From positions 6,496,001 through 6,560,000 of the forward strand of contig CBDBDQ010000005.1 in assembly GCA_965203905.1 (NCBI GenBank): DNA of 64,000 nucleotides. The letters are read 5' to 3'. The notes below the pieces were generated by a model that was not told the origin of the DNA, made no database searches, and saw only the letters and a program-made list of their open reading frames with translations. The stretch is from Spirochaetia bacterium. GTDB taxonomy: Bacteria > Spirochaetota > Spirochaetia > SZUA-6 > Bin103. The position numbers and the translations under genes are program-made. Shown piece by piece: positions 1 through 64,000 of this stretch (within the stretch, counting starts at the first letter, position 1; every line of letters starts with the position of its first letter).

Positions 1-489
1 GTCGACCCAGTGGTTGATGCCGGAGGCAATGGTGGGCAGTGCAAACGAAACATCAAGGTTCACGTGGCGAGACTTAGGACACAGGCTCGACCGAACAGAG
101 TATTGGTGCTAGCCGATCTAGATCCAGAGGATTGTGCACCATGTATCAGAGAGCGGAAGGAAATAATAGGATCCGATGGCATCGACCTTGTTGTGATTGC
201 GCGACAGGCGATTGAATCATGGTTGCTGGCGGACACCGACGCAATGCAGAGGTGGTTGGATGACACCAACTTCTATGAAGCCAAGCCGGAACTGCCCAGG
301 GAAACGTCCTGGGATCGACGAAAGGAGATAAGTCGCGAAAGGGATCGGAGAGGGCCAGGGAAAAGCAGACTGGTATTTGCCAGAAAGATGGTCCGACGCT
401 ATCAATTCGATGTCGCTCGTGCAGCTCAACATCGACACTGTCCGAGCGCCCGCTACTTTGTCGACAGGTTGCGTCAGTTGGCTACCTGA
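1..489 (+). CDS. DUF4276-family (TOPRIM-like) protein, 5' end outside window
   Basis: Frame open from base 1; VLADLD, AIESWLLAD and C-terminal CPSARYF motifs typical of DUF4276/RloB-like proteins; lower GC than flanks. Confidence 0.6.
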   Translation, partial: VDPVVDAGGNGGQCKRNIKVHVARLRTQARPNRVLVLADLDPEDCAPCIRERKEIIGSDGIDLVVIARQAIESWLLADTDAMQRWLDDTNFYEAKPELPRETSWDRRKEISRERDRRGPGKSRLVFARKMVRRYQFDVARAAQHRHCPSARYFVDRLRQLAT

Positions 490-675
490 ATATACAACAG
501 GCAGTCTGGAAGCGGCCTGATTTCATGAGATCCTCGAGCGCCGTCACTGATCTGTGACATTGCCGAGGTCGGTCCGACAAGACTCTATCCGAGCCTTCGT
601 AAACGGATTCCTCCGTACCTGGCCCGCGGGGATGTCCTTTTCCTGTCGCAGCGGGTCTGGTACGCTGCACGCAAC

Positions 676-2118
676 GTGACGGGACGCCCCAACATCCTCT
701 GGATCTGCACCGATCAGCAGCGCTACGACACCATCGGCTGCCTGAACAATCCGCATATTGACACCCCGGTCCTCGACCGGCTCTGCGCCGAGGGCGTCGC
801 CTTCAGCCGCACCTACTGCCAGAGTCCGGTGTGCCAGCCGAGCCGGGCCAGCTTCCTCAGCGGCCTCTACCCCAACACCGTGCACGTGAACCGCAACGGC
901 AACAGCTATTTTCCCGCCAACGAGCGGGTGCGGCTGATCACGCGCCGCCTCGCCGACGTCGGCTACGACTGCGGCCTGGCCGGCAAGCTGCACCTGGCCT
1001 CGGCCTGGACCGGCGTCGAGGCGCGCGCCGACGACGGCTACCGGGTATTCCACTACAGCGTGTCCGCCACCCAGTTCGTGGGCCGCGGCAACGCCTACAG
1101 CGACTGGCTGCAGCAGATCGGGCGGCTGGACGAGGTGCTGGACACCAGCGTGGTCGACGAAGCCCGCAACCGCGGCGCCCGCTACCGTCCGGACGTTCCG
1201 GCGGAGCTGCACCAGACCACCTGGTGTGCCGACCGCGCCATCGACTTCATGAGCGAACACCGCGACGGGCCGTGGCTGATGAGCGTCAACATCTTCGACC
1301 CGCACGGTCCGTTCGACGCTCCCCTCTCCTACCGGCGCCCGTACGACGGACGGGAGCTGCCACCGGCGATCTACGCCGGACGCGACGCCGCGACGCAGGA
1401 ACGGTTGCAAGGCGCCTTTTTCCAGAGCGAACCGCAGCCGCCCGGGGAGCGGCAGCGACAGCAGAAGGCGAGCTACTACGGCATGGTCACGCTGATCGAC
1501 GAGCAGGTCGGGCGCATGCTGGAGGCCCTGGAAGCCACCGGCCAGCGTGACGACACCGTGGTGATCTTCACCTCCGACCACGGCGAGATGCTCGGCGACC
1601 ACGGCCTGACCGGGAAGGGCTGCCGCTTCTACGAGGGCGCGGTGCGGGTACCGCTGATCGTGTTGTGGCCTGGAGTATTCCAGTCCGGGGTGGTGGCGGA
1701 AGGTCTGGCGGAGCTCACCGACCTGGCGCCGACGCTGGCCGAGCTGGCCGGTCTGGAGCCGGGCTGGACCCACGGCCGCTCGCTGGTGCCGATCCTGACC
1801 GGGAAGGCCGATCCGGCCCACCACCGCCCGTTCGTGCGCTGCGAGTACTACGACGCGCTCAACATGTATCTGCCGCAGGAGCCGGGGCGCCACACCTCAT
1901 GCTGGGCGACCATGTACCGCGACGAACGCCACAAGCTGGTGAACTACCACGGCCTCGACCATGGCGAGCTGTACGATCTGGACGCCGATCCGGAGGAGAT
2001 CGACAACCTCTGGGAGCAGCCGGCCGCGGCCGCGCTGCGCGCGACCCTCACCCAGCGCAGCTTCGACGCCACGGTGGCGGCCTGCGATCCCGGACCCGCG
2101 CAGATCGGGCGCTTCTGA
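676..2118 (+). CDS. Cys-type (formylglycine) sulfatase, no signal peptide
   Basis: RPNILWICTDQQR, CQPSRASFLSG (CxPxR), GKLH, SDHGEMLGDHG. Confidence 0.95.
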   Translation: MTGRPNILWICTDQQRYDTIGCLNNPHIDTPVLDRLCAEGVAFSRTYCQSPVCQPSRASFLSGLYPNTVHVNRNGNSYFPANERVRLITRRLADVGYDCGLAGKLHLASAWTGVEARADDGYRVFHYSVSATQFVGRGNAYSDWLQQIGRLDEVLDTSVVDEARNRGARYRPDVPAELHQTTWCADRAIDFMSEHRDGPWLMSVNIFDPHGPFDAPLSYRRPYDGRELPPAIYAGRDAATQERLQGAFFQSEPQPPGERQRQQKASYYGMVTLIDEQVGRMLEALEATGQRDDTVVIFTSDHGEMLGDHGLTGKGCRFYEGAVRVPLIVLWPGVFQSGVVAEGLAELTDLAPTLAELAGLEPGWTHGRSLVPILTGKADPAHHRPFVRCEYYDALNMYLPQEPGRHTSCWATMYRDERHKLVNYHGLDHGELYDLDADPEEIDNLWEQPAAAALRATLTQRSFDATVAACDPGPAQIGRF

Positions 2119-2146
2119 GCCTACGGTCCAAGAATCGGCAGACCCA

Positions 2147-2836
2147 ATGGCATCCGGCATCACCCTCAGCGCTTCCGTGATCTGCGCCGATCCGCTGCAC
2201 CTGCAGCGCGACCTGGCGCTGCTGGCGGAGCACGGCTTCGCCCTGCACTTCGACATGATGGATGGCCACTTCGTGCCGGGGCTCGGCCTCCATCCGGGCC
2301 TGCTCGGCCGCATCACCGGCGCGCTGTCGGCGCCGGTCGACGTGCACCTGATGGTGAGTGATCCACTGCCATGGATCGAGCCGGTGGCCGCCGCCGGAGC
2401 GACCCTGGTGAGCTTTCACGTGGAAGCGCCGGCCGACGCCTACACCGTCCTGCACCGGATCCGTTGCGTGCGTACCGCTGCCGGCGGTGCGCTGCGGGCC
2501 GGGATCGCGCTGCGGCCGCTGACGCCGCTGGCCGCGCTGGAGCCGCTGCTGGAGCACGTCGACGCGGTGTTGCTGATGGCCTACGCGCCGGGCACCACCG
2601 GCCAGCCTCCCCTGCCTCGCTTCGCGGAGCGCATCGGCGCGCTGCGCCGGCTGCTGGAAGCGCACGGCCGGGACGCGGTGCAAATCATCGTCGACGGCGG
2701 CGTGTCGCAGGAGCTGCTGCCGCGCTACCGCGCCGCCGGCGCCGACGTGTTCGTGTTCGGCACCGCCGGCCTGTTCACCGGCACGGACCGCCTGGCCGCC
2801 AACATCGCCCGCATCAAGCGTCTCGCGGCAGGCTGA
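2147..2836 (+). CDS. rpe: Ribulose-phosphate 3-epimerase family protein
   Basis: SASVICAD, HFDMMDGHFVP, DVHLMV, FHVE, VDGGV; start set to ATG 2147. Confidence 0.85.
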   Translation: MASGITLSASVICADPLHLQRDLALLAEHGFALHFDMMDGHFVPGLGLHPGLLGRITGALSAPVDVHLMVSDPLPWIEPVAAAGATLVSFHVEAPADAYTVLHRIRCVRTAAGGALRAGIALRPLTPLAALEPLLEHVDAVLLMAYAPGTTGQPPLPRFAERIGALRRLLEAHGRDAVQIIVDGGVSQELLPRYRAAGADVFVFGTAGLFTGTDRLAANIARIKRLAAG

Positions 2837-2891
2837 CGGAGACTGACGGCCGCGCACGGGGCGCCGGGCTCGCGCGCCCGGCGCGGGCACC

Positions 2892-3737
2892 TCAGCCGGC
2901 CCTGCTCTCGGCGAGGCGGTTCGGGGTGCGCTCCAGGTGCTGCTGCGGCCAGACGATGCTGCGCCGGCGTGGGGTCAGGCGCGCCAGCAGCTCGGGGGAG
3001 GGCTGATAGCCGAAGCGGAAGTTGCCCCACGACGGCCCGTAGCGGTTCACCACGATGCGGCGCTCTCCGGGGTTGCGGCGGGGTGCCGAGCCGTGGGTGC
3101 AGCAGTCGACGAACAGCAGCGCGTCGCCGGCACCCAGGTGTACCTCGGTGCTGCCCTCGATCTCGGCGGCTGAAGGCCGCCCGTCGACTCCCATGGAGTA
3201 CTGTCTGAATTCGGGATGCTCGAAATTACTCTTGTGGGAACCGGGGATCAGCACCGTGCCGCCGTCTCCGGGGCCGATATCGGTCAGCGCCACGAGCACG
3301 TTGATCTGGTTGCAGTGGAACCTGCCCCCCAGGACGCGGAACTGGCAGCGGCTCAGGCCCAGGTGGCCGCCGTTGTGCAGGCCGATCGCCTCGCCGGGGC
3401 CGCGGAAGTTGGCAAAGTTCTCGTCGATGAACAGCGGCCCGTGGTGCTCGTCGAAGGTGCCCTCGCCGCCCACGAAGTGGCGCACCTTGTCGAACCACGC
3501 CGGGTGGTCGATCAGGCGCTCGAACGGTGTCCCCGCCTCGTAGATCTGCTGGTAGTTGAGGCCGTCGTGGTCGTCGAAGCTGTGGGCGTGCACGTAGCCG
3601 TACCACTCCCCCAGCGCCAGCCGCGGAATCGCGTCCAGGCAGGCGTTCAGTTCGCCGACCTCGGCTTGCGACAGGGCTCCCTCCAGCACCAGGAAGCCGC
3701 GCAGATCGAAGAGATAGATGTCGCGGTCGGTAACCAT
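2892..3737 (-). CDS. Phytanoyl-CoA dioxygenase (PhyH) family protein
   Basis: YLFDLRGFLVL, DGGTVLIPGSHK, GDALLF..CTHG; start set to ATG 3737. Confidence 0.88.
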   Translation of the reverse strand: MVTDRDIYLFDLRGFLVLEGALSQAEVGELNACLDAIPRLALGEWYGYVHAHSFDDHDGLNYQQIYEAGTPFERLIDHPAWFDKVRHFVGGEGTFDEHHGPLFIDENFANFRGPGEAIGLHNGGHLGLSRCQFRVLGGRFHCNQINVLVALTDIGPGDGGTVLIPGSHKSNFEHPEFRQYSMGVDGRPSAAEIEGSTEVHLGAGDALLFVDCCTHGSAPRRNPGERRIVVNRYGPSWGNFRFGYQPSPELLARLTPRRRSIVWPQQHLERTPNRLAESRAG

Positions 3738-3777
3738 TGGCAGTCGGCGGCGATCGTAGGCGCGGCCGTCACCGCGG

Positions 3778-4386
3778 TCAAGGCGCCGTGCCGCGGGCGC
3801 CGCCGGCACCGCCCGCGCGATCCAGCAGGCTGGTGACCATGCGCCAGGTCATGCCCCAGATGAGCTGGCGCCCGAAGCGGATCGCCGGCAGCCGGCGCGT
3901 GGCGCCGTCCGCCACGCGTTCCAGCGTAGCGCGGTTGCGGGTGTCGCTGAGGTGGGCGAGCGCAATCCAGTAAGCCGCGGTCACCTCCCCGGGATCCGGT
4001 TCCAGCGCGGGCGGCTCGGCGCCGGCGTAGAACACGAACGGCGCCACGCTGCCCGCCGTCGGCCGGCCGGCCCGGACCAGAGGAATCACCGGGCCCGCGC
4101 CGAGGTACTGGTAGCGTTCGAGCCGCAGTCCGACCTCTTCGCTCGTCTCCCGTACCGCGGCGTCCCACAGGCTGGCGTCGGCGGGGCTGACTCGTCCCCC
4201 GGGCAGCGCCATCTGGCCCGACCAGGGATCGCGCGGGTGCGTGGCCCGCTGAATGAAGCACAGGCTCAGGTCACGGTCCGCGCCCGCGAAGATCAGGGCC
4301 ACCGCGGCCTGTTCCAGGAGCGGCGCCGGCGGCCGCGGGTGCTCGCGACTGCCGGCCACGGCTCGCCGGATCGCGGCGACGGTCAC
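3778..4386 (-). CDS. NUDIX hydrolase, CoA pyrophosphatase-like
   Basis: DPWSGQMALPGGR, Nudix box AAVRETSEEVG, IWGMT; start uncertain. Confidence 0.88.
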   Translation of the reverse strand: MTVAAIRRAVAGSREHPRPPAPLLEQAAVALIFAGADRDLSLCFIQRATHPRDPWSGQMALPGGRVSPADASLWDAAVRETSEEVGLRLERYQYLGAGPVIPLVRAGRPTAGSVAPFVFYAGAEPPALEPDPGEVTAAYWIALAHLSDTRNRATLERVADGATRRLPAIRFGRQLIWGMTWRMVTSLLDRAGGAGGARGTAP

Positions 4387-4490
4387 TGGAGGAGTCCTTC
4401 GGTGCCGGAAGACACGACGCCGACAGTGTACCGCCGGGGGTCGGACCAGGGGCAATTGACTTGGCGTCGCGCTTGTACGATGCTCGCGTC

Positions 4491-5351
4491 ATGCTGAGTG
4501 AACAACAGGTGCAGTCATACCGCGAGGACGGCTACCTGGCGGTTCCCGGCGTGCTCAGCGCGGCGGAGGTCGCCGACCTGCAGCGCGTGACCGACGAGAT
4601 GGTGGAAGCCAGCCGCAGCGTGGAAGCGCATACCGATGTTTACGACCTGGAGCCCGGGCACTGCGCGGCGGAGCCGCGGGTGCGGCGCATCAAGTCCCCC
4701 GACCTGCAGCACGAGGTCTACGCCCGCACCCTGCGCCACCCGACCATCCTCGACATCGTCGAGCAGCTCGTCGGTCCCGGCGTGCGCTACCAGAGCAGCA
4801 AGCTCAACATGAAGGCGGCCGGCTACGGCAGCCCGGTGGAATGGCACCAGGACTGGGCCTTCTACCCGCACACCAACGACGACATCCTGGCGGTGGGAGT
4901 GTGCATCGACGGCATGAACGAGGAGAACGGCGGCATGCTGGTAGTGCCAGGCAGCCACCGCGGCCCGGTGTTCGACCATCACCAGGACGGCTATTTCGTG
5001 GGCGCCGTCACCGACAGCGAGGTGCCCGCCGAGCAGACGGTACAGCTCCAGGTCCCGGCCGGCGGCATCAGCCTGCACCACGTACGCACCCTGCACGGCT
5101 CGGTGCCCAACCGCTCGCCGCGGCCGCGCCGCCTGCTGCTGTTAGAGATGTGCGCCATCGATGCCTGGCCGCTGGCTAACATGACCGACCTGGACACGTT
5201 CAACGCCCGCATCCTGCGTGGGTCACCCACTCTCACGCCGCGCATGGAGGCGGTACCGGTGCGGATTCCGCTCCCCGGCCACGAGCGCCGCGGATCGATC
5301 TACGAGGTACAGAGCAAGCTGGCGCAGCCGGTGCTGGCCGGCGCCCGTTAA
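4491..5351 (+). CDS. Phytanoyl-CoA dioxygenase (PhyH) family protein
   Basis: YREDGYL, EWHQDWAF (HxD), ENGGMLVVPGSH, TLHGS. Confidence 0.92.
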   Translation: MLSEQQVQSYREDGYLAVPGVLSAAEVADLQRVTDEMVEASRSVEAHTDVYDLEPGHCAAEPRVRRIKSPDLQHEVYARTLRHPTILDIVEQLVGPGVRYQSSKLNMKAAGYGSPVEWHQDWAFYPHTNDDILAVGVCIDGMNEENGGMLVVPGSHRGPVFDHHQDGYFVGAVTDSEVPAEQTVQLQVPAGGISLHHVRTLHGSVPNRSPRPRRLLLLEMCAIDAWPLANMTDLDTFNARILRGSPTLTPRMEAVPVRIPLPGHERRGSIYEVQSKLAQPVLAGAR

Positions 5352-5371
5352 GGTCAAGGCAGGCGAGTCGC

Positions 5372-6283
5372 TCAGCCGCGATACTCGGTCGAGAGCTCCC
5401 GCTCCACCACCTCGCGGCGGTGGCCCTCCCAGTAGTACTGGAAGCGGTCCGACTTCCAACCGGCGTACACCTCTTCCCAGGTGACCCGGCCCTGGTGAAC
5501 GCCCAGGTTCTTGTTCATGATCTTGGCGTCGAACCTCTGGTAGCGGTAGTCGACCGACAGGCGGATGCGGTCGCCGGAGTGGTTGGGCAGGCCCTGGTGC
5601 ACGGTCTTGCTGTGGAAGAACAGGGTGTCGCCCGTTGCGAAGGGACTGGACATCCACTCGCCGTCGAGCCATTCCGACTCCACGCTGAGGCCGCCCGCCC
5701 CCTTCGCCTCGCGCACCGGCAGGATGCCGCGCTCATGCGACCCGCGCAGCACCGCCAGCCCGCCGAGCTGCGCCGGACAGGGCCCCAGGGGGATCCACGC
5801 GGTCCACACCTCGGGCGTGCCCTGCACCAGGATGAAGTCCTGGTGCGGAGGGGTGGTGAACTCCAGCTTGTTCGGGAACAAGACCCGGGCGATGGTGCTC
5901 GGCTGTGGCATCGCGGGCGCACCGAGCAACGCCTCCGCCACCTTCAGCAGCGCGGGATCGTGCGCCATGGTGTGGAACGACTCCAGCTTCTGGATGGTGT
6001 CGTAGATGGGATTGAACTCCGGCGTCCCTATGATCCGGGCTTCCTGGGTGGAGACCGCAGCGAGCGGATCGGTGCCGGCGTCGAGCCAGCCGACGTCATC
6101 GAGGATCGCGGTGATGTCGCTTCGCAACCGCCCGATGGCGTCCTCCGGCACCAGCCCGCGGATGAATACGTAGCCGTCGTCGCGCGCGCGTGCCCGCAGG
6201 TCGGCCGCTCGATCTACAAGGTCGTCGCTCACCGTGAACGGGACGCAGCGCCGCTGTTCGGTGCCGACCTGAACCATGGTCAT
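5372..6283 (-). CDS. Phytanoyl-CoA dioxygenase (PhyH) family protein
   Basis: DDGYVFIR, PPHQDF, WTAWIPL, GGLAVLRGSH, GDTLFFHSKTVH. Confidence 0.92.
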   Translation of the reverse strand: MTMVQVGTEQRRCVPFTVSDDLVDRAADLRARARDDGYVFIRGLVPEDAIGRLRSDITAILDDVGWLDAGTDPLAAVSTQEARIIGTPEFNPIYDTIQKLESFHTMAHDPALLKVAEALLGAPAMPQPSTIARVLFPNKLEFTTPPHQDFILVQGTPEVWTAWIPLGPCPAQLGGLAVLRGSHERGILPVREAKGAGGLSVESEWLDGEWMSSPFATGDTLFFHSKTVHQGLPNHSGDRIRLSVDYRYQRFDAKIMNKNLGVHQGRVTWEEVYAGWKSDRFQYYWEGHRREVVERELSTEYRG

Positions 6284-6444
6284 AGGCGCGATGATACCGT
6301 GGCGGCCGCCTCTGGCAACAGGACCTGTTGCCAGAAGCGATTGTGCGTTCACCGACCAACGACCGAGGTCGGCGCGCCACTGCTCGAACTCTTGCGCTCG
6401 TCCGGCGATTGACGCGGCGGACCGAGCGGCTGTTCAATGGCGGC

Positions 6445-7446
6445 GTGGAGTTCGCCAACCCGATCTACGACGTGGTGTTCAAGTACCTGATGCGGGATCA
6501 GCGCGTCGCCCGTATGCTGATCGGCAGGATCACCGGTCTGACGGTGGAGTCTCTGACGGTGAGCCCGCAGGAGACCGCCGTGCATCGCACGCCGGAGGCG
6601 CCGGACCACGGATTGCCGCTGACGCTGTTGCGGATGGACTTCGCGGCGCGGGTGCGCACCGACGACGGGAGCGAGCGACAGGTGCTGATCGAGATCCAGA
6701 AGGCGAAGGCGCCGACGGTGGTTGAGCGCTTCCGGCGCTACCTGGGACAGCAGATGAGCAGCCGCGAGAACGTGGTCACGCATGCGTCCGGGCGCACGGA
6801 GGCGGTGCCGATCGTGACGATCTACTTTCTGGGCTACGACCTCGGCGTGTCGGACGAGGCGGTGATCGACGTGTGCCCGCGGGTGACCGAGCGGCACACG
6901 GGCCGCGAGTTGGAGGCGAGCCATCCGCTGGTGGAGGGGATCCATCACCGCAGCCACATCATCCAGATACCGCGACTGGCGAGGCGGCGGCGCGACGAGT
7001 TGGAGCGCGTGCTGGCGATCTTCGATCAGGAGTTGGTGAAGGGCAACGGGCGCGGGGACGCGCACGTGCTGACGATCGCGGAGGGGGAGTATCCGGCGGA
7101 GTGCGGATTCGTGCTGAGGCAGTTGCGTGAGGCGATGGCGAAGGAGGAGGTGAGGCGCAACATGCAGGGTGAGGACCTGCTGTTGGAGGACTCGATACTG
7201 TTGGCGAAGCAGGTGGACCACCTGGAGCGGCAGTCCGAGCGGGAGCGGCAGCGCGCGGAGCAGGAAGGGCAACGGGCCGACCAGGAGCGGCAACGCGCGC
7301 AGAGAGCGGAGCAGGATCGGCAACAGGCGGAGTCGAGCCTGGTACGCGCGATCCGCCACCTGTACGGCCTCGGTCAGGAGGTCGACGCGATCGCCGCGGC
7401 GCTGGCGGTCGATCCGGAACGGGTGCGGCAAGTGCTCTCGGAGTAG
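6445..7446 (+). CDS. Rpn-like PD-(D/E)XK nuclease family protein with coiled-coil tail
   Basis: NPIYDVVFKYLM, RMDFAA, VLIEIQKAK; ERQRAEQ-type heptad repeats; IAAAL HTH-like end; start uncertain (GTG 6445). Confidence 0.75.
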   Translation: MEFANPIYDVVFKYLMRDQRVARMLIGRITGLTVESLTVSPQETAVHRTPEAPDHGLPLTLLRMDFAARVRTDDGSERQVLIEIQKAKAPTVVERFRRYLGQQMSSRENVVTHASGRTEAVPIVTIYFLGYDLGVSDEAVIDVCPRVTERHTGRELEASHPLVEGIHHRSHIIQIPRLARRRRDELERVLAIFDQELVKGNGRGDAHVLTIAEGEYPAECGFVLRQLREAMAKEEVRRNMQGEDLLLEDSILLAKQVDHLERQSERERQRAEQEGQRADQERQRAQRAEQDRQQAESSLVRAIRHLYGLGQEVDAIAAALAVDPERVRQVLSE

Positions 7447-7684
7447 GCGCGAGGCTGACTGGTATCCGATCCTGTTCACCGACAACCAACTGCGGCTACC
7501 GAATGCGCGACGGAAACGCGGTGAGTGCTACCTCAACTCGCTGCCGGCGGCAGCGGCACGGTCGGTTTGCCGTGACCGGTCAGCGATTGCCCACCGCGGG
7601 ACCGCGGGGGTGGTTGTTGCGCTGCGGCCGGGAATGACGTAGCGTGGACCCGTACTACTTGGTCGAACCACGAGGAGGTCGTAC

Positions 7685-7924
7685 ATGGCTGAGATCTCGG
7701 ACATCATCCTCAGTGAGATCGAGGGGAGCGGCATCGACGCCTCCGATCTGGGGGTGGAGATCAAGCGTGGCAAAGGGCTGTTCAACCGCCGCAAGGTACT
7801 CAACGTGTTCGGCGCGGTGCACTCCGAGCCGGACCACCAGGCGGTGCTGCGCGTCGTGCGGCGCCACGCCGGCGACAACTTCGACGTGACCGACTCGGTG
7901 GCGGTGCATCCGCGGCAGCACTGA
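7685..7924 (+). CDS. Small protein, possibly BON-domain-like
   Basis: AGGAGG RBS 7 nt before ATG; protein-like composition. Confidence 0.65.
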   Translation: MAEISDIILSEIEGSGIDASDLGVEIKRGKGLFNRRKVLNVFGAVHSEPDHQAVLRVVRRHAGDNFDVTDSVAVHPRQH

Positions 7925-7975
7925 GCGGTTGCCGCGCCGCGCCGTCCGCCCCACTGCACGGCGCCGGCGCGCGCT

Positions 7976-8818
7976 TCAGGCGGCTTCCGACCAGGACCGG
8001 AACCAGGCCGCGTACTGGGCCAGAACCGCGTCCGCGTCGTGCGGCTGCGTGCGGTTGTGGATTACTTCGACGGAGAAGCAGCCGTCGAATCCGGTGCCAT
8101 GGAGCAGTGCCAGCGGCGTCGCGTGATCGATCTGTCCGGAACCGATCGGTACGGTGTCGATCCGCTGCCGGTCGTCGGCGCGGTAGGCGCCGTCGTGAGC
8201 ATGGACATGAGCCGTCAGCATGCCGATTGCGGCGAACGTGTCGGCCGGTCGTTCCAGCATCCGCTGGGTGTGCATGAAGTCCCAGAGCACGCGCAGGTTG
8301 GGGTGGCCGGCGCGCTCCACCGCCGTTCGCACCGGCGCTGAAGCAGACCAGTCGTCGTGCGTCTCCAGCAATAACGTCACCCCGGCGGCCGCGGCCTCGG
8401 GCAGCACCTCGCGGTAGCCCTCGACCAGGTGCTCCACGTGGTGGTGAAGCTGCCACGGCTCGGTCCGCGGGCCGCCGAAGGTGCGTACCAGCGGGCACCC
8501 CAGGTCGGCGGCCAGCTCGATGCAGCGGCGCGTCTCCTCCAGGCAGGCGCGGCGCTCAGCGAGCGCGGTGGCCGCGAACCGCGCCCCCGAGGCCACGCAG
8601 CACACCGCCAGCCCGGCATCCTCCAGCCGCCGGCGGGCCTCCGCCCGTGCCGCCGCCGGCAGGTCGGTCTCCAGGCCGGCGCGGTGGCCCCAGCCCACGC
8701 GCGGCTCCAGCCCGGCATAGCCGTGCCGCAGCATGCCCTCGACGATGGTCGGGAGATCCCAGTCGGGGCACACGCTGGTCATCGTGGCAAGCTTCACCGA
8801 CTGCTCGCGCGGTGCCAT
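7976..8818 (-). CDS. Sugar phosphate isomerase/epimerase (xylose isomerase-like TIM barrel)
   Basis: GYAGLE, LAADLGCPLVR, LLETHD, LWDFMH, HVHAHD, FSVE; overlaps stop of upstream gene. Confidence 0.9.
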   Translation of the reverse strand: MAPREQSVKLATMTSVCPDWDLPTIVEGMLRHGYAGLEPRVGWGHRAGLETDLPAAARAEARRRLEDAGLAVCCVASGARFAATALAERRACLEETRRCIELAADLGCPLVRTFGGPRTEPWQLHHHVEHLVEGYREVLPEAAAAGVTLLLETHDDWSASAPVRTAVERAGHPNLRVLWDFMHTQRMLERPADTFAAIGMLTAHVHAHDGAYRADDRQRIDTVPIGSGQIDHATPLALLHGTGFDGCFSVEVIHNRTQPHDADAVLAQYAAWFRSWSEAA

Positions 8819-9885
8819 CAGCCGGCCGCCGCCGCGCTGCCGTAGCGCACACCCGTGGGGACCACGTCGGTCTCGCGGCCGGCGCGGATGGCGAGGGCCG
8901 CGTCCAGCGTGCTCCAGAAGTCGTGATCCGGTGCATAGCCGAGCAGCTCGCGCACCTTGGTGCGGTCGAACTCGAAGTAATTCGGGGACGGCATGCGGAC
9001 GTCGGCGTAGCCGACCCCGAGCCGCTCGGCCAGGGCCGGCACCAGCTCCTCCCACACGGTGAGCAGCCCGCCCACGGTGAACGCCTCGCCCACGGCGGCG
9101 TCGGCGTCAAGGGCCAGCGCCAGCCCCTTGGCGATGTCGCGCACGTCGCACCACTCCTGCTTGAAGGTGCGCCCGTCGGGGCAGCGGCAGACCAGCAGAC
9201 GCCTGCCCTCCTTCCAGGCGGCGTCGAGTTGCGCCCGCGCTTCCCGCTCCGCCGGCGACGGATCGGACAGCCCCCGCAGCCGCTCGCGATAGTGGGCCAC
9301 GCTCCAGTAGCGCGGAATGCCCTCCGCGTCGAGCAGCTCGCTCGGCTCCAGCACCGTGGTGAAGCGGCACACGACGGTGGGCACCCCGTACTGGTAGTGA
9401 TAGTTCATGCACAGCTCTTCGCCGATCCACTTGGTCAGGAAGTAGGGCATCGCCATGCTGTGGCTCACCTCGTGCTCGCGGATCGGCCGCTCGAACAGGC
9501 GGCCGTCATCCTCCGTGCGCCAGTACACCGCCTCGGTGCAGGCGTACACGAGGCGCTGCAGCTCCGGTGCATGGGCGCGGATCGCCTCCAGCAGGTGCAG
9601 CGTCCCCAGCCCGTTGATCTGCAGATACTCGATGTTGTCGTGCGGCGAGGCGAAGGCGGCGGCGATGTGGTACACGGCGTCGACGCCCCGCACCGCCCGC
9701 TGCACGGCGGCGTAGTCGCGCAGGTCGCCCTCCACCAGCTCGACGTTGGCGATGCCGTCCAGCTTGTGCACCCGGCTGGCGTCGCCGGGAAACACGAAGC
9801 CGCGGATCTCGTGCCCCTGCCGCAACAACCGGCGCACCAGGTTGGCGCCGATGCGTCCGTTGGAACCGGTGACCAGAATCCTCAC
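8818..9885 (-). CDS. NAD-dependent epimerase/dehydratase
   Basis: ILVTGSNGRIG, HIAA, YFLTK (YxxxK). Confidence 0.9.
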   Translation of the reverse strand: MRILVTGSNGRIGANLVRRLLRQGHEIRGFVFPGDASRVHKLDGIANVELVEGDLRDYAAVQRAVRGVDAVYHIAAAFASPHDNIEYLQINGLGTLHLLEAIRAHAPELQRLVYACTEAVYWRTEDDGRLFERPIREHEVSHSMAMPYFLTKWIGEELCMNYHYQYGVPTVVCRFTTVLEPSELLDAEGIPRYWSVAHYRERLRGLSDPSPAEREARAQLDAAWKEGRRLLVCRCPDGRTFKQEWCDVRDIAKGLALALDADAAVGEAFTVGGLLTVWEELVPALAERLGVGYADVRMPSPNYFEFDRTKVRELLGYAPDHDFWSTLDAALAIRAGRETDVVPTGVRYGSAAAAG

Positions 9886-9886
9886 T

Positions 9887-11020
9887 TCACACCTCCACGC
9901 GGTAGCCGTCGCCGGCGCGCACGCCGCGTTCGACCAGCTCCGGCTCCAGGTCGAAGCCGGTACCGGGGGTGTCCGGCACCAGCAGCTTGCCGTCACGCAG
10001 CTCCCAGCCGTCCAGCAGCACCCCCTCGGTGTCGGCGGGTGCCGCCTCCTGCAGGCAGAAGTTGGGCACCGACGCCGCGAAGTGGGCGTGCGCGTAGCGC
10101 TCGATGATCGAACCCCAGCAGTGCGGTGCGCAACGCGCGCCCCATGGCTCGATGCGCGACGCTGCAGCTTTCCACCAGGACAGCCCCTGCATGCGGAAGT
10201 CGTGCTGCACCACGTCGATGTCGCCGGCCTCCACCATGGCGAAGAAGGTGGGCGGCGGCGGGCCCGACTCTCCGTCGGCTACCAGCGTCGCGTAGCCGCG
10301 CTCGCGGATGAACCGCTTCAGATCGGCGTTGAGCGCCGGATCCTCCCCGAACGGTTCCTCGAACCAGTAGATGCCGGCATCGGCGCACGCGCGCAGGGTG
10401 TCCTTGGTGCTGTTGAGGGTGCCGCCGTTGTTGGCGTCCACCAGGATCTTGGCATCGGGGCCGGCGGCCTCGCGCACGGTGTGGATCACCAGCACGTCGC
10501 GCTCCAGGCCGGCGGCGGTGGGCATCCAGCGCGCGCCGCGGCCGATCTTGATCTTGAAGTTGCGGTACCCGTAGCGGTGGCCGGTGCGCACCTCTTCCTG
10601 AAAAATCTCCCGGGCCTGCACGTCGTCGGCGTCCAGGTCATCGATGTAGATGGAGCCGTCGTAGAGCTCGACGGCGCGGCTGCCGCGCGCCCCGAGCAGC
10701 CGGTACAGCGGCACTCCCTGCAGCCTGGCGGCGAGGTCCCACAGCGGCAGGTCGATCGCCGTGCCGTCCGCCAGCGCTCCGTCGGGCAGCCGGAACAGCT
10801 CCCCCAGGGAGCGGCCGACCAGCGACTCGGCCGCGTCCCGTGCCAGGCGCGACCAGCCCACGCCGACCGCGCCGCTCGCGGTGTGCACCCGCACCACGGA
10901 GTCGTGCACCACCGTGCCGTGGGCGCCGCCGCGGGCGTTGCAGCCGATATCGCGCGGGCGCGGGCTGTGCACCTCGATCTTCTCGATCCGGGTAATTCGT
11001 TCGCGCGCCAAGTCGCTCAT
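9887..11020 (-). CDS. Enolase-superfamily (mandelate racemase-like) enzyme
   Basis: DLPLWDLAAR..GVPLYRLLG, FKIKIG, VDAN, WFEEP, ADGE, PGTG. Confidence 0.92.
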   Translation of the reverse strand: MSDLARERITRIEKIEVHSPRPRDIGCNARGGAHGTVVHDSVVRVHTASGAVGVGWSRLARDAAESLVGRSLGELFRLPDGALADGTAIDLPLWDLAARLQGVPLYRLLGARGSRAVELYDGSIYIDDLDADDVQAREIFQEEVRTGHRYGYRNFKIKIGRGARWMPTAAGLERDVLVIHTVREAAGPDAKILVDANNGGTLNSTKDTLRACADAGIYWFEEPFGEDPALNADLKRFIRERGYATLVADGESGPPPPTFFAMVEAGDIDVVQHDFRMQGLSWWKAAASRIEPWGARCAPHCWGSIIERYAHAHFAASVPNFCLQEAAPADTEGVLLDGWELRDGKLLVPDTPGTGFDLEPELVERGVRAGDGYRVEV

Positions 11021-11053
11021 CCGAAATGCTCCTTTGGTTGCCCCAGCGTAGCC

Positions 11054-12085
11054 TCAAGCGCCGTCGAAGCGCACCCCTACCTTGAGGGCGCCGTCGGCGC
11101 GCGAGCGGGCCAGCTCGTAGGCGCGCGCCACCTCCTGCAGCGGGAACACGTGGCTGACCAGCCCCGCCACCTCGATCGCGCCGCGCACGATCAGGTCCAG
11201 CGCCAGGCGGAACGAACGCTTGCCCGGCTCGGCCGCGGCGCCGCTGACGCTGGTGATGCGGCACTGGGCACGGAACAGGGTGTAGAAGTCGACCGGGAAG
11301 ATGTCCTGCTTGGGCAGACCGAAGAACAGGATGCGGCCACCGGGGCGGGCCAGCCGCGGTGCCAGGTTGACGGCGTCCGGAGACCCGGCAGCCTCCACCA
11401 CCAGGTCGGCCCTGGCGCCGCCGGTGAACGCGGCCACCCGTGCCACCGGGTCGTCGCGTGCGGGCTGATATGCCTCGTCGGCCCCCATGCGCAGCCCGGC
11501 GGCGATACGCGCATCGCTCAGGTCCAGCACCAGGATCCGGTCCGCGCCGAGACGCCGCAGCATCGCCACGAACAGCAGCCCGGCGCTGCCCTGCCCGATC
11601 ACCACGGCGCTCCGGGCAACCACGTTGCCCACCTGCTGGCAGCCGTACACCACGGTGCCGAGCTGCTGCGCCAGCACCAGGTGCTCGGCCGGCAGGTCGC
11701 CCGGCAGCCGGATCAGGTCCGAGCAGGGGGCGACGAAACGCTCGGCCATGCCTTGCTGTTGCGTCACCAGGGCGAGCACGCGGGTGTCCGGTGTCAGACC
11801 GTCGGGTGCGGCGGCCGCGGGATCCGGAGCCGTCACCCGTGCCACGATCTCGTGACCGGAAACGCCGGGCGGCAGCGGGTAGGCGTCCGCGCCGCCGCTG
11901 TACACGGTGCGCAGGTCGCTGCCGCAGAGGGTGACCAGCTCGGGTCGCAGCTGGGCCTGTCCCGCCGCCGGCTCCGGAGCCGGCGTGGCGATCACCTCCA
12001 CCTGCCCGGGAGCGGTGACGCGGGCCGCGCGCACGGTGGCGAGCGGCGCAGCAAGGCATTCATCGCGCCGCCTGACGGTGTTCAT
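11054..12085 (-). CDS. Zinc-binding (MDR) dehydrogenase
   Basis: LCGSD, GHE, VIGQGSAG, VEAAG; start uncertain (12085 or GTG 12034). Confidence 0.9.
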   Translation of the reverse strand: MNTVRRRDECLAAPLATVRAARVTAPGQVEVIATPAPEPAAGQAQLRPELVTLCGSDLRTVYSGGADAYPLPPGVSGHEIVARVTAPDPAAAAPDGLTPDTRVLALVTQQQGMAERFVAPCSDLIRLPGDLPAEHLVLAQQLGTVVYGCQQVGNVVARSAVVIGQGSAGLLFVAMLRRLGADRILVLDLSDARIAAGLRMGADEAYQPARDDPVARVAAFTGGARADLVVEAAGSPDAVNLAPRLARPGGRILFFGLPKQDIFPVDFYTLFRAQCRITSVSGAAAEPGKRSFRLALDLIVRGAIEVAGLVSHVFPLQEVARAYELARSRADGALKVGVRFDGA

Positions 12086-12111
12086 GCAAAGCTCCTCGTG
12101 GCTGAGAGTTG

Positions 12112-12178
12112 GCCTACGGTACCGCGCTCGGCGCGCACGTGTCACACGGTGCCGAAGCAGAGCCCAGATAGCCCGGCC
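12112..12178 (-). promoter_or_regulatory. Duplicated promoter-like element (second copy about 34840-34902)
   Basis: Minus strand GTGACA-N18-TACCGT within a ~65-bp segment similar to 34840-34902. Confidence 0.55.
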
Positions 12179-12227
12179 CGCTGCGGCATGCTACAGTGAT
12201 CGTGTTGACAGCGGAGTACGGGATCGG

Positions 12228-12737
12228 ATGAGGCTGGACAGCGTCGAGCGTATTGCGCGCGGGTTGAACGACAGCGAGGTGCGTTTCATCGTGGTGGGCG
12301 GACTGGCAGTCGTTGCCCATGGCTACGGCCGTCAGACGCATGACCTCGATCTTGTCATTCAGCTTGAGCCTGGCTCCATCCACCGCGCGTTCAAGGCACT
12401 GGCCAAGCTGGGGTATCGGCCGCGCGTCCCGGTCACGGCGGATGCGTTTGCCGACCCGCGGCGCCGCGCGCAACTGATTGCGGACAAGGGAATGATGGTC
12501 CTGGGCTTCCACAGCGACCGGCACCGCGAGACGCCGGTCGACCTGTTCGCCGCGGAACCGTTCGACTTCGCTGCCGAGTACGCGACGGCGCTGGTCGAGG
12601 AGGTGGCGCCCGGAGTGCCGGTACGGATCGTGCGGCTGGAAGTCCTGCTCCGGCTGAAGCGCGGGGCGGGCAGGCCCCAAGACCTGGCGGATATCGCGGA
12701 ACTGACTCAGCTTGATCGGGGGGAAGGAAATGGCTGA
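12228..12737 (+). CDS. Nucleotidyltransferase (DUF6036/AbiEii-like), probable TA component
   Basis: VVGGLAVVAHG, RQTHDLDL, VDL, LKRGAGRPQDLADI; TGCTACAGT extended -10 at 12189. Confidence 0.85.
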   Translation: MRLDSVERIARGLNDSEVRFIVVGGLAVVAHGYGRQTHDLDLVIQLEPGSIHRAFKALAKLGYRPRVPVTADAFADPRRRAQLIADKGMMVLGFHSDRHRETPVDLFAAEPFDFAAEYATALVEEVAPGVPVRIVRLEVLLRLKRGAGRPQDLADIAELTQLDRGEGNG

Positions 12738-12924
12738 CGAGATCGATTGGCGGCTGGTCACGTTCGCCGGCAACCGCCGCCGCCAACGGGAGGAATTCCG
12801 TGCTCTCCCGTTGCGCGACAAGCTGATCGCGATCGAGCAGCTCTCGATGGTTACCGAGTACTTCCGAGCCCGCCGCCGCGCAGCGAGGACAGCGCAGTCG
12901 ACGGACGATGCTCGCAATACGTAG
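12730..12924 (+). CDS. Small partner protein of the nucleotidyltransferase
   Basis: Overlaps NTase stop; GGAAGG RBS; near-identical paralog at 19915-20109. Confidence 0.7.
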   Translation: MADEIDWRLVTFAGNRRRQREEFRALPLRDKLIAIEQLSMVTEYFRARRRAARTAQSTDDARNT

Positions 12925-12996
12925 TCACGAGCCCTCTTTGCACTCTCCTCCGCCCGTACCGTAGTATTGGATTCTGGACCGTAGTTGAGTGTGAAT

Positions 12997-13089
12997 ATGG
13001 ATATTGCATACCGCCTCGATCCGATCAACGAGGCTTATGCCGACATGCTGCAGGGCGGCCGCAAGCGCGCGGCTCTGACCACCGGCTGA
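12997..13089 (+). pseudogene. Orphan C-terminal scrap of a Zn-dependent alcohol dehydrogenase
   Basis: Translates YRLDPINEAYADMLQG, resembling the MDR C-terminal motif. Confidence 0.45.
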
Positions 13090-13575
13090 GTGCGCAGCTT
13101 CTTTGCGCGGGTCGTCCGCGTCGAGCCGAACTTCCTGCACCTGACGCTGCGTCCGGTCGCGGCCACCTGCGCGGTTGGCGGTGCTGCCGTGATCGGTCTC
13201 GCGCTCGTGGTGACGGGGCTGGGTGGCTTCGTCGGCGTGGCCGCGTTGCTGGGCACGTTGATGGCCGGGGCGTACCTGCCGAGCAGATCCTTGGTGATGA
13301 ACCGCGAGACCGGCGAGCTATTGGTGCTCCGGCGCACGCGAATGAGTGGCGGCTCGACGCCGGCCGAGGTCAGTTGCGCTCTCACCGACATCGTCGGCGT
13401 CGAGATCGCCGAGCGTCCCGGTGGCGCCGCCGGCGCGCGCTGCGAACTGCTTATGCAGGACGGCTCGCGGGTTCCGATTGAGCGTGCCTACAGTCGCGCC
13501 GCGCGAAAGCACCAGTTGCTCCGCGACCAGATTCTGAGCTTCCTCCGCCAGGACACCAGGAGTGACGATCGCTGA
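13090..13575 (+). CDS. Hypothetical membrane protein
   Basis: Two N-terminal hydrophobic stretches followed by a beta-rich region. Confidence 0.6.
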   Translation: MRSFFARVVRVEPNFLHLTLRPVAATCAVGGAAVIGLALVVTGLGGFVGVAALLGTLMAGAYLPSRSLVMNRETGELLVLRRTRMSGGSTPAEVSCALTDIVGVEIAERPGGAAGARCELLMQDGSRVPIERAYSRAARKHQLLRDQILSFLRQDTRSDDR

Positions 13576-13597
13576 GGTCTGCAGCACGGGTTGCTAT

Positions 13598-15160
13598 TCA
13601 ACCCGGCGCCACCGCGAACGCGGTCACGTTGCGCGTGGCGCGGCTGAACTCCACCCCCACCAGGTGGATGGGCTCGCCCAGGTGGCGATACTTGGCCGCG
13701 TAGTCCCGGCTCTGAAGCTGCGCCAGCGCACTCCCCTCCGGCTCCATCTCCACCACCTTGAATTCGAACAGGTACACGTGCCCGCCGGCCCGCACCGCCA
13801 TGTCCAGCCGCCCGTGGCTGCTGGAGTCTTCCACGGCGATCTCATATCCCAGGGCCGCGAAGTACGAGAAAAAAACGCTCGCGTAGTAGCCCTCGTACTC
13901 GGCGATGTCATTGTTCGTGTACCACTGGTACGGGATGCTGGCGAAGAATGCCTGGAACAGCGCCTGCATGCCGTCGAAATCATTCGCCTCCAGCAGGTCG
14001 TAGAGGCGGATGCTGTTGGCGGTCTGGCGGCTGGTGTCCTGCACCAGGTGACGCAGCAGGTGGTCGTTCAGGCTCTGGCGCACCTCCCGGTTGGGGTAGC
14101 CGAGGCGATACAGCATCCTGCCGGCCCGCCGCTCCTCGGTATCGATGGTCAGGTAGCCGGTCTGGAACAGCAGCGCCTCGGTGCCGATGTGCTCAGCGGC
14201 GGTGCGGCCGCCGACGTCGAACGCCGACAGCAGCTCGGCGGTGCTCACCGTGTCCCCCAGTGACACCGAGGTGACGCGGCGTTCGAACAGCATCTTCACC
14301 AGGAACGCCGGCGAACCGGTCTCGAACCAGTGGGCATCGAACTCGCGGCTGTGGAACAGCCGCAGCAGGTCGTAGGGGTTGTATACTCGCTCGCTGCCGC
14401 GCCAGTTGTAGCCGTTGTACCAATCGCGGATCTGCTCGCGGTCCAACCCGGGGAGTTCTGCGGCGAACACCCTATCCAGATCCTCGTCGGTGTAGCCGCA
14501 GATCGCCGCGTAGCGCGGATCGAGGGTGAGGTCGGTGACGTTGTTCAGCCCTGAGAAAAGGTTGACCTTCGAGAACTTGCTCACCCCGGTCAGGAAGGTG
14601 AAGCACACGTGGGCGTCGGCGTCCTTGATCACCCCATACAGGCCGCTCAGCTCGTCGCGGTTGGCGAGCGCCAACTCCGGTTTCTCCAGCGCGTCCAGGA
14701 TCGGCTTGTCGTACTCATCCACCAGCACCGCCACTCGCTGTCCGGTCTCCCGGTGCAGTGTCTCCAGCAGATCTCGAAAGCGGTCCGCAGCGGTGTCGTA
14801 GCGCCCGCTGATCGACCGCTGGCGCTCGATGCCGCCCAGTTGGGCGATCACGTTCTTGGGCAGGTAACCCGGCTTCGCGAAGTTGCCGCCGGCGAAGCTC
14901 AACCGCACCACCGGGTGGCGCTGCGTGCAGTTCCGGCGCCCGTGGATGTGCAGCCCCCGAAACAACTCCTCGTTGCCCTCGAAGTACTCCTTCAGGGTGT
15001 CCACGAACAGACTCTTGCCGAACCGCCGCGGCCGCGACAGGAACCAGTGCTTGCCCTCGTCGAGCAGCCGGTCGAGGTAGCCGGTCTTGTCCACGTAGTA
15101 GCAGTTCCGCTCGCGAATCTCGCGAAGGGTCTGGATGCCAAGCGGCAGTCTGCGCTTCAC
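13598..15160 (-). CDS. AAA-ATPase-like plus PD-(D/E)XK (DUF1703) protein
   Basis: LPLGIQ, YYVDKT, FLSRPRRFGKS, LVDEYDKP, GRLDM..YLFEFK. Confidence 0.93.
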   Translation of the reverse strand: MKRRLPLGIQTLREIRERNCYYVDKTGYLDRLLDEGKHWFLSRPRRFGKSLFVDTLKEYFEGNEELFRGLHIHGRRNCTQRHPVVRLSFAGGNFAKPGYLPKNVIAQLGGIERQRSISGRYDTAADRFRDLLETLHRETGQRVAVLVDEYDKPILDALEKPELALANRDELSGLYGVIKDADAHVCFTFLTGVSKFSKVNLFSGLNNVTDLTLDPRYAAICGYTDEDLDRVFAAELPGLDREQIRDWYNGYNWRGSERVYNPYDLLRLFHSREFDAHWFETGSPAFLVKMLFERRVTSVSLGDTVSTAELLSAFDVGGRTAAEHIGTEALLFQTGYLTIDTEERRAGRMLYRLGYPNREVRQSLNDHLLRHLVQDTSRQTANSIRLYDLLEANDFDGMQALFQAFFASIPYQWYTNNDIAEYEGYYASVFFSYFAALGYEIAVEDSSSHGRLDMAVRAGGHVYLFEFKVVEMEPEGSALAQLQSRDYAAKYRHLGEPIHLVGVEFSRATRNVTAFAVAPG

Positions 15161-15394
15161 CACCGCCATCCTACCCGGGCCGGGTGGTGGTTGCCACCCG
15201 AGCCGCGGGCCGCGCTCGCCTGGAACCGGTGCGATGAGGTTCGTGAGGCTGACAGCGTTCACGGCGAAGCGGGCGCTGCTGCGGTGGCGGGTGGTGAGGC
15301 GGGGCCGTCGCGGCTGCTTGGCGCCGTGAGCCCGATGAGCACGCCAGCGTGCTAGACTGCCTGCACACCATCGCGGGCGAGTTTGGGGGAACGA

Positions 15395-15495
15395 TCCTCC
15401 GTTGATATTCCTCCGGGTGGTTCATCCAGGTCCGCGCATCGGCGTTGACCTAGCGCCAGGCGCAGCGCGGTCTCCGCCGTGATGCCGCGCCCGGC
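15395..15495 (-). pseudogene. HigA-family antitoxin remnant
   Basis: Minus strand GRGITAETALRLA then frameshifted DARTWMN..EY. Confidence 0.6.
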
Positions 15496-15568
15496 AGGTG
15501 CCGATCCTGATCGGCTTCAGCCTGCCGGGGCTCGCTCGCCGCGGACGGGAGCCTGCTGCCCGTGTCCG

Positions 15569-16687
15569 CTATTGCCTGGCCAGCTCGATGGCGCCACACT
15601 CCACCAGCGAGTCACCCGTGGCCCGGAGCGTGTCCAACACAGGATGAGTCTTCAGCCCCAACTCACGAATGGCCCTGGTGCACTTGGCGTGCCAGAAGTC
15701 CGGCGTGTCCGGCGTCTGCCAGTCGCCGCCCACCGCGACATCGGGATACAGCCCGCTGAGCGCATCGCGCATCTGCCGCGCGGTGAGCTCCCCGGACTCG
15801 TCGGTGGCGCCCAGGATGTATCTGGATCCATTCGTGGCGACGCTGCTGGTTGCCATCAGGCGCTGCGCCTGGCCGATGTCGCGCACGTCGATCACGTTCC
15901 ACAGGAAGCCGGGCGCCGCGCCCTCCAGAGTCGCGATGGCCGGCCCGAAGCCCAGGCCGATCCAGCTCCCCGCGGCGTCTTGCCCGCTTTGCCCGGACAG
16001 CGCCTGGCCGATCTTCTTCTGCCACACGTTGTTCTGCGTCCTGTTGAGAACAGGACCCAGCACATGGCTGGGCATGTTGGAGACCACATCGATGCCGGTC
16101 TCCTCGCCCCAGGCATAGCCATACTTCTCGGCATCCACCTTGCCCTTGGCGTAGGAGGCCTTCTCGACGTTCCACAGGTGCTCGTCGGTGCCGTGGCCAC
16201 CCCAGTCCTGCTCGGTAAACTCGTAGCCGCTGGGGTCGGCTCCACCCCGCCACCCGCCCCACACCGCCGCGCACGATGAGGTGTACATCACCCGCTTGAC
16301 GCTGCCGGCCTTGCGACACGACTTCAGCACGCCCTTGGTGCCGTCCATGATGGCGTCGTAGGTGCGTTGCGCGCTGCCTTCTCCGTACGCGGCATCGGTG
16401 CGCAGGTCGGCGGCGACATGAAACACGGCCGAGCAGCCGGCACACACCTCGTCGTAGGCGCCGCTGGTGGCCTGCAGCAGGTCCGCCTCGAAGATCTCGA
16501 CGCTGCCCGCGCCAAGGCCGTTCATGGCCAGCAGGAACTCGGTCTTGTCCCGACGGCTGGCGTCGCGCACGCTGGCGCGCACCGCGTAGCCCGCCTCGAA
16601 CAGGTTCTTGACGACGTGCGATCCGATGTAGCCCGAGGCGCCGGTAACGGCGACCGCCCCGTCGGTGGGTCCCGTGATAGGTGGCAT
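15569..16687 (-). CDS. Extended SDR, aldehyde/dihydroflavonol reductase-like
   Basis: VTGASGYIGS, VFHVA, YTSS, YAKGK, IDVRD. Confidence 0.9.
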   Translation of the reverse strand: MPPITGPTDGAVAVTGASGYIGSHVVKNLFEAGYAVRASVRDASRRDKTEFLLAMNGLGAGSVEIFEADLLQATSGAYDEVCAGCSAVFHVAADLRTDAAYGEGSAQRTYDAIMDGTKGVLKSCRKAGSVKRVMYTSSCAAVWGGWRGGADPSGYEFTEQDWGGHGTDEHLWNVEKASYAKGKVDAEKYGYAWGEETGIDVVSNMPSHVLGPVLNRTQNNVWQKKIGQALSGQSGQDAAGSWIGLGFGPAIATLEGAAPGFLWNVIDVRDIGQAQRLMATSSVATNGSRYILGATDESGELTARQMRDALSGLYPDVAVGGDWQTPDTPDFWHAKCTRAIRELGLKTHPVLDTLRATGDSLVECGAIELARQ

Positions 16688-16734
16688 GGGTGGACGGTGT
16701 GCCTTGGGTCAGCCCGAAGTCAAGCCGCGTCTCT

Positions 16735-16874
16735 GGCGTGGGCGGCACATGGAGATGGCGCCGCGGCGGGCGATCTGGCCGGGCCTGTGCCTGACCATCG
16801 TTGTGTACGGCATCAACATATTCGGCGACGCGCTACGCGACCTGCTCGATCCCCGCCTGCGCGGCAGCGTCTGA
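16735..16874 (+). pseudogene. Orphan 3' end of a DppC-type ABC permease
   Basis: MEMAPRRAIWPGLCLTIVVYGINIFGDALRDLLDPRLRG matches ends of 23748-24644 and 25306-26223. Confidence 0.85.
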
Positions 16875-16958
16875 CCGCCGCTGCCGGAGCCATGCCTATT
16901 CGTCCACTCGCCGCAGAGCTTCAACCATCAGCGTGCCGCCCCAGCTCGGCATGGTCGC

Positions 16959-17222
16959 CGCGCCCACAACGCGGCCGCGACGCTGGCCGTCTGACTCGAG
17001 GCGGACCTGCTGCTCGCCGACGACCGGACCGTTCGCCGCTTGGCTGTCGTCGAAGGCATTCGACCGCTCGGCACGCCCGGCGTGTTGCCGCTGGCGCTGC
17101 GGCGGCGACTGGTCGACCGGGCCGAGGTGCGCCGGCTGGTGGACGACCTCGTGTGCTCCCATGGCTTCCGCATCGGGGTGGAGCTGTATGCAGCGGTGAT
17201 TCGCGAAGTCGACCGGCCGTAG
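16959..17222 (+). pseudogene. Degenerate 3' copy of the DUF3368 PIN toxin gene
   Basis: High DNA similarity to about 33460-33720; CGA>TGA stop at 16992. Confidence 0.85.
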
Positions 17223-17394
17223 CTGCAGCGTGCTACAGTGGGTGCACTCTTTCTCTGTGGCACCCGCGGCATCTGTGGTACGGGAAATAGAGATCCCTCG
17301 CGGAGATTCGATGATGTGGTAAGCATCTACCCCGGTGATGAGTCGTCGCTTCTGGGACGACTACGAAAGCCTGCTTCCCTCATCGCCCACCCAG

Positions 17395-17463
17395 AATCCA
17401 CCCAGACCCAGTCAGACCCAGCTCGAGGCGGCCTGACCGCTACCACACTGACGGAATGCACCC
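17395..17463 (+). repeat. Direct repeat copy 1 (copy 2 at 19663-19721)
   Basis: AATCCACCCAGACCCAG..TCGAGGCnGCCTGACCGCTACCACAnTGACGGAATGCACCC in both; copy 1 has an extra 10-bp duplication. Confidence 0.85.
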
Positions 17464-17478
17464 CAGCGGCACCTTGCC

Positions 17479-18822
17479 TCACGTCACCGAGTCTCGCGGT
17501 GCGGAGCGCTGCCGGCGCTCGTGGCGGTAACGGTGGTGAGCCGCGCAGCGCAAGACCAGGTTCCCCGGCTCCGCGCCGCCGCCCACCGCGACCGGAACGA
17601 TGTGGTCCATCTCGAGGAAGAAGCGCGAGCCGCAGCGCCGCCCGCTGTCCCGGTCGACGAAGGTGCAGCAGCCCTGGTCGCGCCGCCAAACCTCTCGTTT
17701 CACCGCAGCCGGAATCGATCTGCCCGACGATCTGGCGGACTTCTCCACCGAAGTCGGCTCCCCTGCGCCGCCGGTCCTCCGTTCCGGTGTCGAACTACCG
17801 GTTGCCACGCGGGACTTCGCCGCCGAAGTCGGCTCCGCCGATCCTGTGCCCCCCGTGCTCCGCTCCGAAGTCGAATCGCCGGCTGCCACGCGCGGCTTCG
17901 CCGCCGAAGGGGACACCGCCGCCGCCGCGGACTTCCCGGGCCGGTCCGGGTTCTCCGCCGCCGCGACGCGATCTGCCGTCTCCCGCCCCGCTGTCCCGGA
18001 CGGACGCTCGTCACTGATAGAGTCTGACTTCCGCTTCCGGCGGCGCGGCCGGCTCGGATCGTAGCGCTCCAGGCCCTCCCGCACCAGCCGCCCGACGAGT
18101 TGCCCGACCGTCAGGTGCGGATCCACGTGCGACAGCAGCTCCCGCAACTGCTGCAGTCCACGCTGGCACTCGGCGTCGATCACCGCCTTCAGCTCCCAGC
18201 GCCCGTCCCCCAGCGCCCGCAGCCGCTCGGCCGGCGCCGCCGCCTCGGGATCCACCTCCGCCAGCATCTGTTGCACCTGCCGCGTGCTCTTGCCCACCGC
18301 CTGCTCCACCAGCCGCTGCCGGGCGTGCGCATCCAGCACCGGCGATGGCGCACCCTGCGCCTCGCCCGCCGGCGCGGATGGAGCCGAGCCGGCACGCGGC
18401 GCGGCGCTGGTGCCGGCTCCCGGCGACCCGGTGGCGGCCCGTCCGCCTGCGCTGCGGTCCCAGCGCTCGAAGGAGTTCTGCAACAGGGCCGCGTTGCTCA
18501 GGTTCAGCGAGCCGTCCTGCAGCCACGCGCGGACGCCGCGGGTCTCGCGGCACAGGCGCATGGCTTTGATACGCCGCCAAGCGGCTGCCTCGGTATAGTG
18601 CAGCTCGCGCACGGTGTAGTCGAACAAGCTGGAGTAGCCGAGGCGCAGGTACAGGCGCCGGGCCTCGATTTCGCGCAGGTGGTCGAGGACGCTGAGCTGC
18701 AGCGCCTGCTCGTGGCGGGCGAGCATTCTGGTCCGCTCCAGCAGCACCTGGTCGGGGAGCACGGCGACCGTGGAGAGGAGCTCTTCGGAGGCTGCTTCGG
18801 TCACGTTCGTCACGTTCGTCAT
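17479..18822 (-). CDS. DUF222-like N-terminal domain plus C-terminal HNH endonuclease
   Basis: HLREIEARRLY..GYSSLFDY; RSIPAAVKREVWRRD..C..C..LEMDHIVP..NL..RCAAHH. Confidence 0.88.
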   Translation of the reverse strand: MTNVTNVTEAASEELLSTVAVLPDQVLLERTRMLARHEQALQLSVLDHLREIEARRLYLRLGYSSLFDYTVRELHYTEAAAWRRIKAMRLCRETRGVRAWLQDGSLNLSNAALLQNSFERWDRSAGGRAATGSPGAGTSAAPRAGSAPSAPAGEAQGAPSPVLDAHARQRLVEQAVGKSTRQVQQMLAEVDPEAAAPAERLRALGDGRWELKAVIDAECQRGLQQLRELLSHVDPHLTVGQLVGRLVREGLERYDPSRPRRRKRKSDSISDERPSGTAGRETADRVAAAENPDRPGKSAAAAVSPSAAKPRVAAGDSTSERSTGGTGSAEPTSAAKSRVATGSSTPERRTGGAGEPTSVEKSARSSGRSIPAAVKREVWRRDQGCCTFVDRDSGRRCGSRFFLEMDHIVPVAVGGGAEPGNLVLRCAAHHRYRHERRQRSAPRDSVT

Positions 18823-18914
18823 TGGTAGATCCTTACTCCTTTGCTCCTATAGTGGAACGGAAGAAATCAAGACCCCCGTTCAAACCGTGCGTGCGGATTT
18901 CCCGCACACGGCTT
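18821..18914 (-). ncRNA. Group II intron domains V and VI
   Basis: AAGCCGTGTGCGGGAAATCCGCACGCACGGTTT (AGC triad, GAAA loop) at about 18882-18914, then a hairpin ending in AY. Confidence 0.88.
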
Positions 18915-18939
18915 ACCGGTGGACTCTCGAATCGCAGCA

Positions 18940-19578
18940 TTACGCAGTCTCCCAAAACGGTCGTTCGGGATAACGCACCAACGGCTGCAGGCGTATCAGC
19001 CCCAGTCGATAGAAAGACTCGCTGGTCCACCGGCTCGCCTCGCCGGGCGTCAAGTTGCGGCCCTTGCGGGCCAGCCGCAGCCTCCGCAACCGTTGCCAGA
19101 CATAGCTGTCGAGCTGATTGAACCGCTTGGCGGCATTACCGGTCCGAAAGTAGTTCGCCCACCCGCGAAGCACGGGATTGAGGTCGGTTATCACCACTCG
19201 TATATCCGCGTGGCTCCGCCCTCGGGGCGTCCTCTCTTTCACCTTCTCCCGGATTCTCTTCATCGCACGGTCCGACGGCCACCGATGCAGGTAGTACAGC
19301 CGCTTGCGCCGCTGCTCCCAGATCTTGCCGGACATCCGCTTGTGAAGATGGTGCCCCAGAAAGTCGAACCCTTCCTGTCCGTCGTACAGGTTCACCCTCC
19401 GCGTCTTCTCAGGATGTAGCTCCAGACCCAGTCGCGCCAGTATCTGGCGGACCCGCGCCTCGGCCTGCTGACACGCCCGCTTCGTGGCACAGATGATCAC
19501 AAAGTCATCCGCATACCGCACCAGTGTCCCCAAAGGGGCACTGTGGTGCGTCCACAGCGTGTCCAGTACGTGCAGGTG
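18940..19578 (-). pseudogene. Group II intron reverse transcriptase/maturase, N-terminal half missing, no En domain
   Basis: LHVLD, RYADDF, HPEKT, FDFLG, LNPVLRGWANYF. Confidence 0.9.
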
Positions 19579-19662
19579 CGCATGGACTACCCGCTGTATC
19601 GGTCGTGCGGTCTGCCGATCGGCAGCAGTCAGTCGAGGGGGCCTGCAAGAAACGTGGTCGCC
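19579..19662 (+). pseudogene. ISKra4/ISLre2-like transposase C-terminal scrap
   Basis: RMDYPLYRSCGLPIGS then frameshifted VEGACK. Confidence 0.7.
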
Positions 19663-19721
19663 AATCCACCCAGACCCAGATCGAGGCTGCCTGACCGCTA
19701 CCACAGTGACGGAATGCACCC
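19663..19721 (+). repeat. Direct repeat copy 2
   Basis: Matches 17395-17463. Confidence 0.85.
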
Positions 19722-19760
19722 TGCTACAGTGGTCGTGTTGACAACGGAGTACGGGATCGG

Positions 19761-19922
19761 ATGAGGCTGGACGGCGTCGAGCGTATTGCGCGCGGGTTGA
19801 ACGACAGCGAGGTGCGCTTCATCGTGGTGGGTGGACCGGCGGTAGTTGCCCACGGCTACGGCGCCAGACCTGCGGACATCGCGGAACTGACTCAGCTTGA
19901 TCGGGGGGAAGGAAATGGCTAA
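19761..19922 (+). pseudogene. Internally deleted copy of the nucleotidyltransferase at 12228-12737
   Basis: Same upstream region, 5' end and 3' end, but 162 bp versus 510 bp. Confidence 0.88.
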
Positions 19923-20109
19923 CGAGATCGATTGGCGGGTGGTCACGTTCGCCGGCAACCGCCGCCGCCAACGGGAGGAATTCCGTGCGCTCCCGGTGCG
20001 CGACAAGCTGGTCGCGATCGAGCAGCTCTCGATGGTTACCGAGAACTTCCGAGCCCGCCGCCGCGCAGCGAGGACCGCGCAGTTGACGGACGATGCTCGC
20101 AATACGTAG
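19915..20109 (+). CDS. Small partner protein, paralog of 12730-12924
   Basis: MANEIDWRVVTFAGNRRRQREEF, intact frame. Confidence 0.7.
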   Translation: MANEIDWRVVTFAGNRRRQREEFRALPVRDKLVAIEQLSMVTENFRARRRAARTAQLTDDARNT

Positions 20110-20134
20110 TCACGGCCGGCGGCAGAGAAGAAGT

Positions 20135-20163
20135 TTGACAGCTCGTCGGGCGTGGTTTACACT
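20135..20163 (+). promoter_or_regulatory. Sigma70-type promoter
   Basis: TTGACA-N17-TACACT. Confidence 0.75.
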
Positions 20164-20704
20164 GATTCTTGTTGAAAAACAGGCTTATGTGGACGATGCA
20201 TTACCATAAGCACTTGCGGACGCCGCCGATTGACCGGATCGGTGTGTCCTACCCCCCCCTCAACTTTTCGAGCCGAGAACAACCAACCGCTCCGGCTGAT
20301 CACCCCGTACGCGACCTCGCGCGCGGCGTCGCCTTCACCACCGCCGTAGCTGTAGCTGGCGGTGGCGCCGGCTCGGTCCATCGCCGAACCGGCATGCGGG
20401 CCGCCCGCGCCCTTCCCGGTGACTCGGGCCGTTCCGGATCCCCGCCCGCGACTGACTGCCGGCAAAACCCTCCGCCGGCGTTGCCGGCCGTTCAGACTCG
20501 CTGCTTCGCCGACCACCATCCGATGGTGGCACACCGCCCCACGTGGCCATGTGACGCAGGTCCCGATGTCCGCCGACCGGTCGGTGCTTTCATGATGGGG
20601 GGCGCACGCGCCGCGCGCAGCACACCCCACAACACAGCAAGCACCCAGACCAAGCCCTACAGAAAACACCCTGCCGGTGCTTACCGGCGCACAGGAGGTG
20701 CAAA

Positions 20705-20758
20705 ATGATACTCAAAGAACCGCACGCGCGCGGCGTGAGCCGGGGTGAACCCCGCTGA
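20705..20758 (+). CDS. Possible 17-aa leader peptide MILKEPHARGVSRGEPR
   Basis: AGGAGG RBS before ATG; overlaps inverted repeat 20726-20737/20763-20774. Confidence 0.35.
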   Translation: MILKEPHARGVSRGEPR

Positions 20759-20888
20759 GTCACACGCCGCGCGCCTCACGATGACTCGGACTGGCCGTCC
20801 GTGTTGCGGGCGTGAGAGTAGCCAGGGAGCGGCAAGTCGCTCCGCAATACTCTCAAATACAATACAAATACAAGCAAGGATACTAACG

Positions 20889-22658
20889 ATGATGAAAACC
20901 ATTTTTAGAATGACCTTCGCGATTGCGTTGGTCCTGGTGCTGACCGCAACCGGCCTCTGGGCGGGTGCCGCAGAAGAGGAGCCGGCAGCCGCTGCCGACA
21001 AGAAGTATGTAACCGACCCCACGACCGGCGAGGTGGTGAGCGCACCGGAGTATGGCGGGACCCTGACCTTCACCAAGCGTAGCTGGCCAGCGAATACGGA
21101 CACCTTGGCCGGTGGGAGGTGGGCGTCCCAGTTGGTCTTTGCCGTGCTGGATAAGCCGGCTATCGCGGACTGGGCAATCGACAGGGACACATATGCGTTG
21201 CATATGCCCTGGCCACCTATAGAGTTCCTGAGGGGCTCACTGGTGGAGCGTTGGGAGCAGACCGACGACCTCACCATTATCTTCCACATCCGCGAGGGCG
21301 TGCACTGGCATGACAAGGCGCCGATGAACGGTCGAGAATTAACTGCGGATGATATCGTATTCAACTATCACCGTATGCTGGGTCTGGGCAGCGGCTTCAC
21401 CGAACCAAGCCCCCAGCTGACGGCTCAACTTGCCCCGATCAAAGTCGAATCGGTAGCAGCTACGGACAACTACACGGTTGTCTTCAAGCTAGGCGAGCCA
21501 AACATTGGTGCCCTGCTGGGTCTCGTCGACGACGAAACCGCATATATGTACCCCCCCGAGGTAATCAAGGAACACGGCAACGCTAATGATTGGCAGGTCT
21601 TGGTCGGCACCGGGCCCTATGAGCTGGTTGACGTGGTCGAAGAAAGCTCGGCGACATGGACCAAGAATCCCGACTACTGGGGATACGACGAAAAGTACCC
21701 GGAGAACCGCTTACCCTATGTTGACGAATTACGGGCCCTGATGATGCCGGAAGTGGCGACGATGATCTCGGCAATACGCACACGCAAGGTTGATATTTCA
21801 GCGCGGATGAGTGGAATTGTCAACCAGACACATAGCCTCCAGCAGACCAACCCCGAGATTCAGGCGTTCACGGTCTACTTCAGGTCGCAGGAGTCGTTTG
21901 GTGTGAACGTTCAAAAGAAACCTTTTGACGATATCAGGGTGCGCAAGGCATTGCAGATGGCACTGGACCTCGAAACAGCCAACTCCGCTTACTTCAAGGG
22001 TCTGGCAGAAATGACACCTGTTGGGAGAAGCCGGTTCCCGGGGCAATTCGTTCCGTTCGAAGAGTGGCCCGAAGAGGTCAAGAACGTCTTTACCTATGAT
22101 CCGGAAGGGGCAGAGGCGCTGCTGGATGAAGCCGGATATCCTCGTGGCTCGGATGGCATTCGATTCAAAACCACGTTGAAATGGATAGAATCGTTTGATG
22201 TGGGCTATGCGGAATTGGCCATTGGATTCTGGCGCGAAATTGGTGTTGACGTAGAGCTTGAGCTCATTCCCGGTGCCGAATTCACTCCTGTCACGGGTGA
22301 TAGGGACTACGAAATGGTCACCAGCATAACGGCAAACCTTAGCCCAGGATACATCCACTATTCCGACCGGTTCAATTGGAACACAGCCAACCCACAAGAC
22401 CCGTGGTATGAAGCGAAGGTCGAAGCCGCCGACGCGGCTAGCTCGCGCGAGGAGCTGCACGCACTGGCTCGCGAGATGGACCTGTATGCGAATTCAAGGT
22501 TCTGGACCATATGGGGGGGTATGGCCCCGCAGCTTGTCCTGGCGCAGCCGTGGGTGACCGGATATAACAGTGAACTGAACCTGGGAAGCGGTCAGTATTG
22601 GCTGCAGTACGCCCGCATGTGGATTGACTCAGCGCTGAAGAAAGAAATGGGTCACTAG
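20889..22658 (+). CDS. ABC transporter family-5 (peptide/nickel) substrate-binding protein
   Basis: Signal peptide ..GLWAGAAEEE, PEYGGTL, GRELTADD, VGTGPY, PFDDIRVRKAL, ALLDEAG. Confidence 0.93.
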   Translation: MMKTIFRMTFAIALVLVLTATGLWAGAAEEEPAAAADKKYVTDPTTGEVVSAPEYGGTLTFTKRSWPANTDTLAGGRWASQLVFAVLDKPAIADWAIDRDTYALHMPWPPIEFLRGSLVERWEQTDDLTIIFHIREGVHWHDKAPMNGRELTADDIVFNYHRMLGLGSGFTEPSPQLTAQLAPIKVESVAATDNYTVVFKLGEPNIGALLGLVDDETAYMYPPEVIKEHGNANDWQVLVGTGPYELVDVVEESSATWTKNPDYWGYDEKYPENRLPYVDELRALMMPEVATMISAIRTRKVDISARMSGIVNQTHSLQQTNPEIQAFTVYFRSQESFGVNVQKKPFDDIRVRKALQMALDLETANSAYFKGLAEMTPVGRSRFPGQFVPFEEWPEEVKNVFTYDPEGAEALLDEAGYPRGSDGIRFKTTLKWIESFDVGYAELAIGFWREIGVDVELELIPGAEFTPVTGDRDYEMVTSITANLSPGYIHYSDRFNWNTANPQDPWYEAKVEAADAASSREELHALAREMDLYANSRFWTIWGGMAPQLVLAQPWVTGYNSELNLGSGQYWLQYARMWIDSALKKEMGH

Positions 22659-22674
22659 GCGATAGTTCAATACT

Positions 22675-22731
22675 GGCAGCCCGTTCCCGGCTGCTCCAAG
22701 GGACGTCCTTGGGCGGTTGGGACGGGCTGTC
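22675..22731 (+). terminator. Intergenic stem-loop after SBP gene (terminator or mRNA stabiliser)
   Basis: GGCAGCCCGT...ACGGGCTGTC long imperfect stem followed by TTGTT. Confidence 0.6.
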
Positions 22732-22769
22732 TTGTTGGACGAAGTGGCTAAAGAAGAGAGGCGTGTGAC

Positions 22770-23732
22770 ATGAGAGCCTACATCATCAGGCGGTTATTGC
22801 TGATGATCCTCTCACTGTTTCTCTTGACCATCCTGGTATTTCTCTCGGTGCGCTTGCTCCCCGGAGATGTCATAGACGCAATACTGAGTCGGATGATGGA
22901 AATATCAACGGTGGGGACGATTGACCGGGAAGGACTCGAGCGTCAGCTGGGATTGGACGTGCCTGGCTACGTACAGTATGCGCGCTGGTTGGGCGGGATT
23001 CTCCTACGCGGCAGCCTTGGCGAATCACTGATGGGTCGCGGGGCGGTGGAAGAGCAGATAATCAGTAGACTGCCGGTCACCCTTGAGCTTGGCCTCCTGG
23101 CAATCGTGATCGGGCTGGTGATTGCCCTGCCGGTAGGCATCTATTCGGCCATTCGCCAGGACACCGCCGCCGACTACGCGGGGCGCTCCATCGCCATCAT
23201 CGGCCTGGCAACGCCTAACTTCTGGCTGGGCATTATGGTCATGGTCTACCCGGCAATCTGGTGGGGCTGGTCGCCATCGATGGAGCTGATTCCTTTCTCT
23301 GAAGACCCGGTGGGGAATCTGGGTATGTTCCTCATTCCTAGCCTGATTCTGGGGACAGCCTCGGCAGCCGCCATCATGCGGCTTACCCGCACCATGATGC
23401 TGGAGGTGCTGCGGCAGGACTACATTCGCACCGCTTGGTCCAAGGGGCTCCGGGAGCGGGTCGTGATTATCCGGCATACCATCAAGAATGCTCTGATCCC
23501 AGTGGTTACTCTGATTGGCCTGCAGGTGCCGATCCTGGTTGGCGGCTCCGTCATCATGGAAAACATCTTCAACCTGCCGGGAGTAGGTCGTCTCGCCCTG
23601 ATCGCCCTCAATGACAGAGACTTCACGATGGTCGCCGGAGTAAACTTGTTCTTCGCAGGCTCGGTTATGGGGGCCAATCTTATCACCGACCTGTTCTATG
23701 CCTTCCTGGATCCCAGAGTTCGTTACAAATAG
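22770..23732 (+). CDS. ABC permease, DppB/OppB type
   Basis: YIIRRLL, RLPVTLEL, DYIRTAWSKGL, LDPRVRY. Confidence 0.95.
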   Translation: MRAYIIRRLLLMILSLFLLTILVFLSVRLLPGDVIDAILSRMMEISTVGTIDREGLERQLGLDVPGYVQYARWLGGILLRGSLGESLMGRGAVEEQIISRLPVTLELGLLAIVIGLVIALPVGIYSAIRQDTAADYAGRSIAIIGLATPNFWLGIMVMVYPAIWWGWSPSMELIPFSEDPVGNLGMFLIPSLILGTASAAAIMRLTRTMMLEVLRQDYIRTAWSKGLRERVVIIRHTIKNALIPVVTLIGLQVPILVGGSVIMENIFNLPGVGRLALIALNDRDFTMVAGVNLFFAGSVMGANLITDLFYAFLDPRVRYK

Positions 23733-23747
23733 GGAGAATCATCAAGT

Positions 23748-24644
23748 ATGAGTGAGCACAGGAGACGTGCCGGGCTCGCTGATTTCCTTCTCAGGTTGGT
23801 CAAGGAGAAGCCACTGGGCACTATCGGCGGGATTATCGTATTGGTATTGATTCTCGTGGCTATCTTCGCGGATGCTCTGGCTCCCTATGAATACTATCAA
23901 ATGCACCTGATAGACCGGATGCAGGGCTCATCAGCCCGGTATCTGCTCGGTACCGATCACCTGGGGCGAGACTTCCTGAGCCGGATTATCTATGGGGCTC
24001 GCATTTCGCTGACCGTCGGTCTGGCCGCGACCGCTCTCAATGTTGTAGTAGCTGTACTGGTAGGCGGCGTTTCGGGATTCTTTGGTGGTAAAGTAGACCT
24101 CGTGGTGCAGAGGTTTGTCGATACCTGGATGTCGTTCCCCAGTCTGCTCCTGTTGTTGACCGTAATGTCCGTATTGGGGAAGGGTTTAGTCCAGATAATA
24201 GTCGTACTTGGGGTATCAGGAGGCATCGGCAGCTCGAGAATAGTTAGAGGCGCCGTTATCGCGGTAAAAGAGAATACCTATTTTCAGGCGGCGGAGTCGA
24301 TCGGCTCTTCCAAGTGGCGAGCCTATATCCGACATGTACTGCCCAATATCGTGGCGCCCGTAATCATCATATTCAGCATCAACCTAGGAGGCGTGATCAT
24401 GTCTGAGGCTGCTCTGAGTTTTCTTGGATTTGGATTGCCACCGGGTATACCGAGCTGGGGAGGCATGCTCAGCCGGGAAGGGCGTCAATACATGGAGGAA
24501 GGGCCATGGCTGGCTCTCTGGCCAGGTCTCTGCCTGACGATTCTCGTCTACAGTCTCAACATGTTCGGCGATGCGGTGCGGGACCTGCTTGACCCCAGGC
24601 TGAGAGGTGGTCTGGGACGTTACGGCGGAGCGAAGACAGCTTAA
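23748..24644 (+). CDS. ABC permease, DppC/OppC type
   Basis: LGTDHLGRD, GARISL, RHVLPN, LSFLGFG, GDAVRDLLDPR. Confidence 0.95.
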   Translation: MSEHRRRAGLADFLLRLVKEKPLGTIGGIIVLVLILVAIFADALAPYEYYQMHLIDRMQGSSARYLLGTDHLGRDFLSRIIYGARISLTVGLAATALNVVVAVLVGGVSGFFGGKVDLVVQRFVDTWMSFPSLLLLLTVMSVLGKGLVQIIVVLGVSGGIGSSRIVRGAVIAVKENTYFQAAESIGSSKWRAYIRHVLPNIVAPVIIIFSINLGGVIMSEAALSFLGFGLPPGIPSWGGMLSREGRQYMEEGPWLALWPGLCLTILVYSLNMFGDAVRDLLDPRLRGGLGRYGGAKTA

Positions 24645-24654
24645 AGGTGAAATC

Positions 24655-24850
24655 TTAGAGCGGGTCCGCGGTCAGCAGCTCTTCGAGCACGATCAGGTTC
24701 TCGGCCAGGGTAGGCACGGCGGGAGCCTCCTTGCCGATCTTGCGCAGCAGCACGGCGTGGATGATCTCGGTATACGCCTCAAGCCAGCCGGTGCTTGACC
24801 AGCGGTATGTACTTTCCGCCGGTACGGATGGCGTCGGTCACCAGTAACTC
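24655..24850 (-). pseudogene. Frameshifted C-terminal scrap, possibly sugar-binding protein
   Basis: DAIRTG..GWLEAYTEIIHAVLLRKIGKEAPAVP..TADPL-stop; weak resemblance only. Confidence 0.3.
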
Positions 24851-25009
24851 CTCCTTACTTTCGGGATCGACGGGTCGCGACCCCGGTATCGTTGAGAGGA
24901 ATTCAGGAGTTCCGCTCGTGCCTCCTCTCGACCCGGAAGGGCCGACACGCTCTCGCGTCGGCAGAACGTCCGCCGCAGAACTGCCGGACAGCAGAATCGG
25001 GCTACTTAC

Positions 25010-25152
25010 TCAGAAGGCTATGGCCAGGTGCACGCCCCACGGCACCGAGAATCCGCTGGTGGCACCGCTGACGACCGCCTCGAGGTCGTCGCTGACCCCT
25101 TCGGCTTCGGTGAAAGCATAGCGATAGGCAACGCCGACGCGCGGGGTGATTG
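25010..25152 (-). pseudogene. C-terminal scrap of an outer-membrane beta-barrel-like protein
   Basis: AITPRVGVAYRYAF...FSVPWGVHLAIAF-stop; alternating hydrophobics, terminal Phe. Confidence 0.45.
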
Positions 25153-25170
25153 CTACCGGTCCCCATCACG

Positions 25171-25290
25171 GATAGGGACTATCCGGTCGTCATGGGAGTC
25201 AACCTGTTTTTTGGGACCGTAGTTGTGCGCGTAAATCTGCTGATCGACGTGCTCTATCCCTATTTGGACCCGCGCGTCCGCTACCAATAA
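25171..25290 (+). pseudogene. 3' remnant of a DppB-type permease
   Basis: DRDYPVVMGVNLFFGTVVVRVNLLIDVLYPYLDPRVRYQ-stop directly before second dppC. Confidence 0.88.
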
Positions 25291-25305
25291 CGACGCGCCA
25301 AGGAC

Positions 25306-26223
25306 ATGAGTGACGCCACTCAACCAGCCTCCGCCCTAGCCCGGAAAGCGAACCGTCACTGGCTGCTTGATCTACCAGTCAGAATGATCAAGACGAAGCC
25401 GCTGGGATCCGTCTGCGGCATTATCCTGTTGCTATTTGTTCTTGTCAGTATCTTTGCGGATACCCTGGCTCCCTATCGATACGATGAGATTCGCTTGCAA
25501 GAGATACTGGAAGCGCCATCGGCGCAGCATCCCTTGGGAACCGATCATTTGGGAAGAGACTTTCTGAGCCGCATCATCCATGGGGCTCGGATTTCTCTGC
25601 TGGTGGGTTTCGCGGCCACCTCCATCAATGTCGTGGTGGCACTCCTCGTGGGTGGCACTAGCGGGTTCCTGGGTGGAAAACTCGATCTTGCAGTCCAGAG
25701 ACTTGTAGATGCGTGGATCGCTTTTCCCGGACTGCTACTGTTGTTGACCATCATGTCTGTTGTAGGGCAGGGTTTGCTGCAAATCGTATTCGTGCTTGGT
25801 ATCGCCGGTGGCATCGGTGGTGGCTCGCGGGTCGTTCGAGCTGCCGTTATCGGAATCAAGGAAAACGTCTATTTCGAGGCTGCCGACGCGCTTGGTTCCT
25901 CTAAGTGGCGAATGCTCATTCGGCACGTCCTACCCAACATTGCGCCGCCGGTAATAATCATCTTCAGCATCAGCATAGGATCCTATATCTTGAGCGCTGC
26001 CTCGCTCAGCTCCCTGGGATTCGGGCTCCCTCTGGACATCCCCGACTGGGGTGGGATGCTCAGCCGGGAAGGCCGCCAATACATGGAGGCGGCGCCTTGG
26101 CTGGCGCTGTGGCCGGGTCTTTGCCTGACCCTTGTCGTCTACTGTCTGAATATGTTCGGCGACGCCCTCCGCGACCTGCTCGACCCGAGGTTGCGTGGCG
26201 CAACCGGGCTCCAGGGGCAGTGA
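25306..26223 (+). CDS. ABC permease, DppC/OppC type (second paralog)
   Basis: LGTDHLGRD, RHVLPN, GDALRDLLDPR. Confidence 0.93.
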   Translation: MSDATQPASALARKANRHWLLDLPVRMIKTKPLGSVCGIILLLFVLVSIFADTLAPYRYDEIRLQEILEAPSAQHPLGTDHLGRDFLSRIIHGARISLLVGFAATSINVVVALLVGGTSGFLGGKLDLAVQRLVDAWIAFPGLLLLLTIMSVVGQGLLQIVFVLGIAGGIGGGSRVVRAAVIGIKENVYFEAADALGSSKWRMLIRHVLPNIAPPVIIIFSISIGSYILSAASLSSLGFGLPLDIPDWGGMLSREGRQYMEAAPWLALWPGLCLTLVVYCLNMFGDALRDLLDPRLRGATGLQGQ

Positions 26224-26267
26224 CGGAGAGTCCCGTGGGTAGCGCCAACCAACCAAGAAGGAACACT

Positions 26268-27994
26268 ATGTATTTCGCCATCAAAGTCTTGACCACCATC
26301 CTGGGTGGTGGATTGTTGTTTGCTTGTGTCTCTGGCAGTAGCGGAGGCGCTGGGACGCAACAGGTCACCAATGAAAAAACAATTTGAAAGGATCACGGCG
26401 GCTGAATCCGGTATCGATTTTCAACAGGGCTATCGAAATCCGACAGCCAATTCCATGCCAGAGATGTTTGCAGGCGGCGCCGCCGCAGGGGACTATGACA
26501 ATGATGGTGATATTGACCTCTTTATCGTCAGAGGAGATATCGGTCCCAATCTTCTCTATAGCAACCGCGGCGATGGGTCATTTATCGAGGTCGCTGAGAA
26601 CGCTGCGGTGGCCTACACCAAATCACCGGCCGACTCGCAGAATTACCGGCACAGCGGCCCTACCTTTGCCGATCTGGACGGTGACGCTGATCTGGATCTA
26701 TTTGTCGGTGGCATCAAAGGAGACCCTTCGAAGATCTACCGGAACAATGGCGATGGCACCTTCAGCGATGTAACAGCAGGTTCAGGCATTGACGACATGG
26801 GCACCCGTCATACCATTTCCGCAGCATTTGGGGATTACGATATCGACGGTGACCTCGATATGTTCCTGTCTCATTGGGGGACCCCTCGTACCGTGGGTAA
26901 TCCTGGCAGCACGGAACACTTGTGGCGCAACGATTCAACCGATGCGGTGTTGCGATTTACCGATGTCAGTCTGCATGCAGGTATTTCTGATGCGATTGTC
27001 ATGCATGCGTTTGAAGGCGCCTTGCCAGGAGATCACGATTACACCTTTACCCCGACCTTTGTAAGAATTGATGACGACGAATACCCCGATATACTCAGCG
27101 TGGCGGACTTTGGCACCACCCGTGTGTTTATCAATAACGGCGATGGCAGTTTCGAGACGTCACAGATACGGATCAGATTACTGACCGGAACGGCATGGGT
27201 TCGGCCGTCGGTGATTACGATAATGATGGTGATCTGGATTGGTTCGTCAGCGCGATCTGGAGTGGTGATACACGCGTTATCGGCAATCAACTTTATCGCA
27301 ATGATGAGGGTAGGTTTCAAAATGTGACGGATCGCGCCGGCGTTATTGATGGCGGTTTCGGATGGGCGGCCTGCTTTGCTGACTTTGATAACGATCAATG
27401 GCTGGATCTCTATCACACCAACGGTTGGGCCGAGGATGGCGACGTGCTTGTAAACAGGGCTGGGAAACCGATCGCGGTCGGTTGTTTATTTCCAATGCAG
27501 ATGGCTCCTTCACCGAGCGCAGCTCAGAGCGCGGTACTGTTGATGACGATAGGGGACTTGCCGTGGTATGTGCCGACTTTGACAGCGATGGCGATGTCGA
27601 CATATTTGTCACCACTCGAAACCCCTCGAATGCGCATTTGTTGTTTCGTAACAATATGGTGGGGTTTGAGCGAAACAGCTCCTTGAGTGTTACGTTGGCA
27701 GGTGACGCTCCCAATACGCAAGCCGCAGGTGCCCGGATAAGGGTCACAGTCGGCGACCTGATACAAACTCGGGAGATCACGATCGGTAGTAACTTTGCCA
27801 GCCAAAACCCGACGACCCAGCTATTCGGTTTGGGCGCTGAGGTGCAGGCGCATAGTGTAGAAATCGGTTGGCCCAGTATTAACGGTTTACCATCCCAGGT
27901 GGATACTTACACCAATATTTCTGCTGGATCCATAAAATGTACTCCAGGTGAATGTGTTGCAACGCCACGACAACGATTGCTCGAATCGGAGTAG
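26268..27994 (+). pseudogene. CRTAC1-family protein (FG-GAP repeats plus ASPIC/UnbV), three frameshifts
   Basis: Lipobox-like LLFAC; repeated GDYDNDGDxDL; C-terminal GARIRV..REITIGSNFASQN..FGLG; frame switches near 26378, 27160, 27450. Confidence 0.85.
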
Positions 27995-28264
27995 GTCCGG
28001 GAACTGCGGGCGCGGGGCGTGCCCACCAACCCGATGCCGGTGTTCCGGTCGGAAGCAGCGCTGGTCGACACCCCGTGGCTGCTGCTGGACATCTCTCACC
28101 ACGGCATCATCCTGTTCGATCCGCGCCAGGTGCTGCACGCCAAACTGGCGGCACTCCGGAGGCGGCTCGCCGAATTGGGATCGCGGCGCATCGAGTTGGC
28201 CGACGGCTCGTGGTACTGGGACCTCAAGCCGAACCTGCGCCCCGGAGAGATGATCGAGCTGTGA
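27995..28264 (+). pseudogene. 5'-truncated MNT nucleotidyltransferase of an MNT-HEPN pair
   Basis: LLLDI..GIILFD..LGSRR..WYWDLKP..GEMIEL; N-terminal catalytic motif absent. Confidence 0.75.
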
Positions 28265-28280
28265 TCATGCGGGCTTGGCG

Positions 28281-28545
28281 ATGAGCAACGGCGAGCGCGG
28301 CCGCAAACTGCTGGCGGCGTCGCGCGAGCACCTCGCGGAGATGGAGGGCGCGCTGCACCGCCACTCCTGGAACATCGCCGTGCGCCGCGCGCAGGAAGTC
28401 GTGGAGCTGGCACTGAAGGCGGTGCTCACCTACCTGTGCATCGACTATCCGAAGGTGCACGACGCCGCCGATCTGTTCGTGGCTACGCTTGCCGCCCGGC
28501 AGATGGTCCTGAGTGAGGTGGAGGCGGCAGACGTGGTCGCTGAAC
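28281..28545 (+). pseudogene. 3'-truncated HEPN-domain protein
   Basis: WNIAVRRAQEVVELALKA..YPKVHD; resemblance ends near 28545. Confidence 0.8.
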
Positions 28546-28606
28546 GGAGCGAAAGACAGTTGACGTTGCGCAGGGTGCGGCGTATCCATTATGTGGAGTT
28601 GTATAC

Positions 28607-28623
28607 GTGCAAACGGTAACCGT
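28607..28623 (+). pseudogene. Separated 5' end of the UPF0175 antitoxin gene
   Basis: GGAG RBS then GTG CAA ACG GTA ACC GT; rejoined to 32950 gives MQTVTVSLRLPESE. Confidence 0.8.
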
Positions 28624-28640
28624 TATTGCGTTGCGCGCCC
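28624..28640 (+). repeat. Left terminal inverted repeat
   Basis: 16/17 identity to reverse complement of 32928-32944; weaker match for 14 more bp. Confidence 0.9.
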
Positions 28641-28710
28641 AAGGGCGGGGTGAGGGCGTACCGGTTGCAGTGACGATGACGTAGGCGGAGGAGCGACAGG
28701 GGCGTAAAGT

Positions 28711-28750
28711 GTGAAGCCCGCAGCAGGTAAATGCTGCGGGCTTCACTTTT
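28711..28750 (+). terminator. Intrinsic terminator inside left end of the transposon
   Basis: Perfect 15-bp stem GTGAAGCCCGCAGCA/TGCTGCGGGCTTCAC, 6-nt loop, TTTT. Confidence 0.8.
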
Positions 28751-28804
28751 AGGCGGCCTCGGCGAGCGGAAGACAACCGCCCGCCGAGGCACGAGAGGCA
28801 GCGA

Positions 28805-29629
28805 GTGTCCGAGGGTGCAACCGAGGCACACGCGCTCCCGTTCGCGACGACGAACTACCAGGCGGATCAGGACGGAACCTTGCGCGCCGTGCTGCCGTCG
28901 CGGTGTGTCTACGCCACGGGGGAGCAGACGTGTGCCATCTTCGTCGATCATTACCGCGAGCGCAAGACCGGGCCCCGCTATCCGCTAGCGGTGGTGGGGT
29001 GCGGGGTGCATGGGGGCCGGCGCTACACCCTGTATCCGCCCGGACACTACCCCTACGGACGGGTGGCGGTGGTGCCCTACAGCGCAGGCGGAGACGTGCT
29101 GTTGGACGCAACCGGCAAACGACCGCAGTGGCAGGTGACGCTGTTCGGGGCCGCGCAGGATGCGAAGCAGGGGAAGCTGTGGCCAGCCGAGCAGCACTGG
29201 TGGCAAGCGTTGAGTACGCCCTGCCGGCGCATCCAGGGACGGCGCCTGGAGCTGGCCGGTCGGTTGACCGGGGTCAGCCCGGAGTTGGACCAGCGGCAGC
29301 GGGAGCAGATCGCGACGCGCTTGGGAGTGGCGACCATGACCGTGCTCTGGGGAGCGCGCTGCTGGGGGCGCAGCTGGCGCAGCCGCGGCGTAGCGATCAT
29401 GGCGGTGTTGCTGGCGCTGGCGGTCAGCGCGACGCTGGGGGAGCGCATGGGTGCGGCTGGTGCGGTCAGCGACCTGTGGGGGCCACCGCGCCCGCGGCTG
29501 GTGGCGCGCTGGGAGCAGGCCGGCCAGAGCTGGGTGGTGGCCGCGAGCGGTCGTTCAGCAGCGCGGGAACAGGGGGTTGTCGACCACCTTCGGGGACGGG
29601 CGCCCCCGGCCACGAAAGCGCTTATTTGA
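28805..29629 (+). CDS. Transposon ORF1, Cys/His-rich hypothetical (loosely DUF6431-like)
   Basis: C-x8-C...C-x2-H, YTLYPPGHYPY; HTH-like QIATRLGV; first ORF inside the TIR. Confidence 0.65.
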   Translation: MSEGATEAHALPFATTNYQADQDGTLRAVLPSRCVYATGEQTCAIFVDHYRERKTGPRYPLAVVGCGVHGGRRYTLYPPGHYPYGRVAVVPYSAGGDVLLDATGKRPQWQVTLFGAAQDAKQGKLWPAEQHWWQALSTPCRRIQGRRLELAGRLTGVSPELDQRQREQIATRLGVATMTVLWGARCWGRSWRSRGVAIMAVLLALAVSATLGERMGAAGAVSDLWGPPRPRLVARWEQAGQSWVVAASGRSAAREQGVVDHLRGRAPPATKALI

Positions 29630-29658
29630 AGCCTCCCGTACGGCGCTACGGTAGGCGC

Positions 29659-31065
29659 ATGAATGATTCGTCACGTCCCCCGTTACCGATCTCGGCTACC
29701 GCGCTGCTGCGCTACCTGGTGATCGCCGAGATGGAGGCCCTGGTGTTGCGCGGGTGGCCTGCGGGCGCCGCGGTACGCAAGGTTGCCCGCGCACCGCGGA
29801 TCGACCTGGACGGTCGTCCGGTGCGGATCAGCGTGCGTACCCTGCAACGCTGGCGCGCGGCCTGGGCGAGCGGTCGGCTCGCCGCCCTGGAGCCGCAGCC
29901 GCGCACCCGCACCGAGACCTCACTGGCGCTGAGTCCGCAACTGGTCACCTTTCTGCGCACCGAGAAGCAACGTGATGTGCGCGCCTCGGTGCCGGAACTG
30001 GTGCGGCGGGCGCGCGAGCGCGGCATCATCCCGGTCGACGCCAAGATCGATCGCACCACGGTGTGGCGCGCCTGTCGGCGAATGGGCCTGCCGACGCGTC
30101 AGCGACCACACAAACACGAAGCGGACACGCGTCGCTGGCGCTATGCCGAGCGCATGCAGTGCGTGCTTGCCGACGGCAAGCACTTCCGCGCCGGCGCAGC
30201 GCGGCTGCGGCGGGTGGCGCTGTTCTTCCTCGACGATGCCACCCGCTACGGCCTGGAGGTGGTGGTGGGCACCGCGGAGTCCAGCGAGCTGTTCCTGCGC
30301 GGCCTCTACGAGGTGGTCATGCACCACGGCACTGCGGATCTGTACTACCTGGACAAAGGCCCGGGCTTCATCTCCAAGGACACCCTGGCCGTGGTCCAGG
30401 GCGGCCTGGGCACCTTGCTGATTCACGGCGCCACCAGGTATCCCGAGGGCCACGGCGCCATCGAGCGCTTCCATCGCACCGCTTACGATCAGGTGCTGCG
30501 TTCCTTCGACGGTGCCGCCGACGTGGACCCCGCTTGCCAGGCACTCACGCTGCGCCTGCGCCACTTCCTGAACCGCTACAACGACACCCCGCACGAGACG
30601 CTCGGCAAGGACACCCCGCGCCAGCGCTGGGAGCAGGGACGGGAGTTGCGCTTTCCCACCGACGAGGCCGATCTGTATCGCCGCTTCGTGGTGCGCGCCA
30701 TGCACAAGGTCTCCAACGATCACGTCATCAAGGCCGCCGGTCGGTTGTGGGAAGCGCCGCGCCGCAGCGCCCGCTGTTGGGTCGAGGTGGCGCGCCACGT
30801 GCTCGACGGGCGGCTGTGGGTTCAGCACCAAGGGCGCATGATCGAGCTGGCCGAGCTGGATCCCCACGCCAACGCGACCTCACCGCGCGGCTCCGGCAGC
30901 GCGCCACAACCGACCGCCGACGAGGACGGCGAGGAACTCCCCGCCACCGCGGCCGGCATCGCCTACGCCAACGACACCCGCCCGCTGGTCGACCCCGACG
31001 GCGGCTACCGCGACCCGCAGGACGACCAACAGGACGACCAACACGTCCAGGAGCAGCAGCCATGA
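29659..31065 (+). CDS. Mu/IS481-like DDE transposase
   Basis: SVRTLQRW HTH; ADGKH, FLDDATRY, YLDKGPGF, GAIERFHRT; YNDTPHETL. Confidence 0.92.
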   Translation: MNDSSRPPLPISATALLRYLVIAEMEALVLRGWPAGAAVRKVARAPRIDLDGRPVRISVRTLQRWRAAWASGRLAALEPQPRTRTETSLALSPQLVTFLRTEKQRDVRASVPELVRRARERGIIPVDAKIDRTTVWRACRRMGLPTRQRPHKHEADTRRWRYAERMQCVLADGKHFRAGAARLRRVALFFLDDATRYGLEVVVGTAESSELFLRGLYEVVMHHGTADLYYLDKGPGFISKDTLAVVQGGLGTLLIHGATRYPEGHGAIERFHRTAYDQVLRSFDGAADVDPACQALTLRLRHFLNRYNDTPHETLGKDTPRQRWEQGRELRFPTDEADLYRRFVVRAMHKVSNDHVIKAAGRLWEAPRRSARCWVEVARHVLDGRLWVQHQGRMIELAELDPHANATSPRGSGSAPQPTADEDGEELPATAAGIAYANDTRPLVDPDGGYRDPQDDQQDDQHVQEQQP

Positions 31066-31865
31066 GCCACGACCTCAGCCCACTGGGCTTCCGCAAGACC
31101 CCCTTTACTCGCGAGTTGACCGTGCGCGAGTGCTTCCCGCTCGAACCTCAGGCCCAGGTCGCCGCCGCACTCACCGCGGCGGTGCAGGAGCGCATGAGCG
31201 CCGCCCTCATCGCTCCCGCCGGCACCGGCAAGACCGTCGCCTTGCGCATGCTCGTCGCCACCCTGCCGGAGGTGCGCTTCCAGGTCCACTACGTCAAGGT
31301 GACCGGCCTCTCCAAGCGTGACCTGTGCAAGGAAATCGCGGTCGCCTGCGGCCTCTCTCCCACCGGGATCTATCCCGCTCTGGTGCGCAAGCTGCAGGAC
31401 GCGTTCGAACATACCGTCAGCGACGGCATGCGCCCCGTCATCCTGCTCGACGAAGCCCATGATCTGCGCCCCGAAGCGTTGGCCATGTTGCGCGTCCTCA
31501 CCAACTTCACAATGGACAGTCGCCTCGTCGTGTCCCTCGTGCTCGCCGGCCAGCCACTCCTGAAACTGCTGCTCCGGCGCCCTGAACAAGCCGCCATCGC
31601 GCAGCGCCTGGCGCACTACGCCGAACTGCGCCTGCTGTCCCGCGATGAGACCCGCGCCTACCTCGAACATCGCTGCACCCTCGCCGGCGCTCGCACCAAT
31701 CCCTTCGACGACGACGCTCAGGAAACCATCTTCGAAATGAGCCGCGGCAACCTGCGTGCCATCGACCGCTTGGCCCTGGCGGCGCTGCACCACGCCGCCA
31801 AGTCTTCTCACACCACCGTCAGTGCCGGCGACGTGATCGCCGCGCGCAAGTACCTGTGGCCATGA
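31062..31865 (+). CDS. ExeA/TnsC-like AAA+ ATPase
   Basis: Walker A APAGTGKT, Walker B ILLDEAH, LAGQP, SRGNLRAI; ATGA overlap with transposase. Confidence 0.92.
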   Translation: MSHDLSPLGFRKTPFTRELTVRECFPLEPQAQVAAALTAAVQERMSAALIAPAGTGKTVALRMLVATLPEVRFQVHYVKVTGLSKRDLCKEIAVACGLSPTGIYPALVRKLQDAFEHTVSDGMRPVILLDEAHDLRPEALAMLRVLTNFTMDSRLVVSLVLAGQPLLKLLLRRPEQAAIAQRLAHYAELRLLSRDETRAYLEHRCTLAGARTNPFDDDAQETIFEMSRGNLRAIDRLALAALHHAAKSSHTTVSAGDVIAARKYLWP

Positions 31866-32800
31866 CCACACCGCTGCCCACCGTTCCGGTGCATGCCATC
31901 GATCCCCAGCCCGACGCTCCCCAGTGGCTGGTGCGCGACCTCTGGACCACCGCGGCTGTCGGCGTGATCGGGGGCAGCCCCAAGGTTGGCAAGTCCTGGC
32001 TCGGCCTTGACCTCGCCGTCTCGGTCGCGTCCAGCACCCCGGCCCTCGGGCGGTTCCCGGTCGAGGCCACCGGCCCCGCCCTGGTCTATCTCGCCGAGGA
32101 TGCTCTGCCACGCGTCCGCGACCGTGTCGCCCACTTGTGCCGCCACCGCGGTTTGGATCTGGCACGCCTCGATCTGCACGTCGTCACTGCTGACCGCTTG
32201 CGCCTCGATACCGAGCGCGACCAGCTCGCTCTCGACCAGACCGTGCAACGGATCCGCCCGGCACTACTGCTGTTGGACCCTCTGGTCCGACTTCATTCCC
32301 TCGATGAGAACAGCGCTTCAGACATCTCTTCTCTGCTCGGCTTTCTGCGCGCACTCAACCGCCGCTATCAACTCGCTGTGGTCCTCGTCCACCACCTGGC
32401 CAAGCGCTCGCGCCGCAATCTCGGCCAGTCCCTGCGCGGCTCCTCCGATCTGCATGCCTGGACCGACTCCGCCTGCTATCTGGTGCGGCGTCCCGACGAC
32501 CGTCTGCAACTCACCGTCGAGCATCGCTCCGCTCCCGCTCCAGACCCCCTGCTGTTGCGCCTCTCAGGCGGCGCCGACCAGCCCCTCTCGCTGCTCGTCG
32601 ACAACGCTGCCGCCGCCCCGCCTCCCCCGCTCGCCGAGGCGGTGCGCGCCACGCTCCGCAGCGCCGGCCAGCCGCTCTCCAGGACCGCTCTGCGGCAACG
32701 CTTGCGCGTCAACAACGCCCGTCTCGGTCTCGCCCTCCAAACTCTCCAACAGCACGGCCTCGCCGTCCGCGGCCCCAACGGCTGGCACCTGCCGGCCTGA
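31862..32800 (+). CDS. RecA/RepA-like (AAA_25) ATPase with C-terminal winged helix
   Basis: GGSPKVGKS, YLAED, LLLLDP, DENS, VLVHH..K, LRGSS; ATGA overlap with upstream ATPase. Confidence 0.88.
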   Translation: MTTPLPTVPVHAIDPQPDAPQWLVRDLWTTAAVGVIGGSPKVGKSWLGLDLAVSVASSTPALGRFPVEATGPALVYLAEDALPRVRDRVAHLCRHRGLDLARLDLHVVTADRLRLDTERDQLALDQTVQRIRPALLLLDPLVRLHSLDENSASDISSLLGFLRALNRRYQLAVVLVHHLAKRSRRNLGQSLRGSSDLHAWTDSACYLVRRPDDRLQLTVEHRSAPAPDPLLLRLSGGADQPLSLLVDNAAAAPPPPLAEAVRATLRSAGQPLSRTALRQRLRVNNARLGLALQTLQQHGLAVRGPNGWHLPA

Positions 32801-32927
32801 CCGGCACCGTCGCCTGCCTACTCGCTCTCGTTCCGCCATTCCCGCGTTCCGCACCAGGGACGCGCTCGGAACGGAACGACCACCGTACACACTCCGTGCC
32901 AACTATCGTGCAACTCGCCTCGGCTCA

Positions 32928-32944
32928 GGGCGCGCAACGCAACA
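32928..32944 (-). repeat. Right terminal inverted repeat
   Basis: Ends in CA, followed by ACCGT. Confidence 0.9.
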
Positions 32945-32947
32945 ACC

Positions 32948-33232
32948 GTGTCGCTGCGACTGCCGGAATCCGAGGTGTCTCGGCTGGAGAGCACCGCTCA
33001 GGCTATGGGTGTCGACCGCTCCACCCTGTTGCGGTGGGCGGTCCGACGAGGCACAAGCGCGCTCCTGCTCGAACGTGCGTGCGACGCGTACCGGCGCGGG
33101 GAAGTAACCCTCTCGCGGGCCGCCGAGATTGCAGGCCTGAGCCTCCGTGACATGATTCTCCGGTTGCGCGATCAGGACGTAGTGTTGAACTACGGTCCGG
33201 AGGACTTGGCCGCGGACCTGCAGCCGCTTTGA
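32948..33232 (+). CDS. UPF0175-family antitoxin (body after insertion)
   Basis: DRSTLLR; AYRRGEVTLSRAAEIAGLS. Confidence 0.85.
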   Translation: MSLRLPESEVSRLESTAQAMGVDRSTLLRWAVRRGTSALLLERACDAYRRGEVTLSRAAEIAGLSLRDMILRLRDQDVVLNYGPEDLAADLQPL

Positions 33233-33720
33233 CCGTCGTCGCCGCTGCAAGTCCGCTGATTTTTCTGGGAAAGATCCGCCGGCTTGACCTGATTCATCGC
33301 GTCCTGGGAGGCGACGTCGTCGTGCCGCAGCAGGTTCGAGACGAGGTGTTGGCGCGTCCGCTCGACCCCGCCGAGTCCGATGAACTGCATCGGTTCCTGG
33401 CGGCGGTACGCATGGAACGTGTCGACAGCCCGCGAGCCTTTGCCGCCGGCATGAGCCGCGCCGACAACGCGGCCATGACGCTGGCCGTCCGACTCAAGGC
33501 AGACCTGCTGCTCGCCGACGACCGGACCGTTCGCCGCCTGGCTGTCGTCGAAGGCATTCGACCGCTCGGCACGCTCGGAGTATTGCTGCTGGCGCTGCGG
33601 TGGGGACTGGTCGACCGGGCCGAGGTGCGCCGGCTGGTCGACGACCTCGTGCGCTCCCATGGCTTCCGCATCGGGGTGGAGCTGTATGCGGCGGTGATTC
33701 GCGAAATCGACCGGCCCTAG
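33229..33720 (+). CDS. DUF3368 PIN-domain toxin
   Basis: ASPLIFLGKI, VPQQVRDEV, LLADD, GTLGVL, GFRI. Confidence 0.88.
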   Translation: MTVVAAASPLIFLGKIRRLDLIHRVLGGDVVVPQQVRDEVLARPLDPAESDELHRFLAAVRMERVDSPRAFAAGMSRADNAAMTLAVRLKADLLLADDRTVRRLAVVEGIRPLGTLGVLLLALRWGLVDRAEVRRLVDDLVRSHGFRIGVELYAAVIREIDRP

Positions 33721-33759
33721 CTAGCTGGCCGGGCCGGTGCCTGACCGTTAGTCGTCCGC

Positions 33760-34045
33760 CCGCCATCTCGACCGTTCACGGCACTTCGTGCCGACTGTCG
33801 GCTCTGGTCCCTGAGTCGCAGCACGACGATGCCTGGAACTCCGTTGGTGGATATAATATGCGAACGTCGGCGAAATCCAGATCCAAGGTAACGAGTGCAC
33901 GTCCTTCACGTCGGCAGACGTCAATGACTTCCTCGTCACTTCCACCGCGCAGGCGCTGCTCGTAGACCGTTACGGCGTCGTGACCGTGGCGCCGCAACAG
34001 TGCGGCCGCGTCAGAGTGCAGGTTCTCATCTATCTTGCACTCCAC
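33760..34045 (-). pseudogene. DUF5615 PIN-like toxin, frameshifted near 33835
   Basis: KIDENL, GHDAVTV, SDEEV, LVTLDLDF; GIVVLR continues in another frame. Confidence 0.8.
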
Positions 34046-34048
34046 TCG

Positions 34049-34230
34049 TCACGCATCACGCGCAGGAAGAACAACGACGCGATCGCGGCCTAGATCCGCC
34101 GCATACTGGAGCGCTGCCTGTATGTCAATCTCCCCGACGCTGTAACCGTGAACGATCGCGTCCGTTGTCTCTCCGGCGGCAAGGTTGTCGAGGATTACCG
34201 ACACCATGACTCTCGTCCTGAGAAGCAGGC
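34049..34230 (-). pseudogene. DUF433 antitoxin, N-terminally truncated
   Basis: TRVMVSVILDNLAAGE..DIQAALQYAA (not in ORF track). Confidence 0.8.
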
Positions 34231-34232
34231 CG

Positions 34233-34835
34233 CTATCGAGCTGGTGCGCGGCCGGCGGAGCTCGCAGCCGGCTTGGTCGCCAGCGTCCGGTACAGCTCGT
34301 CGGTGACCGGGTGGTCGCGGTCCGTGACCAGGCCCGCCTCCGCCATGATGGCGCTCAACTCGGCGTAGGAGACCCCGCTCGCCCCGCGCTTCGGCCGCCA
34401 CTGCATGATCATAGCGCGCCCGCCGGCCCGCAGCAGTCGCGCGAGGTCTTGGGCCACCGCCACCTTCAGCTCCCGGGTGGACTGGTAGTGCATGATCTGC
34501 ACGCAGACGATGAAGTCGGCCACCGCATCCGACAGCGCCGCGCGGGTGCCGTCGCTGGCCGCGGCTATGACGTTGCTCAGCCCGGCCTCCTGCGCGCGCC
34601 GCGCTACCAGCTCCACCATGCGCGGCTCCAGGTCGACGCCGTACACCTTGCCGGAGTCACCCACCAGCCGCGCCGCCGCCAGCGTGAACAGGCCCGGCCC
34701 GCAGCCGTAGTCCACCACCGTGCTGCCGGCGCCCACGCCCAACTCGCGCAGCATCTGCGCCGGATCGGACGTGCCGAACCGTTCGGCGCCGTCCAGCAGA
34801 CCCGCGACCCACTCCTCGGTGTAGCGCTCGCTCAT
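34233..34835 (-). CDS. Class I SAM-dependent methyltransferase
   Basis: VVDYGCGPG, VYGVD, LLRAGG. Confidence 0.9.
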   Translation of the reverse strand: MSERYTEEWVAGLLDGAERFGTSDPAQMLRELGVGAGSTVVDYGCGPGLFTLAAARLVGDSGKVYGVDLEPRMVELVARRAQEAGLSNVIAAASDGTRAALSDAVADFIVCVQIMHYQSTRELKVAVAQDLARLLRAGGRAMIMQWRPKRGASGVSYAELSAIMAEAGLVTDRDHPVTDELYRTLATKPAASSAGRAPAR

Positions 34836-34839
34836 GCGG

Positions 34840-34902
34840 GCCTACGGTATCCCGCGCTGCGCGCACTTGTCACACGGCGCCGAAGCCGGGCCGGATCTCC
34901 GG
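34840..34902 (-). promoter_or_regulatory. Promoter-like element similar to 12112-12178
   Basis: GTGACA-N18-TACCGT, 8 nt before ATG 34835. Confidence 0.55.
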
Positions 34903-34906
34903 TCCG

Positions 34907-36064
34907 TCAGTTCGCGGGCCATGCCATCCCCTCACCGCGCACGATGCGGGAGCGGCGCTCGTAGCGACCCGGCCACTCCACCTCCAGCTCGCCGCGCTCC
35001 ACCATCAGGCTGAGCGGGTTGAGCCGCGTCTTGAGCGGCAGCGGGATACGCTGCCGTTTGCGCGCCGATTCGTACAGCGCCATCATGATCTCCTGCACCG
35101 CCCGCCCGCGGTCGCCGCCGCTGATCGGCCGCTCGATCCTGCCCTCCACCCAGTCGATCGCTTCCCGGCACTGGCGGGCCCAGCAGTCGTTCCACGGCGC
35201 CTCGATCGTGCGCCAGCCGCCGGTCTCCGCGTTCAGGTAGCGGGCCGTGCCGCGCTCGGTGTTGTAGCGGGCGGAGGGCCCCTCGGGCATGTACATCGGC
35301 GCGTCCGAGGGAACCTCCTCGGCGGGCGCCACGGCGGTGCCCAGCTCCATCATCCCGTCGCTGCCGACGACGCGGCAGGTCTGCGCTCCCTCGCGGCCGC
35401 TGTCGATCAGCAGGGTGGCGCCGTTGGCGCAGCCGGCCAGCGCGAGGCAGGCGTCCTCAGCCGGCACGTTGCGCTCGAAATGGTCGGTGGTGCGCTCCAC
35501 GGCTCCCATCACCCACTCCACCACCGGTTCGTCCATCAGGAACAGCGCCAGACGGATGTTGTGCGAGCTGACGTTGAGCAGGTTGCCGCCCGCCTGCACC
35601 ACCACCTGCAGGATGCGGCCGATGACGCCGTCGCGCAGCAGCTCGCGGGCGCGCAGCCAGGTGGCGTGGTGCGGCCGCTGGTAGGCCACCAGCAGCTTGA
35701 CGCCGTTGCGCTCGCAGGCGGTGAGCATGGCGTCGGCCTGCCCCAGGTCCAGTGCCATCGGCTTCTGGCAGATGATGGCGCGCGGGCGACGGGCGGCGGC
35801 GGCGATCACCATCTCCGCGTGCTGGCCGTGCCAGGAGCAGACATCCACGAAGTCGGGGCGCTCGCGGTCGAGCATCTCCCGGTAGTCGGCGTAGCGCTGC
35901 GCCTCGTCCACCTCAAAGAAGGAACCGAACTCGCGCAGCGCGTCGGGGTTGCTGTCGGCGATGGCGGCGATGCGGGTGGGGCGCCCGGGCACGCCGAGCC
36001 AGCCGCGGGCGTGAACGCGGGCGATCATGCCGCAGGCGACGATCGCGGTCCGGTAACGGCTCAT
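34907..36064 (-). CDS. Gfo/Idh/MocA oxidoreductase
   Basis: AIVACGMIA, DYREML, ICQKPMA. Confidence 0.92.
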   Translation of the reverse strand: MSRYRTAIVACGMIARVHARGWLGVPGRPTRIAAIADSNPDALREFGSFFEVDEAQRYADYREMLDRERPDFVDVCSWHGQHAEMVIAAAARRPRAIICQKPMALDLGQADAMLTACERNGVKLLVAYQRPHHATWLRARELLRDGVIGRILQVVVQAGGNLLNVSSHNIRLALFLMDEPVVEWVMGAVERTTDHFERNVPAEDACLALAGCANGATLLIDSGREGAQTCRVVGSDGMMELGTAVAPAEEVPSDAPMYMPEGPSARYNTERGTARYLNAETGGWRTIEAPWNDCWARQCREAIDWVEGRIERPISGGDRGRAVQEIMMALYESARKRQRIPLPLKTRLNPLSLMVERGELEVEWPGRYERRSRIVRGEGMAWPAN

Positions 36065-36154
36065 CGGCCACACTATAGCCGCCGGCCGCACGCCTGGACA
36101 CGACGCGCCGACGGCAGGCAAACCGGGGTCCGACTTGTGCTATTCTCGCTTTCA

Positions 36155-37633
36155 ATGAAAGCGGTCATGGTCATGTTCGACTCCCTCAACCGGCACCTGT
36201 TGCCGCCCTACGGCTGCGACTGGACCCACGCCCCCAACTTCGCGCGGCTGGCGCGGCGGGCGGCGACCTTCGAGCGCTCCTACATCTGCTCCATGCCGTG
36301 CATGCCCGCGCGGCGCGACTTCCACACCGGGCGGCCCAACTTCCTGCACGCGCCGTGGGGGCCGTTGGAGCCGTTCGACGACTCGGTCCCCGAGATGCTC
36401 GGCCGGGCCGGTGTCTACACCCACCTGGCCTCCGACCACTACCACTACTGGGAGGATGGCGGGGCGACCTATCACGGCCGCTACTCCTCGTGGGAGTTCT
36501 TCCGCGGCCAGGAGGGCGACCCCTTCATCGGCCAAGTGGCCGAGCCGCCGCAGCCGGCGCACGTCAACGGACGGGTGCAGCGTTCCGACCTGGTCAACCG
36601 CCAGCACGTGCGCGAGGATCGCCAGTTCTCGCAGACCCACACCTTCGGTGCGGCGCAGGAGTTCCTGCACCGCAACCACGCCGAGGACAACTGGTTCCTG
36701 CAGGTGGAGTGCTTCGACCCGCACGAGCCGTTCACTGTGCACCGCAGCTACCGCGACCGCTACCCCACCTCCTACGACGGCCCCCTGTTCGACTGGCCCG
36801 CCTACCGCCCGGTGGAGGAGACCCCGGAGCAGATCTCCGAGGCGCGGCGCAACTACGCCGCCCTGCTGAGCAAGTGCGACGCCTCGCTGGGCGACATCCT
36901 GGACGCGTTCGACGCCTACGACCTGTGGCAGGACACCATGCTGATCCTGTGGACCGACCACGGCTACCTGCTCGGCGAGCACAACGCCTGGGCCAAGAAC
37001 TGGATGCCGCTCTACGAGGAGGTAAGCCACACCCCGTTCTTCCTGTGGGACCCGCGCGCGCCCGAGGCGGCGGGCACGCGGCGCCGCGCCCTGGTGCAGC
37101 CGGCCATCGACCTGGGCCCCACCCTGCTCGGCCTGTTCGGCCTGGAGCGGACCCCCGACATGCTCGGCCACGACCTGGCGGGCACGGTGGCGGGCGATCA
37201 CGCGGTGCGCGAGAGCGCCATCTTCGGCTACTTCGACCAGCACGTGAACATCACCGACGGCCGCTACGTCCACCTGCGGCTGCCCGCCGCCGCGGCGCCG
37301 CGGGCCGACGCCTACACCTTGATGCCCACCGCCATGCGCGGCTTCAAGGGCAATCTGGAGCGTGCCGAGCTGGCGCCGCCGTTTCCGTTCAGCAAGCGGA
37401 TGTCGCTACTCAAGGTCGGCGGCACGCGCGCCTGGGAGCCGGCCTTCCCCGACTCCGCGCACGCGCCCGGGCACCTGCTGTTCGACCTGGAAGCCGATCC
37501 GCGCCAACGGCAGGCAATTCAGGCTCCGGAAGTGGAGCGCCGGCTGGCGGCGGCCATGGCCGCGCACTTTCAGGCCTGCGCCGCGCCCAGCGAGCAGTTC
37601 ACCCGCATGGGCCTGCCGCTGCCGGGAGCCTGA
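36155..37633 (+). CDS. Cys-type sulfatase
   Basis: MFDSLNR, CMPARRDFHTG, FDPHEPF, TDHGYLLGEH. Confidence 0.95.
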   Translation: MKAVMVMFDSLNRHLLPPYGCDWTHAPNFARLARRAATFERSYICSMPCMPARRDFHTGRPNFLHAPWGPLEPFDDSVPEMLGRAGVYTHLASDHYHYWEDGGATYHGRYSSWEFFRGQEGDPFIGQVAEPPQPAHVNGRVQRSDLVNRQHVREDRQFSQTHTFGAAQEFLHRNHAEDNWFLQVECFDPHEPFTVHRSYRDRYPTSYDGPLFDWPAYRPVEETPEQISEARRNYAALLSKCDASLGDILDAFDAYDLWQDTMLILWTDHGYLLGEHNAWAKNWMPLYEEVSHTPFFLWDPRAPEAAGTRRRALVQPAIDLGPTLLGLFGLERTPDMLGHDLAGTVAGDHAVRESAIFGYFDQHVNITDGRYVHLRLPAAAAPRADAYTLMPTAMRGFKGNLERAELAPPFPFSKRMSLLKVGGTRAWEPAFPDSAHAPGHLLFDLEADPRQRQAIQAPEVERRLAAAMAAHFQACAAPSEQFTRMGLPLPGA

Positions 37634-37673
37634 GGCGGCCTGCTACCTGAAGGGGCTCGCACCTGCGCAGGCG

Positions 37674-39100
37674 TCAGCGGATGGGACGAGATCCCCCTTT
37701 GCGACCGAGGCCGTAGCCAACCCGGTATACCTCCGGGACGTTCAGCCGGCCGTCGAGCAGCCGCTGGAAGACACCCAACGACTCCAGGTCCAGCCGCACG
37801 CCGTCGAACCCCTCATCCACATGGTGCGGGGGAAGCCGTTGCTCAGCATCCCTCTGCAGGCGATCCAGTACGTTCTCGGCACGCCAGCACTCCGTCACCT
37901 CGTCGAACGCACACGGAACCATCAGCCCCGCAAGTGGCGTCATTACCTGGTCCAACCATGGATAGTCCGCCCGCAGCTCACCGACGCGGATCGTGGCAGC
38001 CTCCTGGACGCCGCGCCGGATGCCGTCGTAGTGCAGAGCGTATGGGTGCGTCGGGTGTTCAAGCACCGTGTACTCGGCAGCCCTGCGCAAGGCGGCGAGG
38101 AACGAACGGGGACTCACCCGTCTCTCGGCGTCCTGGAGATGGCTGGTAATCCAGGTGTATGGCTCGCCGCGTTTAGGGCCCGGTCCCATCGCCGGACCGG
38201 CGATCGTCCGGAACGTACGGCGTTGCCGCTCCTCGGTGACGATCTCTCGCGGAACCGGAAATAAGGAGTGTTCGCCAACGTCCACCGCAGACCACCGGTC
38301 ACCTCCGAGGAACGTGCGCATACGAGCGCCGTTGCGCCCATTCCCGAGGCAGTGCCACAGCAGGCCGTACAGCTCCCGACGGGGCCAGTTCAACTGCACG
38401 GCTGAGGCCAGAACTCCCGAGGCATCTGGGAGGTCCTCGAGCTTGCATCCTGCAACTTGTTCGGCACGCAGAAACACCTTCACGCGAAGTCTCCGGTACG
38501 CACGCATCTGGAGCGCGACTTGCACCAAGCCGCGGATTATCCGACACATTTGCTGCCAATCGTCGGCACACCGATCCAGAGCATCGAAGAGGATCATGAG
38601 GTGCGCACCGTTCCGGTCAAGCTGCGAATCCCGCTCTCGAAACAGTCGCTCGATCGTCTCGGGATCGTCACGAACAAAGATAGTACGCTGCAGCCAGGTA
38701 CACCGGTTCCGTAGCGGATGAGTGTCCTGCGCAAGTTGCCACGCACACACCGTTCTCCATACGATTCCGGACTCGATGCCATGGGCAATGAGGTCCGTCA
38801 GCAGGTCCTTCCCCGGGTACTCGTCCGGCGCCGGCCTGACACCGAACCCCACACGCACCTCCGCAGCCGCGGTGTGTCCGCCAACCAGGCGGCGCGCAGC
38901 CTCGTCCTGAAGCGCACTCCACCAGAAGGTCTTTCCGAGCCCGGCATGCCGGTCACGAGCATACTGTTCGGATGCATCGCCTTCAGGTGAGAGCGCGGCA
39001 GGTGCACCTGTAGTGGGGCCGGCGACGCGACATGGTCGGTGCCTTTCGGCAAACCGGCGAGCGCTGCGCGTATCTGTTTCGTGGCGTCGCCGCCGGCCAC
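37674..39100 (-). pseudogene. P-loop NTPase (Sll1717-like), frameshift within Walker A
   Basis: VTGMPGS then shifted KTFWW near 38935; ILFDALD, VFLR, SPRSFL; GTG overlaps upstream stop. Confidence 0.75.
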
Positions 39101-40392
39101 TACGCGGCTCCGTTGCCGTTGACCAGCGCGTCGAAGCGTTCGAAGAACTGCAAGTAGGCCTGACTCACGACCTCCCGCTCCGGATAGTGCAACGAAGTAT
39201 CGCCGGCAAGGCCTGGCGTCCAATGTATGGGAATAGGATCGTGTGGCGCATCTTCCTCGAACAGATCGAATGAGTAACTGCCATCGTGATCACTGGAAGT
39301 ACCCCCTGCTTCATAGAGGTAGTCTCGGAACAGATCCCAGGCTCGTTCTCGAAACTGTTGCAGGTAACGGTCTTTGTACTCCCCATACGGCGTCAATGCG
39401 GACACGATGGCAAGCCGGTCCCTGATTCTTGGTGCCAATCCGTGGTTCCGCCAGTGTCGGAACAGCATCTCGTAGTCGGTCCAATGGCTGTCGGAGTTCA
39501 TGGCGAACAAGAGAACCTGCGCATCCACGTCGGTGACGGTCGCGGCGGCGATGTCGTGCAGGCCGCTGCGGCTTTCCAGAAGCACGATCGATGGCTCGTG
39601 CTTCTCTTCGAGCTGTGCCAGCATGCGTCCAAGGCGTGTTGTCCAGGGTCCTTCGTGGTCCAGGTAGACGCGGCCCAGCTTGGCCAGATATTCGCCCGGT
39701 TCGCGGCCGTGAGCGGGCACTACGTGCACCTCTCCGTCGAAGTCCAGTAGCCAGGGCGGGAAGGATGTCATTTGGTCAATTACGTGACCGCCCTGTCCCA
39801 CCAAGTCCTCCACGAACCAGTCAGTGACGCCGAATCGCGGCAACTCCTGTTCATCCAGCATCGCGGATGACAACCCCGGAGACTCCAGATCAAGATCGAC
39901 AACCAGAACACGCTCGCCCTTCTGCGCCAGATGCCATGCAAGAACGACTGCGGAAGTGCTTCGTCCGACGCCTCCCTTGATCGAATAGAGGGTATACCGC
40001 TTCGCTTTCCCCGGCGGCGATGAGTCCCGAACCGTCCCCCAGTCGCTGCCCGTAACCTGACGATCGACCCAGAACACGGGAACGTCCACGTGGATCTCGT
40101 GCGCTCCGTCGCGAAGGTACTCCAACATATCCGAGTCTACAGCGAGCACGGCATCGTCCGCGGGGTAACCGTGCGCTCCCAACACCGGCTGCAAGTTCTC
40201 GGCGAGGCGACGTACGGCCGCTTGAGCTGCCGCATCATCCTCAACTACGTCAGAGACTGACACACGGACCTTCCCGAACAGATCACGCACCAGGAAAACA
40301 CCGTCGATCGCCCCCAACGAAGCTCCCAAGGCCGTAAGGACGCTGGAGACCTCCTTGCGTATGCTGTCGAACGGAACGAACTCGTCACTCAC
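39100..40392 (-). CDS. ParA/MinD-like ATPase with KGGVGR motif
   Basis: LYSIKGGVGRS, VVDLDLESPGL, LLESRSGL; N-terminal VRDLFG domain. Confidence 0.85.
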   Translation of the reverse strand: MSDEFVPFDSIRKEVSSVLTALGASLGAIDGVFLVRDLFGKVRVSVSDVVEDDAAAQAAVRRLAENLQPVLGAHGYPADDAVLAVDSDMLEYLRDGAHEIHVDVPVFWVDRQVTGSDWGTVRDSSPPGKAKRYTLYSIKGGVGRSTSAVVLAWHLAQKGERVLVVDLDLESPGLSSAMLDEQELPRFGVTDWFVEDLVGQGGHVIDQMTSFPPWLLDFDGEVHVVPAHGREPGEYLAKLGRVYLDHEGPWTTRLGRMLAQLEEKHEPSIVLLESRSGLHDIAAATVTDVDAQVLLFAMNSDSHWTDYEMLFRHWRNHGLAPRIRDRLAIVSALTPYGEYKDRYLQQFRERAWDLFRDYLYEAGGTSSDHDGSYSFDLFEEDAPHDPIPIHWTPGLAGDTSLHYPEREVVSQAYLQFFERFDALVNGNGAA

Positions 40393-40560
40393 AGGTTCCC
40401 ATCCACCTTCGCCTGTTGAATCATCTGGTACACCCTTTGAGCGGCCTTGCGATGAGAATCCGCCCGCGCGCGGTTGAAGTGGTGACCGGAAGCATAACGG
40501 TCGCTAATCGACCAGTCAGTGAACGGATCCCGGTTCGGTAACAGACGCAGATATCGTCCC
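40389..40560 (-). pseudogene. C-terminal remnant of the first gene of the ParA-like module (HEPN-like)
   Basis: DPFTDWSISDRY..SHRKAAQRV..GNL-stop with GTGA overlap; abuts ALS stop. Confidence 0.55.
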
Positions 40561-40561
40561 C

Positions 40562-42196
40562 TCAGATCGGGCAGATCAGGGCGCCGAGGTGCTCCATCAT
40601 GCGCAGGTTCTCGGTGTAGTCGACCGGGCAGTCGATCACCGCCGGGCGGCCGCAGGCCAGGGCCTCGCGCAGGATCGGCTGCAGCTCGCCGGCGGCGGCC
40701 ACGCGGTAGCCGGCGGCGCCGAAGCTCTGCGCATACTGCACGAAGTCGGGGTTGCCGAAATTGATGTGCGAGGTGCGGCCGAACTTCCCCTGCTGCTTCA
40801 TGCCGATCAGGCTGTAGCTGTTGTCGTGGAACACCAGGGTGACGAACGGGACCTGCTCGCGCACGGCGGTCTCCAACTCCTGGGAGTTCATCAGGAAGCC
40901 GCCGTCGCCGGTCACCGTGACCACGTTGCGCTCCGGGTACAGCAGCTTGGCGGCCAGCGCACCCGGCACGCCGATGCCCATGGAAGCGAAGCCGTTGGAG
41001 ATGATGCAGGTGTTGGGCTGGTAACAGGGATAGAGGCGGGAGATCCACATCTTGTGCGCCCCCACGTCGGAGACCAGGATGTCGGCGCTGCCGAGCACCG
41101 TGCGCAGGTCGCCGAGCACCCGCTGCGGCTTCATGGGAAACGCGGTGTCGTCCTGGAACCGGTCGCGTTCCTGCACGATCACCTGGCGCAGCCCGCGCAC
41201 GTAGCCGTCCGCCTGGCAGGGCTGCGCCCGCTCGGCGATGCGCTCCAGCGCCATCGAGATATCTCCCAGCACGCCCACTCCGACGATGTAGTGCTGGTCC
41301 ACCTCGGCCGGGAGCTGGTCGACGTGGACGATGGTCTTGTCGCCCTCCGGATTCCACCGCTCCGGGGCGTACTCGACCAGGTCGTAGCCGACCGCGATCA
41401 CCACGTCGGCGCGGTCGAAGCCGCAGGAGACGTAGTCGCGTGCCTGCAGCCCGCAGGTGAGCAGCGACAGCGGGTGGTCGTCGCGCAGCACCCCCTTGCC
41501 CATGAAGGTCTCGGCCACCGGAATGTTGAGCTTCTCGGCAAAACGGGTCAGCGCGGCGCCGGCTTCCTGGCGCACCACGCCGTTGCCGGCCAGGATGATC
41601 GGCGACCTGGCGGCGGAGATGAGGCTGGCCGCGCGCTCGATCTGCTCCGCCTGCGGCTCGGGCCGCGGCGGGAACTGCGCCAGCAGCGGCGCACCGGGGG
41701 TATCTTCCCCGGCCAGATCCTCGGGAAAGTCGATGTGGGTGGCGCCCGGCTTCTCGGTCTGCGCCACCTTGAATGCCTTGCGCACGATCTCCGGGATGAT
41801 GCGCCCGGTCTTGATCTGGGCGTTCCACTTGGTGACCGGGCGGAACGTCTCCACCACGTCGATGTGCTGGTGCGACTCCTTGTGCATGCGGTCGAGCGAG
41901 GCCTGACCGGTGATGGCCACCACTGGCGCGCCATCCATGTTGGCGTCGGCCACCCCGGTGAGCAGGTTGGTGGCGCCGGGCCCCAGGGTGGACAGGCACA
42001 CCCCGGCCTTGCCGCTCAGGCGGCCGTAGACGTCGGCCATGAAGGCGCCGCCCTGCTCGTGGCGTACCCCGATGAAGCGGATGCCGGAGTCGAGCAGGGC
42101 ATCCATCACGTCGAGGTTCTCCTCGCCCGGCAGACCGAAGATGAACTCCACCTTCTCGTTCTCCAGACAGCGCACCAGCAGCTCGGCAGCCTTCAT
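40562..42196 (-). CDS. Acetolactate synthase large-subunit family (ThDP enzyme)
   Basis: FGLPGEE, RHEQ, TLGPGATN, GDGGFLMN. Confidence 0.95.
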   Translation of the reverse strand: MKAAELLVRCLENEKVEFIFGLPGEENLDVMDALLDSGIRFIGVRHEQGGAFMADVYGRLSGKAGVCLSTLGPGATNLLTGVADANMDGAPVVAITGQASLDRMHKESHQHIDVVETFRPVTKWNAQIKTGRIIPEIVRKAFKVAQTEKPGATHIDFPEDLAGEDTPGAPLLAQFPPRPEPQAEQIERAASLISAARSPIILAGNGVVRQEAGAALTRFAEKLNIPVAETFMGKGVLRDDHPLSLLTCGLQARDYVSCGFDRADVVIAVGYDLVEYAPERWNPEGDKTIVHVDQLPAEVDQHYIVGVGVLGDISMALERIAERAQPCQADGYVRGLRQVIVQERDRFQDDTAFPMKPQRVLGDLRTVLGSADILVSDVGAHKMWISRLYPCYQPNTCIISNGFASMGIGVPGALAAKLLYPERNVVTVTGDGGFLMNSQELETAVREQVPFVTLVFHDNSYSLIGMKQQGKFGRTSHINFGNPDFVQYAQSFGAAGYRVAAAGELQPILREALACGRPAVIDCPVDYTENLRMMEHLGALICPI

Positions 42197-42198
42197 CG

Positions 42199-43329
42199 TC
42201 ACAGCTCGCACCAGGTGCCCATCACGCGGGTCACGCCGGCGCCGTCCTGGCCGTAGTAGATGGTGAACAGCCGCCCCGGGGCGTACTCCACGCTGGTGGG
42301 GTAGCCGAGGTCGCCGTTGGGCAGGTCGTCGCGCAGCACGATCTCCTGCTGCAGCAGCCAGCTGCGGCCGCCGTCGGCGGACAGGCACGCGCGGATCCCG
42401 AACGGCGCCTCGCGGCGGCCGTAGGTGCACAGCACGCGGCCGTCGGCCAGCAGCACCAGCTGGCCGGGGTGGCCGTCGATGGGGGTCTGCTCGGGTGCGC
42501 TCCAGGTGGCGCCGCCGTCGCTGGAGCGGCAGGTGTGCAGGTACCCGGTGCGCATCGAGTCGCGCAGCACGCACAGCAGCTCGCCGGGAGCCACCTCCAG
42601 CACGTCCGGCTCGCCGAACTGCAGGCGCGGGTCGTCCACCACCACCCGCGGCGGGTCCCAGGTGACGCCGTCATCGGCCGACAGCAGCAGGTAGGTGAAG
42701 CGGTTGTGGGGCGGGTGGTGCTCGGTGACCACGTACGCCAGGCGTCCGTCTTCCAGCACCCGCGGCCCCACCCGGGTGTAGCCGTCGCGATACGGCTCCA
42801 CCGCGATGCGCACCGTCTGGTCGTAGGTGCGGCCGCCGTCGCCGCTGCGATGCAGGTAGAGGCCGTGGTAGCCGCGCGCCCAGGTTTGCTGCGAGCGCTG
42901 CCAGTCGCCCTCGTCGAACTCCTCGGTCCAGCCGCGCAGCGGCAGCGAGAGGGAAATCCGCTCCCCCGCCTGCCAGCGCTGCCGCGCCTCGCCCAGCGGG
43001 TACCAGCCGAAGCGGAACTGGGCCAGCAGCAGGGTGCCCTGGGCGGTCTGCACCACGCCGGGACACTCGGTGCCCGACCAGTCGAAGCCGGGCGCGAAGG
43101 TGGGCGCCTCCCAGGTCCGGCCCTGGTCCACGCTGCGGGTGGTGATGGTGCGGAACAGGGGATCGGAGGGCGGATGCATGCGCGGCTTGCGCCGCCGCGA
43201 GTGGTTGAACGCCGCCAGCCAGGCGCCGTCCGGGTCGTCCCCGCCGGCGCGGATCAGCGCCAGCGACGGATGCGAGATGTAGGCCCAGGGATCGCGGTGG
43301 ATCACCACCGTGTCGCCGACACGCGCCAC
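42199..43329 (-). CDS. Sialidase-family (BNR/Asp-box) protein
   Basis: Asp boxes SVDQGRTW, SGDGGRTY, SADDGVTW, SSDGGATW, SADGGRSW; start uncertain. Confidence 0.88.
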   Translation of the reverse strand: MARVGDTVVIHRDPWAYISHPSLALIRAGGDDPDGAWLAAFNHSRRRKPRMHPPSDPLFRTITTRSVDQGRTWEAPTFAPGFDWSGTECPGVVQTAQGTLLLAQFRFGWYPLGEARQRWQAGERISLSLPLRGWTEEFDEGDWQRSQQTWARGYHGLYLHRSGDGGRTYDQTVRIAVEPYRDGYTRVGPRVLEDGRLAYVVTEHHPPHNRFTYLLLSADDGVTWDPPRVVVDDPRLQFGEPDVLEVAPGELLCVLRDSMRTGYLHTCRSSDGGATWSAPEQTPIDGHPGQLVLLADGRVLCTYGRREAPFGIRACLSADGGRSWLLQQEIVLRDDLPNGDLGYPTSVEYAPGRLFTIYYGQDGAGVTRVMGTWCEL

Positions 43330-43489
43330 CGCTACTCTCCCACGCAACGAGCCGATCCGAGCGACACGCCGCGAACGACGATTCCGTACCACATGGGTTG
43401 CACTATATCACGCGCCAGACTGCACAGGCTGATGGCCGATGCAGGCGAGTCGTTGACACGAAGCAACAAATGACCTATGGATTCCACCA

Positions 43490-43639
43490 TGCATCGCTTC
43501 GGGACACCGGTGGGGCTACATGCGTTGCGGTGAATCCAGTCGATCCGGCTGCCAGGCTTCAATCTGGTCAACGCCAAGAAATCCTGGCAACCACGCGGCA
43601 CAGCTTCGCCGGGCGCTCCGGCGATGCCCGCACAGGTAA
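43490..43639 (+). pseudogene. HicA-like toxin remnant, 5' part missing
   Basis: SGHRWGYMRC..GCQASIWSTPRNPGNHA..RRCPH-stop; in-frame TGA upstream at 43454. Confidence 0.6.
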
Positions 43640-43684
43640 GCCGAGCCCGGTACGGTGGCGGTGTGGATTCTGGTGTAGGGATAG

Positions 43685-44221
43685 ATGGCGGTATTTCAGT
43701 TTACGCTGATTGTGACCGGCCCCGATCTGCAGAGTGAGAGCGTAGCCGAAGCGGTGTATCAGGCCGGCTGCGACGATGCCCTTGTCGGCCGCACCGACGG
43801 GGTACAGTACCTGGACTTCGACCGGGAGGCGCCTAGTCTCGAGACGGCGATTCTATCGGCCATCAGCGACGCTGAGAGCATCCCCGGCGTTGAGGTGATC
43901 CGGTTAGCCGGCGGTGGGCTCGTCTCGATGGCCGACATCGCGGCCCGCACGGGGCGCACTCGCGAGAGCGTCCGTCTCCTGATCGTGAATCAGCGGGGAC
44001 CGGGCGGTTTCCCACCACCCGTGACTGACCCCCGTACGCGCTACCGGCTGTGGCGCTGGTCCGAAGTCCAGCGGTGGTTCGAGATCAACTACGGCCGTGT
44101 GCCGATCCGCGTCGACGATCGGGTTGCCGCGGCGGTAAACGCAGGTCTGGAGTTGCGGCAACACATCCGCTCCATGGAAACCGAGCAAAAAGCGAAGCTC
44201 AGTCAACTCATCGGCCTCTGA
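43685..44221 (+). CDS. HicB-like/HTH DNA-binding protein
   Basis: FDREAPSLETAILSA; DIAARTGRTRESVR; FPPP..WRWSEV. Confidence 0.75.
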   Translation: MAVFQFTLIVTGPDLQSESVAEAVYQAGCDDALVGRTDGVQYLDFDREAPSLETAILSAISDAESIPGVEVIRLAGGGLVSMADIAARTGRTRESVRLLIVNQRGPGGFPPPVTDPRTRYRLWRWSEVQRWFEINYGRVPIRVDDRVAAAVNAGLELRQHIRSMETEQKAKLSQLIGL

Positions 44222-44255
44222 TCCTCTGAGCATCGTGCCGTCGCTTACGCCTCGA

Positions 44256-44957
44256 TCAGCGCAGCAGCAGGTCGGCCAGCTCGTCGAAGTCGGTCACCGT
44301 GGCGTCGGGCAGGAACTGGGGCGCGGTCTCCTCGAAGGGCAGCCGGTAGCGGTCGACGTAGACGCCGCGCAGGCCACAGGTGCGGGCGCCGAGCACATCG
44401 AAGCTGTTGGCCGACACCATGAGCAGCTCCCCCACCTCCAGCCCCAGTACAAAGGCGGCGGCACGGTACACGGCAGGATGCGGCTTGAAGGCGCCGACCG
44501 TGTCGACAGAGATCACGGCGGCGAAGTCGAAGCGGATGCGGTTGGCGGTCAGGTGCTCCAGAAACGGGGCGTCGCCGTTGGAGAGGGCCACCAGCTCAAA
44601 GCGCTCCTGCAGCCGCTCCAGGTTGGCGCGGCACTCGGGGAAGGGGCTGAGCTGCTGCCAGGCGGCCAGGTAGGCGTCGGTCTCGGCCGCGGTTGGCGTG
44701 AGCCCGTGGGCTCGCGCCACGTAGCTGAAGGCGCGGCGCACGGTCTCCAGGTAGCCGCCGTGGCCCAGCAGCATGAGGCTGTCCTGGTACTGCTCGATCC
44801 GCTGCCGGTAGCGGAGCTGCTGCCAGAACGCCGCCGCGTCCACGCCGCCACGGCCGCGCAGGAACGCCTCCAGCGCCGGCCGCAGGCTGCCGCCCAGGTC
44901 GAGCACGGTTCCGAACAGGTCGAAGGCAATCGCTTCACAGCCGTGCAGATCACTCAT
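44256..44957 (-). CDS. Haloacid dehalogenase type II
   Basis: FDLFGTV, LSNG, FKPHPAVY, VSANSFD. Confidence 0.92.
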   Translation of the reverse strand: MSDLHGCEAIAFDLFGTVLDLGGSLRPALEAFLRGRGGVDAAAFWQQLRYRQRIEQYQDSLMLLGHGGYLETVRRAFSYVARAHGLTPTAAETDAYLAAWQQLSPFPECRANLERLQERFELVALSNGDAPFLEHLTANRIRFDFAAVISVDTVGAFKPHPAVYRAAAFVLGLEVGELLMVSANSFDVLGARTCGLRGVYVDRYRLPFEETAPQFLPDATVTDFDELADLLLR

Positions 44958-45033
44958 CGCCCCGCAACTATACCACGCGCCTCACGCCGGCCGTGATGGC
45001 GCCGGACGCCTGAAGACCGGTTGCAGTGCGCGC

Positions 45034-45402
45034 TCACAACTTGGCGATCAGGTCGTAGTGTCCGTCATAGTGCAGGAGTGACACGCCGTGATGGCGTGCG
45101 CACGAGGCGACGAGCAGATCGGTGGCGGGAACGGTAATGCCCTGCTCGCGCGCTCCAGCGGAGAGCGCAACCGCGCGGTCCCATACCGCGGCGTCCATGG
45201 TCAGAGAAGGCAGACTCGCTTCCATCTCCGTCAGCACGGCTCGCTCTGCCGTACCCCGAGCGCCGTTCCAGAGTTCGAGCCGTACCAGCGGACACCAGGC
45301 ACCATCGCCCGCGGAAAGGAGCATCTCCACCTGCCCGCGGATAGCCGCGTCGCCGCCGTGCTGAAGCTGTTCGATCCACGCCGAAGTATCGATCAGCGTC
45401 AT
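45034..45402 (-). CDS. vapC: VapC PIN toxin
   Basis: LIDTSAWI, VRLEL, TDLLVA, LLHYDGHY. Confidence 0.9.
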   Translation of the reverse strand: MTLIDTSAWIEQLQHGGDAAIRGQVEMLLSAGDGAWCPLVRLELWNGARGTAERAVLTEMEASLPSLTMDAAVWDRAVALSAGAREQGITVPATDLLVASCARHHGVSLLHYDGHYDLIAKL

Positions 45403-45409
45403 GTCAATT

Positions 45410-45628
45410 TCACCCGGCGGAACTGCCGCGGTCGTTCACCTCCGCAGCCTCGAGCGTCTCGTTGTCGACGAAGTCACAGGTGCCGGAGAAGCGAATCAGC
45501 CGCGCCATCCGCTGTCGCCGGTTGAACTCCCGCAAGGCGGTGACCACCGCTTCGCGCTTGGACTTTGCGTTCAGGAACCTCATCGCTTCCAAGAGCTCGC
45601 TCTCGGGAATATCAATCGTAGTCTTCAT
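45410..45628 (-). CDS. vapB: VapB antitoxin (DUF2191-like)
   Basis: MKTTIDIP..LLEAM..KREAVVTALRE; directly upstream of vapC. Confidence 0.9.
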   Translation of the reverse strand: MKTTIDIPESELLEAMRFLNAKSKREAVVTALREFNRRQRMARLIRFSGTCDFVDNETLEAAEVNDRGSSAG

Positions 45629-45876
45629 ACATCCATTTTAAGGACCGTGGGACATAATCACAAGGCAATTACAGATTCCTAAGCGACAACGACCTGCGGC
45701 TGGTGAAACGGCTGGTGCGGCTGGGGGAGCGACCGAGCGCGCCGACCAGGACGTGACCAGCCTGCTGCTGGGCGCGAATCTGTTCAGTATCGGCGAGTCG
45801 GACGACGACGGCGACGAGCAAGCGGTCGTGGCTTTGACCGCTTTGACCGCGCTGTCGAACGCCCATACTGTACCCC

Positions 45877-47295
45877 GTGATGACTGCTTCCGACTCTCCC
45901 AAGCCGCCCAACGTGCTGTGGATCTGCACCGACCAGCAGCGCTGGGACACCGTTGCCGCGCTCGGCAACCGCCACATCAACACGCCGAACATCGACCGCC
46001 TGGTGGCGGAAGGCACCGCCTGCACCAATGCCTACTGCCAGAGCCCGATCTGCACGCCCAGCCGGGCCAGCTTCCTCACCGGCTGCTACCCGAGCACCGT
46101 GCACGGCTGCAGCAACGGCAACGAGTACTGGGCCGAGGCGGCGCCGCTGGTGACGAAACTGCTGGCGGACGCCGGCTACTGCTGCGGGCTGGCCGGAAAG
46201 CTGCACCTGGCCGGCAGCGCCGGCCGCATCGAGCCGCGCCCGCGCGACGACGGCTACACCGTGTTCCAATGGAGCCACGACCCGCGCGACAAGTGGCCCG
46301 CGGGCCACGCCTACCGCGACTGGGTGGCGGCGCGCGGCAAACACCTCGGCCGCACCTACGCCGAGCTCGGCTACCACCCGTCGGAGCTGCACCAGACCAC
46401 CTTCTGCGCCGACCAGGCGATCGCGTTCATGGAGCACGAGTGGCACCAGCCGTGGCTGATGAGCGTCAACATCTTCGACCCGCACGCGCCGTTCGATCCG
46501 CCTCCGGAGTACCTGGAGCGGTACGATCCCGCCTCGCTGCCGCCTCCCGCCTACCGCCCCGCCGACCTCGCGGCCCAGGAGAAGCTGACCGGCGTGGACT
46601 TCCAGACCAAGGCGCAGGATCCCGCGGCCTTCGACGCCCAGCACAAGATCGCCGCCTACTACGCGATGATCGAGCTGATCGACCACAACGTGGGGCGCAT
46701 GCTGGCGGCCCTGGAGCGCACCGGCCAGGCCGACAACACCCTGGTGATCTTCACCAGCGACCACGGCGAGATGCTGGGAGACCACGGGCTGCTGCTCAAG
46801 GGCTGCCGTTTCTACGAGGGGCTGGTGCACGTGCCGCTGATTCTGCGCTGGCCCGGCCGGATCAGGGCCGGTGCGACGACCGACGCCCTGGTGGAGCTCA
46901 CCGATCTGGCCCCCAGCCTGCTGGATGCCGCCGGCCTGGAAGTGCCGCGCCACATGGCCGGGCGCTCGCTGCTGCCACTGCTGCGCGGCACCGCCACCGA
47001 GCATCGCGACGCCGTGCGCTGCGAGTACTACGAGGCCCTGAGCATGGCCGCCCGCGACCGCGCCGGCTGGTCCAACACCCGCGCCTCCATGATCCGCGAC
47101 CGCCGCTACAAGCTGGCCGTATACCACGGCCACCCCACTGGCGAGCTGTTCGACCTGGAGACCGACCCCCACGAGCACGACAACCTGTGGGACAGCGCGC
47201 GCCACGCGGAGATCCGCTTCGACCTGCTGCGCCGCTGCTTCGACGCCACCGCCTTCGCCATCGACACCGGCCCGGAGGCGACGCGCGGGCACTGA
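45877..47295 (+). CDS. Cys-type sulfatase, close paralog of 676-2118
   Basis: PNVLWICTDQQR, CTPSRASFLTG, ELHQTT, KGCRFYEG. Confidence 0.95.
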   Translation: MMTASDSPKPPNVLWICTDQQRWDTVAALGNRHINTPNIDRLVAEGTACTNAYCQSPICTPSRASFLTGCYPSTVHGCSNGNEYWAEAAPLVTKLLADAGYCCGLAGKLHLAGSAGRIEPRPRDDGYTVFQWSHDPRDKWPAGHAYRDWVAARGKHLGRTYAELGYHPSELHQTTFCADQAIAFMEHEWHQPWLMSVNIFDPHAPFDPPPEYLERYDPASLPPPAYRPADLAAQEKLTGVDFQTKAQDPAAFDAQHKIAAYYAMIELIDHNVGRMLAALERTGQADNTLVIFTSDHGEMLGDHGLLLKGCRFYEGLVHVPLILRWPGRIRAGATTDALVELTDLAPSLLDAAGLEVPRHMAGRSLLPLLRGTATEHRDAVRCEYYEALSMAARDRAGWSNTRASMIRDRRYKLAVYHGHPTGELFDLETDPHEHDNLWDSARHAEIRFDLLRRCFDATAFAIDTGPEATRGH

Positions 47296-47310
47296 GGAAC
47301 TGGGGACCGA

Positions 47311-47952
47311 CTACTTGGCGTCCGGGTCGAGGTCGATGCCGAAGATGTCGCCGAGCTGATCCTCGGCCAGGGTGTCGGCGCCGGCTGCGGTGGCGCCTTC
47401 GGGCAACACTGTCGCCGCGTTGATCAGCTCCGCGGGGTCGACGCCGCGCAGGCGAAACAGCAGCTCCGGGCTGTCGTCGAGGCGGTTGCCCACGCCGTAG
47501 AGCACCGCCGCCACGTGCTTGCACATGGTCGCCCAGTCGGGGCAACTGCACTTCAGTTCGATCTGGCGCGGTTTCGGGAACAGGCCGCGGTCGGGATCGG
47601 AGACCACCTCCATCACCTGGTCGGAAAGCGATCCCCGGAGCAGTTCCAGGAGCGAGGCGATCTGCCCCGAGCACGCGCTCCGGATCGCCTTCCAGGTCGC
47701 CGCCGGCAGCGGCTTCACACGGATGGTGACCTGGTAGGGGCGGGGCCGTGAACCCTTGACCTGCGCTTCGATGCGACCCTCATCGATGTCGAGCTGCCAG
47801 ATCGAGCCATGACGGGCGTAGGTGCGGCCGCGCGGGAGGCGGTTGGCGAAGTCGGAGAACGACTCCAGGTGCGCACACCAGCGCTTGCCCCAGAAACTGC
47901 GCGCGATCATGCGGCCTTGGATCCGGATGGGGCGCAACGGTCGCTTCGCCAT
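47311..47952 (-). CDS. SWIM zinc-finger protein
   Basis: NRLPRGRTYAR, CSCPDWATMCKHVAA. Confidence 0.92.
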   Translation of the reverse strand: MAKRPLRPIRIQGRMIARSFWGKRWCAHLESFSDFANRLPRGRTYARHGSIWQLDIDEGRIEAQVKGSRPRPYQVTIRVKPLPAATWKAIRSACSGQIASLLELLRGSLSDQVMEVVSDPDRGLFPKPRQIELKCSCPDWATMCKHVAAVLYGVGNRLDDSPELLFRLRGVDPAELINAATVLPEGATAAGADTLAEDQLGDIFGIDLDPDAK

Positions 47953-47966
47953 GGATGCCACCGAAG

Positions 47967-50654
47967 CTACAGGGTGGCACTGGTCACGTCCAGCCGGACC
48001 AGGTCGAGCAGCTCGTCGTCCGGCAACTCGGTGAGGCTTATTTCCCCCTCCCCGCCCAGCACGTCCTGCGCTAACTGCCGCTTGTCCGCGATCATGGCGT
48101 CGATCCGCTCCTCCACGGTGCCGCGGGTGATGAACTTGTGCACCAGCACGTTGCGCCGCTGGCCGATGCGGAAGGCGCGGTCGGTGGCCTGGTTCTCCAC
48201 CGCGGGGTTCCACCAGCGGTCGAAGTGGATCACGTGCGAGGCGCCGGTCAGGTTGAGGCCGGTGCCGGCGGCCTTGAGCGACAGGATCAGGAACGGCGGT
48301 CCGTCCTCGGCCTGGAAACGGTCGACCACGGCGCGCCGTGCGCCGACACCCGTGCCGCCGTGCAGCACCAGCCCGGCACGGCCGAACAGGGTTGCCGCGT
48401 ACTCGGCCAGCGGGTCGATGATCTCGCGGTACTGGGTGAAGATCAGCACCCGCTCCTGGCGCGCCGCCAACTCCTCGCACAGCTCCGCCAGCCGCAGGAA
48501 CTTGCCGCTGGCGGCGGCGGCGTACTCGCCGTCGCCGGAGAGCTGGCTGGGATGGTTGCACACCTGCTTGAGCCGCAGCAGCGAGCCGAGCACCAGCCCC
48601 CGCCGCTCGATGCCCTCGCGCGACTTCAAGGTGCGCTGCAGGCTCCGCACCACGTGCTGATAGAGGCGGACCTGGGCCCGGGTCAGGTTGCAGTAGCGGT
48701 TGGTCTCGGTCTTCTCGGGAAGGTCGGCTATGATGCTGCGGTCGGTCTTCAGGCGGCGCAGGATGTAGGGGCTCACCAGGCGCCGCAACGGCGCGAACGG
48801 CTGCGCGGGCCGCGCCTGCAGCTTCTTCACGAAGCTCGCGAACACGGTGCGCGAGCCGAGCAGACCGGGATTGAGGAAGTCGAACAGCGCCCACAGGTCG
48901 CCCAGCCGGTTCTCCACCGGGGTACCGGTCAGCGCGATGCGGGCGTCGGCGGCCAGCCTTCGCGCCGCGCGGCTCTGCCGCGTCGCCGGGTTGCGGATCG
49001 CCTGCGCCTCGTCCAGGATCACCAGTCGCCAGTGCAGTTCGGCGAGCCAGGTCTGCCGCACCAGCATGGTGTAGGTGGTGATCGCCAGGTCGGCGTCGGC
49101 CAGGTGCTCGGCGGGCATGGACGCGATCTCGTCCAGCGTCTCCCGGTCATTCTCGGCCGGGTGCAGAAAGCACAGCTTCAGCGATGGCGCGAAGCGCGCC
49201 GCCTCGGCGCGCCAGTTGCCCAGCAGCGACGCCGGCACCACCAGCAACGCCGGCGCCGGCGGGCGCTCGACGGCGCCGCTGCCGCACAGCAGGAGCGCCA
49301 GCACCTGGATCGTCTTGCCCAGCCCCATGTCGTCGGCCAGGCAGGCGCCCAGCCCCAGCCCGGTGACGAAGTGCAGCCAGGCCAGTCCCTCGCGCTGATA
49401 CGGCCGCAGGGTCCCGCGCAGGGCCGCGGCGGCGGCCAGGTCGCGCTGTTCCAGCGTCTCGGGCCGGCGCAACCCGGCCAGCAGTTCGCGCAGGGCCGCG
49501 CCGGCCGTCACCTGTACCCAGGCGCGCTCGGCCTCGGTCTGATCCTCCTGCCGCAGGTCGGTCGACGCCCCCGCCAGCAGCCGCATGCCCTCGACGAACG
49601 AGATCTCCCCGTCATCCGCCTGGCGTTGCAGGGTCTCCCAATGGGAGATCGCCTGGTCCAGCCGCTCGCGGTCCACCTCCACCCACTGGTTGCGCAGCAG
49701 CACCAGGTTGTCGGGGGCGCTGCGCAACGTCTCCAGTTCCTCGGCCGACAGCGCGCGGTCACCGAGCGCGATCTCCACCTTGAAGTCCAGCACCGCATCG
49801 GCGCCCACCCGCGCCGGCGTCTGCGTGCCGATGGTAACCGCAACCTGCGGCCGCGACCGCCTGCGCCACCAGTTGGGCACGCGCGCCGACAGCCCGCTCA
49901 GCTCCAGCTCCGGCACGCTCTGCAGGAATCGATAGGCATCCGCGGGCGGCCACGCCAGCGGACGATACAGGTCGCCGGAATCCGCCAGCGCGCGCACCCA
50001 CGCGCACGCCTTGGCCGCCTCCTCCACCGGCGCCAGCAGGTTGATCAGGGCCGCCCGGTTGTTGGCCCCGGCGTACTGCTGCAAGGCGTTGCGCAGCGGC
50101 AGGTGCTTGAGGCGGCCGCCGGCGCCGAAGCCGGATGCATAAGTGGCAAGGAACGCGAACGGCCGCTCCTGGTCATTCCGGTTCTCGGCCAGATGGAAGC
50201 AGACCCGTCCCACCTGCCGCCAGCGCGGCGCCCGCTCGCGCAGCAGCGCGCCCGGGCCGCTGGCAGCCGCGGCGGCCTCGCGCACCCACTCGTCCAACCG
50301 CTCCCACAGGCCCCGCAGGCAGTCGGGTGACAGATATTCGCCGCCCTCCATCGGCGGCGCGTTCAACACCCAGGTGGCGAGCAAACCGTCGTCGGGCGGC
50401 TCCACCGCAACCTGCTCGGCCTCCGCCGGCAGGTGGCACAGCCCGGTCAGGTAGTGTTCCGCCAGTTGCTGCCAGTAGCGCAGGCTGGGGAACTCCTGCG
50501 CCGGCAGCTTCTCCGCCGCCAGGGTAAACAGCGCCGCACGCCAGTCGCTCCGGAACGCTTCCACGACGGGAGCCAAGTCATCGGCGACCGCGGACCCCGC
50601 GGCCGGGTCGGCTTCCCAGTGCAGGCGGCCGCCCGGCGTCAGTCGTACGCCCAT
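47967..50654 (-). CDS. SNF2-family helicase/translocase
   Basis: LADDMGLGKT, DEAQ, TGTPVEN, DRWWNP, QATDRAFRIGQ. Confidence 0.96.
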   Translation of the reverse strand: MGVRLTPGGRLHWEADPAAGSAVADDLAPVVEAFRSDWRAALFTLAAEKLPAQEFPSLRYWQQLAEHYLTGLCHLPAEAEQVAVEPPDDGLLATWVLNAPPMEGGEYLSPDCLRGLWERLDEWVREAAAAASGPGALLRERAPRWRQVGRVCFHLAENRNDQERPFAFLATYASGFGAGGRLKHLPLRNALQQYAGANNRAALINLLAPVEEAAKACAWVRALADSGDLYRPLAWPPADAYRFLQSVPELELSGLSARVPNWWRRRSRPQVAVTIGTQTPARVGADAVLDFKVEIALGDRALSAEELETLRSAPDNLVLLRNQWVEVDRERLDQAISHWETLQRQADDGEISFVEGMRLLAGASTDLRQEDQTEAERAWVQVTAGAALRELLAGLRRPETLEQRDLAAAAALRGTLRPYQREGLAWLHFVTGLGLGACLADDMGLGKTIQVLALLLCGSGAVERPPAPALLVVPASLLGNWRAEAARFAPSLKLCFLHPAENDRETLDEIASMPAEHLADADLAITTYTMLVRQTWLAELHWRLVILDEAQAIRNPATRQSRAARRLAADARIALTGTPVENRLGDLWALFDFLNPGLLGSRTVFASFVKKLQARPAQPFAPLRRLVSPYILRRLKTDRSIIADLPEKTETNRYCNLTRAQVRLYQHVVRSLQRTLKSREGIERRGLVLGSLLRLKQVCNHPSQLSGDGEYAAAASGKFLRLAELCEELAARQERVLIFTQYREIIDPLAEYAATLFGRAGLVLHGGTGVGARRAVVDRFQAEDGPPFLILSLKAAGTGLNLTGASHVIHFDRWWNPAVENQATDRAFRIGQRRNVLVHKFITRGTVEERIDAMIADKRQLAQDVLGGEGEISLTELPDDELLDLVRLDVTSATL

Positions 50655-50763
50655 CAATGTCGGTTATCCGCTACCAACACGAAGCCAGCCTCAGCACATA
50701 GGATACCCCGTGCGGCCGGCATTATCCCACCACATCCACGTATCAGCAGCCGTCTTACCAGAG

Positions 50764-51222
50764 CTACGTTTGGTCAACGTAAATGAGCTGCAGCCAGACT
50801 TTGTTCAGGTGGTCGAAATCTCCGTCCGTCGAAATTAGCGCGGCGCCATTCGCATAGGCGGTAGCGGCAATCCAAAGGTCGTTTTGTGACATTGGGACAG
50901 CCGGTTGTGGTGGAGGAACGCTGTTGGGAGAGTCCACTGATGTTCCGTGTGTCCAAGCGTCGATGAGCGCATATGTGCTCACTACTTCCTCGTCCAAGTA
51001 CAGCGTCGGGACCTTGCTCAAAACTCGCTGGAGCTGAGTCCTCTTGTTACTTCCCCATCCGAACTTCTCCGCCAGCGCGAAAATCTCTCCCCTGCAAACG
51101 ACCGAAGTAAACACCATCCTATCTGGATCGGCGAGACTATGCTCTTCCCGAGTCCTTGTCGCCCAGGGTGCGCTCCTGACAAAGCCGAGCAACATATTGG
51201 TATCGAGCAGATATCGGCTCAT
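50764..51222 (-). CDS. PIN-domain toxin
   Basis: YLLDTN, GEI, NDLWIAATA, STDGDF. Confidence 0.9.
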   Translation of the reverse strand: MSRYLLDTNMLLGFVRSAPWATRTREEHSLADPDRMVFTSVVCRGEIFALAEKFGWGSNKRTQLQRVLSKVPTLYLDEEVVSTYALIDAWTHGTSVDSPNSVPPPQPAVPMSQNDLWIAATAYANGAALISTDGDFDHLNKVWLQLIYVDQT

Positions 51223-51233
51223 GATTGGACTGA

Positions 51234-51947
51234 CTAATCGAGCTCTGCGAGAAGCGTCTCAAGAGGCTCATCGCCGGGCCATGAACCCGCAAGCTGAGCC
51301 GGATCGAAAGATCCTGCTTGGTCGGCGATCGCTCTCCACCCACCAAAATCAATCACCCGGGATCTCGAAATACACAGTCTCGAACAGCCAAAGATTGATC
51401 TCAGATGCGTACGTACGGGTTCCTCACGTGCTGCAGGAAGCCACGGACTAAGTGAAATGTGCTCTATCCATTCCAGTTCGATCTCGAATCCCCAGCTATC
51501 GAGGGATCCATGGTTGGCGTATACGATCCGAAATTCGCGCTCATCTCCATACGGTGCCCACTTCAGGAATGGCAGGTCATCTATACGTGGAGGATTGCGC
51601 TGGAGTTCGCCTATCTTGGCATATTTCACGCACCCATAAATTGGCGTGACACCACCGTCTTCCTTACACTGCTTCTTGAACGCATGTAATATGCGATCCT
51701 TATTGAATCGAATGCTAACGCCATCGGCCCCACTAGAGAATACATGCCAGTGATGATACGTCTCTCCGGTTCTATCGGCGAAACAGAGCGCCAGCAATGT
51801 CTTCAGGCTCTTGTACTCCTTGTATTTCTCCAAGTAGTACGAGTCGTTCCTATCGTCCCACTGTCCCGGATCCCGAAGTGTTATTCTCCTCTCCCTAAGG
51901 ATGCATATCAAATCTGATAGATTCGTATACCGCCGAAATGCTTCCAT
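51234..51947 (-). CDS. DUF2971-family protein with antitoxin-like tail
   Basis: RRYT, WDDRND, ALCF, ETYHHW, FLK..YGDEREFR; low GC; start uncertain. Confidence 0.75.
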   Translation of the reverse strand: MEAFRRYTNLSDLICILRERRITLRDPGQWDDRNDSYYLEKYKEYKSLKTLLALCFADRTGETYHHWHVFSSGADGVSIRFNKDRILHAFKKQCKEDGGVTPIYGCVKYAKIGELQRNPPRIDDLPFLKWAPYGDEREFRIVYANHGSLDSWGFEIELEWIEHISLSPWLPAAREEPVRTHLRSIFGCSRLCISRSRVIDFGGWRAIADQAGSFDPAQLAGSWPGDEPLETLLAELD

Positions 51948-52081
51948 TGCTGAACGAACCTCCCAAATCAAGCGCATCGGGTTCACCGATGGGCAGACGA
52001 TGATGCTTTACGCCACGATACCAGGACGTGAATCGTTCCGCCAGCCGCAGATGGTTGCGGTTGGCGGCGGGGAGCAGAGCG

Positions 52082-52936
52082 TTACGAGACGCTGGCGCCC
52101 GCCCCAGTAGCGGCGCGGAACGACTCGATCTCCGCCGCCAGCTCCGGGTCGCGCGATCCGTACTCCAGGATCGACCGCAGGTAGCCCGCCGGCGTGCCGA
52201 TGTCGAGCCGCCGGCCGGCCATGCGCTGGATCACGACGCGTCCCTGACGCGCCAGATCCTCCACCCCCTCGGTGTAGTTGAACTCGCCGTCCTGGTGGTG
52301 CTCCAAGGCGCGCCGCAGCGCAGGGTAGATCTCCGGCGTGAACAAGTAGCGGCCGATGGCGATGTCGCGGCTCGGTTCGGTGCCCGGCGGCGGCTTCTCC
52401 ACGATGCCGGTGATGTGCAGGCCGTCGTCGGCCAGCGCCACCACGCCGTAGCGTTCCAGGTGCGGCGGATCGTGCTCGACGGCCAGCACGCTGCAGCCGG
52501 TGCGCTCGTGGGCGTCGATCAGCTGGCGGGTGAGCGGCGGCTCGCCGACGTGCAGGTCATCGGGGAACACCACCACGAACGGATCGTCGCCGGTGAACGG
52601 CTCGGCCAGCAGGATCGCCTGCCCGGTGCCCAGCATCCGCTGCTGGCGCAGAAAGAAGAACCGCCCCGGCGGCACGGCGATGGTCCGCTGCTTGTCCACC
52701 GCGCCCTCGGACTCGAACACCTGCTCCAGCTCCACCTCGCGGTCGACGTAGTCCTCCAGGGCGCGCTTGCGGCGCGAGGTGATGAACATGACGTCCTCGA
52801 TCCCCGAGTCGCGCAGCTCCTGCAGGATGAAGTCGATGGCCGGCCGGTCGATGACCGGAAACATCTCCTTGGGTACCGTCTTCGAAGCCGGCAGGAACCT
52901 GCTGCCATACCCGGCAGCGACGATGACCGCTTTCAT
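52082..52936 (-). CDS. galU: UTP-glucose-1-phosphate uridylyltransferase
   Basis: AAGYGSRFLPASKTVPKEM, LGTG, IVEKP, GRY. Confidence 0.88.
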   Translation of the reverse strand: MKAVIVAAGYGSRFLPASKTVPKEMFPVIDRPAIDFILQELRDSGIEDVMFITSRRKRALEDYVDREVELEQVFESEGAVDKQRTIAVPPGRFFFLRQQRMLGTGQAILLAEPFTGDDPFVVVFPDDLHVGEPPLTRQLIDAHERTGCSVLAVEHDPPHLERYGVVALADDGLHITGIVEKPPPGTEPSRDIAIGRYLFTPEIYPALRRALEHHQDGEFNYTEGVEDLARQGRVVIQRMAGRRLDIGTPAGYLRSILEYGSRDPELAAEIESFRAATGAGASVS

Positions 52937-53263
52937 GCGTGCCTCCTGAAGTGAACAATGACGCCCGTCCCGCGGGCTGTCGGATACGGATTCTCGTGTC
53001 GAACGGTGCCGCCGCCTCGGCCAGCTTCGGCATGCATCGGCAGCAGATGCGGCCGACCGATCTCTCGCCGGTGTGACCGCGGCGGCAGGGAGCGTGGTTC
53101 CAGTATATCTGATGGCTCGGGTGATCGGGCTAACCGTCCCGCACGACCACGTAGCTGAGTGCTCGTCAAGCATCCCGCCTCGCGCGGCAACCCCGCTACG
53201 GAACATGTTGCGCCTCTATGGGTGGCGCCCCTTGAATCGACGGGTGAGCACTTCCGGCCGACG

Positions 53264-54223
53264 CTACTGGGTCTTGAGCGCCAATGCGCGGCGGGCGCCG
53301 GTCACTACGTCGGTGACGGAGCAGCCGTGGCGGTCGAGCAGGTCGAAGTAGGGGCCCGATTCGGTGAAGCAGTCGCCGATGCCGGTGCGGACCACGGGTA
53401 CGGGGCAGGTCTCGGCGAGCGTCTCCGTCACGGCGCCGCCCAGGCCACCGATCACGTTGTGCTCTTCCGCGGTGACGACAGCGCCGGTTTCGCGGGCCGC
53501 CGCCGCCAGCGCCTCGGTATCGAGCGGCTTGATGGTGTGCAGGTCGATCACCCGGCATTGCACGCCCTCCCCCGCCAACTGCTCGGCGGCCGCCACGGCC
53601 CTGGCCACCATCACCCCGGTGGCGACGATGGTCAGGTCGCTGCCGGGGCGCACCACCTGGGCGCGGCCCAGCTCCAGGGCCTCGGCCGGGCCGGCATCTC
53701 CGGTGCCGTACACCGCCGGCACCTCGTTGCGGTTCATGCGGAAGTAGACCGGTCCCTCGCTGGCCGCCACCTGCCGCAGCAGCTCGGTCTGGGCGTAGGG
53801 GTCGGCCGGCACCACCACCCGCATGTGCGGGAAGGTGCGCAGGATGGCGATGTCCTCGGTGGCGTGGTGGGTCGGCCCCTCGAAGCTGGGCGACAGCCCG
53901 CCGTAGGCGGCCATCAGCTTGACGTTGCTGCGGGCGTAGCAGACGTGGGTGCGGATCATCTCCACCGCGCGGGTGGAGAGGAACACCCCGAAGGTGTTGA
54001 CGAAGGGGATCTTTCCGGCCAGCGCCAGGCCCACGGCGCAGTCCACCAGCGACTGCTCGGCGATGCCGGTATTGATGAAGCGGTCGGGGAACACGTCCGC
54101 GAACATGAAGCTGTGGTCGGAGTTGGAGACGTCGGCGGACAGCACCACCACGTCGGGGTTGCCGTGCCCCAGCTCGACCAGCGCCTTGCCGTAGGCGACG
54201 CGGGTGTTGATCAGTTCAGCCAC
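53264..54223 (-). CDS. Transketolase, C-terminal subunit
   Basis: GIAEQ, EGPTHHATED, GPVYFR, TIKPLD, EEHNVIGGLG. Confidence 0.94.
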   Translation of the reverse strand: MAELINTRVAYGKALVELGHGNPDVVVLSADVSNSDHSFMFADVFPDRFINTGIAEQSLVDCAVGLALAGKIPFVNTFGVFLSTRAVEMIRTHVCYARSNVKLMAAYGGLSPSFEGPTHHATEDIAILRTFPHMRVVVPADPYAQTELLRQVAASEGPVYFRMNRNEVPAVYGTGDAGPAEALELGRAQVVRPGSDLTIVATGVMVARAVAAAEQLAGEGVQCRVIDLHTIKPLDTEALAAAARETGAVVTAEEHNVIGGLGGAVTETLAETCPVPVVRTGIGDCFTESGPYFDLLDRHGCSVTDVVTGARRALALKTQ

Positions 54224-55107
54224 TGCTGCATCCCCGCTTCCAGCTCCGTCCTGGCGGCGGCGTACTGCTCCTCGGTGGGCGGCGTGCCGTGCCAGTTGTG
54301 GTCGTACTCCATGAACGAGACCCCGCGCCCCTTGGTGGTGCGGGCGATGATCACCGCGGGCCGCGCGTGCACCTGGTCGGCGCGGTCGAGGGCCTCCAGC
54401 ACCTCGCGCACGTTGTGGCCGCCGATCTCCTGCACGTGCCAGCCGAACGCCGCCCACTTGGCGGCGATCGGCTCGTGCGGCATCACGTCCGCGGTGGCGC
54501 CGGTCTGCTGGGTGCCATTGTAGTCCAGGATCGCCACCAGGTTGCCCAGCCGGTACTTGGCCGCCAGCATGGCGCCCTCCCAGATCACCCCGGCGTCGAT
54601 CTCGCCGTCGCCCAGCACCACGTAGACGCTGGCCGGGGAGGCGGCGCCGGAGGGGGCCGTCTGCGCCGACGGCTTGGCGTCGCGCTGGCGCAGGGCCAGC
54701 GCCATGCCGCAGCCGACCGCGACCCCGTGCCCCAGCGGCCCGGCCGGGATCTCGATGCCCGGTGTCTTGCGGTCCGGGTGTCCCTGCAGCAGGCTGTCCA
54801 CCTTGCGGAAGCTCAGCAGCTCGGAGGGCGGGAAGAATCCGCGATGGGCCAGGGCCGAGTAGAGGGCGGCACAGGCGTGCCCCTTGGAGAACAGCAGCCG
54901 GTCGCGGTCCGGCCAGTCGGGACGCCCGGGGTCGATGCGCAGGTGATGGAAGTAGAGCGCGGCCAGGATCTCGGCGCAGGAGAAGGCGCCGCCCAAGTGG
55001 CCGCTGTTGCTGTCGTGGACCATCTCCAGCACGTCCAGCCGGAACTGCTGGGCGCGGCGGTGCAGTTCGCGCACGAGCCCCGCGGGATGGTCATGGGTAT
55101 GCCGCAT
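54211..55107 (-). CDS. Transketolase, N-terminal subunit
   Basis: SGHLGG, SKGHA, LQGHP, GDGE, TTKGRG. Confidence 0.94.
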   Translation of the reverse strand: MRHTHDHPAGLVRELHRRAQQFRLDVLEMVHDSNSGHLGGAFSCAEILAALYFHHLRIDPGRPDWPDRDRLLFSKGHACAALYSALAHRGFFPPSELLSFRKVDSLLQGHPDRKTPGIEIPAGPLGHGVAVGCGMALALRQRDAKPSAQTAPSGAASPASVYVVLGDGEIDAGVIWEGAMLAAKYRLGNLVAILDYNGTQQTGATADVMPHEPIAAKWAAFGWHVQEIGGHNVREVLEALDRADQVHARPAVIIARTTKGRGVSFMEYDHNWHGTPPTEEQYAAARTELEAGMQQWLN

Positions 55108-55239
55108 GGGCCCGAACCTAAGCGCGCCCCTTGCATTGGTCAAGGTCCATCGGTTGCGGCCACGCCGGCTGTTCGCCGGTTTGAAAACGGCAGCAGCTTG
55201 CTGACCGAGGTGCAAGCAGCTATGTTCCCGGAGGAGCCG

Positions 55240-55797
55240 ATGGATTTCGAGCGCGTCCTTCGTGATCTGGCATCCGATTTCAACGAGCGCGAAGTCCCCT
55301 ACGCCATGATCGGCGGGTTCGCCCTGGGCGTGCTCGGGATAGCGCGGGCCACCATGGACCTCGACTTTCTGGTGGCTCGGAACGCGCTCCCGCAGGTCGA
55401 CGAAATCATGCAGCGCCGAGGTTATCGTCTACGCTACCGGAGTGAGAATGTTTCGCACTTCGTATCGGATTCGGCTCCTCTCGGGCAGGTCGACTTCCTG
55501 CACGCGTTTCGTGAGATCTCTACCGGTATGTTGAGCCGGGCTTCCGAGCTGCCGGCGTTTGCCGCCAGCCTCCGCGTGCGCACGCTGCGACCAGAGGACA
55601 TTATCGGCTTGAAGGTGCAAGCGTTCGCGAATGATCCGCAGCGGGAGCGCCAGGATCTGGTCGACATCGAATTGCTGGCCGAACGCTACTCTTCGGAGAT
55701 CGACTGGAAACGGATGCGCGAGTACTTCGCGCTGTTTGGAAGATTGGAGCTGTACGATGAGATCCGAGCGACCCACGGCCCCACTGACCGAGGCTGA
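55240..55797 (+). CDS. Nucleotidyltransferase (AbiEii/DUF6036-like)
   Basis: GGAGG RBS; IGGFA, RATMDLDF, EDIIGLK, QDLVDI. Confidence 0.85.
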   Translation: MDFERVLRDLASDFNEREVPYAMIGGFALGVLGIARATMDLDFLVARNALPQVDEIMQRRGYRLRYRSENVSHFVSDSAPLGQVDFLHAFREISTGMLSRASELPAFAASLRVRTLRPEDIIGLKVQAFANDPQRERQDLVDIELLAERYSSEIDWKRMREYFALFGRLELYDEIRATHGPTDRG

Positions 55798-55978
55798 GAA
55801 GGCCGAGCTGCTGGCGCTGGCGGCCTCCGCCGAGTTGCGCCGGGACCTGCGTTCCCTCGTTCGGAACCGGGGAGCCGGCGTCGACGAGTACCTCGCCTTT
55901 GCGACCAGCATCGCCAGACTGTCGAACCACGCCCGCCGGCCCTTCCGCCCCATGACCGGCACCTGCTTCAAGCTGTAG
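55757..55978 (+). CDS. Small partner protein of the nucleotidyltransferase
   Basis: Overlaps NTase end; LTEAEKAELL..VDEYLAF..FKL; start uncertain. Confidence 0.6.
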   Translation: MRSERPTAPLTEAEKAELLALAASAELRRDLRSLVRNRGAGVDEYLAFATSIARLSNHARRPFRPMTGTCFKL

Positions 55979-56123
55979 GCCGGACAGCGCGCTCGGGTCC
56001 TCGTTGGACCGCCTCGTCATCGCCACGGCGCCGGGCACGACCGGCGACCGTTCAAGCGGCTCGGTGGAGGCGTCGACGCTGGCTTGTCGGCGGCCGAACG
56101 GCCCGCGATATTCGACGGTAACC

Positions 56124-56783
56124 ATGAGGACTCCGCAAGCATCCGAACCGCTGAGCCGGCGGGCGTTTCTGACGGCGGCCACGGGGGCCGCGCTCGGAGC
56201 TGTCGCGGCTCCACTCCTGGCGCGCTCCCACACCGAAGGGGGCTACGACCTGCCCGGCAGCGCAGCCGATCGCGGCCTCGGCCTCGTACCGCGGCTGCAG
56301 TGCACCGCGGGCACCCGGTCGCGGACCGCAGGCCCGTTCTTCACTCCTGCCTCGCCGTTACGCGACTCGCTGCGTGAGCCGGGCACCAGCGGCGCGCTGC
56401 TGGTGCTGCAGGGGCTCGTGCTCAACCGGGACTGCCGCCCGCTGGCCGGGGCCGTCCTCGACATCTGGCACGCCGACGAGCACGGCCGCTACGACAACCG
56501 CGGCTTCCGCTACCGCGGCCACCAGTTCACCGATCGCTCCGGTGCATTCCGGTTCGAGACGATCCGTCCGGGCGAGTATCCCCGCCGCACTCCACACATC
56601 CACGTCAAGGTACAGGGCCCGGACACCGCGCTGCTCACCACCCAGATCTTCTTCCCGGATCTGGCAACGGCCAACGCCCGCGACTCGATCTATCGCGAGG
56701 ATCTCCTGGTCGATCTGTCGCCCACGGTCGACGGTTGGCTCAGCCGTTTCGACTTCGTGCTCGCGCCTGCGCGCACGACCTGA
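56124..56783 (+). CDS. Intradiol ring-cleavage dioxygenase-like protein with Tat signal
   Basis: SRRAFL; GPFF, DIWHAD..GRY, PGEY, HIHVK, TTQ. Confidence 0.9.
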   Translation: MRTPQASEPLSRRAFLTAATGAALGAVAAPLLARSHTEGGYDLPGSAADRGLGLVPRLQCTAGTRSRTAGPFFTPASPLRDSLREPGTSGALLVLQGLVLNRDCRPLAGAVLDIWHADEHGRYDNRGFRYRGHQFTDRSGAFRFETIRPGEYPRRTPHIHVKVQGPDTALLTTQIFFPDLATANARDSIYREDLLVDLSPTVDGWLSRFDFVLAPARTT

Positions 56784-56784
56784 A

Positions 56785-58020
56785 TTACTGCTCCTGGATC
56801 GCCCACTCGCCGGCGCGCATCACCGGCTCGGTGGAGCCGTCGGCGAGCACGCCGTCGATGTCCATCCGCTCGGATCCGATCATGAAGTCCACGTGGGTCA
56901 CGCTGGAGTTGGCGCCCGCATCCGCGAGCTGCTGCTCCGACATGGCTTCGGCGCCGTTCAGGCACACCGTGTACGCCTGGCCCAGGGCGACGTGGCTGGA
57001 AGCGTTCTCGTCGAACAGCGTGTTGTAGAACAGCAGTCCGAGTCCCGAGATGGGAGACCCGTGCGGAACCAGGGCGATCTCGCCGAGGCGGGCGGCACCC
57101 TCGTCGGTGGCGATCAGCTTTTCCAGTACCTCGGCGCCGGACTCGGCCTCGACTCGCACCACTCGACCGCCCTCGAAGGTGAGGCTGAAGTGCTCGATCA
57201 GCCGGCCGCCGTAGTTGAGCGGCTTGGTGGATGATACCGTGCCGTCCACGCGCCGGCTGTGCGGCATGGTGAACACCTCCTCGGTGGGGATGTTGGGCAC
57301 GAATTGCGTGCCCTGCGCGTTGTAGTCGACGGCGCCCTTCCAGACGTGGCCATCGGGGAGCCCGATGGTGAGGTCGGTGCCGGGCGCGGCGTAGCGGAGC
57401 GCCGTATAGGCGCGTTCGTTCAGGTACTCGCGCCGTGACTCCAGCGCTTCGATATGGCGCTGCCAAGCTTCGCGTGGGTCCGGCCGATCCGCACGGCAGG
57501 CCTGGAAGATAGCGTCCCACAGCTTGCCCACCCGCTCGCCGGCCGGCGCTTCGGGAAACACCCGCGCCGCCCATGGCGCCACCGCCGCCGCGATCACGCA
57601 CCAGCTCACCCGCATGGTGGTGATGTACTCGCGGCTGAAGGGTTTCGACTGCTCGGACGCCACGCGCATGGTGGTCGCCACCTTGGCCGGATCCTGGCCC
57701 TTGAGCAGATCGGGATTACCGCCGGAGACGGTCAGGAACGCCGCGCCCTCCTCGGCGCGCTCGATCATGCCCCTGACCCTCCAGGTGGGGAACTCCTCGA
57801 ACGAGTCGCCCGGTGCATGCCGGAGTCGCACCAGCTGCAACTGGTCGTCGGTATAGGAAACGTCCACGTAAGGGCAGCCGGCCGCGTAGGCGCGCGCCGC
57901 CAGCGCCCGGGTCAGCTCGACCGCCTCGATGGGCGCGCGGATGACCAGGCGCTGCCCCCGCTGCAGGTTCAGTCCGACACCGATCGCCAGGTCGGCGTAA
58001 CGCTCCAGGTTGGTATCCAC
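56785..58020 (-). CDS. Aminopeptidase, M29 (AmpS/T) family
   Basis: PNIPTEEVF, LGEIALV, TLFDENA..H, HVDFMIG. Confidence 0.94.
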   Translation of the reverse strand: MDTNLERYADLAIGVGLNLQRGQRLVIRAPIEAVELTRALAARAYAAGCPYVDVSYTDDQLQLVRLRHAPGDSFEEFPTWRVRGMIERAEEGAAFLTVSGGNPDLLKGQDPAKVATTMRVASEQSKPFSREYITTMRVSWCVIAAAVAPWAARVFPEAPAGERVGKLWDAIFQACRADRPDPREAWQRHIEALESRREYLNERAYTALRYAAPGTDLTIGLPDGHVWKGAVDYNAQGTQFVPNIPTEEVFTMPHSRRVDGTVSSTKPLNYGGRLIEHFSLTFEGGRVVRVEAESGAEVLEKLIATDEGAARLGEIALVPHGSPISGLGLLFYNTLFDENASSHVALGQAYTVCLNGAEAMSEQQLADAGANSSVTHVDFMIGSERMDIDGVLADGSTEPVMRAGEWAIQEQ

Positions 58021-58066
58021 GACGCAAGTGTAACGCATCTGCGCATCGCCTATACTCGGCTGACTC

Positions 58067-59035
58067 ATGGAACTTGGCACCAGATCCTTCACCCGCGGCC
58101 TGCACGAAGTCGGGGCCCGGTGCTATGCGTGGATCCAGCCTGACGGCGGTTGGGGCTGGAGCAATGCGGGACTCGTCGTCGATGGCGACGAGAGCCTGCT
58201 GGTGGATACCCTGTTCGATCTGAACCTCACGCGCGCCATGCTCGCCGTCATGCGCGATGCGGAGCCGGCCGCCACCCGCAACTTCGACCGGCTGGTCAAC
58301 ACCCACGCCAACCCCGACCACTGCAACGGGAACGAGTTGGTGGCCGAGGCGGAGATCATCGCCTCCAAGGCCGCGGCCGAGGAGATGGCCGGCGAGAGTC
58401 CGGCGCGGCTCGCCGCGATCATGCGGCAAGCTCCGAGCATGGGCGAGACGGGGGAGTTTCTGATCGAATCGTTCGGCGCCTTCGACTTCGAGGGGATCAC
58501 GCAGACCCTGCCGACGACCACGTTCCAAGGTGACTACCAGACGCGCGTCGGCGACAAGCGCGTCGTCCTGAAGCAGGTCGGGCCGTGCCATACCGCGGGC
58601 GACATCCTGGCCTACGTACCGGACGACAACCTTGTATTCAGCGGCGACATACTGTTCGTCGGGGGCCATCCGATCCTGTGGGCGGGGCCGGCGGCGAACT
58701 GGATCGCCGCCTGCGATTACCTGCTCCGGTTGCCGGTCGACGTCATCGTCCCCGGCCATGGCCCCGTGACCGACAAGCGCGGCGTTCGGGGCGTCAGGGA
58801 CTACCTGGTGTACGTACGGGACGAGGCGAAGGTCCGTTTCGACGCCGGGTTGAGCGTCTACGACGCGGCAATGGACATCTCGCTCGCGGACTTCGACTCG
58901 TGGGGCGATGCCGAGCGGATCGTGGTCAATGTCGCGACGCTGTATCGCGAGTTCGGCTCCAGCGAGCAGCCCGGCGATCCGTTCCAGTTGATGGCGAGGA
59001 TTCGCAAGGAGCGCGCGAAGGGAAAGAAGAGGTAG
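58067..59035 (+). CDS. MBL-fold metallo-hydrolase (cyclase-like)
   Basis: SNAG, LVDT, NTHANPDH, HTAGD, PGHG. Confidence 0.92.
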   Translation: MELGTRSFTRGLHEVGARCYAWIQPDGGWGWSNAGLVVDGDESLLVDTLFDLNLTRAMLAVMRDAEPAATRNFDRLVNTHANPDHCNGNELVAEAEIIASKAAAEEMAGESPARLAAIMRQAPSMGETGEFLIESFGAFDFEGITQTLPTTTFQGDYQTRVGDKRVVLKQVGPCHTAGDILAYVPDDNLVFSGDILFVGGHPILWAGPAANWIAACDYLLRLPVDVIVPGHGPVTDKRGVRGVRDYLVYVRDEAKVRFDAGLSVYDAAMDISLADFDSWGDAERIVVNVATLYREFGSSEQPGDPFQLMARIRKERAKGKKR

Positions 59036-59041
59036 GGCGGA

Positions 59042-59767
59042 GTGGCACTCGACAGCACGAACAACCTCACCGGCGGCGTGATTGACGCCCTGTCCGGGGT
59101 GACCACCGCCACCCTGACGACGCTGCTGCTCAAGAAGGGGCTGCGCAGCGTGTGGATGCGCGGTACCCGGCCGCTGCAGGCAGGCCAGCCGCGGGTGGTC
59201 GGTCGCGCCTTCACGCTGCGCTTCGTGCCGGCGAGGGAGGATCTGGCGACGCCGGAATCGTGGAGCTCGCCGCGTTCCACCCGCGCGGCGATCGAGGCGA
59301 TGCCGGAGGGCTGCGTCGTCGTGGTGGGTGCGATGGGCTGCACCGACGCCGGCATCTTCGGCGACATCCTGTGCGCGCGGATGGGGAAGCGCGGGGTGGC
59401 CGGGCTGGTCACCGACGGGGTGATGCGCGACGGCGACGGCGTCCTGTCCACCGGGCTCCCGGTGTGGTGCCAGGGCATTGCCGCGCCACCGTCAGTGGCC
59501 GGATTGACCTTCGTCGGCTGGCAGGAACCGATCGGCTGCGGCGGGGTGGCGGTGTTCCCGGACGACCTCGTGGTGGCGGACGGCGACGGTGCCGTCGTGA
59601 TTCCCTCCGCGCTGGTTGCGGAAATGGCCGACGCCGGCCCGGAGCAGGAGCGCCTGGAAGCGTGGATCATGGAGCAGGTGGACGGCGGCGCGCCGTTGCC
59701 GGGCCTGTATCCGCCGAACGACGAGACCCGCGCCCGCTACGAGGCTGTGCGCGGCTCCCACCCGTAG
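59042..59767 (+). CDS. RraA/HMG-aldolase family protein
   Basis: VGRAFT, FGDIL, TDGVMRD, ADGDGAVVIP. Confidence 0.9.
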   Translation: MALDSTNNLTGGVIDALSGVTTATLTTLLLKKGLRSVWMRGTRPLQAGQPRVVGRAFTLRFVPAREDLATPESWSSPRSTRAAIEAMPEGCVVVVGAMGCTDAGIFGDILCARMGKRGVAGLVTDGVMRDGDGVLSTGLPVWCQGIAAPPSVAGLTFVGWQEPIGCGGVAVFPDDLVVADGDGAVVIPSALVAEMADAGPEQERLEAWIMEQVDGGAPLPGLYPPNDETRARYEAVRGSHP

Positions 59768-59786
59768 TGGCAGACAGGGGAAACGC

Positions 59787-60554
59787 ATGTCTCTGACACC
59801 CGGCACCAGGGCACTGCTGGCCGCTCTGCCGCTCGCCGCTCTGGTGGCAATGGCCGGCTGCCACACCGGCTCGACCGTCGTGCGCGGCCCGGCCGTACCC
59901 GCCGCCGCGCCCGCGCCGGGTACCATCCATGCCTGGGCCGAAGGCCGTGCGGAGGCCGTTCCCGACATCGCCGTCGTGCGCATGAGCATCGAGACCAGCG
60001 GCCGAACGGTGCGCGCGGCCAGAGAGCGGGCCGCCGGCGTGACCCGCGCGGTGATCGCAGAGCTCGCACGGCAGGGCGTGGAGGATCGGGACATTCGCAC
60101 CAGCAGGTTCAGCATCCGCGCCGACTACCAGTACGCCGACGACGGCCGCCGCCACCTGACCGGCTACCAGGTGAGTCATGCCCTGACGGTGGAGATCGCC
60201 AACCTGGAGTCGGTGGGAGCCGCCATCGATGCCCTGTCGGAAGCCGGCGGCGACGCACTGGCATTCCACGCCATCGAGTTTGGCTACGCCGACCCGGAGC
60301 GGCTCCTGGAGCAGGCACGCCGCAACGCCGTCGAGAACCTGCAGCGCCATGCGCAGCAGCTCGCGGCAGCCGCCAACCGGGAGCTCGGCCCGCTGCTGGA
60401 GCTCACCGAGTTGAGCGGAACGCCGGATTCGGGCCCTCCAGGACCCTACCTCGCCGCGGAGGTGATGGCTCGCTCGCGTCCGGCCGACACGCCGATCAGC
60501 GCCGGCAGCGGAACCGTCAGCATAACCGTGCGCGGTGTATTCGAACTGCGCTGA
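59787..60554 (+). CDS. SIMPL (DUF541) domain lipoprotein
   Basis: MAGC lipobox; AVPD, DIRT, GYQVS, PISAG. Confidence 0.88.
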   Translation: MSLTPGTRALLAALPLAALVAMAGCHTGSTVVRGPAVPAAAPAPGTIHAWAEGRAEAVPDIAVVRMSIETSGRTVRAARERAAGVTRAVIAELARQGVEDRDIRTSRFSIRADYQYADDGRRHLTGYQVSHALTVEIANLESVGAAIDALSEAGGDALAFHAIEFGYADPERLLEQARRNAVENLQRHAQQLAAAANRELGPLLELTELSGTPDSGPPGPYLAAEVMARSRPADTPISAGSGTVSITVRGVFELR

Positions 60555-60567
60555 CGACGAGAGGCAG

Positions 60568-62384
60568 CTACCGGTCCGACGATGACGATTCGCTCGCCGC
60601 ATCGCCGTCTGCGGCGCGGCGGACGTACGGCTCGGTTGCAAGCGGGCCACGTTCGCGCTTGCGGCGCTCCCTTAGCGCGGCGGTGCCGGCCGGATCGACC
60701 CGGCCATCCGCCGCCAGCACCACGCCGTAAGCGGCACGCGCATGGGCGGCGCTGATCTTGCCCTGGGCCGCGTCTTCACGCACCGCCTCGGGGTCGCGTT
60801 CCAGCGGGTCGCCGTAGCCGCCGCCCGGTTGCACCAGCCGGTACACCTCGCCGCGATCGAGGGTGCGCAGGAACTTGCCCGGCAGCCGTTCGCCGCCGGC
60901 GCCGCGGTCGGGGTTGAGCAGGTTGGCGCCGGCGGTCGCGGGCGAGCCGCCACGTGCCCCAGGGCAGGAACCGGGCGCGGTCGAGCGCACCTGCAGGGTG
61001 GCCTCGTCGTGGGTGAGCTGGTACTCGCGCTCCAGCCCCAGGCCGCCGCGGAAGCGGCCCGGGCCGCCGGTGTCGGGCACGAAGCCGTAGCGGCGGATGA
61101 GCAGCGGCTACGCGGCTTCGATGGTCTCGATCGGGGTGTTGGCCATGTTGTGCACCGGCGCGGTCAGGCCGTCGGCTCCGTCGGCGTGCGGGCCGCCGCC
61201 GCGCGGCGCGTCATTGTTGAACTCCAGGAACACGAAGGCGCGGCCGTCCGGGTAGTAGCCGCCGAAGCTGACCCCGAACTCGCCGCCGCCCCATGCCGCC
61301 GGCACCCGGCCGGGCAGCGCCTGGGCCAGTGCCCCGAACACGGCCTGAGCGATGCGGAAGCCGCCCAGCCCGCGCGCGGCGACCGCCGCCGGATGCTGCG
61401 GGTTGACGAACCAGCCCGGCGGCGCATGCACGACGATCGGCCGGAAGAAGCCGGCGTTGGCGTCGATCGCGGGTCGGTGAGCGTCTTGAGCACCGCGTAC
61501 ACGGCGGAGGTGGTGTACGGCAGGTTGGGGTTGATGGAGCCGGTCGCCTGCGGCGAGGTGCCGGCGAAGTCGGCGCTGAACTGGTCGCCGGCGATGGTCA
61601 CCCGCACCCGGATCTCGATCGGCTCCGGGCGGATGCCGTCGCCGTCGATATAGTCGGAAAAACTCCAGGAGCCGTCCGGCAGGGCGGCGATCTCCGCCCG
61701 CGTGCGCCGCTCGGTGTGCTCGATGATGTCGTGCAGGTAGCAGTCGAGCCGGTCGCTGCCATGCTCGGCGACGAGCGCCAGCAGGTCCTGCTCGCCCTGC
61801 TCCAGCGCCGCCACCTGCGCCAGCAGGTCGCCGTGCACCAGCGCCGGCACGCGCACGTTGCTGCCGATGATCCGCCACACCGCGTCGTTGCGCTCGCCGC
61901 CGGCGATCAGCTTCAGCGGCGGCAGCCGCAGCCCCTCCTGGTAGATCTCGGTGTTGTCGCAGGCGTTGCCGCCGGCCACGCGGCCGCCGATGTCGGTGTG
62001 GTGCGCGATCACGCACAGCCAGGCGATGAGCGTGCGCTCGGCGAACACCGGCTTGAACAGGAAGATGTCGGGCAGGTGGCTGGCGCCCGAGTACGGATCG
62101 TTGCTGGCCAGGATGTCCCCCGGCTCCACGTCGCCGGCGAACTGGGCCAGGACGCCGTCCAGGGCCGGCTGCATGGCGCCCATGTGAAACGGCAGGGTCA
62201 GCCCCTGGGCCACCTGCTCGCCGGCGCCGTTGAACACGGCGGTGGAGAAGTCCATGCCGTCCTTGACCACGGCCGAGCGCGCCGTACGCACCACGGTCAC
62301 CGCCATGCTGTCGGCGGCCGCCACCAGCGAGCTGCGGATCACCTCGCGCGTGACCGGATCGCGACGCGCCGATCGGTCCGCCAT
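60568..62384 (-). pseudogene. Hydantoinase B/oxoprolinase, disrupted
   Basis: DFSTA, NDPY..SHLPD, EIYQEGL, NTPIE, DTGGPG; frameshift near 61470, in-frame TAG at 61108, small deletions near 60960-60990. Confidence 0.85.
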
Positions 62385-64000
62385 CACCGCGTCTCCAGGA
62401 TCATGCAGCCGTGACCGGCCGCTGCCGCGCGCCAGCCGGGCGGCACCACGGTGGTCGAGTCGTACTCCTCGACGATCAGCGGACCGGCGCTGCCTCCGGT
62501 GTCCAGGACGCCACGCCCGACCACCGGCGTAAACAGCCAGCCGTGGCCGGGACCGAAGTAGACGCGGCGGTCTGCCGGCGGGCACGCCGACACCGTTGCG
62601 GCCGAGTCGCTGTCGGGTCCGGGCGCGGGCGGCGGGCATGCCGCTCCAGCGATGCGCGAGGCGTCGCCGTGGCGAGGGTCGGCTGGCGGGTGCGCGGGGC
62701 TCGTGGTGCGCGGGGCGTCGCCGTGGCCGGAATCGGCCGCCGGGCGACCCCGGTCCGTGACACCGCGTCCGATCACCCGCAGGCTCACGACCTGCACCGG
62801 CTCCTCGACGCTGTAGCCGTAGCTGCGCCGGTGCTCGCGCGTGAAGGCGGCCGCGATCGCCGGCAGCGCCGCGCTGCTGAACCGCTCGACCGTCAGGTCG
62901 ACGGTCAGCTCCGAGGTCTGGCCCTCGTACCTGGCATCGATCTGCGCCTGCAGCCGCTGCCGGGCGCCGGTGAATCCTTCGCGCGCCAGCAGCGCCCGGC
63001 ACTCGTCGCCGATGCGTTCCAGGATCGCGTTGGCGCGCTCCAGGTCGAGCGCCGCCAGGGGCTGGTTGAGGGTCTGCACGAAGTGGTGCTCGACCTCCGC
63101 GAACAGCAGTCCGAAGGCGCTGAACACGCCCGGCGACGGCGGCACGATCACCCGCCCGATGCCCAGGCTCGCCGCCAGCCCGGCCGCGTGCACCGGGCCG
63201 CTGCCGCCGAAGGCGAGCATGGCGAAGCGCCGCGGGTCGCGCCCGCGCTCGCTGGAGACCGCGCGCAGCGCTCTGCCCACCTGGCCGCCCTCCACGATCG
63301 ACGCCTTGGCGGTGGTGCCGCCCATGTCGAAGCTGATCAGGTCGGCCTGGCCCAGACGGGCGCCGATCTCGGCGGCACCGATCACGCCGGCGGCGGGCCC
63401 CGACTCGATGCAGCACATCGGCTTGCGCGCGGCCAGCTCGACCGGCATCAGGCCGCCGTTGGACTGCATCACGGTCACCGGCGCCTGCGTGCCGGCGCGG
63501 CGCAGCTCGGCTACCAGCCGCTCCAGGTAGCGCGCCACCACCGGCCGGACGTAGCCGTTGATGACGGTGGTGCTGGTGCGCTCGTACTCGCGCGCTTCCG
63601 GCAGCAGCTCGCACGACAGGCACACGTCGAGATCGGGCAGCGCGGCCCGGAGCGACGCGCCGATGCGCCGCTCATGGGCGGGATTGGCGTAGGAGTGCAG
63701 CAGGCAGACCGCCACCGAGGAGACACCCGCCTCCCGCACCGCCGCCACTGCCCGCTCCACGTCACCGGCGTCGAGCGGCACGAGCACGCGCCCGCGCGCA
63801 GCGACGCGCTCCCGCACCTCCAGGCGCAGGCGCCGCTCCACCAGCGGCGGCGGCTTGCGGTAGGCGAGGTCGTAGAGCCGCGGCACGCGCAGGCGGGCGA
63901 TCTCCAGCACGTCGCGGAACCCCTCGGTGGTGATCAGCGCCATCGCCGCGCCCTTCCCTTCCAGGATGGCGTTGGTGGCTACCGTGAAGCCGTGCACGAT
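62384..64000 (-). pseudogene. Hydantoinase A/oxoprolinase, internal deletion, 5' end outside window
   Basis: TVATNA, EYERTSTT, SGPAAG, DMGGT jumps to LRAVSSERGRDPR near 63275. Confidence 0.85.

Follow-up and report, generated by a model that had tools for sequence, protein, structure and literature searches.

Mu, Tn7 and their relatives serve as models of regulated transposition and are the basis of CRISPR-guided insertion tools. Mu borrows a host helicase, and to our knowledge the joined product is replicated or repaired by host functions in all known members of the Mu/Tn7 group. The gene set of the Tn5053/Tn402 elements is tniA-tniB-tniQ-tniR. The 'TnsBC elements' are Tn7 relatives that encode TnsB and at least one downstream AAA+ TnsC but neither TnsA nor TniQ. 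According to the parts of that report considered here, elements with TnsB and TnsC that lack TnsA and TniQ transpose replicatively, like Mu; the two-ended ones carry a serine recombinase, while others are one-ended, telomeric and found in Streptomyces (10.1101/2024.11.13.623437).

In the stretch of 64,000 nucleotides of a Spirochaetia bacterium genome analysed here (hereafter called the window), we delineated a transposon of 4,321 bp (28624-32944) with four genes between its terminal inverted repeats (TIRs). Repeat comparison bore out the 17-bp TIRs proposed in an initial sequence-only reading of this DNA. The left TIR (28624-28640, forward strand, TATTGCGTTGCGCGCCC), which contains two GTTGCG units, is matched at 16 of 17 positions by the reverse complement (TGTTGCGTTGCGCGCCC) of the right TIR (32928-32944, reverse strand), and an imperfect repeat extends to 36 nt at 78%. 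The left TIR pattern T[AGC]TT[GA]CGTTGCGCGCCC is kept in related loci of many metagenome-assembled genomes (MAGs). The tips are TGT on the right and TAT on the left in the window copy, and several relatives have TGT on the left. The exact 5-bp duplication ACCGT, also part of the initial reading, lies at 28619-28623 and 32945-32949.

The sequence-only reading had proposed a search for other copies and for empty sites, and both were found. The 8-Mb genome harbours four copies of the element, with identities of 100%, 100%, 95% and 88%; the window copy is intact, and one of the other copies is identical to it. The target-site duplications (TSDs) of the four copies are ACCGT, ACCGC, CCAGG and one 4/5 pair, ACCGT/ACCGG, so that three of the four conform to an ACCGN target; since the other TSDs differ from ACCGN, we claim no target motif. 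Outside this genome, the 14 loci with both ends yielded 3 perfect TSDs, 2 at 4/5 and 9 with none. Chimeric assembly and rearrangement are indistinguishable in this set, in which the right flank of one locus (L038) equals the left flank of another (L043), perhaps by chance.

The empty site is present in public metagenome contigs of runs X2 and X3, which join position 28617 to 32944 with 6 ambiguous letters. This joint skips 4,326 bp, corresponding to the 4,321-bp element and the 5-bp TSD. The X2 and X3 contigs are equal, and the two runs probably represent one data set. In other runs, contigs depart from the window sequence precisely at 28623/28624 and 32944/32945 and continue into different flanks. 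A second empty-site-like joint in run X1, with 10 other letters and a shorter side of only 20 letters, is too weak to count; of note, X1 is possibly the source sample. The copies, the TSDs and the empty site in X2 and X3 establish that the element is mobile, and we regard it as autonomous and currently or recently active.

Outside the element, a host gene coding for a HEPN-domain protein (28275-28619, forward strand; Pfam HEPN, 3.2e-10) ends at the insertion site. On the other side are found a gene for a UPF0175/RHH antitoxin-like protein (32948-33232, forward strand; Pfam) and, downstream of it, one for a DUF3368/PIN-like protein (33229-33720). The element had been described as interrupting a host gene that is restored in frame upon its removal. 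The second part of this description holds, as the UPF0175 frame is open across the junction once the element and one TSD copy are removed, with a candidate GTG start at 28607 preceded by GGAG 8 nt upstream. The insertion likely cut off the 5' end of the UPF0175 gene in codon 6, an interruption that is likely rather than certain because the GTG at 32948 provides an alternative start.

The four open reading frames are co-oriented on the forward strand (28805-29629, 29659-31065, 31062-31865 and 31862-32800), and ATGA start/stop overlaps at 31062-31065 and 31862-31865 couple the last three, as first noticed from the sequence. Relatives retain the start/stop overlaps, and the gene order ORF1-TnpA-AAA22-AAA25 is kept in 18 of the 19 informative family loci. 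RNA-library contigs (X17, 90-95% alike) cover parts of all four genes; they stem from relatives and such libraries can contain DNA, so that we claim no transcription.

TnpA (468 residues; 29659-31065) harbours HTH domains, a DDE (rve) core, a TnsB/Mu-type beta-barrel region and an acidic C-terminal tail, and its catalytic residues D172, D232 and E269 are invariant. Its Pfam matches to rve_3 and HTH signatures are weak, and its best NCBIfam match, the IS481 model NF033577, reaches 95.2 bits where 224 are required; IS3 models also give a score for the catalytic core. A profile built from 20 sequences matches TnsB of the V-K CAST (7svw) at 4.1e-12 over residues 224-451, and distant TnpA relatives pass the Pfam Mu-transpos_C cut-off. 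The transposase, called Mu/IS481-like in the initial reading, is described here as a TnsB-like DDE enzyme. AAA22 (31062-31865), whose start overlaps the tnpA stop, corresponds to Pfam AAA_22 (4.7e-21) and has intact Walker A (G54, G56, K57) and Walker B (D130) motifs. The best solved match of its profile is MuB (8xvb, 3.4e-9), and ShTnsC (7m99) is matched at 1.5e-7 over residues 26-264; the MuB and TnsC matches span nearly its full length. We describe this AAA+ ATPase, initially called ExeA/TnsC-like, as MuB/TnsC-like. A predicted complex between AAA22 and AAA25 scored 0.00 against a mark of 0.32, an uncalibrated value that counts neither for nor against an interaction.

Analysis of the element ends revealed additional motifs. 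The inner left repeat GGTTGCAG (28663-28670, forward strand) and the inner right repeat GTTGCA (32909-32914, reverse strand) are each likely to be a second transposase-binding site. TTGCA occurs at element position 42 in 8 of the 10 left ends compared and 32 from the tip in 7 of the 10 right ends, so that the spacing differs between the two sides. A perfect and conserved inverted repeat (28711-28750, forward strand) forms a hairpin with a 15-bp stem followed by TTTT, for which RNAalifold predicted 12 pairs from 15 elements, 4 of them with compensatory double changes. This terminator-like hairpin likely blocks read-through into the operon. It is not listed by the consensus terminator scan, all Rfam matches of the left-end hairpin are below threshold, and a promoter scan found no promoter. 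A second hairpin (28756-28790, forward strand), with 14-nt arms that are 93% complementary, ends just before the Shine-Dalgarno sequence GAGAGG of ORF1; by eye, its position is kept in relatives.

Judged from its genes and ends, the element is a transposon of the Mu/Tn7 (TnsB-TnsC) type. It shares with Tn7-like elements a TnsB-type transposase, a TnsC-type AAA+ protein, a 5-bp duplication, TGT tips and inner repeats as putative transposase sites. No match to TnsA, resolvase or IstB was found in any of the four ORFs with Pfam or NCBIfam, and at 4.3 kb the element leaves no space for another one. TniQ/TnsD was not matched by ORF1 or its 96 relatives, nor was any PDB sequence, and Foldseek gave no match at E<=0.001. 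We therefore rejected membership in Tn7, on account of the missing TnsA and TniQ/TnsD. Like Tn5053/Tn402, the element combines a DDE transposase, an AAA+ helper, a 5-bp duplication and short TIRs, but it lacks TniQ, the TniR resolvase and a res site, has an extra helicase-like gene and carries ORF1 upstream of the transposase gene. With no serine recombinase domain in any ORF (Pfam, NCBIfam), membership in Tn5053 was rejected as well. IS21 and IS481 also have a DDE transposase, accompanied in IS21 by an AAA+ helper, but both families lack a helicase and a four-gene layout. IS21 was discarded because the helper is not of the IstB type, AAA22 matching AAA_22 and other AAA models but not IstB_IS21 (PF01695) at E<=0.01, and IS481 because of the score of 95.2 bits against 224 and of a four-gene operon in place of a single-ORF insertion sequence.

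The similarity to Mu (MuA, MuB) encompasses MuB as the best AAA22 match, Mu-transpos_C in TnpA relatives, the 5-bp duplication and an expected forked intermediate that needs a helicase. The element nevertheless differs from Mu by its size of 4.3 kb, its four genes only, the absence of phage structural and lysis genes and a helicase-like protein of its own. The TnsBC elements, whose defining gene content it has, represent by description the closest named group, with these shared features: a TnsB-like gene followed by a TnsC-like gene, no TnsA or TniQ, 5-bp duplications, TGT/ACA-type tips and an expected replicative mode. It differs from them in carrying no recombinase, and the parts of that report considered here mention neither a zinc-ribbon ORF1 nor a RepA-like helicase with a repeat (10.1101/2024.11.13.623437). 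The full-text literature searched contains no description of a layout with ORF1, a TnsB/TnsC-like pair and a helicase-like gene. This layout is likewise missing from annotated plasmids, where the closest TnpA relatives are 24-30% identical and have no adjoining AAA_25 gene; in 72,556 plasmids, AAA25 gave 5 weak matches at 26-30% identity. The suggestion that the second ATPase may mark an uncharacterised family is therefore supported.

ORF1 (274 residues; 28805-29629) consists of an N-terminal beta-rich Cys/His domain (C34, C43, C66, H69) and a helical C-terminal half. In line with its description as Cys/His-rich, C43, C66 and H69 are invariant among 96 sequences, together with R51, R53, G56, Y77 and P78. 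ORF1 has 236 homologues and 836 representative clusters, and its dN/dS is 0.30-0.44. The structure prediction of ORF1 proposed in the initial reading gave a confident AlphaFold2 model from the 96-sequence alignment (pLDDT 88.5, pTM 0.83), against an unusable one from 32 close sequences (pLDDT 46.8). ORF1 has no match in Pfam, NCBIfam or the PDB sequences and nothing usable in the ESM Atlas, and its model gave 0 Foldseek matches at E<=0.001 against PDB and BFVD. An hhalign comparison of the ORF1 profile with the counterpart in the three-gene element aligned the Cys/His motif only (E 5.6e-4, probability 30%), and the counterparts of backbones B and C gave no signal, so that homology of the upstream genes across backbones is unproven; the backbone B counterpart matches DUF6431 at 2.7e-5, below the cut-off. 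We propose that ORF1 is a DNA-binding regulator or target selector, putatively zinc-binding, with a new fold.

AAA25 (312 residues; 31862-32800), whose start overlaps the AAA22 stop, combines a RecA-fold helicase core resembling RepA of plasmid RSF1010 with a C-terminal winged helix. The RecA/RepA-like AAA_25 assignment made at the outset was confirmed by Pfam (AAA_25, 4e-33) and by the profile match to RepA (1g8y, 2.4e-12), the next match being RadA at 0.02. Alignment to 1g8y showed that the Walker A, Walker B, HH and RGS motifs of RepA-type helicases are all present, and K44, E79/D80, D139, D148-E149-N150, H177/H178 and R192-G193-S194 are invariant over 21 sequences, down to 45% identity. 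The dN/dS of AAA25 (0.09-0.31) is the lowest of the four genes. RSF1010 RepA depends on a separate initiator for its loading at oriV. It is a plasmid replication protein devoid of a winged helix, whereas AAA25 has a fused winged helix and is encoded inside a DDE transposon, beside an inverted repeat.

This iteron-like repeat (32830-32877) comprises two GTTCCG units and a degenerate copy, a 15-nt spacer and then CGGAACGGAAC. A GTTCC/GGAAC repeat, searched for as a regular expression, lies between -53 and +150 of the AAA_25 stop in 18 of the 19 AAA_25-bearing elements, the remaining one having a repeat with one mismatch, and it follows none of 6 three-gene elements. The strict pattern occurs 4 times in the 8-Mb genome, in each case within a copy of the element. 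The repeat type tracks the AAA25 type rather than the backbone. From this co-occurrence, we propose that the AAA_25 protein binds or is loaded at the repeat.

The AAA_25 gene directly follows the AAA+ gene in 18 of the 19 loci of the same-TIR family with sequence beyond the AAA+ gene, so that within this family the four genes occur together in most loci; the single locus lacking AAA_25 is a decayed copy with a broken transposase. The gene is absent from many distant three-gene relatives (TnpA ~30% identical), which reached at least 8 identical copies, indicating that it is a later addition to an older three-gene core and not part of the minimal machinery. In the TnpA tree, the presence of AAA25 must have changed at least 3 times. 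The AAA25 gene carried by backbone B falls within lineage A (support 99/98), and DNA homology between the two runs from the start of the AAA25 gene to 85 bp past its stop, the repeat having moved along. Lineage D shows ~80% DNA identity to three-gene elements until the AAA22 stop and then adds AAA25 and the repeat, inside a CGCAG duplication; a C-type backbone with a D-type AAA25 was also found. AAA25 and its repeat have thus been exchanged between transposon backbones as one unit. The four-gene operon is conserved in many MAG lineages, although misbinning may account for the phylum labels of short MAG contigs, and few hosts rest on long contigs.

We favour a role of the second ATPase in replicative transposition, with target selection as the alternative. 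Our main reading, to which we give a probability of about 45%, is that the element transposes replicatively, like Mu, and supplies both a helicase and the site at which it is loaded. TnpA would bind the terminal and inner GTTGC(G/A) repeats, and the MuB/TnsC-like ATPase would capture target DNA and activate strand transfer with a 5-bp stagger. With neither a TnsA-type 5'-end nuclease nor a resolvase, the reaction should yield a Mu-like forked (Shapiro) intermediate, which has to undergo replication. The RepA-like ATPase would use its winged helix to dock on the inverted repeat, located ~70-115 bp inward of the right end, and load there as replicative helicase, which would make the replication step independent of host helicase-loading proteins and could explain the presence of one family in MAGs labelled as many phyla. 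ORF1 would act as the DNA-binding regulator or target selector of the element. Since three-gene relatives without helicase also multiply, the helicase would enhance transposition rather than take part in its essential chemistry. Simple insertions with clean TSDs dominate in the genome of the window; for an element without resolvase, they fit a replicative mode only if host recombination resolves cointegrates. The exchange of AAA25 between backbones whose TnpA and AAA22 are ~30% identical argues against tight contacts with the transposition proteins, and it is equally compatible with a function independent of them. A more general proposal, plausible but short of even odds, is that of a DDE family owning part of a replisome, in which a portable helicase/winged-helix protein and its iteron-like site have repeatedly been plugged onto varied Mu/Tn7-type backbones and free the replication step from the host helicase loaders, and ORF1 represents a new zinc-binding class replacing TniQ.

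Alternatively, AAA25 and the inverted repeat might constitute a small plasmid-type replicon, with an excised circle, figure-eight or cointegrate replicating alone (episomal or copy-out) instead of replication of a fork at the target. The helicase, winged helix and iteron-like repeats are indeed reminiscent of an initiator protein and its origin, the cassette can move as a self-contained unit, and the TnpA core also scores against models of IS481 and of IS3, a family that uses copy-out-paste-in. We nevertheless consider this unlikely, as primase and polymerase genes are absent from the element, TnpA and AAA22 have TnsB and MuB/TnsC rather than IS3-type proteins as their closest solved relatives, and no circle junction was found among the contig joints of four runs, keeping in mind that contigs drop rare forms. 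Slightly less probable is that AAA25 acts on the repeat as an ATP-dependent DNA-binding switch and not as a helicase, in transcription control, end choice, self-immunity or target choice (e.g. of replication forks). The conserved winged helix with a cognate repeat close to one end, the weak scores of RecA-fold ATPases such as RadA and the use of ATPases as regulators in such transposons, according to the parts of the TnsBC report considered here (10.1101/2024.11.13.623437), would fit such a switch; yet every checkable RepA helicase motif is invariant, a true hexameric helicase outscores all other matches by far, and a MuB/TnsC-type regulator is already present. That AAA_25 is passenger cargo serving the host or another element (e.g. 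in defence or repair), with no role in the spread of the transposon, is highly improbable: its absence from distant relatives that still multiply and its cassette-like swapping would suit cargo, but it sits at one constant position with overlapping codons, is the gene with the lowest dN/dS in a multicopy selfish element, was lost only in the decayed copy, and the elements carry no other cargo. The extra DNA found in two copies (L044 and copy D) was rejected as cargo, both being nested IS elements. With a repeat of its own and several recruitments to one position, AAA_25 does not appear to be passive cargo.

The window copy, which is intact and has an identical twin and a documented empty site, represents a good starting point for further work, and the three- and four-gene sister elements in related genomes constitute a natural experiment. 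The element adds two uncharacterised parts to this group of transposons, the ORF1 fold and the helicase cassette. If the reading of a Mu-like transposon with its own helicase is true, this compact and widespread relative, equipped with a helicase and a loading site, would represent a new solution to the replication step. Under the more general proposal of a DDE family owning part of a replisome, the boundary between transposons and the replicons of plasmids or phages would become less sharp, and the spread of the family over distant bacteria could be accounted for.

The transposon at window positions 28624-32944 is a real, intact and active element of the Mu/Tn7 kind and an apparently undescribed variant, with solid anatomy and family conservation. 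It is bounded by 17-nt terminal inverted repeats (TIRs; 28624-28640 and 32928-32944) that match each other at 16 of 17 positions, with pairing extending imperfectly up to 36 nt, and it is flanked by an exact ACCGT duplication (28619-23 and 32945-49). The four genes inside, ORF1, TnpA, AAA22 and AAA25 (AAA_25), share one orientation, and ATGA overlaps couple the last three (31062-65 and 31862-65). The features described in the sequence-only reading are present in the window. Further copies and an empty site, which that reading had proposed as checks, were both found. The 8-Mb genome harbours four copies (100%, 100%, 95% and 88% identity), all with identical tips and each with a separate 5-bp duplication (ACCGT, ACCGC, CCAGG and one pair matching at 4 of 5 positions), and given these copies the pattern is not a matter of chance. 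In contigs of two public metagenome runs (X2 and X3, probably the same data deposited twice), 28617 is joined to 32944 with 6 ambiguous letters. This joint, which omits 4,326 bp (the element and one duplication), is the empty site. Contigs from other runs exit the element precisely at 28623/28624 and 32944/32945 into different flanks. Sequence near-identical to 28100-33500 occurs in runs labelled as sponge, coral-reef, biofilm and marine metagenomes; these labels suggest that the bacteria carrying the element are marine and host-associated. Three of the four own-genome copies are inserted at ACCGN (window 28619; contig positions C5:6647759 and C5:1195377); since duplications in other genomes are unlike it (CGTGC, GCCTC, AGGGC), no target preference is established.

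In silico deletion of the element leaves the frame of a UPF0175/RHH antitoxin-like gene open through the junction, and a candidate GTG start at 28607 has a GGAG motif 8 nt upstream. Most likely, therefore, the insertion split this gene within its sixth codon, GTG 32948 being a possible alternative start. Of the earlier claim that a host gene was interrupted and is restored in frame, the open frame stands, and the interruption is likely. The insertion point lies within a toxin-antitoxin cluster (28019-28619 and 32948-33720). On its 5' side is a HEPN gene, preceded by a short ORF that by eye resembles the end of a nucleotidyltransferase partner, and on its 3' side the UPF0175/RHH gene is accompanied by a DUF3368/PIN-like gene.

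A search of species-representative genomes with an ORF1 profile yielded 28 loci, in metagenome-assembled genomes whose labels span many phyla. Most of their contigs measure 2-7 kb, in keeping with a repeat that breaks assemblies; hosts with long contigs include genomes labelled Spirochaetia and Gemmatimonadales. Sequence past the AAA22 gene is available at 19 loci (of the others, three contigs stop before the AAA_25 position and six are fragments), and AAA_25 comes directly next in 18 of these, in the order ORF1-TnpA-AAA22-AAA25, so that the four genes do co-occur. The lone exception, locus L064, has both TIRs and a broken transposase. The TIR is nearly invariant throughout the family, and an inner GTTGCA repeat is found at both ends (position 42 on the left, 32 on the right). 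The left end can form a consensus hairpin of 12 pairs, with compensatory changes at four pairs among 15 elements; in the window copy it is directly followed by TTTT, and it probably halts transcription from outside the element.

Several copies carry other insertions. The 88% copy in the window's own genome (L076, G000:C5:7723712-7729707) has an in-frame TAG in TnpA and a nested 1,680-bp insertion that follows element position 94, is flanked on both sides by copies of positions 92-94, and encodes a 461-residue IS110-family transposase (DEDD_Tnp_IS110, 4e-21). One family member owes its length of 6.7 kb to an IS3-type transposase gene (rve, 1e-19) that separates ORF1 from the left end (L044:377-2966); we considered this DNA as cargo and rejected the idea, as it is a nested insertion sequence. 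At L024 (G005:C3:781000-797000, in another genome), some 3.5 kb of foreign DNA interrupts the transposase gene between query residues 232 and 229. One complete 7-Mb chromosome (G001) has multiple copies, including L037, L040, L042, L043 and L055. Among six compared, five lack a matching 5-bp duplication despite intact tips and the sixth has a 4/5 match; such a pattern would fit exchange between copies by recombination, or replicative events within one molecule.

TnpA (468 residues) combines HTH domains with a DDE core in which D172, D232 and E269 are invariant. Its profile matches TnsB of a type V-K CRISPR transposon over the catalytic and barrel region (4.1e-12), and it scores 95 bits with the IS481 model, whose cut-off is 224; the proposed Mu/IS481-like transposase is a TnsB-like DDE enzyme that falls short of the IS481 family. 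By Pfam domain search, the third protein belongs to the AAA_22 ATPases. Its best solved profile matches are MuB (3.4e-9) and, over nearly the full length, TnsC (1.5e-7), in agreement with the ExeA/TnsC-like assignment made initially. ORF1 (274 residues) has no match in Pfam, NCBIfam or PDB sequences. It belongs to a family with 236 matches in a word-indexed search and 836 representative clusters at E<=0.001, and its Cys/His-rich character is borne out by C43, C66 and H69, invariant in 96 sequences, with C34 also invariant in closer relatives. Structure prediction, another of the proposed checks, gave a confident AlphaFold model from a 96-row alignment (pLDDT 88.5, pTM 0.83), whose N-terminal part is beta-rich and holds the Cys/His residues and whose C-terminal half is helical. 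Searches of PDB and BFVD with this model in Foldseek returned no match at E<=0.001 (best TM ~0.2), and ORF1 is not demonstrably a TniQ protein.

The fourth protein is an AAA_25 ATPase, as first read. Its sole strong solved relative is the hexameric helicase RepA of RSF1010 (2.4e-12), followed by RadA at 0.02. Homologues as distant as 45% identity all retain Walker A K44, E79/D80, Walker B D139, H177/H178 and R192-G193-S194, and a winged-helix-like C-terminal segment is likewise conserved. Relative to seven other copies, dN/dS is 0.30-0.44 for ORF1, 0.23-0.40 for TnpA, 0.15-0.33 for AAA22 and 0.09-0.31 for AAA25, making the last, by this measure, the most constrained of the four genes. An additional AAA_25 gene is found close to one end of a 57-kb contig of the same genome (G000:C4:55535-56125, 117.7 bits); because tblastn with the element's AAA_25 protein misses it, it belongs to another subfamily.

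Directly after AAA_25 lies an iteron-like inverted repeat (32830-32877), consisting of two GTTCCG motifs, a 15-nt spacer and CGGAACGGAAC. Within the 8-Mb genome, the strict pattern is confined to the four element copies, with four occurrences. Of 19 AAA_25-bearing elements, 18 have, by pattern search, a repeat of this type between -53 and +150 of the AAA_25 stop, and the nineteenth has a version with one mismatch; no such repeat follows any of six three-gene elements. The latter, composed of an upstream Cys-rich ORF, TnpA and AAA22, are among other backbones in relatives of the host whose TnpA and AAA22 are 23-34% identical to those of the element; one of them, of 3,183 bp, has at least eight identical copies in a single genome. 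Where other backbones have an AAA_25 gene, it is inserted at the same position, and on the TnpA tree AAA_25 must have been gained or lost three or more times. The direction is apparent in three cases. The AAA_25 of backbone B is nested within that of the element's own family, lineage A (support 99/98), and DNA homology between the two runs from the AAA_25 start codon to 85 bp beyond the stop, so that it includes the repeat. Lineage D elements, found in three genomes, share ~80% DNA identity with three-gene elements from the left tip through the AAA22 stop, beyond which they have AAA_25 and a GTTTCC-type repeat, the whole inside a CGCAG duplication. Finally, one C-type backbone has both a D-type AAA_25 and a D-type repeat. 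The repeat type therefore tracks the AAA_25 protein type rather than the backbone, and the AAA_25 gene moves as a cassette together with a DNA site of its own. In one genome, two inverted B-type copies (L065, G020:C2:508000-527999) retain only the first ~41 codons of AAA_25, truncated at the same point, and two C-type transposons (L068, with the insert at 1320-2937, and L071) carry the same 1.6-kb element in their left end.

The element works in the manner of Mu, Tn7 and Tn5053. It lacks the TnsA and TniQ of Tn7, the resolvase of Tn5053 and the IstB of IS21, falls short of the IS481 threshold and is not a transposable phage. The loose definition of 'TnsBC elements' (10.1101/2024.11.13.623437) covers it, and the available part of that account includes neither ORF1 nor a RepA-like gene. 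No description of the four-gene layout, which would have made this a known family, was found in full-text literature; an unnamed listing may exist in supplements, ISfinder or TnCentral. A search of 72,556 plasmid records gave TnpA relatives of 24-30% identity at best, and the three inspected have an AAA/ExeA-family ATPase gene just downstream and no AAA_25 gene. The AAA_25 protein has five weak matches in these records.

The transposase/ATPase pair and the 5-bp stagger, together with the absence of any TnsA-like nuclease or resolvase from the ORFs in Pfam and NCBIfam searches, point to Mu-like nick-and-join transposition, which would leave forks at the element ends. A Mu-like replicative argument is made in the same preprint for TnsB- and TnsC-containing transposons devoid of TnsA and TniQ (10.1101/2024.11.13.623437). 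The RepA-like protein would then bind at its repeat, close to the right end, and load there as a replicative helicase, a reading suggested by its intact helicase motifs, strong constraint, translational coupling and co-travelling site, and to which we assign a probability of roughly 0.45. Alternatively, the cassette might let an excised or joined intermediate replicate in the manner of a plasmid. The protein might also be an ATP-driven regulator; its sole strong solved relative is a helicase. That the gene is plain cargo, for which absence from most relatives had been named as the sign, agrees with some three-gene backbones and not with the element's own family, in which nearly all informative loci have it. 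Since three-gene relatives multiply without it, the cassette is dispensable for transposition, and if helicase loading at the repeat is correct it would boost the reaction or free the element from host loaders.
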